NCBI GenBank assembly: GCA_024679065.1
Contig: JAGIQG010000014.1
Coordinates: 48,918,001-48,982,000 of the forward strand
Source of the DNA: Sphyrna mokarran
Lineage: Eukaryota
Length of the DNA: 64,000 nt
Reading direction: 5' to 3'
Part shown: piece after piece, positions 1 through 64,000 of the stretch
Position numbering within the stretch: the stretch's first letter is position 1
How the letters are laid out: the number at the start of each line of letters is the position of its first letter
The notes under the pieces: model-generated
The model's input: only the letters and a program-made list of their open reading frames with translations
Databases searched by the model: none
What the model was told of the DNA's origin: nothing
Made by a program: the position numbers and the translations under genes

Positions 1-1463
1 TCCTAGCCTTTTCTGATTTATTCTTTGTTGTCCCATGCTGTTATATCCTTTTGTGAAAGATCAGAACTGTGCACGGTTCCACAGGTGTGATCTAACCAAG
101 ATTTGATCTTTTTAACAATTGAAATTCTAAAGTTGCATCTTTCTAAGAAATGGTCCCCAGTGTTTGATTTGCTTTGAGAAATTAGTTTAAAGATGTTTTT
201 GCATACAAAGGTTTATGAAGAGAATTTTTTTAAAGTGGAATACTCCTCTTGCAAATTGTCCTTGGTGTATGGTTGCAGAATGCATTGTGGAGCAGATTAC
301 ATAATTGAAAAAGTGAAATAAATCCATTACTAACCTGTTTCTATAGTTAAAAATATTTGTAAAGTGAATTATGGATGTGGTCTTGTCTGCTCTATTCTAA
401 TGTATTCAAATAAATAATGAAGTAAGAAAAGGGTTCATCGTTGAAGAGAAAGTAGGCAGAAAAGTCAGCTTTTAAACATGTAATGCTTATTGTGTAGCTT
501 GATGAAGCTTTGAAAAATTTAATTGTTCTGATCTTGAATTATCTTTACTTAATGACCAATCATTAATTTGATTATATTAATTGCACATGTTCAGTTTGGT
601 AATCTGCTCCAATGGGGAAAAAATAAGATTTGCTATTGCTAAGAAAATGAATTTTGTTTCCAGAAGAATCCACAAGTTCCAATTAACCCAATTAATAGTG
701 GCACACGTAGGTTTCTGAACTGTCCTTGATTTTGGATTTTGTTTCAAAGGTTAAACAAAAACTTAATCTAGTATCCCTGCATCCTATGTTCAGCACAACT
801 GTTTTATTTAACATGTTTGGCCTGCACCTGACTCAATAATGGCACAAGAGTTTGAGTGAGAAAGTATTCGAGGTAAGAATTATCTATTCAATGCAATAGA
901 ACTGTTTTCAAAAGTTCTGAGCAATATGATAGACAGTCATTATGGTGAAAGGGATGATGGTACAAAGCAAAAGGCGATGGTAATTGAACAAGTGAAGAAA
1001 CAAAATTGAATTGGAGTTATATATTCAAAAAGCAGAATCAACAGTTATTCCCCCCAAAAAATGTGGTCAGAGGTTCAGTATTCAATAAAATCATAGATGT
1101 TGTGTGAAGGATCTAATTGAAAGACCACATGAGCAATGAATACATTAGGTAGAAGGGACCAGACAATTGGAAGGGCGGAAATAAAAGGCAAGTGATTTCC
1201 ATCAGATATGGAAATTGGAGGATTGCTGGGATAATTGTGAGGGGAGGCTATTTGATAGTTAAACCATGTTGACTGGGATGGAGTATAATCCATTCGACAT
1301 TGTGACCCATTGGGTGAATCGGAGTTCAGAAGAATCCTTTTGTGGATCTTGGAAAAGAAAGGATGAACAGAAGTGTAGAAAATGAAGTAGTTATGGTTCC
1401 TATCAAACGTGTTGAGTCTTTAGTTGAGGAAAAGGGGGAACAGGAATGAATGTGTTATTGTAT

Positions 1464-2225
1464 TTGATCTGATTATTATTCACTTGTATTGAGATGCAGT
1501 AAAATATTGTTTCTTGCATGCTATACAGACAAAACAGTATATGGGGAAGTGAAGGTGCTGAATAAGTTCATCATAACTAGGGTGTACAGAAATCTCAGCT
1601 TAATATATGGTAGGTCTTTTCAAAAGTCTGATGGCAGCAGGGAAGAAGCTGTTATTGAGTTGTTTGGTACACGATCCTAGACTTTATATCTTTTTTTCCT
1701 GATGGAAGAAGATGGGAAAAATATCTGGGATGTAGAGTCCTTTAATTATGCCAGCTGCTTTTCTCAGGCACTGTAGACCAAGTCAATGAATGGGAGGCTG
1801 ATTTGTGTGATGAACTGGGCTTCGTTCACAACTTAGCTCCTTGTGGTTTTGCTCAGAGGAGAAGCCATATCAAGCTGGAAAGAATGTTTTTCTAATGATG
1901 CAGCTGTAAAAGTCGTGGACATGCTTTCTTGGCCACCTGAGAAAGTAGAGATGTTGCTGGGCTTTCTTAATTATAGTGTCATTGTGGAGAGACCAGGACA
2001 CACTGCTCTGGACATGTAGAAACTTGAAACTGCCAACATTTCCACTTCATTACTATTGATGTAGAGAAGAGGCATATTCTCCACTATGCTTCCTGATGTC
2101 AATAACTATCTCCTTTGTTTTATTGACATTGAGGGAGATTATCGTCATTGTACCAATAGCCTCTATCTCTTTTCTGCACTCTGTCTTGTCGTTGTTTGAG
2201 ATCCGACCCACAATGGTGGTATTAT
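1464..2225 (-). mobile_element. Rex1/Babar-type LINE, 3' portion, degenerate
   Basis: Minus ORF 2053-2259 reads TTIVGRISNNDKTECRKEIE...ISLNVNKTKEIVIDIRK, the post-FADD segment of Rex/Babar RT. Related 3' end recurs at 45110-45455. Confidence 0.7.
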
Positions 2226-2589
2226 TGACCTTGAGAAGGTGAGAGGGCATGGGATCCAAGGGGCTTTGGCCATGTGGATCCAGAACTGGCTTGCCTGCAG
2301 AAGGCAGAGAATAGTTGTGGATGGGTCTTCTGCATGGAGGTCAGACCTTTCATAAAAACTGAAAAGTTTGATTAAATATAGAGGTGTAAGGCTGAGGAGG
2401 AGACCTTTGGTTAGGGAGGGCAGAAGCAATTAAATGGCACCAGGTTTTATGATGCAAGGCCAAAGGGTGTCATAATGGGACAAATATGACGAGATGCCAA
2501 GGATGCGAAATGAATGGCGGGACCTGTAAAAGCTGATGTTGAAAAGCTAACCGTAAAGGAAAAGGGAAAATCTAACAAAGGTTATGATT

Positions 2590-3680
2590 TTAAAATTGTA
2601 GAATGGAATTCCAAAAGACTGAAGTGCCCTGTTGCGACAAGGTTGTTTCTCAAGCCTATGTTGAGCTCTGTTGGAACACAGCAGACTTGAGGTCAGTATT
2701 GAAATAAAATAGAGAATTAAAATGATATCACCGGAAGATCAGGAATCACATTTGTCAATGAATGGAGGTGTTCTGCCAAGTGATCACCAAAATCTCCCAA
2801 TGTAGAGGAAGATAGTGAGCTACCGATACATGATACTAAATTGAAAGGTACAAGTAAATTTCTGTTTTATCTGGAAGGAGTATTTTGGAACCATGGTTAA
2901 TGAGAAGGTGGATGGGTAAAAGGGCAGGTGCTACATCTGCTTGTATGGCAAGGTACAGGAGGAAAGAGGGAGGGAATTTATAAAGTATAATTGGACTATG
3001 GTGTTATGGAGATAATGGTCTCTTGAACAGTGGAAGGAAAGATGTTTGGTCTCAAGCTGCAAATTGCAGTGGATCCACTGAATGTGGAGGCTGGTGAGAG
3101 AGAAGGTGATGACAAGGTGAACCCAGTCATGGTTTTGGGAGGAAGGTGGGCTGAGAACAGTGTTTTGTGGAATGGGTACAGTACTGTCAACTACAATGCG
3201 CAAAGTGTTTTTAGTGGATACTAGGCTAAAAAGCCTAGTATCTGAGAGGTTATGTTGCCCATTCATATAATCATGGAAACTAGAAGAATGGGATAGTCCT
3301 TGTAGGATACAGAATGTGAGTAGTAATCGGGTAGCTGAGTTGATAGGCATGAAATGAACATTACTTGACTACTTCATTTCTGAAGAATAGGTAAAGGAAG
3401 AGAGGAGTTGAAGATGTCACCATTTTTGAAGGTACGAGAAGGTAGAAGTTGGTGACATTTTCCACTTCGCACTCCTATCTGTGGTGATCAAGATGCTCCT
3501 CCTACAACACTTTGTTTCAGTACTACTGATACAAAAAAAATGTTCTGTACGTCCCACAATGGCAGTCGCAGCCTAGGCCCATGCAGGTATCCATAACAGT
3601 GATTTTATTTGGACGGTGAAATGAAAACCAGTTCAGCCAGTAAGAGAAAGGAGCTGGTGGATGGTTTTCTGTTGAGCCTT
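2590..3680 (-). mobile_element. Penelope-like element fragment (RT end to GIY-YIG region), degenerate
   Basis: Minus peptides MDTCMGLGCDC (cf. MGTxMGPSYAC RT motif) and SQNHDWVHLVITF (cf. DRVPLVLTF linker). Confidence 0.6.
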
Positions 3681-3682
3681 GG

Positions 3683-4125
3683 AAGAACAAAGAAAAGTAC
3701 AGCACAGTAATAGACCCTTTGGGTGTCCAAGCTTATGCCAATCTTAATGCCCTAACTAAATGAAAAATCACACTTGCCTTTGGCCCACATCCCCCTCTTC
3801 CCTCCTCATTCATTACCAATCCATATTCTCTTAAGTGTTGCAAATATGTCCATCTTGTAATTGACCCGATATCTTGTAATTCCAAGCTCTTGTAATTGAC
3901 ACATCCACCCTAGGAAAAAGTCTCTGATTATCCACTCTGTCAGTGCCCCTCATAATTCTGTAGCCCTCTATCAGATTACTCCTCCACCTCTGTTTTTCCA
4001 TGAAAAAAATCCTAGTTTATTCAACCTCTGTTGTTGTCAACACCCTTGAGACCAAATAACATGTTGGTAAATAATCTTTGCACTTTCTCAAAAGCTTCCA
4101 CATCCTTAGATATAGAATAAGCATA
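3683..4125 (-). mobile_element. CR1 LINE 3' fragment
   Basis: Reverse complement of the CR1 ORF2 C-terminus plus 3' tail (gaacaaagaaaagtacagcacag at the left end). Confidence 0.7.
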
Positions 4126-4149
4126 ATGGGTGGAAAGTACTGTGGAAAA

Positions 4150-6725
4150 CTTGTTGGATTAAAATGCAAGAGGAGTGGTAGGTAGGTTGATAAACTCAGG
4201 ACGTGGATAGGTATGTGGGACTGGGATATTATAGCCATAACCGAAACATGGCGAAGGAAAGGAGAGGACTGGTAGCTTAATCTAACATACAGGTGCTTTA
4301 GTTGGGGTAGAGGAATGGGAGTTTGTATTCTTGATTGAAGGGACATTACAGTAGTAGTAACAGTGAAATAACTGAGGGGTCATATCATCCAACGAGGCTT
4401 TGTGGGTGGAATTAAAAAATAAGAGGATAATGCTGTTTTTGGGGTTGTACTGTATGCTGCCAAATAGTCAACAAGAATTAAAGGACAAATATGCAGGGGA
4501 TGGGGAGACTTGCAGGAGTAATAAGGTTGTCAATGTTGGTGATTTTAAGTTCCCTAACAGATTGGGACTGCCATGGTGTTAAGGGCTTAGATGAGGTGGA
4601 ATTTGTGTGTTCAGGAAAGTTTCCTCAGGCAGTATGGACAGTGCCCTACTTGGAAAGGGCTGAACTTGCCCTACTGTTGGGAAATAGGGCAGGGCAAGTG
4701 ACAGAGGTGACGTTGGGGTCCACTTTGGGACCTGTGACCATAGTTACATTAATTTTAAAATAGTTACGGAAATGAACAAAACTGATCCACTAGGGCAAGA
4801 TGAATTTTGATGGAATTAGGCAGAAGCTTGCAAGAGTTGGCAGGAGTAGCTTGTTGGACAAGGTTGGGAGGCCTTCAAAAGTGAAATAGCTGGAGTTCGG
4901 GGTCTATGTCCCTGTTGGAGTGAGGCACAAGGCTGGCAGGATTAGGGAACCCTGAATGACAAAACCTTGAGATTTTAGCCAGGAGGAAAGAGGCATGGCT
5001 CAGATATACAGGGATTACAGGACTATATGCAAGGGAAATTAGGAGGGCAAAAATAGGGTATGAAGTAGCTTTGATTGAGATGATATTAAGGTGAATCCAA
5101 AGGAATTCTTTAAGTATATTAAAGGAAAAAAATAACGAGAGAATAAGACCCTTCAAAGACCAAATGGACGTGTGTGGATCCACAAGATGGGTGAAGTTCT
5201 TGATGAATATTTCTCCTGTTTACTATGGGGAAAGACATGAAGACTTGGGAACCTGGGAAAGTTGGTGGTGATATATTGGTGAGAATTCTTATTATAGTAG
5301 AGGAGGTGATGGACATATTAAAAAGTATATGTGGATAAATCTCCTGGCCCTGACCAAATATATCCAAGAACATGGTGTGAGGCTAGAGAAAAAATTCCAG
5401 GAGCCCTGGCTGAGATGTTTGCTATGGGTGAGGTACCATAAGACTGGAGGGTAGCAAATATTGTGTCCTTATTTAAAAAGGGCTGCAAAGAAAAACCTGG
5501 AAAATATAGACTGGTAAGCCTAATATCTGTCTGTGGTTACTAGGGGATTGTGAAGGATAAGTACGAGCATTGGAAAAGACAAGGTTTGATTAGGAATAGT
5601 CAGCATGGTTTTGTGTATGGGAGATCATGCCTTATAAATTTTGTTATAGTTGTTTGAAGTGACCAGGAAGGTTGTTGAGGGCAGGGCGATAGATATAACC
5701 TATCTGGACTTCAGTAACACCTTTGATAAAGTTTCACATGGTAGGCTGCTCTGGAAGGTTAGAGCATGTGGAATCCAGGAGGAGCTGGCAAATTGGATAT
5801 ACAATTGGCTTTATGGTAAGAAGCAGAGGGTAATGGTGGAAGGATGTTTGTTGGATTGGAGGCCTGTGACTAGGAGTCAGTGCCCATTGCTGTTGACAAT
5901 GTACAAGACATGATCAGTAAGTTTGCAGATGACACTAAAATAAGTGGTATTGCAGACCATGAAGGTTATCACAAATTGCAGCAGGATTTTGAGCAGCTGC
6001 GTAGATGGACAGAGAAATGGCAAATGGAGTTTAATATAGCTAAGTAAGGTGTTACATTTAGGAAAGTCTTACTTTCATTTGACTTTCAGGTGAACGGTAG
6101 GACCTTGGGGTATCCTGGAACCAAAGGACCTTGGAGTTTCAAGTGCGCTGTTCTCTGAAGGTGGAGTTACAGGTAGGGCACTGAAGAAGGCTAATGGTAT
6201 GCTGGCCTTCATCAGTCAGGGCACTGAGTGTAAAAGTTGTTTGGTACTTTTCCAGTGTTTGTGTGGCTGCATCTGGAATATTGTGCTTTGCTATAGGAGA
6301 GTGTGTAGAAGAGACTGACAAGGATGTTGCCAGGATTCTAGAGACTTAAGTTGTAGGAGACATTGGCAGGCTAGGACTCCTTTGAAATGTAGGAAACTGA
6401 GAGGAGATCTTATAAAGGTGGATTGGGTGAATGCAATGTCTTTTTCCTAGCATTGAGGAATTGAGAACTAGAAGACATAGGTTCAAAAGAGGAAAGAATT
6501 AATGAGAATCTGAAGAGCAACTTTTTTTTGTGTAAATGTGGAATGAGCTGCTGGAGGAAGTGGTTGAGGCAGGGACACTGACATTTAAAAGACATTTAGA
6601 TGGATAAGAGAGGCTTAGATGGAAATGGGCCAAATGCAGGCAAATGGGATTAATTTAGATGGGCATTTTAATCAGCATGGACCAGTTTGGGCTGAAAGGC
6701 CTGTCTCCATGCCATAACTCTATGA
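4150..6725 (+). mobile_element. CR1 LINE, endonuclease through 3' end, many stops and frameshifts
   Basis: WDWDIIAITETW (APE endonuclease), GDFKFP, YLDFSNTFDKVSHGRLLWKV (RT), tttgcagatgacact (FADDT), CR1 3' stem at ~6690-6720. Confidence 0.9.
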
Positions 6726-6727
6726 TC

Positions 6728-7685
6728 CTTCTGATGATGTGGTGGCCAGAACAGCGCACACTACTCCAAATGTGGCCTAAGCCAAGATTTTATGGGGCTA
6801 CAACATGATTTCCCAACTCTTGCACTCAATGCCCCCAACTGATGAAGGCAAGCATGGCATATGATGCCTTAATTACCTTGGCCACCTGCGTTGCCACTTT
6901 TGGGAACTGTGGACCTGCACACCCAGATCTGTTTAATAATCGTCCTTGGGGTTCTGCTATTTGGAGCATAATTAAAACCTAATTTTGAACCCCAAATGCA
7001 TCACCTTGCATTTGTCTGAATTAAATTCCACCTGCCCTATCTATTCTCTGACAATCCTCATCACTATCTGCAAGTCCACCAATCTCATCTGCACATTTAC
7101 TACTCAGACTACCCACATTTTTCTCCAGATCATTTATATTGTGTACAACAGAGGACACAGCACTGATCCCTGTGGAACACCATTAGCTATAGATCTCCAT
7201 TCTGAAAAACGTTCTTCCAACCTTACTGTCTTTGATAACCAAGTAAGAAGTCTCTCAACACCAGGTTAAAGTCCAATAGGTTTATTTGGTAGCACAAGCT
7301 ACTAACTTTCAGAGCACTGCTCCTTTATCAGGTAAGTGAGAGTTTTGTTCACAGGGCATATATCTCAGAACACAACTCCCACTTACCTGATGAAGGAGCA
7401 GTGCTCTGAAAGCTATTGGCTTGTGCTACCAAATAAACCTGTTGGAATTTAACCTGCTGTTGAGACTTTACTATGTTTGTTCCAGTCCAGCACCTCCACA
7501 TGTTATAAGCAAGCCAGTTCTACTATCCATCTAGTCAGTCCATCCCAAATCCCAAGTGATTTCAATTTTTGTACATCTGCCACATGGGACATTGTCAAAC
7601 ACCCTACTAAAGTCCATATAAACTATTATCCACAGCCCTTCCCTCATCAATTATCTATGTCATCTTTTCAAAAAGAAATAGAGCT
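6728..7685 (-). mobile_element. CR1 LINE RT fragment, interrupted by a Penelope element
   Basis: Antisense of GVPQGSVL (cagcactgatccctgtggaacacc) and adjacent RT sequence. Confidence 0.75.
7243..7502. mobile_element. Non-coding palindromic Penelope element (inverted pseudo-LTR pair)
   Basis: 7243-7340 and 7375-7472 are reverse complements. Same termini as the coding element at 62157-63362. CTGATGA at 7387 and GAAA at 7408. Confidence 0.8.
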
Positions 7686-8589
7686 TTGACCACTAGTGAG
7701 GGTTTGGTATAAAATGATTGGATGTCCTAGAATGAACAGGTGGTTATCAGAGTCAAAGTTATGTAGGAGGACAATGAAGAGCAATGGAGGTAGATGCAAA
7801 GAGAGTGAACAATGGCTGTAAAATAGTCATATGAAATCTATTCTGTAGGAGCACAGGATAACTGGGAAGGAGGTAGAAGAAGGATTGAGGTAAAGTTTGG
7901 AAGCTGGAGGATTTTTTTGAGACCAGTTGACATTCTTAGGAATGATTAGGTGGATCAGGAAAATGTTTCAGAGCTTTGGTATTTAGAGGTCAGTGTGCCA
8001 GGCAACAAGTCAGCAGGTTTGATAACTGTTGGGAGAAAGTTTGGGGGGAGAGATGTGGAAATTAAGATGACAGGTATTGTACTGACAGGCCAGAGGGTGC
8101 AAACTGGAGATGGGTAAAATGACCTGCTGAACATAGGGGGAAGACTCCTGTCCAAAGAAATTAGCTTGGTGTCAGGACCAGCTTGAATTTAATTTATAAG
8201 GGTATCTAAGCAAAGATCTGATTGCTCGGTTTAAGGGGAAAATTGAAGGCGACAATGCAAGAAGTGACATTTGAAGGGATGGATTCAATGGAACGAAGGA
8301 TCTGGAGGGTGTTTTGTTTTGGAGTTTGCAATTCTTTGCATGTGAAAGGATAAACTATTTTGTTTAAAATGTCATGGAAGGGATCAAATCAAACTCTGGA
8401 CCAGGATTGTTTTGAGATGGACTCTATCAGAAGGATTGTATGCAAAATGACACATGGTGTGGCATGTGAATGTTGGGATTTGCTGAGACCAATGCTTCAA
8501 GGAATACTGAAGTACTCTGAGATATCCACCCAAATTTCCAGGTTCTGAAAAAATGTGGAATTTAAGTTGGGATCCATGTATATAGTATA

Positions 8590-8654
8590 TAGTCCAATAC
8601 TATATTGGACTACAGTAGTCCAATATACTAGCCTGTATATTGGAACAGGCTAGT
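8590..8654. repeat. Cluster of overlapping short palindromes
   Basis: tagtccaata-cta-tattggacta; tatattggactac-a-gtagtccaatata; actagcctgt-atattgga-acaggctagt. Confidence 0.85.
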
Positions 8655-8670
8655 TTTATTTGAACCTCCA

Positions 8671-8997
8671 GGTAGCACAGTGATTAGCACAGCTGCATCA
8701 CAACATCAGGGACCTCAGTTTGATTCCAGCCTTGAGTGACTGGAGTTGCATGTTCTCTATCTGCATGGGTTTCCTTTGGGTGTTGCAAGCATCCTCCAAC
8801 AGCCCAAAGATGTGTAGGTTAGGTGAATTGGCCATGCTAAATTGCCCCATAATGTCCCAAGATGTAGCAGTTAAGGGGAGAGGGAATCAGTGGAGACAAT
8901 GCATGGGACTACAGGGTGGGGAGGGGTTGGAAGCATGCCCTGGAGTCACTGCAGCCTCAATGGGCTGAATGGCCTTCTGCACTGTAAGGATAATTCT
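8671..8997 (+). mobile_element. HE1-type V-SINE
   Basis: tRNA-like head (ggtagcacagtgattagcac...gtttgattcc), V-domain (ctgcatgggtttcctttgggtg...ccaaagatgtg), CR1-derived tail (atgggctgaatggccttctgcactgta). Confidence 0.85.
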
Positions 8998-9166
8998 CTT
9001 GCATAACATGGCTATTTTGAAACATTGTCCTTCACGTTGACCCAAGAAAGATGCTTGCAGTCAGAGGTGCTAATTGACAAATTACAAAAAATAAGAAACT
9101 TGTGCAAGTAGCCCAGACAGTTTTTGTTGTTTTATTGAAGCTGTGGTATATGCTGGAGTGGGTGGT

Positions 9167-9360
9167 TGATGGAGCTACATTCTGGCCTTCTGCCATGGGA
9201 CTGCATTCGGGGTTTGGCTCCATGAGGCAGTAGGCTAGGTTGGGCAGCTCGCTCCCTCCATAGGGCTGCACTCAGGGCCGCCCTGCTCACCCCCCACCCT
9301 CCTCCTCCATTCTGGGTTGCTCCCACCATGGAGCTGCACTCTGGGTTGCTCCCTCCATCT
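9167..9360. repeat. Degenerate ~27-bp tandem repeat upstream of the hnRNP A0 promoter
   Basis: Units resembling ccatggagctgcactctgggttgctccc recur about 5-6 times with divergence. Confidence 0.55.
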
Positions 9361-9440
9361 CTCTGGAGGACAATGGAAGCGACAAGGCTCCTGAACTGCA
9401 GCACAGAATGGGGCTGGCGTTACCTAGCAGCCAGCCCCTG

Positions 9441-10536
<1,096 letters not shown>

Positions 10537-10553
10537 CATGCGCATGAATTTAA

Positions 10554-10649
10554 TGTGTAAGGGGGAAATATTTGATTTGTACACATGGCTCAAGCTAAAA
10601 GTGAATTGTGTGTAAACTGTGTAAGGGGGACGTATTTGATATGTACACA
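10554..10649 (+). repeat. 32-bp direct repeat pair in the 3' UTR
   Basis: tgtgtaagggggaaatatttgatttgtacaca (10554-10585) and tgtgtaagggggacgtatttgatatgtacaca (10618-10649), 3 mismatches. Confidence 0.9.
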
Positions 10650-10710
10650 AGTAGCTGTAAAGCTACGTAATGTATTCATCTAATCAAGGATAATTGTATA
10701 CTTTTTTCAC

Positions 10711-10716
10711 AATAAA
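10711..10716 (+). terminator. Polyadenylation signal of hnRNP A0
   Basis: AATAAA about 175 nt after the stop codon, with several upstream TGTA (CFIm-type) motifs. Confidence 0.7.
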
Positions 10717-11399
10717 AAAAATTCAGTTTACAGTCTGTCCAGTTAACTTGTAAGTCTGAAATTACTTATTAGGAGCATGAACATTTTAACCATCTGGGAA
10801 ATTAGCAAATGACTACATTCATTTTAAGCCTTGGAAAAAGGCTTTACACAACCACTTTTTAATATACTCTTGATAAATTTTGAGGCTGAACAGTTTTAAG
10901 ATCCTGCATCTAAGGTCTAATTTGAACCCATTTATTTTTGTATTGATATGGCTGGAGTTTTGAAGTTAAAGTATAAAGATTCGGTCAAAGACTGACAACA
11001 GAAAAGAAGCAGTAATTGTTCACATTTAAGCATTTTTTTTAAAGTTATAAAAACACATGCAGAGTAACATTTTCATTGGGAGAGATCCCAAGTACATGAA
11101 ATTTGAGAGTCAACTTATTATTTATGACCATGAATATTCAGTCTTCAACACAATTTTTAAAAGTGTATTTGAGTACCAGTCATATTCTGGATGTTACTTT
11201 CTGTCACTGAGCATTCTGGAAGTAATTCACATGGATGACATCGAACACAAGGAAATTTGAATTTGTGTGTGCTTTTGTTCTACTATAGAGAGTCTGGAGT
11301 TCTGAGTTTTTTTGTTACCTATTGGGAATACTAGCTGAGTTAGATTTCCCATTGTCTTTGTCACAATTTTAATTTGAGTCTCCTAACATTGTACAAATT

Positions 11400-11790
11400 A
11401 GGAGTAGGTTCTGTATTTAGTAGTTGATCTTCCTGAACTTCACTCTTCCACCTGTGACTTGTAATCTGTTGATCCCTTAGTAGCACCAAAGAGCTACTGA
11501 TTTCAGCCCTAAATAATGATGCATCCAAATGCCTCTGCAAAGAAAATTTCAAAGATTCACAACCATTTAAAGAAATTTTTCTCCTTGCTACTTGATACCT
11601 TCTGAGATTTTTACCTAACATAATAATCTATCTATCCCTTCAAAATCCTGTGCTTAAATAAGATCGCATCTTATTCTTCTGAACCCCAGAGAATATAGGT
11701 CCAATTTACTTTGCCTGTAATCCATAAGAACATAGACTCATTTGAGGAATGAATCTCATTGACCTTGGAGTGTCTGGAGCCTCCAAGTTA
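11400..11790 (-). mobile_element. Old CR1 3' fragment
   Basis: Antisense of the CR1 ORF2 C-terminal region and tail. Confidence 0.6.
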
Positions 11791-11906
11791 TATGTGGTCT
11801 GCAACTAAAGCTAAAATGCAATCTCTTACGATGAGCATTACTGTTTAGATTATCATTCCAGTACAAGAGTTGGTACTTTAAGTAACAGTCTGATGGAATT
11901 CTGTAC

Positions 11907-11949
11907 CTGATAGGTTAGGTTCTTGGGGCCCAAGAACCTAACCTATCAG
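11907..11949. repeat. Perfect palindrome, 21-bp arms, 1-nt spacer
   Basis: ctgataggttaggttcttggg-g-cccaagaacctaacctatcag. Confidence 0.95.
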
Positions 11950-12684
11950 ACAAGAATAGGATCATTGAGCTCTGGTTAATCAATCTCGAGGCAAGTACCC
12001 TACTGACTCAACTTACTACTGTAATGAGACTGTCAATTGGAGTAGCTGTCTAGTGAGACTTGTAACTAATTCAAGGGCTTTATCTGTATGTCCTGTGCAT
12101 GTTTTTCTTTGAAGTAAACAACCCCAAGGGGGAAAAGAAATGTTCTCAAGCTATCAAAAACATCTTGCAGATAGCGAACTCCACCAGTTCTGATTATATG
12201 GCAAACAGCATTGCTCAGCAAAGATGGAGGTGTTTTACAAAAGGAAATATCAGGACAACATGTGTACAGTTAGCTCTTGTAAACGTTGTTACATCGCACA
12301 CAACAGTTGGACCTACTGCTTGTACTTCACTGATTATTTTCTTGCATATTCGCTATCTTAGTACTTTCACCCAATTAAGTTCTTTGCACCCTAAGTTAGC
12401 CCACCTCTTGCTACCATTGTCCCTTCCCTACCCTTATTCCTCCTGGACTGACTCAATTCTTCTTTCTACTACAGATTGGGCATTCACCACAGTAGCTCTT
12501 GGTGCAAGCTCAATTCAAGCTTACCATCCTAATTAATCCTAGAAAAATCTAACTGATTTGCACCTTGGTTCACTACTGATTCTTGCACCTCTCAGATCAT
12601 AGCATATGTGTGAAAATCCTATAGTGGCTTTTGCTCTTCATTTTGTAAGATGGTTTACTTCTCCCATTTCACCTTTAAAAAAAA

Positions 12685-13331
12685 TTGCATTTATATAGCA
12701 CCTTTCATAACCTTACATCCAATTTAACATAAAAGTATTCACTTGAAATGAAGGAAAGGTAACAGCCAATTGTGGCAGAGCACAACTACACAAGTGACCA
12801 GGTAATATAAATTCAATTAAATCTTCTAGCTTTATTTGGGGGGGGTGGGGGAGGGAACAACTTGCATTGTGGCAAAGGACTGAATTGACGCAATTTATTT
12901 GATTCATTATTCCAATTTAAAAAGCTAAAAGCTGCCAGGTTGTCATTAAAAATCCATCTGGTTTGTTAATTCCCTTTTTAGGGAAGAAAATCTGTCACCG
13001 TTGCCCAGTCTCAAATGTGAGTACAAACAAAGCAATGTGGTTGATTCTTAACTGCCTTCTGAAATGGCCTTGCAAAGTACTCTGTTGTATTAAGGCAATA
13101 ACGCATCACTTTTTTTGAGTAGAATTGAAAATGGCAATAAATGTTCACCTTCTCAGTGGATCTGCTTCCTGTGAATACATTAAAATGGATGGAAGAGAGC
13201 CTCAATATATCATCTCATCCAAAAGACTACAACTCCAGCAGTACTGAGCTGGTATCAATCTCAATTTTGTATTCCAAGTCTCGAGGGTGGGATTTAAAAT
13301 GATAACCTCCTGACATTCAGGTGAGAGTGCT
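12685..13331 (-). mobile_element. Deu-domain SINE remnant with a nested + strand tRNA-SINE fragment (~12925-13190)
   Basis: ttgcatttatatagcacctttc tail and a head matching the + copy at 25945-26300; nested piece matches the SINE at 18174-18545. Confidence 0.55.
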
Positions 13332-13574
13332 CTCTCTTGTTCATGATTCATTGCAGGCATTATATGGCTTTTGTTCATGTGTTGTCTCCAATATATCTCT
13401 GGATCCACCTTTTTCATAGCTGCATGCTACCTTTTGGTATTTTCCACAGGACCACAGTTTCCAACTATATGCTTATGATGTCCCACAGTCTTGCAGTCAT
13501 CTTCATTTGCTGAAGGTTTTGGTCATACACTCATCCTGATCTCAAAATTCCAAGTTCACTTAATAGCTAGTCCT

Positions 13575-13815
13575 TTTATTTTGTTGGATATGCATGTCAC
13601 TAGCAAGGTAGGCCATTTAAGAGTCAACATGTGGGCCAGGTGATTTCTTTCCCTAAAAGGAGATGAGTAAATTAGATGATTCACACTTTTACTGGGGTCA
13701 GCTTTATATTCCTAATTTATTTATTGCTATGATGGGATTTGAATCCATGATTCCAAATCATTAGCTCTAGATCACTAACCATTGACTTTACCACTACATC
13801 ACCACTATCTCTCTC
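13575..13815 (-). mobile_element. tRNA-derived SINE (L2-like tail family)
   Basis: Antisense match to the 18174-18545 copy (gggatttgaatcc, ttaccactacatcacc). Confidence 0.6.
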
Positions 13816-15389
13816 CCTATTGTCATTGCACTCTGAAATGTTATCCAAATATTTAATCACCAGTGTTTAGGAAAATTGAGCTAGTAAATTCCACATCATA
13901 CTATTGTAAAATATGCAGTCTCTGCTGCTTATGTAAGTGCATTTGTGCTAACAAAACTTGTCTGCAATATGCAATAAGAGAAAAACATTAAGGCCATCTA
14001 GGAGTGATTGCAAGCCTTGAATATGCATTTTGGTGTGGGGATATCCAAATATTGCCCAAGGTTTATGTACTTATTGTTTTTGGTGGGAACGCTACACATA
14101 CCTAACAACAAACCCACAGTGTCTGATTTGAGATTCTACTTGGTATGCTTTTGAGAAGAGAACTGGCATTTGAACCAGAGAAGATTTGGCCTGGCAAGGG
14201 AAATGAATTGGCATTTGGAGATGAGCAGCCTTTTTGTGGAAAGAAAGGAACTACAACTGTTCTGAATTTGAGGATTCAAAACAAGAAGGACAAAAGATCT
14301 GAGGTGAGAAAAAGACTATCAAATAATAACTGGATAAATTCATCAAAAATCCTGTGCTTAATCACATTCAACATTTCATTGATTTGTACTACTTATTCAA
14401 GTTTATTGAACTGGTCAACCAGCTGTAATTGGCTGTAATGGAAACTGATTTGTGTTTTTTTTGATGTGGGGTTAAATTTTAAATGGAGATTGTGGAAAAT
14501 ATTAAATTGATATTGGGAAGAGCTTAATTAGTTGTAAAGATTAAGGGAAAACTGGTCATACAGTTCTAAGCAAGAATTGTGCAGAATGTGCAACAATTGA
14601 GCATTGTGTGCTCTTGATGGACTTAAATCTTTTCTGAATTCTGACTTTACTAGTATACCTAAAAATTTAATTACGGCTGTATAAGTGTGAATACAAAAAC
14701 ACTGACGCTACGAAGGCCTGATTTGATTCTATTATTATTCTACTGTTTTACATTTCCGTAGCTTACCACATTGAGCTCAATATTCAAACATGGTTCATGA
14801 GCATTGCACAGGTAAGCAAATCTTGAAATATTCCTAGTTTCATTTGAACATTTTTATATCTATGACAAAATAGTTTCAACTTAATGTACTAATTAGTTCT
14901 GTCACTTGGGCCTTCCCCAGCTCCAGAAAAGCCTTGCGTCTGATCCCATTTTGAGCTATTTAACTGATCTTGTCTGGAGGCACACCATATTTAGCTTCAG
15001 CACTTTTGAGTCGGGTGAAAAGCGACCAGGATTTCTCCTGATCATTGAGCAATTCTTTGGGAAGAAAATTATGAATAGATGTTGGGCAAGTACAGAATTG
15101 GGCCTAGCTGCCAGGTTTCTGATATCTATCAAGACTGAACATATGGTCCTTTGGGCAAGGTGATGAAAGAAAACTGGCATTGGCTTCATCAAGGCATTGC
15201 CTTAAGATTACGAAATTTAGTGGTGAGAAAAACAATATTTAAATGATGTGATATATTAATACGCATGCAAATTTATGGCATCATGTGTTTGCATACTAAA
15301 ATGAATTAAACAGTAGTCACTTTTTCCTCAGGAAAATGAAACCTTTTGAATAGATTTTAAATGTGTTTTTGTTCCAAAAATAAGCTCAC

Positions 15390-16422
15390 TTTAGTGTGGT
15401 TCCTTGAAGGTTTGCAAATGAATGCAGTTAAGGGAAACTTTCAACGATTAATTTGACCTGAATGAGTAACCAGTTTTGTGAGGGATGTTTTCAAACTAGC
15501 TCAAAAGGTTGCAGAAACTTGAGTCACACTGAATGTAATTTGCTCTTAAATTTGTGATCTTTTACACTGGTTTGACTGAGTCCTGCAGAAAAGTTCAACT
15601 GAACAAAAAAAATCCAGACTTTTTTTGAGCTTTTGCAGTGAGTTATGATAAATAGGACTGATTGGAAACATTATCAGCAACAAAGACAGGAAGTAAATTG
15701 GTTTTGGAAGTAAATGTTTGTATCAATAGTGGAGGCCAACAACTTTTCAGATTGGAGATTTTAACAGTAATGGGTAAATAGTGAATGTAACTGTGTTGCA
15801 GTTAGACTCATGAATTCTTGGATTCTGATGGATAAAATAGCTAAATTTTAATAGATGGATCTCTAAATTTCTCCTTGGCTGTTGTACTCCAGTGATGTTT
15901 TCACTGACTCATTGTCTATTTAACAGCAGCTTGTATTTATATAGCACCTGTAACGTGATAAAATATCCCAAGATGTGCCTCTGATGCACATTTTAAAGTA
16001 AAATACAACTTATTAGGAAGAATAGGTTGGGTTAATTGGCCATGCTAAATTGACGCTTAGTGTCAGGGGAATTAGCAGAGTAAATATGTAGGGTTATGGG
16101 GATAGAGCCAATTTACTTACTGTCTTTGTTGCTGATAATGTTTCTAATCAGTCCTATTCATCATTCACTGCAAGAATTCAAAAGGGTCTGAATTTTTTTC
16201 TTTTTTGCACTTTTTTGGGGCATAATTCTGCAGAATTCAGTCAAACCAGTGTAAAAGATTGCAAATTTAAGAGCAAATTACATGGTGTGGCTCAAGTTTC
16301 TGCAATCTTTTGTGCTAGTTTGAAAACATCCCTCATACAAAACTGGTTACTCACTCAGGTCAAATTAATCATCGAAAGTTTCTCAACTTTATTCGTTTAC
16401 AAGCTTTCAAGAAACCACTAAA
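15390..16422. repeat. Inverted duplication: arms 15390-15701 and 16108-16422
   Basis: For example tgagtaaccagttttgtgagggatgttttcaaactagc vs gctagtttgaaaacatccctcatacaaaactggttactca; colinear over ~310 bp. Confidence 0.93.
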
Positions 16423-16469
16423 AATGGGCCAAATGGCCTTCTGCACTGTAAACATTATGATTCTATGAA
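16022..16469 (+). mobile_element. HE1-type SINE 3' half, split by the inverted arm
   Basis: SINE body to gatagagcc (16109); tail resumes at atgggccaaatggccttctgcactgta (16424). Confidence 0.8.
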
Positions 16470-16644
16470 TAGGGCAGAAGGGAAGTTTTATTGGAGGAAA
16501 GTGGAGTATAGAGGTGAAGTAGAGGGGAGCTTGGAACCTTGGTAGCTGAAAGCATCAATTGAAATAACAGCTTAAGCCAGCCAAAGAAAGCAAGTCCAAC
16601 CAGTGACAACCAACTGCAAACAACAGCTGGGCAGGACTTAGTTA

Positions 16645-17357
16645 GTGATACGGCATTGGGATGAATTACAGAACAAAAAAGATCTAGGCGTACATGTTCA
16701 TAACTCCTTGCAAATGGGGTCACAGGTGGACAGAGTGGTGAAGAAGACAATTAGCATGCTTGGTTTCATTGGTCAGAACATTGAATACAGGATTTGGGAT
16801 GTCTTGTTGAAATTGTACAAGGCATTGGTAAGGCCACACTTGGAATACTGCGTGCAATTCTGGTCATCCTATTATAGAAAGGACATTTAAACTAGAGAGT
16901 GCAAAAAAGATTTACTAGGATGCTATCAGGGTTTGATGGATTGAGGTATAAGGAGAGGCCGGATAGACTGAGATTTTTTTCTCTAGTGTGTAGGAGGCTG
17001 AGGGGTGATCTTGGAGGTCAATAAAATAGAGGGGTATAGACAAGGTACATAGTCAATACCTTTCCTCAAAGATAGGGGAGTCTAAAACTGAGAGCATAGA
17101 TTTAAGGTGAGAGGGGAGCGACACAAAAAGGTCCAGAGGGGCAAGTTTTTCACACAGGGTAATGAGTGCCTGGAACAAACTGCCAAAGGTAGTAGTAGAG
17201 GCAAGTACATTTTTTAAAAAGCATTTAGATAGTTACACAGGTGTGATTTGGAGGGATTATGGGCCAAGTGCAGGCAATTGGGATTTGCTCGGGTTTTAAA
17301 AAGGACGGTATGGACAAGTTGGGCAAAAGGACTTGTTTCCACACTGTAATTCTATGT
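16645..17357 (+). mobile_element. CR1 LINE 3' fragment
   Basis: DLGVHVHNSL...LYKALVRPHLEYCVQFWS, the CR1 ORF2 C-terminus. Confidence 0.9.
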
Positions 17358-18173
17358 GGATTTGCAACCAGGTTGTGTAATTAAGATGATAACTCATCAC
17401 CATTGTATTATATCATGTAATTGAAAAAGCTTGCTTTCATTGCTTATCGAGAATAAAGATGGTGAAATCACTGGTAAATGTACCAAAAGTTATACACCAT
17501 GAAAATGAAAGCAAATGGGTGAGTTTGTAACAAGTCAGAGGAATAGTGATCCCAAAGAAAACAAAGATTACAAAATACAAATCTCCTCTTGTCATCAAGA
17601 TTTAAAATGCCAACTCTTGTTCTCTCTTCACAGGTGCTGTCAGACTTTCCAGCATCTTCTGTTTTTGTTTCATATTCTGGTGTCTGCACTAATTTGCTTT
17701 TATCTTATGATTTAAAGCAATGTGTTCCCTGGAAATGGCTGATAGCAATTGGCCTGTCTTCAGAGGCATTGTTTTGTATTTAACATTTTATATTTACCTA
17801 ACAAACATTCACTACTAAGCAGTGTGAACTTTGCAGAATTCCTTTTTTCACTGAAGCTTGGAATTCTAGCATGAATTGTCAGAAACTGCACCTCAATGCA
17901 ACTTCTTGCCCAGCATTTCAGGCAATATAGTACTTTGACACAGTTGGTGCCATTACTGAGAATATTGATTAACTTATTACATGCCCATGGTCTACATTCA
18001 GGCTGTTATCGTTGGACTTTTTTTAGCTGATTGACAGGAGTTATTACAATCCATCGAGCTGACTACAATGACGGCTTCCTTTTCAGTGTTACAGGTGTTT
18101 ACACCGTGCTGAAGATCACATGTTTAATAATGGTGTCTATTGCGTAACTTTATTTACTAATCAGAAATACAAC

Positions 18174-18545
18174 TGGAGGAAATGGTGGAGTAGTGGTAAT
18201 GTTACTAAAGTAGTATTCCTGAGGCCCAGGCTAATGCTCTGGGGATACTGGTTCAAATTCCACCACAGCTGCTGGTGGAATTTTAGTTCAACTAATAAAA
18301 TCTGGAATTGAAAGCTAGCCTCAGTAATCCTGACAATGAAACTATGATCTTCTTTGCTATTAAAAACTCATCTTGTTCACTTTGTCTTGGGTAAGGAAAT
18401 ATGCTATCTTTTGTCTGATTTACATTGACTCCAGATTTAAAGTAATATGACTGACTCTTAAAAGCCCTCTGGAATGGCCTACCTAACCACTGAGTCTAAG
18501 GATAACTGGGGATGGGCAGTAATATCCACATCCCATGAAAGAGCA
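18174..18545 (+). mobile_element. tRNA-derived SINE with L2-like tail
   Basis: A-box tggtggagtagtgg, B-box ggttcaaattcc, tail gatgggcagtaat...cccatgaaagag. Other copies at 22895-23235 and 31672-31961. Confidence 0.75.
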
Positions 18546-19144
18546 AGTTTTTAAAAATTAACTATATGAATTCCCAATTAAGTGACAACCAGTGACTTTT
18601 CTGACAGTTTATATATAGTGTTAACGTATAGACACCATCAGTTGAAAATGCCAGATTTTGTGGAAATTAAAATCATGTTTTAGACTTGATGTATTATTAC
18701 AAGCCTGTTGAATTTCAAAGAAATCATCAGTTGTGGGGCGCAGTGCTACCTGAAGTTTGATTTTGATGGTACTAAATCCTACCATATGTCCTTTTGAAAC
18801 CCAGTTAGATCTATAGGTTAAAGAAAACAAAATCCTGCTTGAAGCACTTTTTTTGTTGCAGCCAAGTACATTTTTATAGGATTGGGGCCACTACTAATCT
18901 GTGTCCTCTCACTGACCCCACAAACTCTGGCATGATCAGCATTGGAAATCATAAGAGGACACCTGATCCAGTTGTAACCACCAATAATGTAGCCCTGCAC
19001 AATATCTAGGCCAGAACATTACTCCAAACCATTTACACAAGCAAAAGATCTTGTAGGAAGTTCTGTTGCATTGGATAGGGTGGTTTTCTGTTCTGTTGCA
19101 CATACTTTATCTTTATTACACCTTGAAACCACATTTATTGATTT

Positions 19145-19745
19145 TTCTTTCGCAAGATGTGGGTGTTGCTAGCATTTGTTACCAATATCTAATTACCTTG
19201 AAAAAGTAAGCACTTATTCAAACTGCTGTAGTCCATCTTATGTGGGCACATACCTGGTACTGTGGGAAGTGAGTTCATAGAATCCCTAGTGTGGAATGGG
19301 CCAAATGGCCACCTCATCTGCATTGACCATAATCCTCCCGACACAAGGGTCAATTTAGCATGGCCAATGAACCTAACCCCACATGTTGGATTTTGGCACT
19401 GGATCCAAATCCTGGCACTCTAATAATGGAATGATAATATAGTTCCATATCAGGATGGAGTGGCTTGGAGGAGCTCAACTTAGTGTTTCCATGAATCTGT
19501 GGTCCTTGTCCTTCTAGGTGGTAAAAGTTGTGGATTGGAAGGAGCTGTCGAAAGAGGCTTGATGAACTGATGTGCATCATGTAGATGGTACACACTGCTG
19601 CTATTGTACATCAGTGGTGGAGGGAATGAACGTTTAAGGTGATAGGTGCCAACTGAGGAAGCTATTTTGTCTTGGTAGTGTTGAGTTTCTTGAGTCTTGA
19701 GCCACAGTTATTCAGGCAAGTGGAGAGTATTCCATCACATTTATG
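19145..19745 (-). mobile_element. L2/CR1-like LINE 3' fragment with nested HE1 piece (~19275-19400)
   Basis: Antisense of the same 3' region seen on + at 53990-54335 and 57215-57870. Confidence 0.6.
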
Positions 19746-19754
19746 ACTCTCTGC

Positions 19755-21500
19755 AGAATGAGGCCATTCGGCCCATTGAGTCTGTGACTCCATTGAAAGA
19801 GCAATTCTACCTAGTTCCACTCCCCTTTCTCCTCCCCCCACCCCCCATCAAAACACATTCTTGTCCATTCTTTCTTTTCAGGTAGCAATCCAGTTCCCTT
19901 TTGAATACCTTTGAACAAAGCTCCTTCCGCAATCCTCATGGAGTTTGTTACAGATTCCAATCTGGATGAAAAATTTTCCTCATCTTTTATTCCTTTTGCC
20001 AGCTATTTTAAACTTGTACTAATTCTTGATGCTTTTGAGTGATAACAGTTTCTCACTGTTCAGTCCTCAGGTCATGAATACTGTTATCAAATCTCTTCTT
20101 GGCCTTTTTCTAAGGAAAACCGATCCAGCCTCCATGATCTACTCCTGTAGCTACAGTCTTTTTAGCACTGGAATTGTTCTTGTGAATCTCCTCTACTTCT
20201 GCATCCTTCCTGAAGCATATCCAGAACTGGATGCAGTGCTCCATATGAGGCCTAATGAGTGTCTTACACGAGTTCAAAATGACTTCTATTTTTGTACTTA
20301 ATATCCCTATTAATGAAGCTTAACTGTTCTTGACACATCTTGCCATCTTCTTTGACTGACATGTATATTTTAACCAAGATCTCTGTTCCTGCACCTCCCT
20401 TAGTATTTCTCCCTTTATACTTTCTTCCATTTCTTCCTGCCAAAATGAATCATCTCTTCATTTTTCTGTATTCAGCTTGTGCTACTTATCTGCCCAATCC
20501 ATCAACATGTCTCTATCCTTTTGAAATTCCAGGTTACCCCATCACAGTTAACAACATTTCCAATTTTGGTATAATTTTCAAATCGTGCCCTGAACACTAC
20601 AATCTTGGTCATAATATATTAGCAGGAAAAGCAAGGGCCCAACAGTGACCCCTGAGGAACTCTGACAAAACTTCCTCCAATCTGGAAAAAAAACTTTCTA
20701 CTGTTTCTTGTCAATTTGCCAATTTCTTATTCAACTGGTTACTACTACTTTTACTGAGCTAGAATTTTGCTCAAGTCTGTGTGCCACTGTATTAGTTTTC
20801 TGAAAATCCATTTACATCACATTAACAACATTGCCCTTGTAACAGAATTTTGATGTCCTCAAAAAATTCCAGCAATTACTTAAATGTGATTTTCCCTTCA
20901 TAAATGCATGCTAGCTTTCTTAATTATCCTGACTAATTTTGATCTGAACTATAGTTTCCAGATTTTTCCCTACCACTGAAGTCAAACTGGATCTGCAGTT
21001 GCCAGCTTTATCCTTGCACCTCTTGAACAAGGTTGTAACACTTCCAATTATCCAGTTCCTTGGCACTACCATATTTTAAGACTAGAAGATTATCCTAGTG
21101 CCTCTGCAATTTTCATTCTCACTTTCCTCATTACACTAGCTACATATCATCCAGTCCTTGTAATTTACCAATTTTAAGTAAAGATAGCCTTTCTAATATC
21201 CCCTCTGCAATTGTAACTTTTTTCAGTGTACCAGTTACTTTCTCACTTCAGCCTGCGTAGCAGCATTTTCTATTGTTAAAGACCAATTCAAAGTACTTGT
21301 TTAATAAATATGCAATTTCCCCTGTTTCCACATGCTAATCCCTTTTTTATTTCTAATTGGCCCTACTGTTTCTTTTAGCTCCTGTTTGTTATTTATATGC
21401 ATGCAGAAGTCCTTGGGATTCCCTTTTGACTGTTTTCTACCTGAAATCTGTTGTACGTGCACGTTTTCCTTTTCATTTCCCCTCTATCTCTCTCATTACA
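19755..21500 (-). mobile_element. CR1 LINE fragment, heavily degraded
   Basis: Antisense of GVPQGSLLGP (ggcccaacagtgacccctgaggaactc) and LEHCIQFW (ccagaactggatgcagtgctcca). Confidence 0.8.
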
Positions 21501-21519
21501 CAGGACACAATGGATTTAT

Positions 21520-21800
21520 TTCAGAGTCCCAACAGTGCAGAAGAGCCCATTCAGCCCATTGAGTCTGCACCAACCCTCCAAAGAGCAATTCATAACCCAG
21601 CACATCCATCATAGCTAACACAACTAACATAGACAAAGGGAATTTAGCAAAGCCAATCCACCTAACCTGCACAACTTTGGAAACTGGAGCACCTGGAGGA
21701 AACCCACAAAGACACAGAGAACATGCAAACTCCACAACGTCATCTGAGGCAAAATTGAACCCTGGTGCTGAGGCAACAGTGTTAACCACTATGTCACTGT
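21520..21800 (-). mobile_element. HE1-type V-SINE
   Basis: Antisense V-domain (actggagcacctggaggaaacccac) and head (gttaaccactatg). Confidence 0.85.
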
Positions 21801-21834
21801 AATATTTGTCCTTTTTTCCTTTTAAGGGAATATA

Positions 21835-23295
21835 TTTGTCCTGTCCACAAAAAGCAGGACAAATCTAATCTGATCAGTTAGTGTCCCATCAATCTACCCA
21901 CCATCATCAGCAGACTGATGGAAGTTATTACTGAGTGCTATCAAACAGCACAACTAATACTCATTTGGGTTACACAAGGGCCACTCAGCTTCTGACCTCA
22001 TTACAGTATTTGTGCTTTTTTCTTTGAAGGTGCCCATTATTCAGCCACTACCTTTATTGCCCAGATTTGATTCCAACACAACTCAACTTGGATGCATTCT
22101 CATCTTACTTCGCTTCCCTTAATTAGGTATCCTTGTTTTGGAATATTCCTTTTCCATAGCCTGGCTTTTTCTACATCCCTTCCACTAATAGTCCGTATAC
22201 TACGATGATCAATGTTATTGTACCTTTTTTTCATTCTTACCTTTAGGCAGACGGATTCTGTTCTTGCCCCCTCTGGAACATCCTCTAATATTGTAATATC
22301 ATCTTTAATCATTACTCCACTTCTATCCTTTATTATGGGATGAATTGAACATCATAACTTATGTTATGCTTCAGTTATACACAACAAAAATCCCCATTTC
22401 TGTCATGGAGGGAACATCATTGAAGCAGTTTGAGGATGGCTGGGCCTAGGACACTACCCTGAGGAACTCCTGCAGTGACTGAGATGATTGATTTCCAAGA
22501 ACACAATCATGTTCCTTAGTGCTAGGTATAACTCCTTTTGGTGGTGAGTTTTCCCCCAGATTCCCATTAACCTCCATTTTGCTAGGACTCCTTCATAGCA
22601 TACTTAGTGAAATGCTGCTTGGTGTCATGCAGTTATTCTTGCCTCACTTTGAGTTCAGTTTTTTGTGCATGTTTGGACAAAGTTTTTGATCTCTACAGCC
22701 CGAGTGGCCCCAGTGTAACCCAAAATGAGCATTAGTTGTTCTACTTAATAGCACTGTCAATGACATCTTCCAGTTCGCTGATGATGGTAGGAAGATTAAT
22801 GGGACACTTGTTGGCTAGATGCGTTTTGATCTGTACTTATGGACTGGACATACCTGGGCAATTTTTCACTTTGTTGAGAAGATATCAGTGTTGTTTCTTT
22901 TTATTCATGGGACATCACTAGCTGGCCAGCATTTGCCCATACCTAGTTGCCCTTGAAGGGCAGTTGAGTCAACCACATTGCTATGGATCTGGAGTTACAT
23001 GTAGGCCAGACCAGGAAAGGATGGCAGATTCCCTTCCCTAAAAGACATTAACGAATCAGGTGGGTTTTTCTGACAATCGATAATTTCATGGTCATAAGTA
23101 GATTCTTAATTCCAGATTTTTTAAATGGAATTCAAATTCCATCATTTGCTGTGGTGAGATTTGAACCCAGATTCCCAGAATATTGAGTTTCTGGAGTTAT
23201 AATCTAATGAGAATACCATTAGGCCATTGCCTCCCTGCAGCAGTCCGGAACAGTTTGGCTATGAACACTTATTCTGGAGCACAAGTCTTCAACAC
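21835..23295. mobile_element. Mosaic of L2/CR1 fragments with a minus-strand tRNA-SINE at 22895-23235
   Basis: KKQDKSN...FGLHKGHSASDLIT on +; GVPQGSVLGP antisense at ~22440-22470; SINE matches 18174-18545. Confidence 0.65.
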
Positions 23296-23774
23296 TTGGA
23301 GTTGAAGAGCAGAGGAATATGTGAGTACAGATGCATACCAGTAAAAATGGCAATACATATTAAAAGGCTTTTTTAAAAAAAGGACAACTCTGGTTCATTT
23401 GGAATAGAATTGTAAAACAGAAAATAACATTAAACTTTTACAGAGAGGGGATGCACATAGAGCATAAGTAATATGGACTATTACTTATTATTAAGTAATA
23501 AGATGGACCAATAAACAAATCAATTTGCCTCAATGATGTGACAGCATTTTGAAATTCAGATCCTGCACAGCATGCTGGTTAAGTTTCTCTGTTACAGCTG
23601 CGTTGCAACAGTTTTCTAAAAATAGATTTTTTGTGTTTGACCAGAGATCAAAATTACAGCCAGGAAATGTTTAAATTTGGCATATAAAAGTTGAAATGTT
23701 ATTGTTGAATCTGCCAGTTTCAAAACTGTTTGGCAAAAGGAGTGTGACTACAACTAAAAATTATTTATGAAGCT

Positions 23775-24830
23775 GAATGAAGCAGGAAGTGATGGTATTT
23801 GTGACTGGAAGGCAGTTTCCAGTGTGGTTCCGCAGGGACTGAGTGTATTGAATCACCTGATGGTGTGTGGAATATATGCAGTATTTAGACTCAAATATAC
23901 AAAGTATGATTAAGAAGTTTGGAGACAATAGAAAAATTGGCTATTTCATTTATGGTGATAAACTGTACTGCAGTATAGCTGTCAATGGATTGATCAGGTG
24001 AGCAGAAAAATAGCAAATGGAGTAGTGGGGGAGCAAAGGAATACAGTCAACTCCTGTGATTTACAGGAGTTTAATTGTACATTCCTGCAAAGTGAAATTG
24101 CAAACAGTCATCACATGCAAAATGCATGCTTGCTCTGAGAATAATGTGAGAAATGAGATCTTGACATTTTAAATCATGGATGAGTGAAGTTTTAGAATTG
24201 CAAACTCTGATTACACATACAAATGCTTATATACAGGAAACACGGATGAATGAAGTTTTGGGATTGCGAACTGTGCTTGTGTGGGAAACAAATTTGCAAT
24301 AGAGGTTTACAAATGATGGGAGTTGACTACATGGTGAATGGTAGGATACTGAAGTGCAGAGGAACCTTGGAATACATGTAGACAGATCACTGGAAATAAT
24401 AGGACAAATACATAGGAATAGAGGAAAACTTTTTTATATAGAGGTAGGAGAATGAGATTACAGTAGAACTGTATAAACCACCTATTACATCAAGGTCGTG
24501 TACTGTCTGCAGTTCTGATTGCTGAATTTCGCATGTGATTGTGCTAGAGGGGATACAATAGAGATTCGAGGATGCTGCCAGGAATGGAAAACTTTAGCTA
24601 CAAGACTTGATAGTCTGGGGTTACTTTCTTATTAATAGAAGAAGCTAGGAAGAGGTTTAATGAAGGTGTATAAAAGTAAACGGCCTCCAATATGGGAAAA
24701 ACCTGTTTGCCTTGAGATCAATAAACTGGGAGTATAGACTAAAAGTAAAAGGAGTTGATCAGAAATGGGGCCTGGAATTCAGTATGCCAAATGACAGTCT
24801 CCTGTGCTGCAAATTTCCATAATTCCGTGA
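23775..24830 (+). mobile_element. CR1 LINE RT to 3' fragment, interrupted by a MITE
   Basis: tccagtgtggttccgcaggga (SxVPQG) and downstream ORF2 remnants. Confidence 0.7.
24044..24327. mobile_element. Tc1/mariner (Tigger/pogo-like) MITE
   Basis: TIRs cagtcaactcc / ggagttgac, flanked by TA (24042-24043 and 24328-24329). Removing it restores CR1 ggaaTAcatggtgaatggtagg (EYMVNGR). Confidence 0.75.
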
Positions 24831-25944
24831 AAGGGCCGGTCACTGGTATGTTTCTGCTAACCTTTATCCCTCCATTTCCTTTCAGAACCTGAACCTTAGA
24901 GAGCTCAGCAGAAGTGGAGTATGTTTAGTCAAGCAAGCAGCAGCTGAGACTGGCATCTCATCTAATTTAGAATCTAAATAATAGAGAAGACTGCACTGAG
25001 AAATTCACTGTGCGTGCAGGAAAAAGGTCCAAGAATTATGTCGACAGATGGTGACCTTGCATCAGAAGCCTTTCTACAGAGAGCAGAGATTCAGACCTTG
25101 AGACCCAATCTACAGAAAAGAACAGCTGGCTGAGAAGCATAAACCTTAAGTACACCAGGCAACCTCCAGTGAACTTCCATGAAATGAAAGCAATGAAGTG
25201 CAATGATTTTGTGCATGATTTTCCCGCATGTTGTTAGACTATAAAGTCAACCATAGAGATTATGCTAGAACTGTATAAACCACTAGTTGCAACAAGCACT
25301 GCTATGAAACTCTCAATCTTGGAGCCTTTGATAGGAACGTAAGAATTAGGAGCAGAAGTTGGCAAATTCAGCCCTTTGAGCCTGCTCTGTCATGAAATCA
25401 GATCATGACTGATTTCTCCCTGGTGTCAAATCCACCTCCCCATGTCTCTCTTTTTTTTGATAACTTCAATAAAAGCCCATACTGTCATTTCTATATGCCA
25501 GCATGACTGGATTTTTGAAGTATTGAGACTTTTGAAAGTGTCTCACTATTACCCTTCTGTTCTTGTGCACGAGATTTGTCTCCAGATGGCATTGACAATG
25601 AAAACCAAATATTATCTAATGAAAGGTGATGAATTTTGATGGAGTAAATGCCTTTTTTGGATTGATATTATCCTTGAGATTATAAATCATGTAAGTGCAA
25701 CACCAGACTGAGGTAGTCAGTTTGAGAATTGCGTTAAATGGATGGTAAGGATAGTTGGTGCATTATCTGGCAGCGCTCTTGGCCCTCATCCTTCCTCTGC
25801 AGCCTCAACTTCCTGATTGTATTTGTCCTTGGTTTCTTTTTTGTAGCTCCAATGCTTGTTAATGGGGTTGTTAACATGTAGCACACAATGACTAATATTG
25901 ATATTTGTTTTGATCTCTTTGAAAGTCTCAATCTGTTGAGGTAT

Positions 25945-26300
25945 CAGAACCTTTCCCTTGTGCCAAAAGGGTATAGGTTCAAGCCTCATTCCAGAGACTT
26001 GAGCATAAAACTTTGGCTGACACTCCAGACACTGCTGAGGGAATGCAACACTATCGGATGTCCTTGCTTTCAGATAAAATGTCAAACTGGAGTCTCATCC
26101 AAGATACAAGATCCCATGGCATTATTAGAGGAAGAGCAAGGAAGCTCTCCAAATGCCCTGGTCAACAGTTATATCTCAGCCAACACCATTTAACTGATTT
26201 GTTTATCACATTACAGGTGTGTGGAGTCTAGCTATGTGTAAATTGGCTGTTGCAATTTCCAATTTTACAACAAAGACTGCACCTCTGAAGTTTCATACAG
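25945..26300 (+). mobile_element. Deu-domain SINE (SacSINE1/AmnSINE-like)
   Basis: B-box ggttcaagcc; aagatcccatggcattatt; Deu-like ctagctatgtgtaaattggctg. Confidence 0.7.
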
Positions 26301-28199
26301 CGAAATGACAAACTTCTGTTGAATTTGCAGGTTCCTATTTTATGGAGTGCAAGTGAAGATATTGAGCCATTGTAATTTAGCACCTGTGGGAGTGACAGTT
26401 AGCCAATTAAATATTGTAACATTTAAGGTACAGAATGTACTATGTTTTGATACTTGAAATACAAATCACTGACCAGAGGGACTAACTTCATTGCCTCCAT
26501 TGGTTTTAACTTAAAATTTAACATTCGTTGTGGGAACGGCTTCAGTGCCACTAAGAATAGCTTTAAGATTTAATTTTTAGCTATTCTACTTTTCCTGTGA
26601 AGCCAATTACTGTCTCAAAACGTATTCACTGTATTTGAAAGATTAAATAACCCAAGTCGTTCTATTTGCTTTTGTTAAACTTTGAGGAACAAGGATTTGA
26701 CTTTAACATTGGGGGAATAATGGAGGCTTGTGCTGTCTGAAATGTGGAAAATCCTGGATTCATTCTGAAATGACTGCTTGGCCATAACCATAAATTTATG
26801 AAATAAAAACAGAATGCTGGATAAACTCAGCAGGTCTGTCAACATCTGTGGAGAGAGAGAAACAGTTAATGTTTTGAGTCCATTTGACTTCTGCAGGATT
26901 GAGGAGGCATAGAAATGTGGTGAATTATGTAGTTGGAGGATAGCCTCAACTTAGGAAGCATTTGTCACATACAAAGGGAAGTGGGTGACCATTATCAGAG
27001 CGCAAGAGTTATAGGAATCACCTGAGACTGTTGAAATAAACAAATATTCAATCCTGAACACCTGTGACAACTCCCAGGATGATGATCATGCACCATTAGT
27101 TGCTATCAGTAAGAATTATAGAATCCCTACATGAAGGAGGAAGCCATTTGGCTTATCGATCCCAACCATGCAGGAGGAGGAAATGTGGCCCATCAATCCA
27201 CTCAGGCCTTATCCACATAACTCCATGTATTTACCCTGCTAATTCCTTTGACATTAGATTAGTTATGCTAAATTGCTTCCTTAATCCCCTGCCTTTTGGA
27301 GTGAGTAAGGGATGGGGAAAAAAGTAGTAATAATGGATTCCTCTGAAGGGATAGATGCATTTGTAAACATGGCTGAGAATTGATATCATATTGGGTACAG
27401 TTTTGCTTTTCCTGAGTGGGTGTTAAGCATAACATGATTAAGAAACAGATTAAACAATAGGACACCAAGGGTAGTTACCTCAGGATTATTCTGAATGCCA
27501 TTTACTAGTTGTTTGGAAATGTATAGAACAAAAGATAGCCATTTAGCCCATCATGTCTGTAACTTGCATTTTGTCTATTCAGCTTAATCCTGCTTTTCAT
27601 CTTTTGTCTGAGACCTTGTTAGTTATGGCACCACTAAGTGCACGTACAAATATTTTTGAAATGTGATCGTTTCAGGCAATGGGTTCCTGACCTCTTCCAC
27701 TAACTGCTGAAAGAATTTCTCAATAACCCTTCCCAACATGCCACTGCCACAATCCTCAATCGATTAATTCTAAAACAAGGTAAAGTCGCTGTAGACCCAA
27801 ATGATGACAGGCTGCTCTTCCCTTTGACTAGAATAGTTGTTTCAGGAGTCTGGTGTCAGACATATGAACTGTCATGTCCAGCAGAACTGGTTTTCAATAA
27901 TTTGTCTTGATGCTGGATAACTTGGCTTTGGAGAGGACATTATGGTTGGACCACCTTTCAAGCCACTTGATTGAGGATCTTGCAAAGGCATTGCTGGTGG
28001 TTCTTCAGTGCTTTGACGTCCAAGATTTTGAACCACAGGGGTCATTGCTGCCCAGTAAACCTTGACTTTAGTCTTGAGTTGAGATTTCTTTCTGTACTCT
28101 TTAATTAGCCAAAGTCTCACCTAGCATATTGGAACTGATGAGAAATTGTTATTTACATTTGCTTTGTCAAGAGAAAGTTCCCAAGATGTTATCATTGAT

Positions 28200-29335
28200 C
28201 TTATTCGACTGAAGGATGTATTGTGCTGTGGGAGGATGAGTACGTCATCATTTGAGTAAGGAACTGCAGAGATGTCCAGATCACTGCACCATGACAGATA
28301 CTGATGACTGCTGGACAGATCACTGCTTCATCTCATCAACCCTTCCCATCAGCTTGGTGCCAAAAGAGCAAAGCCGTCAAAATAATGGCATAAGGAAATT
28401 AACATCAAAGACTTCAGCGATCCTACCTAGGAGACACTTTTCAGTCAGCACCTCATTGTTTCACACTCAATCTACCAGGCATTATGGTGTGCACAAAATC
28501 CATCATCATGAGCATCTGAGACTGTCCTTGGTTTCACTATCAGGAAACGCCATGACTGGTTCAACTGAACTACAAGTAAGTGCAAAGCTTTAATTGACTA
28601 GAAACTTCATAGCTTAGCAGCAGTCCTACAAATGAATGAAGGTAGTGGTACAGTATAAAGCCCACAACATAAAGACTGGTAAAGGAGGTCCGACAAATCA
28701 AAAGTACTAATTTCAGGCATGGTTTTTTTCACAGTGGTCAAAATGACTTATGGCCCATGCACTCAAAGGTACACCTTGCTGAGATCCAAGCACTAATAGG
28801 AACTCAACAAGGATGGGGAAGCAGCCAGTGCTCATTGGAGAGAATATTTTGGAAAAACTCCTCATCCAAGACTCAGTGTCCAATTCAGTCTCAGCACTAG
28901 CATGGCCAGCTGGGAGGTTGCAAAAGCCTTCGATAGCTGAAATGCAGATGGAGCCAATGGAATCCTGGAAGAGATACACTCCTAACATAATTGCATTCCA
29001 CACCATCCCTCATCTGGGAAGAATAGCATATGTTGCAGGATCTTGATGCTGCGATTGTGACTATTTTCAAGAAGGGAGATCAGTCTTATGGCAGTAACTA
29101 CAAAGGAGTCTCCTGCAGGAAGGTCATTGCAAGGGTCCTCTTGAACAAAATCCTCCAGTGACCAAAGAATTGCTTCAAGAGTCTATGCAGTTTTCGTCCA
29201 CTGAGAGACATTGGAGACGCGTCTTTACTGTGTGACAAATTCAAGAAAAATGCAAGGTATAGCATCAACTACTGTATGTGGCTTTTTGATCTCAAAAGCC
29301 TTTGACTAGGTCAACGCAAAGGTTTTGAATTTGGT
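28200..29335 (+). mobile_element. RTE-clade LINE fragment
   Basis: DDCWTDH (endonuclease end), DAAIVTIFKKGD, KVIARVLLN, QIQEKC, KAFD, with many frameshifts. Confidence 0.8.
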
Positions 29336-29344
29336 TAAACTGAG

Positions 29345-29700
29345 AAATTATTATAGTTTTAAACATCTTGATTGAAGTATCCCATAGTGTATCTTTTTTG
29401 CTCCAAGGAAAACAATTCCAGCCTCTCCTATCTTTCTTTTAGTCTTGGCAATATTCTTGTAAATCCTCTCTGTACCTTATCAAGTATGATCACATTATTA
29501 ATGCAGTAACCTAGCTGCAGACTAAATAGTGTTTTTGCTTTTTGCAGTTCAAACAAGTTCCCTACTTGGGTAATAATTACACAAGCCTTCTTGACTGCCT
29601 TACTATCTGATTTGTGAACATGCACACCAAGATTCCCCTGCACCTACTATTTAGTCTCAATACGTTTAGCTGGATTGAATTTCATTTACCACTGACCACA
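29345..29700 (-). mobile_element. CR1 3' fragment
   Basis: Minus ORF NLGVHVHKS...KVQRGFTRILP. Confidence 0.75.
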
Positions 29701-29849
29701 ATTCTATTTCTGTATTAATGTGAGGATGTGATGTTTTACTCCAGGCATGATTCTACTGACAAACTGTGGAGCTTTTATCACAACAAATTTTAGTTAAACT
29801 TTAACTGTAACAAATAAAGCTCCTTCTGTTTTCGATTCTGCATTGATTC

Positions 29850-30898
29850 CGATCCTGAATATAATGCTTGTAAATTAATCCTGATGTCCTCAAAGATCTG
29901 TGCAGAATCCAGAGGATAAAACTTTATATTGAAAGCAAACTCACACAAGCCATTTCGCATTTGCTTTTAAGGTTCCATCATCGAGTCTGCAACTGGTTAT
30001 TTTGATTTTCAGAGTACCGAAACTACAAACCAAAATAATCTTTTGCCAGAGCTGCTCACAAACATTATCTCTTTGTTCACAAGTTCTGTGTGACACTTTC
30101 TCAACTTTACATAATCATGCCATCAAGAATGGTTGCTTTTATCCTTGTCGACTTGTTAACTGGCCTTAATTCCTCTGTCAGGTCGTCCAACTCCACCTTC
30201 TGTTCGGAAATGGTACACTCAAAATATTTGAGTTTGATTCTTAGCTTTAAATTAAGATTTTCATCATTTTCTGCATATTCTTTGGCAAAAATGTATTGCA
30301 GATAGTGTCCAAATTTGTAATTATGGTTTTAGTGATCATTGTGGCACTTATGTCACTGCAAAATACATTAATTTAATTGAACCTCAGCTGAGGTTCAGTT
30401 TCTTGGGACAACAATTGTGTAAGCTGTGTAAATTTATTATCCTGGCAGTTAAGTTGGAATAATGATACAGTTTCATCAAACAGTCTTCCTTCACATAGTG
30501 GTCCTTTTTTTATGTATGCAGTAGTAAAATACTTCTGCTTCTCAATATCCAGATATTGAGATAATTTGAGAACGCATTACTGCTGACTAATCTACATTTT
30601 TCCTCTCATAGTTGAGTTGCTATCAACAAGCATGCAGTTTATGCTCAGTTAATTTCAACAACTCAGGAACAGGCACCAAATCAGTTAACTTTTCCTGCAT
30701 CTGCTCAATTTCTTTATTTATCTTCCAGTAACTTATTCTCCATCTCTGCCTTCACTAGTTTCACGTTACACTCATCTGTCTCCATTCATTTCTTTATTAA
30801 CTGAGATTTGTAAGTATCTACCAGCCCTTTGTAATGTTTGAGACTTTCTGCTGCTGCATTTCAGACTGAGCAAATGTCAACCAGTCTTTCAGATCCCA
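29850..30898 (-). pseudogene. ODF2/ODF2L (cenexin family)-like coding fragment, apparently intronless, degraded, inside the Gypsy element
   Basis: Hand translation: LKHYKGLVDTYKSQLIKK*METDECNVKLVKAEMENKLLEDK / NKEIEQMQEKLTDLVPVPELLKLTEHKLHAC**QLNYERKNVD ... FEDIRINLQALYSGSESMQN. Colinear with ODF2 C-terminal sequence as recalled. Confidence 0.72.
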
Positions 30899-31671
30899 AA
30901 GCAAAGTCTTCATAGATGTTGCTTAATTAACATTTCCTATATCATGCACAATTACTTTAGTACTTCCCAGTTTGTTGCCACAAATAGGTCCATGTGATTG
31001 TAATAACTCTTTCGGGTCACTTTGATTTCCCTCTGGAAGGTACAATTCAGTAATTTATTTCAATATCTGATCACTTACTTTCTCATTGTCAAATTCAGAA
31101 TTATCTGGATTTGTTTCTTCAAGTTGTAACAGTTAACAGATCCTGCTTTGCTTTCCTTCCCTGTAAAAATACTGTTTGAACATATGGCACATTTGTTTTT
31201 ATTTCTGCCTTTCTTATTGAATATTTCATCTCACTAATTTTCTTTTGATAAGGCCCACTAAACCTTGCTTTTAATGGTTCATCAACCACTGGTAATAATG
31301 ATAATACTTTATCCCCACCAACAAAAGTACACATTTTGATCTCTTATCCACTTTTTTCATCACATTCTGTGCAATCTTTAAATGGTGTCTAGCCTACTCA
31401 CCAGCCCCAATTAATCTTTCCTTCTGGTTTAATACATAGTCCAACAATGTAGTCTCAGAACTCTGACTCACCAATTCCTTCCTGATCCATTTGTGGTCCT
31501 CTTATCTCATGACCAAAAATTTAGTTGATCCATTAGATGAATCCCTAATTGCAAAAAGTACAAATGGAATTCCTTATCCCAATTTTCTGGATAATACCAA
31601 TTATAAGTCTTCAATATGGTCTTTTAGACTTTCACAGAAATTCTGGATGATATACAGTTGACTTTTTTTAA

Positions 31672-31961
31672 CCTATTCATGAAGCATGGCCATTGTTGGC
31701 TGACCACCATTTATCACCCATCCCTGGTTGCTGTGGCTCTGGAATCATGTATAAGCCAGACCAGATAAAGATGGCAGCTTTCCTTCCCCAAAGGTAATTA
31801 ATGAACTAGCTAACAATGGTTTCATGGTTATCAGAAGATTCTTAATTTCAGATTTTTTAAATTAAATTCAAATTGCACAGTCTGCCATGGCAGGATTCAA
31901 AACATTAGCTGTGTTTCTGGTTTAATAGTCTAGCAATAATACCACTAAGCTATTGTCTCCC
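31672..31961 (-). mobile_element. tRNA-derived SINE nested in the Gypsy integrase
   Basis: Antisense match to 18174-18545 and 22895-23235. Confidence 0.8.
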
Positions 31962-32159
31962 TTTTAAATTTTAAATTGCTTCACTCCTAAGCGATCCATA
32001 ACTTTCCTGAACAACTTCAAAGTAAAATTGGATCCTTCAACTGATTGGATTTTTGTGGCCAGTCCGAATCTGTTTTTTTTTTTCAAAAAAGTAATTCTTT
32101 TACAATCCTTTTAGCTGTAATATTACATAATGGAATGGGTTTCAGAAATTTAGTAGACA

Positions 32160-32400
32160 CATTGAAATCATGAGGGGCATAGATAAGGTTAATAGCCAAG
32201 ATCTTTTCCCTGGTGTAGGGGAATCCAGAACTAGAGAGTGTAGGTTTAAAGTGAAACAGGAAAGATTAGAAAGGAACCTGAAGGGGAAGGTTAAGATGGA
32301 TATTGACCAAACGCAGGTAAATGGGACTAGTTCAGTTTAGGAAACCTAGTTCGCATGGATGAGTTGGGCCGAAAGGCCTGTTTCTATGCTGTACATCTCT
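32160..32400 (+). mobile_element. CR1 3' end nested in the Gypsy integrase
   Basis: gagttgggccgaaaggcctgtttctatgctgta 3' stem. Confidence 0.8.
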
Positions 32401-33386
32401 ATCTGTTATGGTCAACAAATACTGATTCCCTCTTGTTTTAGGTTCCATACAACTAATAAGGTTCATAGTAATAAGTTCCTCAAATGTCAGAATGGGTACC
32501 AAGTGTGCTGGTTTGACTACTGCTTGAGGTTTTCCTATTACCTGATGGTAATATGCAAAATGCAATTACATCTTTATGCGCTCCAACGTTTTGTATTTTT
32601 GCTTGAGTTTTCCTTACTCCTAAATTACCACCTCCTCCTCAATTCCTCCTTTCGATAACCCACTTGATGAATTTCTACCCATTTTTCATCTGCCTGAATA
32701 TGTAAAGGTTGTCTTCATTATAACAATTTTTAATGTAATAGCACTTTGGTATACACTCAGATTCTGCTGTCTATGCTTTCTGATGCAACTATTTTATTTC
32801 TATATCTTTCTGTTGTAACTCTTCAATTTTCCTGAACTAAAAATATCCAACTGATCCCTACCTGTTCTTGTTCTTTTCCAACCATCCAATCAAAAATTGT
32901 TTCTGATAACTGAACTTCAACTTTCTTCACTCTGATTTCTCCTCTTGTCTTAATCTGTCTTTGTGACCTTGTTATTACACAATCAAGAAAAGTCCCAGGA
33001 TGTGTGTTTTTCAACAACTCAGTTGTTTAATTCTCCACTAGCTTTTCAACCACAGGCATCACTCCCACCTGTAATCAAGCTATATTGTTACCCAAGATAA
33101 ACTAATTTCTGAACAAGATAATTTCTCTAGTACTCCCACTACACTTCATTCTTGACTGGACACTCTAATGTTACTTTATATAATGGAAACTACTCTCTTC
33201 TCACTCTGAATTCCATATATTATTACCTCTTCTGTCAATACTCCTTCCAAACTACATATCTCCTCATCTCTCATCACCTAAAGTTTGATTTGATCCGGTA
33301 CCTATGAAGATTGTAATTTTTTACTCCTAGTATATATGAGTAAACCATACCCATGTAAATAAACTCTAGTACTAGCTTATAAACTG

Positions 33387-33712
33387 TTGGCACAGTGGTT
33401 AGTCAAGGACCTAGGTTCAATTTTGTAGCTGGCTGTATGGAATTTATACATTCTCCAGTGTCTGAGTGGGTTTTCACTTGGTGTTCCAGTTTCTTCCCAT
33501 GTCCAAAGACATCCAGTTCAGGTGGATTTGCCATGTTAAAAATTGACACTTTAGTGTCCAAAGATATGCAGGTAAGGGGGATTAGTAAGATAAATGAATG
33601 GTGCTATGGGACTGGGATAAGAGTTGGGCCTGAGTAAGATGCTCTGTCAGAGTTGGTACAGACTTAATGGGCTGAAAGGCCTCCTACATTGTAGGGATTC
33701 TATAATGCTATG
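33387..33712 (+). mobile_element. HE1-type V-SINE nested in the Gypsy element
   Basis: ggcacagtggttag head, V-domain, CR1-type tail. Confidence 0.8.
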
Positions 33713-36094
33713 AATGCCTGAACAAGCAATATGTTGTTTTGCACCTCTTTTTAACTTCAAATATTGTTTCCTTTGCCATTTTAACAAACTCCACTGGCTT
33801 ATCCTGTTTTTTTTCACATTTGCCTTCCCAGTGCTTTATCTTGAGCCACAATACTGCAACTTTGTGTTTAACTTTATTACACTGAAAACATGAAGGTATT
33901 TTATTTTTCTTTCACCTCATGTCTCCTTTTTCTTTCACCATCATACGTTTCCTTACTAAGTCCAATGAGACCTTCTTTTCCCTGACCATCTGAGGATTTC
34001 TTTTTTCCCCCAGCTTCTATCCCTCAGTTTGAAATTGATGTCAAAAACTAAACCTTGATTCATGAACAAATTCAAAATCATTTTCCATTTCTGCTACCAT
34101 CTCGTAGTTTTAATCCATTCCACTTTAATCCTTTCCTCACTACTATGGGAAGTGTCTTTTTAAATTCTTCAAAATAACCATTTTCTTAGTATCTAGTCTA
34201 CTTTCAATGTCGTTATCCATCTTAAGTTTGTTTGATTCTTTAAGATTCTATATACATCTGTCTTGGTTCCTTCTTAGATTTCTAAACTTTTGCTGTTAGC
34301 ATCTGGCTCTGGTTCATATACACTTAAGATGTTTCTCACATCACAATAATCCCTAGAAATAATCTCTAATAGTAATGCAAACACCTGATTAGCTCTACCT
34401 ACCAACTTTGTTTGAACCAAATAGCCATTTTAATTTTTTAGTTACTTATTCAAATGAAATGAAAAAGGCTTCTCCATCCTTCTTGTCAAACTTTGGCTTG
34501 AAAATATTTAAACATATCCCCACTAGGATTTTGACTAAGAATGGTTGACTCCTCCTCTTTTTCTCTTTACCTCAACCAGTTTAAGTTGATTTCTTTGCAG
34601 TTTCAGTTTCTGAAGTTCAAAACTCTTTTCTTTTGCTACGAGTTCAAGCTTTTTCTTTTTTCTGTTAAAGCTGTTTCAATTGTAACTACATTTTAGCTAG
34701 TTCTGATGACTCACTGTTTCTAGCAGATTTAAATGCTAAGCTATTACTGAAACTGTCTGCTGCCTTCATCCCTTTGGGTACAATCAACTTCAGCTTGCTT
34801 GCCAAATCCAAAATTTTGATTTCAACCACCCTTTGTAAACCACTCCAGGTACCTCTTCCACATCCAGGAAATCTTTAGTCACCAGAAGAGACATTTTTCT
34901 AAAAGGCACTCCTATTTAACTGAATACAACGCTTGAAGAGAAACACCATGTCCTCAATACCAATAGAAAGGAACCCACAGTTTTTGTTAGGGTACCACAT
35001 CAGAAACCATAAGGTTTATGAAGCTAAATTAGACCCCAACTATTTTTTTATTTTGGTACTAATATGAGGATATGTTCACTCCAGGCACAATACTGACACA
35101 TTAGGAAGCTTTGTCAAAAAGTTATTTAACAATATAGTTAAATTATTAAAAATAAATTAGCTTAACTTTTAACAATTGAATAATACTTAATGTGAAGATA
35201 CAATTCTTAACAGTTAACATATCAGAATTCTAATCAAACATAATTTCTCTTTTAAACTTAACCCCTCATAATTAGCAAAACCCAGGCATACTTGCTTGTG
35301 ACTTGGTTTAACAGTCCTGGAGCTTGCCGAAAGCCTGAGTTAGGACAGACTTCTTGCTTCAACCAGCTACAGGCAGCAACTGTTAATATCCTGTCATTCA
35401 ATCTAATGAAAACTCTACTCTGAAATCTCCGGAGGAACTTGAGTAACACAAATGCATTATTAGCTCTACTTAAACAAGCATTCCATGTTAAAATGAGTAC
35501 TTACGCTGTTCTCCCAGCTACTAATTTAAAAGTTTTCCTACACAAACTGTCATCCTGCAAAACAAAGCTGTATTTTAAACATGATATATAAGAAACATGA
35601 TATAGATATAGTTCTTAAACATAGTGTCTTCAAATCACTTTTCTGTCCACTTAACTAATCTTTCAATATTTTCCTGATGTCTACATCCTCATTTTTCACT
35701 AACAATAACTTCCATCTCCAAATTTCTCAATTATGCTGCCTACAATTAAGTCTCAATCTTTGGTGTATACCAAGAAAAGTATGAGACATTTATACTGAGC
35801 CCTGCCAGACCTCAATGAACCCCAGTCACAAAACATGCATTGAACTTTACCCTTTGCTTTCTAGTCAGCATTAGAATATAAGATCCTATTTCACAGGAGA
35901 AACAACCATACATTTTTAATATCATTAGATGTTGATTTCTCCTACAAAATAAACTGTGACCTTATACATTACATAAGGGATGGTTGAATATAAACTATTT
36001 GGCCAATCCACCTTACTACAAATATGGGACTAAGTGTTCCTGTAGAATCAGCAATCAATTTATTTTCTTATTGTACAAGTGAATGCACAATCTC

Positions 36095-36111
36095 TGCACT
36101 AGATGGCAGTC
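36095..36111 (+). promoter_or_regulatory. Candidate CTCF site
   Basis: tgcactagatggcagtc is close to the CCACTAGATGGCAG core; motif match only. Confidence 0.4.
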
Positions 36112-38487
36112 CCTTCATAACCTAACAATAATGTGATAATTGATGCAGGTAAAGTTTTCTACTTCGATAATGGATTTCTGTGTCTCTGATATTGATTCCT
36201 TTTATGGTTTTAAAAATTTTTGGGAGGGGGTGGGGAGGAGGAGTATGTATTTTTGTCTCATCCTTTAGTATTTTTTCCTTCTAATATGAACACTGATTTA
36301 ATGTTACTATCATCTTGCTACTCTTATAGTTTTCTGTCCCATTTTGTATACAGTAGACCAACTATGATCTCATCAGTGTTTTTCACATGTTTTCAAGGAA
36401 ATTGTATTCCATTGGGCACAAGCATAACATGGATTTGCACTGAGATTGCTGCTATCTAGTGTGCTTATTTTCAAAGTTAAGGCAGGTTATGCTGTTATTT
36501 GCATACTTAATATTTTGCACTTTTTACATTGGATAATTTTGACATTCTTCTGCTCAATTATATCTATAGATCTTTCCTTGGAATATCTTGTGATACTATT
36601 TATAAATTTAATCATTTTACTTGTAATATCCTTTATCAAGATCAATACAGCCATTTTGGAATGCATTGATCAAAATTCTGTTGCTATGCTGCCCATTTAA
36701 AGTCAATTTGATTTATTTTTATTTTTTCAATTAAGGACCTTTATTGTGTTTTCGTATTAAAATATTCAAGCCTATGCTATCATCCACTGCATATCAAATT
36801 TATTGCAATTTATCTTTCATGTCATATTTATCATTGGAACCTTTTATTCAAACGTGATCTGTGTCAACTTAATGCTCTTTTTCCAATTTGCGCAAACAAT
36901 GCATCTTGCAGTAGGCTGCAAAAATGGTAACTTTTAACACACTTTATGCTCAAAATAAAAACAGTATTTGCATAATGTGCAGTAATACAGGACTCCTATT
37001 TAAACTCAATGAGTGACTGTCATTTGCAATAATCAGCAGCACTGAGGTTGCTCCCTCTTCATGTTACATTATTCTATTTCACACTTCAGTTAAAGATCTA
37101 TATAGTGAAATATGAAAGCTTTCCTTTCAAATTCTGAAACTGTTCTGTAGGAGTAGATAGAAGTGTAAAACAAAGTATCACAAATACAAGTTAATCATCA
37201 ATTAATGAACTTGTAAGAAACTTCTTAATTAAGAGAATATTAGCAATGGACATGGGAAGGGGGAGAGGTTGGTATAGACAATGACTTTGAGATGTTTGAG
37301 GTATTCAAACGAAGTAAAGTGCTGCAGGAATATGTGGGCAAAACTAATTTTGAGATTAAAACTCGAGCTATAGTAACTTGATAAAGCAAGTGCTGGAAAC
37401 TGTAACTAGTGATTTTCTGGTCTTACAATGCTGAACCTACAAAAATCATTAGTATCTGTTTTATAGTCTCTACCACTATTTACTAAGCTAGCATCCTATC
37501 TGCTTTTAAAAATGTGTACGTTTGAACCTGTCTCTGTGCTCCCTTACAATTTAGTATGTTCTTTTATTCCTCTTGTGCTACCTCACATTCTCTGCAATAA
37601 GGTTTCTGTCCTTTATCAATCATTAACCTGTCCACGTATACCCTGAAGCCAGAGTTGTTAATGCTTTCTTTCCTTGATATTTTGATACTATGCTCGATAC
37701 CCAATCCATATACTTTATATGTCATTAAGACTAATAGAAGACTGATACTTATCCTCCAATTGAAAACAATTAACCACTATTCCCATTTTTAGTACTTTAT
37801 CCAACATCCTATGAAGTTGTGCTATGCACTTAATATTGCATGCTTTAACTTTATTGGTGGGTCAAAATGCTTTATCTATATAAATGCCACTGCCAGTGAA
37901 CTGCTACCATGTAGACTACAGCAATTCAAGAAAGAAGGCAGTTTGCCATCACTTCGGGCAACTAATGATAGACAATAAATATTTGGCTTGTCAGCAGCCA
38001 TCTCTATCTAATGAAAATAGCCTTTTAGCAATTCACGTACAGCTTCATCTATCAGTTCCACCTCCACAATTCAGACATTCTTGTGATGGGATTAAAACTC
38101 TGGGAGTAGAACACAATGTTGAAAGTACCCTTTGTTAGTGCAACTCTTTTTTATCTTTTTGTTATTCTTTGGTGCATAAAACTTCACTTCCCTCCATAGA
38201 ACAGCAAAGCACCAATAAGAAATTCTTCAGAGCTCGACTTCTGGGAAGTCCTAGAGAACATGAATATCTTTCTCTCTTAAGCAAACTATGCTGATCCTTG
38301 GCCTAGAGGACTTGGTTGGTTAAAATCCTGCCCTGCTGTATTTCCAGGATTAATAACTAACATTAGCTTATGGTTCTATGGCTACTGATTGTTTTACTGC
38401 CAAAGCTGCTCTTATGTATGAGGCTAGTCCAATTAATGTTGGCTATTGCAGTTAATTGTGATCCTATTTTCCTCCAACCCTCTTGCA

Positions 38488-38559
38488 GTAAGAAGTCTTA
38501 CAACATCAGATTGAAGTCCAAGCTTGTTGGACTTTAACTGGTGTTATAAGACTTCTTAC
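38488..38559. mobile_element. Minimal Penelope-terminus hairpin
   Basis: gtaagaagtcttacaacatcagattgaagtccaa / ttggactttaactggtgttataagacttcttac; same termini as 7243 and 62185. Confidence 0.8.
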
Positions 38560-39384
38560 AATGTATAAATCAGCCAGGGAAGCCTGAGGCTACCAACCTA
38601 AAACTATTATTTCTGATCAGGCTACTTCAGTACTGCGCAGTTCATATTGCCTGAGCCACAAGGAAAAACACTGAAACAATGGTGAAGACTGAATTATTGC
38701 ACAAAGTTAGGAAATGTCTAGTTAGAAAAGCTGAGAATGAATTGGAACGTTATGGAGGAATCAAATTAATGGAACAGAAAAAGTTAACTTTAGAGCATCA
38801 AATTAGGTTTAGGTTAGGTGAGCAAAGGAACAGAAGCATAATGAAATAAGTTTGTTCAAGGCTAATCTCAGGAAGTAATCTCCACAAAAAAAAATTAATA
38901 TCTAGAATAATTTCCCAATTTAGGGCAGCAGGGCCAAAAACTCTGGACTCTATCACAACATCCAAACATTTCTTGACTGAAGAACTTTTCTCATCTATCC
39001 TTGCGTTGGTGACCTTTGTAATCCTTAATCTAAGGACACAAGGTCCATTGTGGTATTCCTATCTTGCTCACATAGTTGAACGTTGATTTGAAATCAAGTC
39101 TACTAGACTGACAAAATATCACATTGCGGCATGTATGTATCTTTTGACCCATTAATGCAATTTATCAAGTATTTTGATCTCTGTTTTATATGCTGTTACC
39201 AGTCCTTCTGTTAGATGCGCTGTCAATTGATTCCTTGCACTTTCATCATTATTTGTGGTGTTTTGTTCATTGTTCTTATGTTTGCAGTTTGCTCCCTTTT
39301 TATCTGCAGAACACCTTCCCTTTATTGCACTCCCTTTCTCCAGAAGTAATGTACAAACACCTGTAAATTTACACAAAGACAGAT

Positions 39385-39800
39385 AACGTTGGGAGTGCCA
39401 GAGATCCGGGTTCCATTCCTGCCTTGGGTCACTGTTAATGTGGAATCTGCACGTTCTCCCTTTGTCTGCATGGGTTTCCTCTGTAATCTTTGGTTTCCTC
39501 CCACAGTCTTAAATGTGCTAGTTAGGTACGTTGACCATGCTAAATTCTCTAATAATCACCCGTCCCCCGTACACCCGAACAGGCGCTGGAGTATAGCGAC
39601 CGGGGGATTTTTCAGTGTTTAAAGTAAGCCTACTTGTGACACTTTAAAACTCAGCAGGTTTGACAGCAGGGAACAGAAACAACTTTATCACCCAGATCGA
39701 AACGTATTCTGTTTCCCCAGATGCTTTCAGACCTTCTGAGTTTCCTCAGTATTTTCTGCTCTTGTTTGAGATTCCAGCATAAGCAGTATTTTGCCTTTAT
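39385..39800 (+). mobile_element. V-SINE variant (gtaagcctacttgtgacac tail) followed by a second-family Penelope pLTR remnant
   Basis: V-domain tgcatgggtttcctctg...cctcccacagtc; same tail on - at 49640-49895; then cgaaacgt...ccagatgc...attccagcat. Confidence 0.7.
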
Positions 39801-40129
39801 CTGTGAATTTTAATCTGTGTATACAGAGAGAGGCAAAAATAGCTGAGTTGGACCAACCACACGTTTGTCGAGTTTAAAAACACCCCACAGAAATGGTCGC
39901 TGAAAGCATAGGCTCAATCTGTATATGGATGGGGGTGGGAATTGCTGGTCAATGTAGGAATTCCCGGGAAAGGTCAACTCTCGTAATGTTGTTCCCAGAG
40001 GCGCAGTTCCAACTGATTGAAAACACACACCACCCTGTGCCCGCTTCCTTAGCCAAGAGCAACTTGAATTTACATCAGCAAATATTTACTTGTTACTTGA
40101 ACGTTGCACTTCAATGATTGGTTTGTTGA

Positions 40130-40730
40130 CCTCGATTTGCTCGCACCGGGCACCTTTTCCTCCCCCTGTTGCTGATCAAGTGTGAGCTTGGGGTGAACAA
40201 AGCAGCGGCTGTCAGGGATTTATTTTATGTGTGAGAAACTTTTTTCGTCGTGGTTTTGCTGGAGGGGTGCTGGCGGGCGGCGACAGGAGGAAACGGCCTC
40301 TTCTCCCCCCGCCTCCTCCTCCTCCTTCACACCGAGAGAGCTGCATGAATCCCTGCAACACGGCGAGAAATGCTGCGGAATCTCGCAGTGGCGGCGGCGG
40401 CGGCGGGGGACGGTGCCCAGGAGCCAGGTGAGTCTCTGCCCGCTGCCAGGGGCAACCGGGGAGGCAGGCGCCGCGGAGGGGAGCTAAAGACAGGGGTCCT
40501 GAGAGCGCGAGCTGCAGCTGCCGTGGCGCCCGTGCCGAGGCCCCGCGTCCGGGCGATTGACAGACAGTGTGAGAGAGAGAGAGATATTGAGTGTGATTGA
40601 GAGAGAGTTCCAGCACCCCTCTCACTGAGCGGCCAGATAGCAGCTTTTACCGTCCCCTCATCCCCTCCACCCCACAACACACGCAGTCCCTACCGCCTGC
40701 TCCATCTGCGGGGCCGGGATGTGGGCAGTG
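40130..40730 (+). promoter_or_regulatory. CpG island / promoter and first exon of the KLHL3-type gene
   Basis: Abrupt GC- and CpG-rich block with GC boxes and (GGC)n, a reverse CCAAT just upstream (~40117), and a strong donor CAG|GTGAGT. Confidence 0.8.
40345..40427 (+). CDS. KLHL3: Kelch-like protein 3, putative first coding exon (MNPCNTARNAAESRSGGGGGGGRCPGA, phase 2)
   Basis: ATG 40345 to donor GT 40428 is 83 nt. Phase 2 joins exon 60059 in frame (AG+C = Ser). Peptide itself not recognised. Confidence 0.6.
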
Positions 40731-40763
40731 GGATACTGACACCTTCACATGCTCTATCCCAAA

Positions 40764-40883
40764 CCCCCCCTGGCTCTACCCCCACACTTCCCCCACCCCC
40801 GGCTCTATCCCCCTCCGCTGTATCCCCCAGCCCCCGGCTCTACCCCCTCTACCCCCCCCCACCACCGGCTCTACCCCTTCTAC

Positions 40884-40917
<34 letters not shown>
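40764..40917. repeat. C-rich minisatellite (ccccggctctacccc units) ending in a C33 run
   Basis: Four ggctcta(c/t)ccc units; poly-C 40885-40917. Confidence 0.85.
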
Positions 40918-41084
40918 TTCCTCTTGTGTATACACAATTCTCTAACCAATGCTCAGGATTCCCTTCACACACATTGTTAGCCACTTTTTAACACTTGAAT
41001 AGCAGGTTAGATGTAAGGATTCGCATTCTAATCAGCAATCTGTAACTGTGTGGCTATGAGTGCCTCTGCAGATCAGAACCCTGC

Positions 41085-41220
41085 ATTTGCCTGATGAAGG
41101 CACAACATAGTGTTGAAAGCTCGTGGATTTACAATCAAATAAATTGGTTGGATTTAAAATTGGTGTTGCAAAACTTTACTGAGTTTACCCCAGTCCAATG
41201 CCGGCATCTCTATATCATGA
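41085..41220 (+). mobile_element. Penelope pseudo-LTR fragment with hammerhead-like core
   Basis: ctgatga 41091-41097, gaaa 41115, then ttaccccagtccaatgccggcatctc. Confidence 0.7.
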
Positions 41221-41919
41221 CTGCTTTTCTAAGACAGTGGGAAGTGTAGATGGAATCCACAGATGGGAAGCTGGTTTGCATGATGGATTGGGCTGCATTC
41301 ATGACTCTTTGTAGTTTATTCTAGTATACCAGTTACACGTTTGAATTGACATTGCACCTCTGTGCCCCATTCTCTTTCCCATTTTTGAAGATTTGTTGAA
41401 AAGTTTTCTGGTCACGATGGTATTTTCAACTGCATTGATTTCTGGAGGAAATTTTTAACAAATATCTTCTGAACTTGACACAGCAGTGTAATTTGTAGGA
41501 CTTTCAAATAATATTTGTGAGGAATTTGAGAGATACTGAAAGCCATCATTGCTAAGTCTGGATCATGAATGTATAAAAACCAAATCTGAGGTTCGGACAA
41601 TCCCAATACACCACAAATCCAATATAAAGCAGCATCACTACTAATGGTATTCTGTATTTCAATATTTCTGCTTTAGATTGGGTAATATCATTTGAAAATG
41701 TCACACTGTTAATTTATCTAGTCTGGTAACAATGGTGTTTATTGGCTGCAGCCAAAGTTTAACTTACTTAGCTGTATTTTTGTGTCCTCTTGCACTTGTA
41801 CCTTTCAGCCAATAATTGTGAAAGTTGGTCTGGCTGCCTTAAGTTATTCTGCTTCTCATTGCAAACTGAAGCTGAGGAAAGATGAATTGGTGAAAGCATA
41901 ATAACTTGTTGGAAAAGTT

Positions 41920-42460
41920 TTGGGAGTATTGTGTGCAGTTTTGGTCTGAGAGAGAATTTATTTACAGGGCATGCAGCAAAAATTCACCGGACTGTCTCTG
42001 GGATGGCAGGATTATCATATGAGGAAAGATTGACTTGATTAGGTTTGTGTACACTAGAGTTTAGAGGAATGAGAAGATCTCTTTGTAATGTATATAATTC
42101 TGACAGGGCTGGACAGAATAAATGCAGGGAGGATGTTCCCCTGGGTGGGGGTGGGGTATGGCTCTAGAACAATGGATCACGGTCTCTGGATATGGGGTAG
42201 GCCTCTTAGAACTGAAATTAAGACAAATTTCTTTACTCACAGGATAGTGAGCCTGTGAATTTTCTGTCACAGAAAGCTATGAAGGTCAAGTCACTGAATA
42301 TATTTAAGAATAAATATGTAGATTTCTAGACCCCAAAGGTGCCCAGGGTTATGAGGAAAGGTTGGGAAAATGGTGCTGAGATTAGAGGATCACTATGATT
42401 GTATTGAATAGTGGAGCAGGCTTGAGGAGTTAAGTGGTCTACTCTTATTTTCTATGTTTC
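41920..42460 (+). mobile_element. CR1 3' fragment
   Basis: gagtattgtgtgcagttttggtct (EYCVQFWS) through the tail. Confidence 0.8.
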
Positions 42461-43037
42461 AATAATTTTGGGGAAGAGATATGAGATTATGTTATGTTTA
42501 TTACACTCATGAAATACCATGAAAAGTTTTAATGTTTAAAGATGCTATATATGAGGTAATTGTGGTTGAGATATATTTAAGTTCTAGCATATCATGGTTC
42601 ATCTAAAATAAAAATGTTCATTCACTTTTGTAGAATGTTTACACCACAGACGGGTGACTTTTGGCTTGTTGAATCTGTTACAGTTCTCGGCAAAAGCAGT
42701 TTCTTCCAATGTGATTTTACTTTCTTATTGTTGTTGATGATGGCATAAACATAGATTTCATTGTTTTCAGTTTTCTTCCTGTCCTGATGGTGAAAAGGAT
42801 TCCGGGCTTTAATTGCTGGTTATGGTTCCGAGGATGTCAGAACCTTTTTAAATAACTTTTCCAACTAGTAATTTGTCATACGTAAGTCTAAGAATCAAGT
42901 CTTAAGAGACTGTTCTCAGGCCTATAACTCCATCTTGTCGGCAATCAGTTTCTATAAACATGTAAGTTTTTTGCGCAGTCGTTGGAATGGAAACCCTAGG
43001 CTGTTTTTTTCATTCCTATCCCATTCCTAGTCCAAGG

Positions 43038-43845
43038 ATCCAAGGCAATACACCAACTCTTAATTCGGCTAATAGCTTGAGAGTCAGTGCAGGCCATATT
43101 TTTTTTAAACCTGGTGTTATATTTTTGCAGTCTATCGGCATTGAACAATCACAACCAATGTCAGAGTTTTAATATCGAAATAATATGAAAAAAATATTGT
43201 CGTCTGAAATGAGATTACTGAGGATGGAATATTTTTCCTCAATATTTCTGTTGTCTGAAATTGCAGATAATTAGCTTGCACTTTTCACAACGATACAATT
43301 ATGACAGAGCAAGTGTTTGAAAGTTTGTATGTACTTTATTTATTTTTAAAATATAGTCAACTTTAATAACTTTAAATGCATCTTTCGACAAACTGTTCCA
43401 TCTGCCTAACAATGTAGGAAATTTCTGAGGAATGCCCTTTCATTAAGAGCAGGACAAATCCAGTCTAGCCCATTAGTCCACTTTTAATCATTGACAAAGA
43501 TATTGCAGGAGTTCTATCAGTAAAGACCTGCACACTGATGCTCAGTTTGGGTTCTGTCAGGGTTACTCAGCCTCATATCCAACTATAGTCCCCGAGTCTC
43601 TCTGGACTCTTAGTCCCCAGAAGAGACAACAGAAATATTGAGGAAAAAATATTCCATCCTCAGTAAATCTCATTTCAGACGACAATTTTTTTTCATATTA
43701 TTTCGATATTAAAACTCTCTGACATTGGTTGTGATTGTTCAATGCCGATAGACTGCAAAAATGTAACACCAGGTTTAAAAAAAATGTGGCCTGCACTGAC
43801 TCGCAAGCTATTAGCTGAATTAAGAGTTGGTGCATTGCCTTGGAT
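43038..43845. repeat. Inverted duplication: arms 43038-43256 and 43624-43845
   Basis: For example gcagtctatcggcattgaacaatcacaaccaatgtcagag vs ctctgacattggttgtgattgttcaatgccgatagactgc; ~220 bp, high identity by eye. Confidence 0.95.
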
Positions 43846-45109
43846 AAGTCATAGTGCAGGCTTGAAGAGCTGAATTTTCTTGTCATTTTCTTTGTCCTTT
43901 GTTCTGATTGGTTCTGGAACCAAAAATGTGTTGTCCTAAGGAACTATTCTGAATACTGTTACAAAACTGATGATAGTACTGAATGTAACCAGGCTGGATA
44001 AATCGTAGTTTTCTATTAGACACCATGGAGGTGAGTTGCAGAACAAATTGATAAGAATTTCCTAATAAACTTTTAGCAAAAAGATTAAAACATTTTATTA
44101 AACAAGAGAATGAATTGTATTACACCAGGCCAATAAAGATTGGAAATATCCAAAAATGAACATAAGAATAATTCAAATATTCCCAATCCATCACCCTAGT
44201 TATAACTTTACAGATGTGTACAATTTTGAAAAGATAAAACAATCTACCATGTCTCCCGTGTACTCTAATAATCAGAATACATATGCAATACATGTGAACC
44301 AATTGGCGAACTGTGGTCAGACGCATCAAAAGACATAACATATATGACCAAAGTAGATTATATAGGTTTCTTGCACTGTGAGCCAACTCATGGACGATTT
44401 TAATCCACATGTGAACTGGAAAAATCAGATTGGCTGCAGTAGCCTGATTACAGAGTTCATTGACTGCTTCCAAGATAGTTTTGAATCAACCAGAGAAATG
44501 GTTATATTAGACTTGACTTTGTACAATGTGACAAGGTCAAATAACGACCTTGGGTAATCCGTGGTAGCAGCAACTACAATGTGATTGAATTTTACATCCA
44601 CTGGGAAAGAAGGAAGAATGGGTCTAGAGACTAAATTCTATGTAATATTATTGATTGTTGATCTAGTATCTGCTATTTATATCATTGCATAGATGATTTC
44701 CACATTGGTAATATTATTCACATCTGAACGTGGAATATCTGTTCACTTCAGAGAATTCAAGAGTTTTGTTAAAGAAATTCAAGATATTGTATTTCTTGTC
44801 ATAATTGCAGTTAATCCAGAGCTGGTGTAATATGAGGATATTACTGCAGAGAAGGCGTCCATTTGATCCATCGCATCTGTACTGAGCTTTTTGAAGAGCT
44901 GTGCAGTCAATCACATTTTCCTGCGCTTCCTGTCCTTGCAATTTTCTCTTGTTCAATTTTTTTTATCCAGTTCTCTTTTGAAGACTGTTGTCAGGTTGTG
45001 CATTCCAAGTCCAAGCAACTTCTGAAAACAAAAATTTCCTCATATTAACTTTTTTTTATAACAGTTTCTTAAACTGTCCTCTTGTTGTCAATCCTTATGG
45101 TCACTGGTT

Positions 45110-45455
45110 TTGATTTGATTTATTATTGTCACATGTATTGTTTCTTGCATACTATACAGACAAAGCATACTGTTCATAGAGAAGAAAAGGCAAAGGTGCA
45201 GAATGTAGTGCATACAGTCATAGCTAGACAAACTTAATGTGAGCTAGGTCCATTCATTGATGGCAGCAGGGAAGAAGTTATTGGTACATGACCTCAGACC
45301 GTTGTATCTTTTTTCTGACAGAAGAAAATGGAACGGATGATGGAAGAAGATATTTGGGTTGCGTGAGGCCCTTAGTTATACTGGCTGCTTTTCCCGAGGC
45401 CTTGCGAAATGTAGACAGAGTCAATGGATAGGAGACTGGTTTGCATGATGGTTCT
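45110..45455 (-). mobile_element. Rex/Babar-type LINE 3' fragment
   Basis: Shares tgatggcagcagggaagaag and flanking sequence with 1464-2225. Confidence 0.65.
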
Positions 45456-47834
45456 TTCAATTTGCCCTATCTCAGCTCTTCATTTAACTCTAAGTAATTT
45501 ACCTCATCCCTGGGAACATTCGAGATCATCTCTTTTATACCTTCTCCAGACTTTTAAGTAATGTTAATGTTGTGATGTCACCTCAGTGATAAAGCAAGGC
45601 TATTTGTTTAGTATTTAGAGGATAAAGTGGATGTAACTTTGAATGACTAGAATGTAGCGTTAAATTCAGTAGTAGTTTTCAAAAGAGGATTGGGTAAATA
45701 CTTGAAGGAGGAATAAATGCAGGGCTATGGAGAAAAAGCAAGGTAAATGGCTCTGCTCTTCAAAAGGCTTCCGTCTTTCCTAATTTTATTATACTTACCT
45801 GACTTTATAAAGAAATTAATACTTGAATAAGGCAATGAAATAAATGGAAAACTAGATTAATAATGAGCAAAATACTGTACAACTTGACTTAGAACATAGA
45901 CTTTTGCAAAATGTGCACCTGTTCCAAATATGGAGTTCCATGGACTTTGTTGGATCCTTTATTCCTGTAGAGATTATTTGATCTAAATCTGGCTGTTGAT
46001 GCATTTTTATCAGTATGTGTGTTTCCAAAATTATTTTCGTTGCATTATACACTCTAAAACATCACCACAAATGTAGGCGGGGGGGGGAGGGAAGATGATA
46101 CAACAAGAAATTGGGATTCTTGAATTCTTTTTATGCTTGGATTTAACTTTTTCTGTTGTAATTGATGTTACAACATGACCTCCATGGCATCCTGACTCCC
46201 ATTCAGACTTCTGCCATGATTGTTGTTTCTTTCATTTGTTTAATATTGTTTGGCATTCTGGAAGACATTTTAATTAATCTTTTGCGGTAATGCAATTTTA
46301 AGACTAGTAAGTGAAATATACTGTTTTGTTTATTTCAATTATCTGTTAAATTAATTTGAGATTGTGCAAACAAAGCCTCCTGTGCTTAATGTTCGACTAC
46401 CTATACTGGATAATTTGACATTTTTTCAGGTGGAATTACATTAGGATTAAGCAACAGCTATGTATTGGTAGCATATTTTGATTCCAGATATAGAATAAAA
46501 ACACCACCAGACCAAAAAGTTACATATTCTGTCTGATCCCAGGTTTAATCTTAGCTTTGCACAATTCAAACTTAGTTGAAACTGACAAGGTCAGTGGTTG
46601 AGATGCTGCAAATCGTCTGATTTTATTTTTCTTCTTTCCGTTGAGTCTGGATCTTGCCTGAACACATGAGATGGTGCAACATAACCCATGCCCACCACCC
46701 CTAGCCACCGCCACCACTGATAAAAGGCAAAAATCAGTATTAAATCAGAGTGTGAGTCTGGATTAATTGAACAGATTCTTCCAGCACGTTCTCAAAATGT
46801 AAAGGAGTTTCACAAACTTGCAATTCTTTCACAGATAACTTGTAGCAATATTAAAGACCATTAAAAAATGGTTTATGTGCAAATATAATTTTAAATTCTG
46901 ACCCTGAAAAATGATTAATTTCAAGGTTGCTTGTGCTGTAATAGTATTGGCATAACTCCGTTTAACTTTGTACTAACAGTGAGGTTATAATGCGTAAGTG
47001 GAAAATTTAGTCTAACAATACCATGATGTAAATATATGCATGGAGTAAATATTGGAGTATTCCCTTACTTTAAACTTACTGAGTTAGATTTTGACACTGG
47101 TAAATGTGTTTTAGTTTATTTCTTCATGATGTGATTGTTGGGGAAAATTATTTCTTATTGATAGTTCCACTGTTTGCTTCCACAGGAGTGAAGCATCCAT
47201 TCAGCTTTCTATTGGCCTGTTTTTTATAAACTAAGGAAGTAAACTGAATGGAAACAAATATTGCAGACTGATTACTTATTTGTCACCTACCTGACATGTA
47301 TAATTAATTGATTCAGAAAGACTGCCTTCTCTGCCTCTGACAGTTAATATATTCCTAGTTATAAAAATGATAATTCTCATTCCAAGTCTTTTATGTTAAA
47401 AATAATCCATGAGAGAATTTCTTTGAAATTCAAAGTGGACTTCACACTTCCTCTAAAGACATCCAGAAATTTACATGACATCCTTTCAAAAATCAGTGTA
47501 ATCATTTCTTTATAAAATACCCTTAGGATTATCTCTTGATGTTTCTGATACTTGAGAATCACCCCTGTGGCTGTCATAAAGCAAGTTAATTAAAGAAGTG
47601 GAGCCAAATTCAGTTTTTTTTACATACAAATGTCAAATCATATGTTGTGTCTGTAGTTATCATCGATAATTTGATAAATTAAACTTGTCCTGACCAGTAT
47701 GAAAAATGAAGCATTGATTTCAAGACCAAACTGATACCAGTGTGACATTTAGAAGATAAATCAGAAAATACATGCTTATAATCCTTAATCAAGTCAAATA
47801 CTTGAAAAATAATGCAAGTTTTACCATCTTCTAA

Positions 47835-48052
47835 CTGGGGAGTTAAAATGAGACCTTATCTGCCTGTTTTAAGATTTCATGGCAGAGGATAACACAGTTC
47901 TCCTGATATCTTGTTCAATATTATTCACTTAATGAACACCACCAAACATGTTAACTGGTTGTTTATCTTATTGTTGTTTGTGGGCCCAAAATAACGGCTC
48001 CATGTAACAGTGACTGCAAATGTGAGAAGATACAATTTAAATACAAGTTATT
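47835..48052 (+). mobile_element. Deu-domain SINE remnant
   Basis: Degenerate match to 25945-26300. Confidence 0.5.
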
Positions 48053-48689
48053 TTTCTAAAATTCCAGTTGTCAGATGTTGGGCCCAGTCAACGAATTAGA
48101 AATTTCGTGCTCCTCCTCACCCTGCCCTATCCCTCCCTCAAGCCCCAGGTCTCTTGAGCATTGCATTCAATGAGCCTCCAGCCAGCCTATCCCTTTGCAT
48201 TGCATTTCAAAATGTCTCTGGTCTATTAAATATGATCTTTCTTGTTCACAGTCTTATCTCAAGAGGAATACCTTAGCATTTTAAACCTAACGTAAACTGG
48301 CTGTTAGATGGTAACTCCTTCCCCCTCACTGATGCCACATGCACTGTTCCATTACGATTCTTGGTCCAACCGTGTGGTAGTGACAGCTGAGCATTCAACT
48401 GCCTTGACTTTACTTGAACTCCGACTCATTCTCCACATGTGAACATTTCTTCTGCACCACACTTTGTACCTCCTCTTCAAGAGCCTCATGTACCGCTTTC
48501 CCCCTGCTCTCAGGGACCAGACACAGTCATCAGTAAATTCTCACCTATCCATTCCCAGTCTCTGCATTGAAAGATCTTTATCTTGTATAAATTCAACTAC
48601 CACAAGTTCATTCCCATCATTCCATAGTTCATTTACTAACCCTCCTGTCTTCCACGTGCACTCTCCCATAAGCATAACTGTTATGGATA

Positions 48690-49630
48690 CAAGATTGGAT
48701 AACTAACAGAAAACATGAAGGTTATTTTCAGGTGTGCAAACTGTATCTAGTGGAGTCCCACAGGGATCATTTAGCCTCAACTATTTACGATCTGTGTTAA
48801 TGACTTGGATGAAGGGATGGAGTATTGTAGTCAAATTTGCTGATGGAAAACAAGTTGTGACAATGCAAGGAGTCTGCAAAGGTATATACATTGATTAAGT
48901 GAGTGGGCAAAAAAATTGGCAGATGTCATATAATGTTAGAAAATATGAGCTTGTCCATTTTGGTTAGAAAGTATGAGCTTGTTCATTTGGCAGAAAGAAG
49001 AGAAAAGAGATAATGTTTTAAATGAAAAAATGCTGCTGAACAGAGTGATCTAGGTACATAGGACATTACAACGTAGTACAAGCCTTTCGGCCGTCGATGT
49101 TGCACCGACCTGTGAAACCAATCTAAAGCTCATCTAACCTACATTATTCCAGTATCATCCATATGTTTATCCAATGACCATTTAAATGTCCTCACTGTTC
49201 GTGAGTCCACTGTTCGTGAGTCCACTACTAATGCGGACAGGGTATTCCACGCCCTTACTACCCTCTGAGTAAAGAATCTTTCTCTGACATCTGTCTTATA
49301 TCTATCAACCCTCAATTTAAAGCTATCCCTTGTGCTAGCTATCTTCATCCAAGGAAAAAAGCTCTCATTGTCCACCCTATTTAATACTCTAATCATCTTA
49401 TATGCCTCTATTAAGTCACCTCTTAACCTTCTTTCTAACGAAAACAGCCTCAAATCCCTCAACCTTTCCTCTTAAAACCTTCCCATCGTACCAGACAGTA
49501 TGAATTGTAAAATGTAAGCATTCAGATACAGTAAGTAATTAGGAAGGCAAATGGCAGTTAGCCTTTATTGCAAAAGGTGGATTTATTGTAAGATGTGGAA
49601 TATAAAGCGAATGAAATTTTGTTGAACTAT
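48690..49630 (+). mobile_element. CR1 RT fragment with a younger minus-strand CR1 3' end nested at ~49058-49496
   Basis: agtggagtcccacagggatc (SGVPQG); minus ORF 49139-49462 LRLFSLERRLRGDLIEAYK. Confidence 0.85.
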
Positions 49631-49639
49631 ATTTGTTTA

Positions 49640-49895
49640 ATTTATCCGTGTCACAAGTAGGCTTACATTAATACTACAAAGAAGTTACTGTGAAAATCCA
49701 TTAATCGCCACACTCCAGCATCTATTCGGGAGAATTTAGCATGTTCAATGCACCTAACCAGTACGTCTTTCGGACTGTGGGGGAAACTGGAGCACCTGGA
49801 GGAAACTCACACAGACAAAAGGAGAACGTGTTGATTTTGCACAGATAATGACCCAAGCCCAGAATTGAATCTGGGTCCCTGGCACTGTGTTGCCC
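49640..49895 (-). mobile_element. V-SINE variant
   Basis: gtgtcacaagtaggcttac tail and antisense V-domain. Confidence 0.8.
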
Positions 49896-51721
49896 AGTAC
49901 AGAGCATTGAGGATTTAATTGGAGTTCTGCGAAAGGTGAGAACACATTTGGGATAAGACAACATGTTCCAGGTCTTTGAAAAGTTATGTGAAACTGGAGA
50001 TGGGATAGTAGTTTGCAAGGATGGTGAAGTTGAGGCTTTTTTTTTTGGGAAAGGAAGTGATGATAGATTTAAAAGAGAGAAAGTGTGAGAAACATCTAAA
50101 AGATTAAACAATTGAGATTAATTATGATTGTAAATGTTTAAAACTTTGGGAGAGGAATTTCATTTCCTCAGATTTGTAATTTACAGGAAAGCCTTAATCT
50201 AAAATTTCAAATTTCCTATGACTGTCACAATGAATCCTAATCAACATATAAATAATATTTTAAGAAAATTAATACCAGGATCGTGATTCTGTTTGAATCT
50301 GAATCCTTAATTATTGCAAAAGGTACAGCGGAAGGCTGCCTGAATCAATTTTTTTTAGTCAAATTTACTCATTAAAACAAAATCAGCACTCAAATATATA
50401 TTAAAACTAAAGGGAGAACAATCACCTTGTTTCTTATTCATATCTATGACATATTCAAGAATAGCTTGACTTTGAAGAATTAAAGATTATATGCTCACTT
50501 TTTTGAATTATTCCTTTGCTCTCTGTAAGCCAGGTAGTTAATATATATATGCATTTGGAAATATACACTACTAAGATGGAGCAGTTATTATGGAAAACTA
50601 GCACTATTTTCATACTAGGCTCTTGAACATCCAATTCATTTAAAAGAAATGTTATCAATAGTATCAAAACTCTAGTGATTGAGTTAGTAAATCTTAGTCA
50701 GAGTAATAAACTGGTCCTAGAGTCCCTGAACTGAGGGAAAATCAGGCAGAATTTTCACTTCTGACAGTTCATGATGAAACTTGCATGTGTGGACCATAAT
50801 GAGAATGATTTTAATCTTAGAATGGTACACATTTTGGACAGTCTACACGAACGACACTTAACAACTGAATAATAGCCGCCCAGTAAAAGACCAGTTATTA
50901 ATATTATCTAATGCTGAATATTAATGGGCATGGAAAATGTGAGATAGGATGCATATCCAGTCAGTGCCTGTTAATCTATATCTCAATAAAGAGAGAGCCT
51001 GTTTAGGAGAATAGATAAATTGTTAGAAAATCCAAAGATTAGACTGCAATTGTCCCTGAAATGAATCAATCTGCAAATCATATTGAAATTTTTTGAGGAG
51101 ATATAGAAGGCCTTGATATAAAAACAGAAAATGCTGCCAATTGCAATACTGCAGCAAATTAGACAAAAGAGAGGATGGATCACATAAATGCAAACTTATA
51201 TACTAACATCTCCAGTCTGAAATGTTTGGGACCAAGATATTTCTGAATGAGAAAACATTCTAATATCAAGCATGCGAATTGGTATAAATATTTACCCTTA
51301 ATGTAAAGCAGTGATAGAACATTATAAAGAGTAAAAAAAGTTTAATTTATCCAATTATTGTAGAGCAGATGATGCAATTTGGACAGTATTTATATTAATG
51401 GTACTGGCAGTAATAGCAATGGTGGTAACTTTGGCAATAGCCATTTCACTAGAATTATTTAAAACCACTGGAGCCATAGTTTGTCGCTGAGCATTCTGGA
51501 TCTATACTTTCGAAAGGTTCTCAATGCCGTACACTTACGTGATTTGCCAGATGGTGTCAAACACAGTGCCCTGAATATCATCTGAGTTGTATTCTGCAAT
51601 GGTGATAATTGAACATACTGCAATGCCTATTCTGGACAGTTTGCACAATAACATCTTGGCTGGTTTGAATGTTGTGGAATTGTCTAATTTGCCTCAGTAT
51701 TGTAGACAGCAGCTGTTGTGC

Positions 51722-52030
51722 AACATAGAAAGTAGGATTAGACAATTCGGCCCTTCAAGTCTCTTCCACCATTCAATATGATCATTGCTGATCCCTTATT
51801 TCAATGCCATATTCCCTTCTCTGTTTCCTGTTTGTCAACCAATTGTCAATCAATGCCAATATATCACTACCTATCCCATATGTTTTAAATTTGACCATTA
51901 ACCTGTTATGGGGACTATTTCAAAATCTTCTGAAAATCCAAATGCACCACATGCACTTGTTTTCCCTTTTCTGTTCTACTAGTTATATCCTCAAAATATT
52001 CCAGTAGATTTGTTAAGTGTGATTTACCAA
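51722..52030 (-). mobile_element. Internally deleted CR1 fragment
   Basis: 3' tail (aacatagaaagtagga) joined to antisense DFQK.FE.VPH RT sequence. Confidence 0.65.
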
Positions 52031-52582
52031 CAGCAAACTGCTGAAACTGACTCTGCTCTTGCAAGTTTAGTAAGGCATAGGACTAAGGAATATTTGCCTC
52101 GGAGATGGATACAATGATGGCTAATGATTCCTTGGTATTTTCTGAACTGAATGTGTTGGTGAATTCAGACTTAACGGTTTCTGAGTAATTAACCAGGTAA
52201 GTGCTGCAAGGGAGAAGCGGGGAGGCATTGGTAATGCAGATGGATGTGAAAGAGCAGGAATAGTTCATTTAAACCCTCAAGCCTGCTCTGGTACTTAAGC
52301 TCATAGCTGCTCTGATTGTAGTTCTACTTTCCTGTCTATCCCCATAATCTTTGACTCCCTTGTCAATCAAGAATCTATCTCATACAGCCTTAAAATATTC
52401 AGTGACCCTGTTTCCACTGCTCTCAAGAGGAGAGAATTTCATGGACTAACAACTGTCAGAGAGAAAAAGTTCTCCTCACAAGGTAGAGATTCAGGTATAT
52501 ATTTCAAAGAGGTGTGGAGATTGGCATCAAAATGATTTGACTTCCTTTCAAGGCTCTGCCATTTGAAGACGGGGCAAACTTA

Positions 52583-53222
52583 AAGGCTTATGGAGTCTTA
52601 GCTTTTATTGGTAGGGGGATTGAATTTAGGAGCCGCAGCATCATGTTGCAGCTGTACAAAACTCTAGTGCGGCCGCACTTGGAGTATTGTGTGCAGTTCT
52701 GGTCGCCACATTATAAGAAAGATGTGGAGGCATTGGAGAGGGTACAGAGGAGGTTTACTAGGATGTTGCCTGGTATGGAGGGCAGGTCCTATGAAGAGAG
52801 GTTGAAGGATTTGAGGTTGTTTTCGTTAGAAAGGAGGCGGCTAAGAGGGGATCTTATTGAAGCATATAAGATGATTAGAGGTTTAGATAGGGTGGACAGT
52901 GATAGCCTTTTTCCTAGGATGGAGAAAGCTAGCACGAGGGGACACAGCTTTAAATTAAGGGGTATGAGTTATAGGACGGATATCAGAGGTAGGTTCTTTA
53001 CTCAAAGAGTGATTAGGGAGTGGAATGCCCTGCCTGCAGCTGTTGTAGATGCGCCAAGTTTGGTGGCGTTTAAGAGGTTAATTGATAAGTATATGGAAGA
53101 GAAGGGAATGGTTTAGTTTGGAGGGGCATTGCTTTTTATTTTGGTCGGCACAACATCGAAGGCCGAAGGGCCTGTTCTGTGCTGTATTGTTCTATGTTCT
53201 ATGTTCTATGTTCTATGTTCTA
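52583..53222 (+). mobile_element. Young 5'-truncated CR1 (HER1-like) LINE
   Basis: Open frame KAYGVLAFIGRG...LYKTLVRPHLEYCVQFWSPHY...MEEKGMV, CpGs retained, (TTCTATG)n tail. Confidence 0.95.
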
Positions 53223-53989
53223 ATACTGATGGCCAAAGTCAGACCACCCATCTGGCATCCCATAGACCCTAATAGAGCAAGCCCACATTCAACAATCTGG
53301 CAACCCCATCTCATGATGGCTTACTTGCTGGTTTACTGTAAACATTACCAACTGCAACATGGTAACTAACCCGAGTGATGAGGTCAGAGTTTTGACCTTT
53401 CATGGATTATCTGGACAACCCTCAACCACTTGAGTACAGGCCAGGAAAGATGTGGCCACAAGTAGAATGTGAGGAACAGCTCAAATTGTGATTATGGCCA
53501 TCCACATCAGACAATTTCTCATATCATAGAATCTTACAGTGCAGAAGAGGCCCAGCTAGTCCATACCGACTCATGAGAAGCACCTGAACCCCCACATATC
53601 CATTCCTATTGACATCACAATGATTTACATTGTCAGCTGAAGCCATTGATTGGTTTGTTAACATCAACAGCGAACAATTACTGCTTCCCTAGTCATGCGC
53701 ATAAAAAATGTTAAATGTAAGTATGTTGTTTCTTCTGGCATGTCTCAAGCTCTCTTGTGCATATTATAGTTTTTGATTGCCTCTTACTGTGTAGAATATA
53801 AATAATTTTTATAGCTGTTATCCTGAATTAAAGAGCCTAAAAATTCCACTCATTTGAAATCATTTACCTTTTATATATAGACCATAGAACATTATTGTGA
53901 GAAGTGACACAGATCACTGAGTGATGGAGTTCTTAATTGGATGCATTCAGTTAGAGGATTTTTCAAGGAGTTTGACATACCTGTGGCAA

Positions 53990-54335
53990 TGAATCATTTG
54001 ATTGGCACTTCATCCACTCCCTGACTCATCGGTATACTCTGACTGCAATGTGCACTGTTTATTCCAAAGGGTTCTTCTACAGCAGTTCCCAAACCATGAC
54101 CACCTCCGCCCAGGATAGGGGCAAATGTTACATGGGAACACCTCACTTCCAAGTGACATGCCATCCTGACTTGGGCACGTATCTCTATCCCTGTATTGTT
54201 GCTGAAATAAAATCCAGTGTAGGAGCATCTTCATCACATGTACTGCAGTGGTCCAAGAAGATAGTTCACTACCATTTTTTCAAGCAATTAAGAATGGACA
54301 ATAGATAATGCAGGTGCAACAATGTTCACATCTTT
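53990..54335 (+). mobile_element. L2/CR1-like LINE 3' fragment
   Basis: Same 3' region as 57215-57870. Confidence 0.6.
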
Positions 54336-54445
54336 TGAAGGAATTTTAAAATATGGCTTGTCTGGCAAGAGCAGTTTCATTTTTAGACTCCTTTCTCTGT
54401 AATATGGTATTAGTGTAATGATTCTGTTGTCACATCTCTTTGAAA

Positions 54446-55041
54446 CACGAACAAAGAACAAAACAGCACGGGAAACAGGCCCTTTGGCCCAACGAGCCAA
54501 AAGGGCTCGCCGCCGCCCCGATGTTCCCATCTCTACCCGCAATCCCTGTCCATGTTTATAGATCTATGGATTAAAAACCAAATTTGAGACAATTTAGGGA
54601 GAATTTGTTTTGCCAATTAGACTAAGAGCACATCTTTGGGATGTGGGAGGAAACCGGAGCTCCCGGAGAAAACCCACGCAAGCATGGGGAGAATGCGCAA
54701 ACTCCCACAGACACATCAGACACAGGCCCAAATCCATGTATCTGCACAGCACAGCGATACTCTGAGCTTTCGTGTTGCCCATCAGAAGGTCCAGGTCAAG
54801 CATATACTAACAACTCTCGAAAAAGATCCAAGAGCAGTCCTCTCACGACCCATCGCGAGTATGCCCCTCATTAGACAACAAGGTGGACCAAAGCACCTGT
54901 AGGATAAAAACAAATACATCAATATCATCATCTATTTACACACTTCCCAGGGACTCCCAAGGCTCATGATCCCTATTTTAAATCAGTTTTCTATACCCCT
55001 CCATTCCCATTCTGTTCATGTGCCCATCTAAGTATTTCTTA
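54446..55041 (-). mobile_element. 5'-truncated CR1 with a long 3' UTR containing a V-SINE-derived segment
   Basis: Minus strand: KKYLDGHMNRMGMEGY (ORF2 end), ~530 nt UTR with V-domain at ~54625-54710, then ttgggccaaagggcctgtttcccgtgctg stem and ttgttctttgttc tail. Confidence 0.75.
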
Positions 55042-56039
55042 CCTCTACCTTGAATTTCTACCTCGTGAGAAGAACTTTTTCTCTCTGACAGTTGTTAGTC
55101 CATGAAATTCTCTCCCCTTGAGAGCAGTGGAAACAGGGTCACTGAATATTTTAAGGCTGAATGAGATAGATTCTTGATTGACAAGGGAGTCAAAGATTAT
55201 GGGGGTAGACAGGAAAGTAGAGTTGAACTACAATCAGAGCAGCTGTGAGCTTAAGTGCCAGAGCAGACTTGAGGGTTTAAATGAACTATTCCTGCTCTTC
55301 CACATCCATCTGCATTACCGCTGCCTCCCCGCTTCTCCCTTTCAGCACTGACTTTCTGTACCAGGAAGGTCTTGGGGACGATGTGAGATAGCTTATTTCT
55401 ATTCACTTCAAATTCCCTTGATTAGAAAATGGAATGTGTGTTGTTAGAAATTAATACTTACCAATAAATGACTGAATTGATTTCTAACATCTTAATATAA
55501 TTTTTATTTCAGCAGACTCTGAAATTCTTTGTAAAGACACAACAAATGTCCTTCTACTGATATTTGTCTTTCTGCCAACAAAGACTTCAAGAAGGCAGAT
55601 TCCTGTTTCCTTTCCGAAAGAATTGTGTTAGTCTATGTACAAAGGTTAATGTAATCTTAATAACTTGGAAATACTTTATAGGAATTTCTATGAACTTGAC
55701 ACTTTCTGGTTAATTGATTCAACATTCTGGGAATTTGTTCTGCTTTTGTGAACACTAAATATGAAGAAAAATAATTGCAACTTTAAGTATCTTTTCTTCT
55801 ATGTTGTCAAAAGCTGTGCATTATTTGGAGAAGGTTATTTGATTAGTGCTAACATTTCGATTGCTTTTGCTTTGGTTTTTATATTTATTTGGTTTTGAAA
55901 AGTTATGTAGTGTTCCTTAGAATATTTGTAAGTTGATCATAAACCTTAAGTATTGGACATCTTTATTGATTCTGAACATTTTGGATCAATTATCTGGTAC
56001 AAATGATGATAAAAGGCTGAGAAATTAACTGCCACAGAC

Positions 56040-59000
56040 AGCAAGTGTTCAGGATTGTAGATGGATTGCCATCAAGAAAGATAGGAAGAGGCAGAAAGTA
56101 CAGGAATCTTCAAGGTGTGTACCACTCCCAAATGGAACTCTGTATTGGACTAGTTAGTCATGGCAACAATTTGAATGTGTGCAGTCCAGCCCAGGATACG
56201 AGTGGACAAGGAACTGCAGAATAGGGAACAGCAAAATGTAGAAATGTAGGAATAGGAGATTCCACAGATGGGGGACTGATAGGATTTCTGTAATTGTCAC
56301 TTGGTATGTTTTCTTTCTAGTGCCAGAGTAAGGGACGCCATGGAAATGGTGCAGAATATTTTGCAGTGGGAATGGGAGTAAGCCATAAGTTTTGGAACAT
56401 ATTAATACTAATGATGTAAAGATGGAAAGATATTGAGGTCCTATGTCAGATGTTCAGGACGTAGAGGGAAGAAGGAAAATAAATAAAATGTCAAGAGTAG
56501 TAAGCTTTGGAACATAGGGAAGATCGTTGTGTGTCTTGAGGCATGGTGCAGTAGTGGGGGGCTTCAGATATGGAGGGCATTGGGATCAGTTCTGAGGCTG
56601 AGGGCATTTACTCAAAAGGGACAGCTCGCATTTCAATAGGGTTGGTACCTCGTATGGAGATTCACCAGTGTGGTTGGATGGGTTGAAACTAAACTGGCAA
56701 GGAACTGGTGACCAGTACATAAGTGTGAAACAGGAATAAGATGCATAAAATAAATGTGTTGGGCAATACTAAAGAAAGGAGTAGCCCCGTATTGGATGGA
56801 GTGGATGAGGAAGGACTATGAGGGATGAAAGGATGTTGTTACAATGTATATATTAAATGCACAATGTATGATGAATGAGGTTGGTGACACAAATATCATG
56901 GGAACATAACGTAGTAGCAATGACTGAAGCTTGACTTAAAAATGGTTTGGATGGTGGGATGGCAATATTGATTAGGGAAAACATTGTAGAGTTGAAATTA
57001 TAGGATGTTCTTGAAAAACCAAAGAGAAAATCAATTTGCATAAAAGAATTGAGAAGCAAAAAGAGTATGGGTACATTATTGAGGGTATTTATTGGCCTCC
57101 AAATATCGGCAGAAGTAGGTGAGCAAATTTTCAGGGAATCACAGAGAAGTGCAAGAACTATGAAGTGGTGATATTGGGTCACTTAACACGATCCCAATTG
57201 ACATTTGAGTGATTAAAGTAAAATTCGCATCACACAAGTGCTAGGCAATGACCGTCGCCAACAAGAGAGGATTTAACCATCGCCTCTTGACATTCCCCCA
57301 CTATCAACATTTGGGTGTTATTAATGACCAGAAACTGAACTGGAACCTTATAAATACTGTGTCTGGAACTGATCAAAGACGAGGAATTCTGAGGCAAGTA
57401 ACTCATCTGATTCCCTAAAGCCTGTCCACCATCCACAATGTACAAGTCCACAATGTTATGGAATATTCTGCACAACACCCAAGAATCTTGACACCATCCA
57501 GGACAAAGCAGCTCGCTTTGCTATTTTTCCACAAACATTCAATCCCTCCACCAGTGATGAACAGTGGCAGCCTTGTATACGATTTACAAGATGCTCTGCC
57601 AGAATTTACCAATGTTCCTTGGGCAGCATTTTCCAAGCCCACGACCACTTTCATCTAGAAGCACAGGAGCAGCAAATATCTGGGAATATCACTAGCTGGA
57701 GGGACCCCTCCAAGTCACCCACCTTTATCATCCTGGGGAAATCAAAGGAAAAAGATTCCTTTGTTTCATTGTTGCTGGGTCAAAATCCTGAAATTCTTGG
57801 AAAATATATTGCCTTTCATTCACTGTTGCTGGATCAAAATTTTGGAATTCCTTCCGTTACTGCACGGTGAGTGTACCTACACCAACAGAGGATTTTCATA
57901 GTAACTTCATTGCAGAGGACTTGTATCCATGGGGAGGAGGGGTGGGTGGAGATAATGTTTGCCATATTTCCAGCCTTCCCTAGATACAGGGGAGGTGATG
58001 GAGGCATGACAGGTGTCAACTGAGAGTCCCTTATGTAAGGATTGATGTAAGGATAGTCCTAGTAACTACCAGCCAGTTAGTTTAATGTGTGTAGTTAAAG
58101 TTTGAGGAACAATCAGGGAAAATAATTAGCAGGCACTTGGCGAGGTTTGAGTTAATTAAGGATAATTCAAATCTTGCCAAAATTTTTATAAATCCATGGA
58201 TTTATAAAAAAACAGATTTTGTTTTGATGAACTAACAAATAAGGTTGATGAAGGGAATTCAGTGGTGTTGGTTGTATGGTGTTTTAAGGAATCATTTGAT
58301 AGAAGTACCACTTAAGGGGCTGGTTAACAAAATTGAGCTTCACAGAAGGGTCATTGTCAATTTAAATATAAAAATTGGCTGAAGGACAGCAGATCATGAT
58401 GAATGCTTTGTAAGAATGGAGGATGGTAGACAACAGTGTTCCTCAAGGCTTAGTGCTCAGACCACTTTTGCAATATATAAATGACTTGGATATTGGAATG
58501 CAGAATAAAATCTCAAAATTTGCCTGTGATAGCAAACATAGAGGAATGGCAGACACTGAGGATAATGCTAATGGGAGGCACTTAGGATGATGCTAATTAG
58601 TTCCAAAAGCACATAAATAGGGAAGCAGAATTAGCAGACAGTTGTCAAATAAAATTTACAACTGAGAAGTGTAAGATGATGAATTTTGGCAGAAGCGGTA
58701 CGGAGAGCAAGATAGATTCAATGGCACAGCTGTCCATAATGTGCAGGGGCATAGGAACCAGGGGGTCTATGTGCAAAGATCTTTGAAGGTAGGACATACT
58801 GAAAGAATATTTAGCAAACCATATGGCAAACATACATAGAGCTATTGAGTAAAAACCAGGGAAGTTATGTTAATTCTGTATAGCTTGGTGATTATTCCAT
58901 AACTAGAGTGTTGCATCCAGTTCTAGTCATCATACTCAAGGTCGGATGTCAAGTTCTTTGAGACGATGCCGAGGAGAATTATCAGAATGGTTTCAGAGAT

Positions 59001-59590
59001 GGGGTATTTTAATTGCAAGGTTAGATTGCATAAGCTAGAATCTTCATAGAATCCTATATTGCTGAAGGAGACCATTTGGCCCAGTGAGTCTGTACTAACC
59101 ACAATCCCATGCAGGCTGTATTTCCAGAACCCCAGACATTTACCCTAGCTAGTCCCCCGACACTAAAAGGCAATTTAGCATGGCCAATCCACCTAACCCG
59201 CACATCTTTGGACTTTTTGGAGCAAATGCAATTGAGGGGAGATTTGATAGAGGTGTGCAACAATTTGAATGGTTTGATAAACCAGACAGGAAAAACTGTT
59301 TTTATTGGCTGATGGTACAGGACTATGGAACACAGATTTAAGATTTTGGGTGAGAAATGGAGGGGGAAATGTGAAGAGGAACATTTTTCCTGCATCAAGC
59401 TGGAACTTGCTGCCACCAAGGGAAGTGGAAGCAGCAATGGTCAATGATTTTGTAAGTGATTTGGATTTAGGAGAAATAGACTTGCAGAGCAATGGAGGTA
59501 CAGCAAAGAAATTGGATTGACTCAATTGCTCCACTGAGAACCAGCATGGACTGAGTGAGCTGAATATCTTTCGTGATTTACCTTATGACT
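56040..59590 (+). mobile_element. Near-full-length degenerate CR1 (ORF1 esterase, endonuclease, RT) with nested L2-like fragment (~57215-57870) and minus HE1 piece (~59045-59215)
   Basis: VGIGDS (SGNH esterase, ~56250), VVAMTEA, VPQGLVL, LECCIQF, LRGDLIEV. Confidence 0.8.
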
Positions 59591-60058
59591 TTCTGAACAT
59601 ATTAAGTCCTGTTAATCATTTTGCTCAACATCATGCTTCCTTACTGAGTGAGAATAGAATAGCCTTTTTTATTTCGTCTGGTTTCACAAACATCGTGAAT
59701 TTCTTACAGTTGATTCATTTCAGCTTTGAATCTTCTCTTAGCTCTGTTCAATAATATGTGCAACCATTGCTAACTGGTAGTTAGTTAATTTGCAGAATGG
59801 TGGAGGGATTAAAAGGTACGGTTACCATTTCCAAAAAAAGCTGAAAATATTATGAACACCCCTGTGGGATGTTTTGTAAATATAAATGGTCAAATGCTGT
59901 TACAGTCACTCATGTTTTTCCACATAATTTACTGTCATAAAATTGACATTTGGCACTTCTGTTAATAAAAACACTACTCTTTTAATTATGTTCTTTGTAT
60001 ATTCCTGTTTTATTTTTCACTTCTCTCTAAAAATATATTTTCACATTTACATAAACAG

Positions 60059-60181
60059 CAATGCCAAGTCCTCACCTCCTCGAACTGTGGAGCTGAATGA
60101 AGATGATAAGGATCAGGCCCCAGTTCCTATGAATCCTTTTCATATGACGAAAGCCTTCAAAGTCATGAATGAGCTGCGAAG
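60059..60181 (+). CDS. KLHL3: Kelch-like protein 3, second coding exon (123 nt, phase 2-2), leading into the BTB domain
   Basis: NAKSSPPRTVELNEDDKDQAPVPMNPFHMTKAFKVMNELR matches the KLHL2/KLHL3 NPxHMxKAFKVMNELR motif. Acceptor ACAG|, donor AG|GTAATG. KLHL3 preferred over KLHL2 by adjacency to hnRNP A0. Confidence 0.85.
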
Positions 60182-60769
60182 GTAATGTTTTAAAAAATAC
60201 TTTTTCTTCCTGAATTTGAATCCTTCAATCACTTCTCTTTTCTCCTCTCTTTCCCCATTTCAGATCTCTGTGTGCCATTCTCAGCTGCAGAAGGCTAACT
60301 GATTCCAAGAATTCTGCCAACATTGCTGGTTATCTTAGTGTAATTCACACTATTTTATTTTTAACCTTGAAGTATCCTAGAGAGTCCATTTTTTTTTCCA
60401 TTTGAATGGAACAGATGACTTTGAATGAAATACATGATTTAAAAATCTGAAGTGATGCAGTTAACAAGGATATTTTACACAACAATTGTTTTCAAAAAGC
60501 TAACGATGTGGATGCAACCTATAGATAAAATACCTCTCATAATAGCACTCCTCTGCAGAAAAAGCTACTTTCCCATTTATTTTGAATGGACACAGTCAAG
60601 TCTACTGGCAGCCTACTTCATCTTCCAATGTGTATTCATATTCTGGGTCAATGTGGCTACCAGCAGGGTGTTGTCATTTTGGGACCTTTCTAGCTTTCAT
60701 TCTTTAGAATTTTCTTCTTTGTTTTACATAATTCCCCAGTATGATTTATAACCCCCTCTGACCTTCAGA

Positions 60770-60925
60770 GTATCTTCACTAGCCTTTGGTTATTGATGAA
60801 TCTTCTCAATCTTGCCCCTCACTTAAGATATCTTGATCTTCAGGTTAGAATCATCACCAGTGAGCCTCCCCCGCTCAAAGGGGAGAAAAGACTATAGCCA
60901 TCTGGGACTATGGTGACTTTTAACT
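60770..60925 (+). mobile_element. Non-LTR retroelement 3' tail (possibly RTE-type)
   Basis: catctgggactatggtgacttt; antisense relative at ~27779-27830. Confidence 0.45.
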
Positions 60926-61257
60926 TTACTAACCTTAATAACTATTCTTAACAATCAACAAAACCTTTCCATTAATTACTTTAGCTACCTAAATTAGCCC
61001 AGGCCTTCACAGCAATTTTTTTTTTTGAAAAGCAGTGGAGCATTATATCAGACTTTGTTTAGTTAAAACTATTAACTATTTTACATGATAATTAAGCATT
61101 TAAGTCCATGGTGAATAAATAGCAATGATAAAACATGTGTATTTGCAATAGAAATTATGACTTCTCTTTAGAAGAATAGCGTGCAGTATTTTTATTAAGT
61201 CACTACTTTGAATTAGTGTGAGTGTGTGTGTCTGTGTTTGTATAAAGCACATCCAGT

Positions 61258-61700
61258 AGTCATAGAATCATAGAATGCCCTCAGTGCAGAAGGAGGCCTA
61301 TAAATCTATATTTATAGAGGAATCTATAAACGTGGACAGGGATCGCAGGTAGAGGTGGGAACATTGGGGTGACGGTGTGGGCTCGTTGGGCCGAAGGGCC
61401 TGTTTCCCGTGCTGTTTTGTTCTTTGTTCTTTGAGGCCATTCAGCCCATCAAGTCTGCACCAACCACAACCCCACCCAGGCCCTATCCCCATAACCCCAT
61501 GCATTTACCCTAGCTGTTCCCTCTGACACAAAGGGGTATTTCCAATCAGCCTAATCCACACATCTTGGACTGTGGGAGGAAAGCAGAGCACCTGGAGGAA
61601 ACCCACGCAGACACGAGGAGAATGTGCAAACTCCATAGTGACCCAAGCCGGGAATCAAACGCAGGTTCCTGGTGTTACGAGGTGCCATCATGTCACCCTA
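61258..61700 (-). mobile_element. HE1-type V-SINE with a nested + strand CR1 tail (61299-61432, TSD gaggcc)
   Basis: Antisense HE1 tail and V-domain; insert bounded by gaggcc at 61293-61298 and 61433-61438. Confidence 0.85.
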
Positions 61701-62156
61701 CACATTTCTTCTATTTCTCACTACCTTGGGATCTACACTGTTATGACTTGGCTCTGAAAAATAAAATTGATTTCTCTAATTGACCCCAAGTATTTTAAAA
61801 CATTTGAAGGCACTTTGTGGATTTAAATCACTGAGAGCTCTATAAAGGAGCTGCGAGTCACAGAACAAGCAAACCATTCATGCAGCATTATTTATGCATA
61901 AATTGTGTGGCTTGATTCCTCCCTGTAGTTTGCAATCTTGGAGACAACCTGACGAAACCTTGCAATATTTATATTGATTTAGGTAGGGTTCAAGATTTTA
62001 ACAGGACCTGGCTTTTAAATTTGTGTGTTTGGGCTGGATTTAGAGTGTTGTGATATGATTTAAAACAACAACTATCAATCCAAAACTAAACACTTGAAAT
62101 AAAAGCAGAAAATGCTGGATAAATTCAATAGATCTGGCATCATTTATGGCAGCTAT

Positions 62157-63362
62157 GATGTGGAGATGATGTGGGATAAACGCAATAAGAAGTCTCACAA
62201 CACCAGGTGAAAGACCAACAGGTTTATTTGATAGCAAAAGCCACTAGCTTTCAGAGCACTGCTCTTCATCAGGTGAGAGGGATTTCAGTTGACAAACAGA
62301 GTGTATAAGACACAAACTCTATTTACAAACTAATGGTTGGAATGCGCGTCTTTACAGATAATTAAGCTTTAAAAGTACAGGCAACGTAGGTGGGGAGAGT
62401 GTTTAGCACAGGTTAAAGAGATGTGTATTGTCTGACTGCATTGACCTCCTCAGAAGACAAACATAGGACACGGCACAGAGTACCCATTGTCGTCCAATAC
62501 TTTCCCGAAGAGCTACAACATCTTCTCCAGAGCTTTCAATATGTCATTGATGAAGATGAACATTTCGCCAAGACCATCACTATACCACCACTTCTTGCCT
62601 TCAAACAATCGCACAACCTCAAACAGACTATTGTCTGCAGCAAACTACCCAGCCTTCAGGAGGACATTGACCACAATACCATACAGCCTTGCCACAGCAA
62701 CCTCTGCAAGACATGCTGGATCATCTCACATGAGAATACCATCTACCAGGTACACAACACGTATGCTTGCAACTCCGCCAACGTTGTCTACCTGATGCGC
62801 TGCGGGAGAGGATGTTCCTAGGCATGGTGCATTGGGGAGACCATGCAGACACTACGACAAAGGATGAATGAACACTGTTCGACAGTCACCAGGAAAATGT
62901 TCTCTTCCTGTTGCAGAACACTTCAGCGGTCACAGGCATTCGGCCTCTGATCTTTGGGTAGGTGTTCACCAAGGCAGCCTTCACAACGCACAATAACACA
63001 GAGTCGCTGAGCAGAGACTGATATCCAAGTTCCGAACGCATGAGGATGACCTCAATCAGAATCTTGATTCATGTCACGCTATCTGTAATCCCACAGCTTG
63101 CAAAATCTCACTAACTGTCCTGTCTGAAGACAATACACACTTCTTTAATCTATGCTTAACCCTCTCTACACTCACATTGTCTGTACTGTTAAGACTTGAT
63201 TATCTCCAACCATTATTTTGTAAATTGAGTTTGGGTCTTTATACACCCTGTTTGTGAACTGAAATTCCACTCACCTGATGAAGGAGCAGCGCTTTGAAAG
63301 CTAGTGGCTTTTGCTACCAAATAAACCTGTTGGACTTTAACCTGGTGTTGTGAAACTTCTTA
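62157..63362 (+). mobile_element. Penelope element: inverted 5' pLTR, GIY-YIG endonuclease region, 3' pLTR; nested in a second Penelope-family pLTR (~62098-63412)
   Basis: RVPIVVQYFP...CHSNLCKTC...CNSANVVYLMRC..GC then IGET; 62185-62435 is the inverse of 63130-63362. Confidence 0.9.
63268..63307 (+). ncRNA. Minimal type-I hammerhead ribozyme motif in the Penelope pLTR
   Basis: tcac-CTGATGA-aggagc agc gcttt-GAAA-gc-TA-gtgg; stem II slightly decayed. Confidence 0.55.
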
Positions 63363-63639
63363 TGTCATCTTTGGTGAAAGAAACAAGAGTTAATGTTTCG
63401 AGTCCATTTGACTCACGTACATCTAAACCATTTGCTATTCAGATATTCAGGATGAGGTTCTTTTAATCAATTTTATTGAAAAAAAAAGGGTCACAACAAT
63501 TCCACGAATGTTTAGTTTAAGGTGTGATTGAGATAACAAAGGTTATCATATGTAAAAACATATGTAAATACTATTATCTGAAATAAATCTTAAGATTAAA
63601 ACCCAACAAAATAATAGAATGATTTTACAACTAAGCCAG

Positions 63640-64000
63640 TTTTATTTCCTTCAGTGTTAGTGTAGTTTGCTGCTTTTGTGGGGAAGATTCAAACTAGGAA
63701 ACATGGTTTTAAGATAGAGATGAGGAGAAACTTATTCACCCAAAGGGTTATTAATGTGTCGAATTCTCTTTCCTAGAAAGTAGTCAAGACTGGATTTTTG
63801 AATTTATTCAAGGTAGAATTAGACAGATTTTTGCTTAAAGTGTACATATGTGAGGACAGGAAAGTAAAGCTGAGATCGGAACCAAATGATCTTATTGAAT
63901 CTTGGTAACTAGTGGAGTGCCGCAGGGATTGGTGCTGGGGCCTCAACTGTTTACCATTTACATAGATGATCTGGAGGGGGGGGTTGAGTGTAGGATAACG
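63640..64000 (+). mobile_element. CR1 3' fragment followed by a younger CR1 RT fragment running off the window
   Basis: agtggagtgccgcagggattggtgctggggcctcaactg ([13 protein letters not shown]). Confidence 0.8.

What the first reader, a model, noticed from the sequence alone, without database searches (positions are those of the whole stretch)
29711..30960. Gypsy LTR element whose RT/RNaseH is replaced by an intronless ODF2/ODF2L-like host gene fragment
Seen: on the minus strand the element runs gag-protease-integrase into the first RT residues (VHD...IKQHL*RL, ending ~30903). It then switches abruptly to LKHYKGLVDTYKSQLIKK*METDE...ENKLLEDK / NKEIEQMQEKLTDLVPVPELLKLTEHKLHAC**QLNYERKNVD ... FEDIRINLQALYSGSESMQN, and from there joins the distal part of an LTR (29711-29800, similar to 35055-35150). 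Knowledge (recalled): this is colinear with the C-terminal coiled coil of ODF2/cenexin (NYEGMIDNYKSQVMKTRLEADE...LPDILKITEAKLAECQDQLQGYERKN...LQDLKDRLEQSESTNRSMQN), a multi-exon germline/centriole gene; the Gmr1 domain order is PR-IN-RT. Inference: a spliced germline mRNA was captured by template switching, possibly founding a non-autonomous family carrying centriolar or sperm-tail cargo. This copy is dead (stops, frameshifts).
Basis: partly seen in the sequence, partly recalled or inferred. Interest (0 to 1): 0.75.

Follow-up and report, generated by a model that had tools for sequence, protein, structure and literature searches.

The report
Jumping-gene family carrying scrambled ODF2 fragments
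This is a dead copy of a repeated jumping gene, likely from a shark, whose copying-enzyme gene is mostly missing and which instead holds intron-free, out-of-order pieces of the host centriole gene ODF2, likely picked up from ODF2 RNA (possibly a circular one) and then multiplied with that cargo.

Summary
At 30881-30533 (minus strand) lies shark-type ODF2, aa 534-655 (74 of 93 ungapped codons identical to Mustelus ODF2), running across three exon borders without introns. Instead come a 267-nt unidentified stretch, a probable scrap of aa 668-676, then a jump back to aa 382-412, as little diverged as the main piece. That jump lies within about five codons of an exon end and an exon start, as a circular-RNA back-splice would, though a gap-free template switch scores better. 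Diverged contigs in three of four runs link the RT-start region to ODF2, and ODF2 to the unidentified stretch; single cargo sites are covered by up to 27 differing contigs, so the cargo belongs to an old multi-copy family. No poly(A), no RT remainder. Verdict: a new member of a known kind (LTR-mediated retrocopy turned non-autonomous family), with a roughly 30% chance of circular-RNA origin. This copy is dead.

The parts
34983..35217 (-). Distal part of the presumed 5' LTR (its start was not determined)
   Evidence: 72% identical to the repeat at 29676-29878 over 183 ungapped columns, core by blastn; LTR role inferred from position before gag
33150..34890 (-). Decayed gag and protease region, with a nested short repeat at about 33400-33720
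   Evidence: By eye from translations, motifs recalled; no Pfam hit; borders approximate
31120..32800 (-). Decayed integrase, interrupted by nested repeats, lying upstream of the RT start
   Evidence: Open frame 32335-32565 scores 0.93 to integrase clusters in the Atlas, a lead-level hit; no Pfam or PDB hit; borders by eye
30903..31054 (-). First residues of reverse transcriptase (label from a recalled motif)
   Evidence: Translation; multi-copy, 29 differing contigs at 31014 in run X1; no database hit
30882..30902 (-). Element-to-ODF2 junction zone, exact switch point unresolved
   Evidence: Match to ODF2 aa 520-533 is at chance level, 42 of 400 nulls; low depth from other contigs in this bin
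30533..30881 (-). Main ODF2 piece, aa 534-655 (numbering of P0024), four exon segments joined without introns, sense to the element
30266..30532 (-). Unidentified 267-nt stretch, nearly open in the ODF2 frame, shared with other copies
   Evidence: 1 stop in 88 codons, matched by 40 of 1978 composition-matched segments; no homolog found; up to 27 differing contigs in X1
30236..30262 (-). Probable scrap of ODF2 aa 668-676, near the end of the exon in which the main piece stops
   Evidence: 19.7 bits; reached by 2 of 400, 0 of 400 and 2 of 400 nulls in a test chosen after seeing it; best of 13 exon profiles; 6 of 9 residues identical
30138..30226 (-). Second ODF2 piece, aa 382-412, out of order; starts at or within four codons of an exon start
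   Evidence: 55.8 bits against null maximum 32.2; 15 of 21 residues identical, 6 minimal base changes in 63; exon border in L004
29830..30137 (-). Unassigned stretch, partly shared with other copies; not the ODF2 C-terminus
   Evidence: No match above null; 2, 5 and 9 differing contigs at 29949 in X1, X3, X9
29702..29800 (-). Fragment of the 3' LTR, cut short at its distal end; no clear polypurine tract before it
   Evidence: highest depth of the laid stretch, and 56 X1 records run on in other sequence at 29714

Best explanation
This is a decayed copy of a multi-copy LTR-element family, likely a Gmr1-type Gypsy element, that carries intron-free ODF2 pieces in place of most of its predicted RT/RNase H gene and likely gained them when reverse transcriptase switched onto co-packaged ODF2 RNA. 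Shown: the ODF2 pieces, their lack of introns, their scrambled order, and their presence with the same neighbours in other diverged contigs. Inferred: (1) ODF2 RNA entered the element's particle in a germline cell; (2) RT left the element just inside the RT gene, copied ODF2 aa 534-655, and through further switches added the unidentified stretch, the aa 668-676 scrap and the aa 382-412 piece before returning to the element; (3) the product kept its LTRs and was copied in trans by intact relatives to at least ten to a few dozen loci; (4) copies then decayed, this one also losing part of its 3' LTR and collecting nested repeats. The cargo is most likely a passenger. Whether the backward jump is a further switch on linear mRNA or a back-splice in a circular RNA is open (see rivals).
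For: ODF2 identity and divergence. Exon borders crossed. Sense orientation, both ends truncated, no A run longer than 7 nt in 29600-30950, and no RT remainder seen downstream: the pattern of LTR-mediated retrocopies in PMC5131818 (section 5 read). Family: of 15 joint rows shown (191 in all), 6 link the RT-start side (30937 and up) with ODF2 (8 contig counts in X1, 3 in X3, 1 in X9; 4 of the 8 have a short side of 30 letters or more) and 5 link ODF2 with the unidentified stretch or beyond; single sites carry 11 (30795), 22 (30500) and 27 (30488) differing contigs in X1, comparable to 29 at the RT start (31014), while the window's own locus is a separate set of 5 listed records with no differences. 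Diverged records in X1, X3 and X9 also cross the 597/598 border with only 17 gap letters, far below an intron (records 6, 21, 22, 29). Integrase-before-RT order fits Gmr1 as described in PMC8220671 (passage).
Against: RT, gag and protease labels have no tool support. Microhomology at the junctions was not testable. The 3' side shows only about 100 nt of LTR, no clear polypurine tract and no target-site duplication, so this copy alone does not show a transposition-competent structure. The two LTR pieces are only 72% alike and could be of different subfamilies. Contig counts are not locus counts (alleles and overlapping contigs inflate them), all RT-to-ODF2 joints are marked 'between: not known', 176 joints and 2073 pieces were not shown, and run X2 shows no such joint among the rows listed.
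Confidence: 0.78

Rival explanations
1. Same capture and spread, but the template was a circular ODF2 RNA (exons of aa 382-681). RT entered the circle at aa 534, ran to the end of the aa 651-681 exon, crossed the back-splice into the aa 382-420 exon and left. This refines rather than excludes the best explanation.
For: All firm ODF2 sequence lies inside aa 382-681; the backward jump falls within about 5 codons of an exon end and 4 codons of an exon start; an exact back-splice model scores 58.6 bits against 34.2 for a colinear reading; no poly(A). Mouse circRFWD2 gave 33 LTR-associated pseudogenes with reversed exon order (PMC4897178, whole text read).
Against: A gap-free join at aa 675-677 to aa 378-380 scores 66 bits, about 8 more than the exact back-splice, which needs a 5-nt loss (the best of about 30 join points tried). 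The aa 668-676 scrap is only 27 nt and was tested after being seen. The X3 and X9 copies differ at four places in that scrap, which weakens it. No colinear aa 413-534 follows (11 of 150, 5 of 150, 11 of 150 nulls reach the score). The 267-nt insert shows that other rearrangements happened anyway.
Confidence: 0.3
2. An ordinary LINE-made ODF2 retrocopy landed in a Gypsy element, and later deletions removed the rest of RT.
For: LINE remnants are common in the window; the copy is old enough to have lost a poly(A) tail and a target-site duplication.
Against: No poly(A) or RT remainder; the ODF2 3' end is missing and the pieces are scrambled; other diverged contigs share the RT-to-ODF2 link, so it is not a single-locus event.
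Confidence: 0.08
3. The extra copies come from DNA-level duplication (segmental or tandem) of one chimeric locus, not from retrotransposition.
For: Contigs are short and give no flanks or map positions.
Against: Most laid records are under 90% alike (478 of 654 in X1, LTR records included), cargo site counts resemble those of the RT start, and the window holds no second copy.
Confidence: 0.07
4. The cargo was translated in the active family as an ODF2 coiled-coil fusion and was kept because it helped the element (for example by tethering to centrioles).
For: Sense orientation; the unidentified stretch is nearly open in the ODF2 frame (40 of 1978 nulls); aa 382-402 lies in a 73-codon open frame.
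Against: This copy has 4 stops and 6 indels in 350 nt; its 19 replaced or stopped codons in 93 fit neutral decay; no element-encoded ODF2 fragment of 161 aa or more appeared among 22 hits (weak evidence).
Confidence: 0.07

Closest known systems
LTR-mediated retrocopies of animals (Tan et al. 2016, PMC5131818; abstract, passages and section 5 read; supplements not seen)
   Same: Partial spliced mRNA replaces part of the internal ORFs, no poly(A), sense orientation, several switches possible, further copying as a non-autonomous element.
   Different: Their cases are young, in fly, mosquito, zebrafish, chicken and mammals, with few insertion sites. This one is old, in a cartilaginous fish, appears at tens of contigs in several organisms, and scrambles pieces of one gene.
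circRNA-derived pseudogenes, mouse circRFWD2 with MMERVK10C-int (Dong et al. 2016, PMC4897178; whole text read; supplements not seen)
   Same: Reversed exon order, no poly(A), tens of copies tied to an LTR element.
   Different: There the back-splice junction is exact and the circle is known from RNA; here the junction is decayed, a mid-exon switch fits slightly better, and no RNA was seen.
Gmr1-clade Gypsy elements (PMC8220671, passages read)
   Same: Integrase upstream of the RT start.
   Different: Almost all of RT and RNase H are absent here; clade membership was not tested by a tree.
Earlier AI notes of this scan: Gypsy or retrovirus-like families with SUDS3 or RBPMS2 cargo, and a KMT2D retrocopy, in cartilaginous fish (unchecked leads)
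   Same: Host RNA in place of pol, amplified as a family.
   Different: Different cargo; those notes describe whole or colinear mRNAs.

Membership tests
LTR-mediated retrocopy | Host-gene segment lacks the parent's introns | tested here: met
   Three borders crossed; borders taken from ray isoforms and two non-shark loci, not from this host's gene
LTR-mediated retrocopy | Replaces part of the internal ORFs instead of interrupting them | tested here: inconclusive
   No RT remainder seen by eye between cargo and 3' LTR piece, but the RT start itself has no database hit
LTR-mediated retrocopy | No poly(A) tail at the cargo's 3' end | tested here: met
   One run of 7 A at 30511, none after the cargo; age could also erase a tail
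LTR-mediated retrocopy | Microsimilarity at the switch points | not testable with these tools
   No host ODF2 DNA and no intact element held
LTR-mediated retrocopy | Both LTRs present | tested here: inconclusive
   Only a 72%-alike distal piece on the 3' side, cut short
Non-autonomous LTR family | Several diverged copies share the chimeric layout | tested here: met
   Joints and site counts in X1, X3, X9; flanks and locus numbers not seen
Non-autonomous LTR family | Primer-binding site, polypurine tract and target-site duplication | tested here: inconclusive
   No purine run of 11 or more before the 3' LTR piece; primer-binding site not matched to a tRNA; duplication not testable with a cut end
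Gmr1-clade Gypsy | Integrase upstream of RT | tested here: inconclusive
   Integrase lead at 32335-32565; RT start by recalled motif only
Gmr1-clade Gypsy | RT or integrase tree placement | not tested
   No reference elements obtained
circRNA-derived pseudogene | Reversed exon order | tested here: met
   aa 534-655 precedes aa 382-412
circRNA-derived pseudogene | Junction exactly at splice sites | tested here: inconclusive
   Within about 5 codons of both borders; 58.6 bits against 66.3 for a mid-exon join
circRNA-derived pseudogene | The circle is seen in RNA | not testable with these tools
   No RNA holder listed

The most novel reading that the evidence does not exclude
A circular RNA of ODF2 was reverse-transcribed into a Gypsy element in an early shark germline, and the resulting non-autonomous element spread the back-spliced cargo to dozens of loci still shared by several species: a fossil of an ancient circRNA outside mammals, with the capturing element still wrapped around it.
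Probability: 0.3. Interest if true: 0.72.

Novelty: new member of a known kind. Interest (0 to 1): 0.48.

Why it matters
It extends LTR-mediated gene capture with family-scale spread to cartilaginous fish and records which RNA shared a particle with the element long ago. If the backward jump is a back-splice, it would date a circular RNA by its genomic fossils and show the route of circRNA retrotransposition, which PMC4897178 calls mysterious. For annotation, many ODF2-like hits in shark genomes are likely this family, not genes. No paper on an ODF2-carrying element turned up in the held library (0 papers; none on this among the listings); most subscription papers and repeat libraries were not searchable.

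Tried and rejected
No genome is held for this window. Pfam found nothing relevant for the ODF2 pieces, for ODF2 itself or for the element's frames; PDB gave only chance hits or none. Homolog searches with the second ODF2 piece's frame (35 candidates) and with the unidentified stretch (55 candidates) found nothing, which is weak evidence. P0008 is a restriction-enzyme subunit, a chance hit. Viral contigs gave no integrase relative. No tRNA or Rfam match in the window. Cluster members of ODF2, wanted for closer orthologs and for isoforms that might hold the unidentified stretch, could not be obtained. Rejected: the tail match to the ODF2 C-terminus; a continuous diverged ODF2L-like copy from aa 290 to 530 (one sub-test, aa 290-381 against 29800-30137, was borderline at 5 of 150, 0 of 150, 2 of 150 and was not accepted since seven regions were tried); the second piece as a live host exon (no other ODF2 exons in 4266 six-frame chunks of the window). 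One block and the block AB2 were out of frame and were dropped. Earlier-finding look-ups by place and sequence were empty.

Full report
Setting. No genome is held. The host is inferred to be a shark because the cargo is closest to shark ODF2. On the minus strand a heavily decayed element runs from an LTR-like repeat near 35000-35200 to a second, 72%-alike piece at 29702-29800. Between them I read gag, protease, integrase and the first residues of RT by eye (motifs recalled). Pfam and PDB detect none of these. The Atlas places 32335-32565 with integrase clusters at 0.93, a lead, and gives nothing for the RT start. Integrase before RT is the Gmr1 order (PMC8220671, passage).

The cargo is ODF2. 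One window frame found two proteins among 1.84 billion, a 91-aa hit at E=4e-8 and a chance hit. The first is a single vertebrate exon with flanking intron read-through; all 22 of its longer relatives are chondrichthyan ODF2 or ODF2-like. Against these, 30881-30533 matches aa 534-655 at 261 bits (null maximum 32.2 in 80 random segments). In five ungapped blocks 74 of 93 codons equal Mustelus, 73 Scyliorhinus, 72 Pristiophorus, 64-69 the rays listed and 63 Callorhinchus. Two residues (aa 563, 573) are shared only with Mustelus and Scyliorhinus and one (aa 551) only with rays among 11 orthologs, a weak hint that capture happened within sharks.

It is spliced. Ray isoforms skip aa 526-562 and aa 562/563-596/597, and two genomic loci from other animals show AG/GT-bounded exons ending at aa 381, 562, 597, 650 and within 681. 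The window crosses 562/563, 597/598 and 650/651 directly. The host's own gene was not seen.

It is not colinear. After aa 655 comes a 267-nt stretch with no identified source that has one stop in 88 codons in the ODF2 frame (40 of 1978 matched segments do as well), so it may be coding-derived. Then 27 nt resemble aa 668-676 (2 of 400, 0 of 400, 2 of 400 nulls; chosen after seeing it; best of 13 exon profiles). Then 30226-30138 matches aa 382-412 (55.8 bits; 73.0 against a null maximum of 47.2 in 60 segments). Over aa 382-402 it needs 6 base changes in 63, like 20 in 279 for the main piece, so it comes from ODF2 itself. The 300 nt after it are unassigned.

The backward jump. It leaves about 5 codons before an exon end and lands at or up to 4 codons before an exon start. 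Anchored scores: colinear 34.2, exact back-splice 58.6 (paying for a 5-nt loss), best gap-free mid-exon join 66.3 bits out of about 30 join points. The closeness to both borders favours a circular template; the better gap-free score, the shortness of the scrap, four differences in that scrap in the X3 and X9 copies and the independent insert argue for caution. I put a circular origin at about 0.3.

It is a family. Contigs of four runs were laid on 29660-31100 at 80% likeness (4 of 14 listed runs). The window's own locus appears in X1 as five listed records without differences at depth 10-17. Beyond it, X1 has 11, 22 and 27 differing contigs at 30795, 30500 and 30488, 8 at 30297 and 29 at the RT start (31014); X3 and X9 show similar numbers, X2 (a small run) up to 5. 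Of 15 joint rows shown out of 191, six link the RT-start side to ODF2 and five link ODF2 to the unidentified stretch or beyond. Records 6, 21, 22 and 29 cross the 597/598 border with 17 gap letters. Pieces 87-98% alike bridge parts of the layout in X2, X3 and X9 (records 15, 17, 18, 20, 25, 26, 30); they may be this same insertion in relatives, which would make it old. Limits: contigs are not loci, depth is no copy number, the RT-to-ODF2 joints have unknown middles, and flanks were not seen.

Mechanism. Sense orientation, truncation at both ends, no poly(A) and replacement of internal ORF match LTR-mediated retroposition by template switching, including multiple switches and later spread as a non-autonomous element (PMC5131818). 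The switching itself and microhomology are inferred. The 3' LTR here is partial with no clear polypurine tract, which I read as later damage to this copy. With 4 stops and 6 indels in 350 nt the copy is dead, and nothing here shows selection on the cargo.

Comparison and verdict. The kind is known: LTR-mediated retrocopies (PMC5131818) and, for reversed exon order, circRNA-derived pseudogenes (PMC4897178). Supplements of both were not read; their case lists could bear on how often ODF2 or Gmr1 elements are involved. Other papers were seen only as search listings, apart from passages of PMC11117352 (not used). Unchecked notes of this scan describe similar families with other cargo in cartilaginous fish, which lowers the surprise. 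New here are the ODF2 cargo and its scrambled order. Interest 0.48; 0.72 if the back-splice is confirmed.

Noticed in passing
window 9559-10536 (+): Intact, intronless 325-aa ORF with two RRM domains (Pfam RRM_1, E=1.9e-33) and a Gly-rich tail; hnRNP A/B type, A0-like by recall.
   Followed up: partly
window 40150-40800: GC-rich island with short GCC and GGA runs, probably a promoter or first exon; two open frames had no Pfam hit.
   Followed up: partly
window 52197-52493 / 55051-55352, 15434-15701 / 16108-16382, 43038-43166 / 43717-43845: Long inverted-repeat pairs, 91-96% complementary; the first brackets a 191-aa LINE-like open frame at 52541-53116.
   Followed up: no
window 30540-30561 and 30375-30400: Two short near-perfect palindromes inside the cargo; the first coincides with a small insertion in the ODF2 piece.
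   Followed up: partly
window about 33400-33720, 32165-32400, 31700-31960, 29430-29650: SINE- or LINE-like fragments nested in or abutting the element, by eye; 31820-31897 is 79% alike to 23084-23161.
   Followed up: no
L001, L002, L003: Intronless contigs encoding ODF2 relatives at 32-43% identity, two nearly full length; organisms unknown.
   Followed up: no
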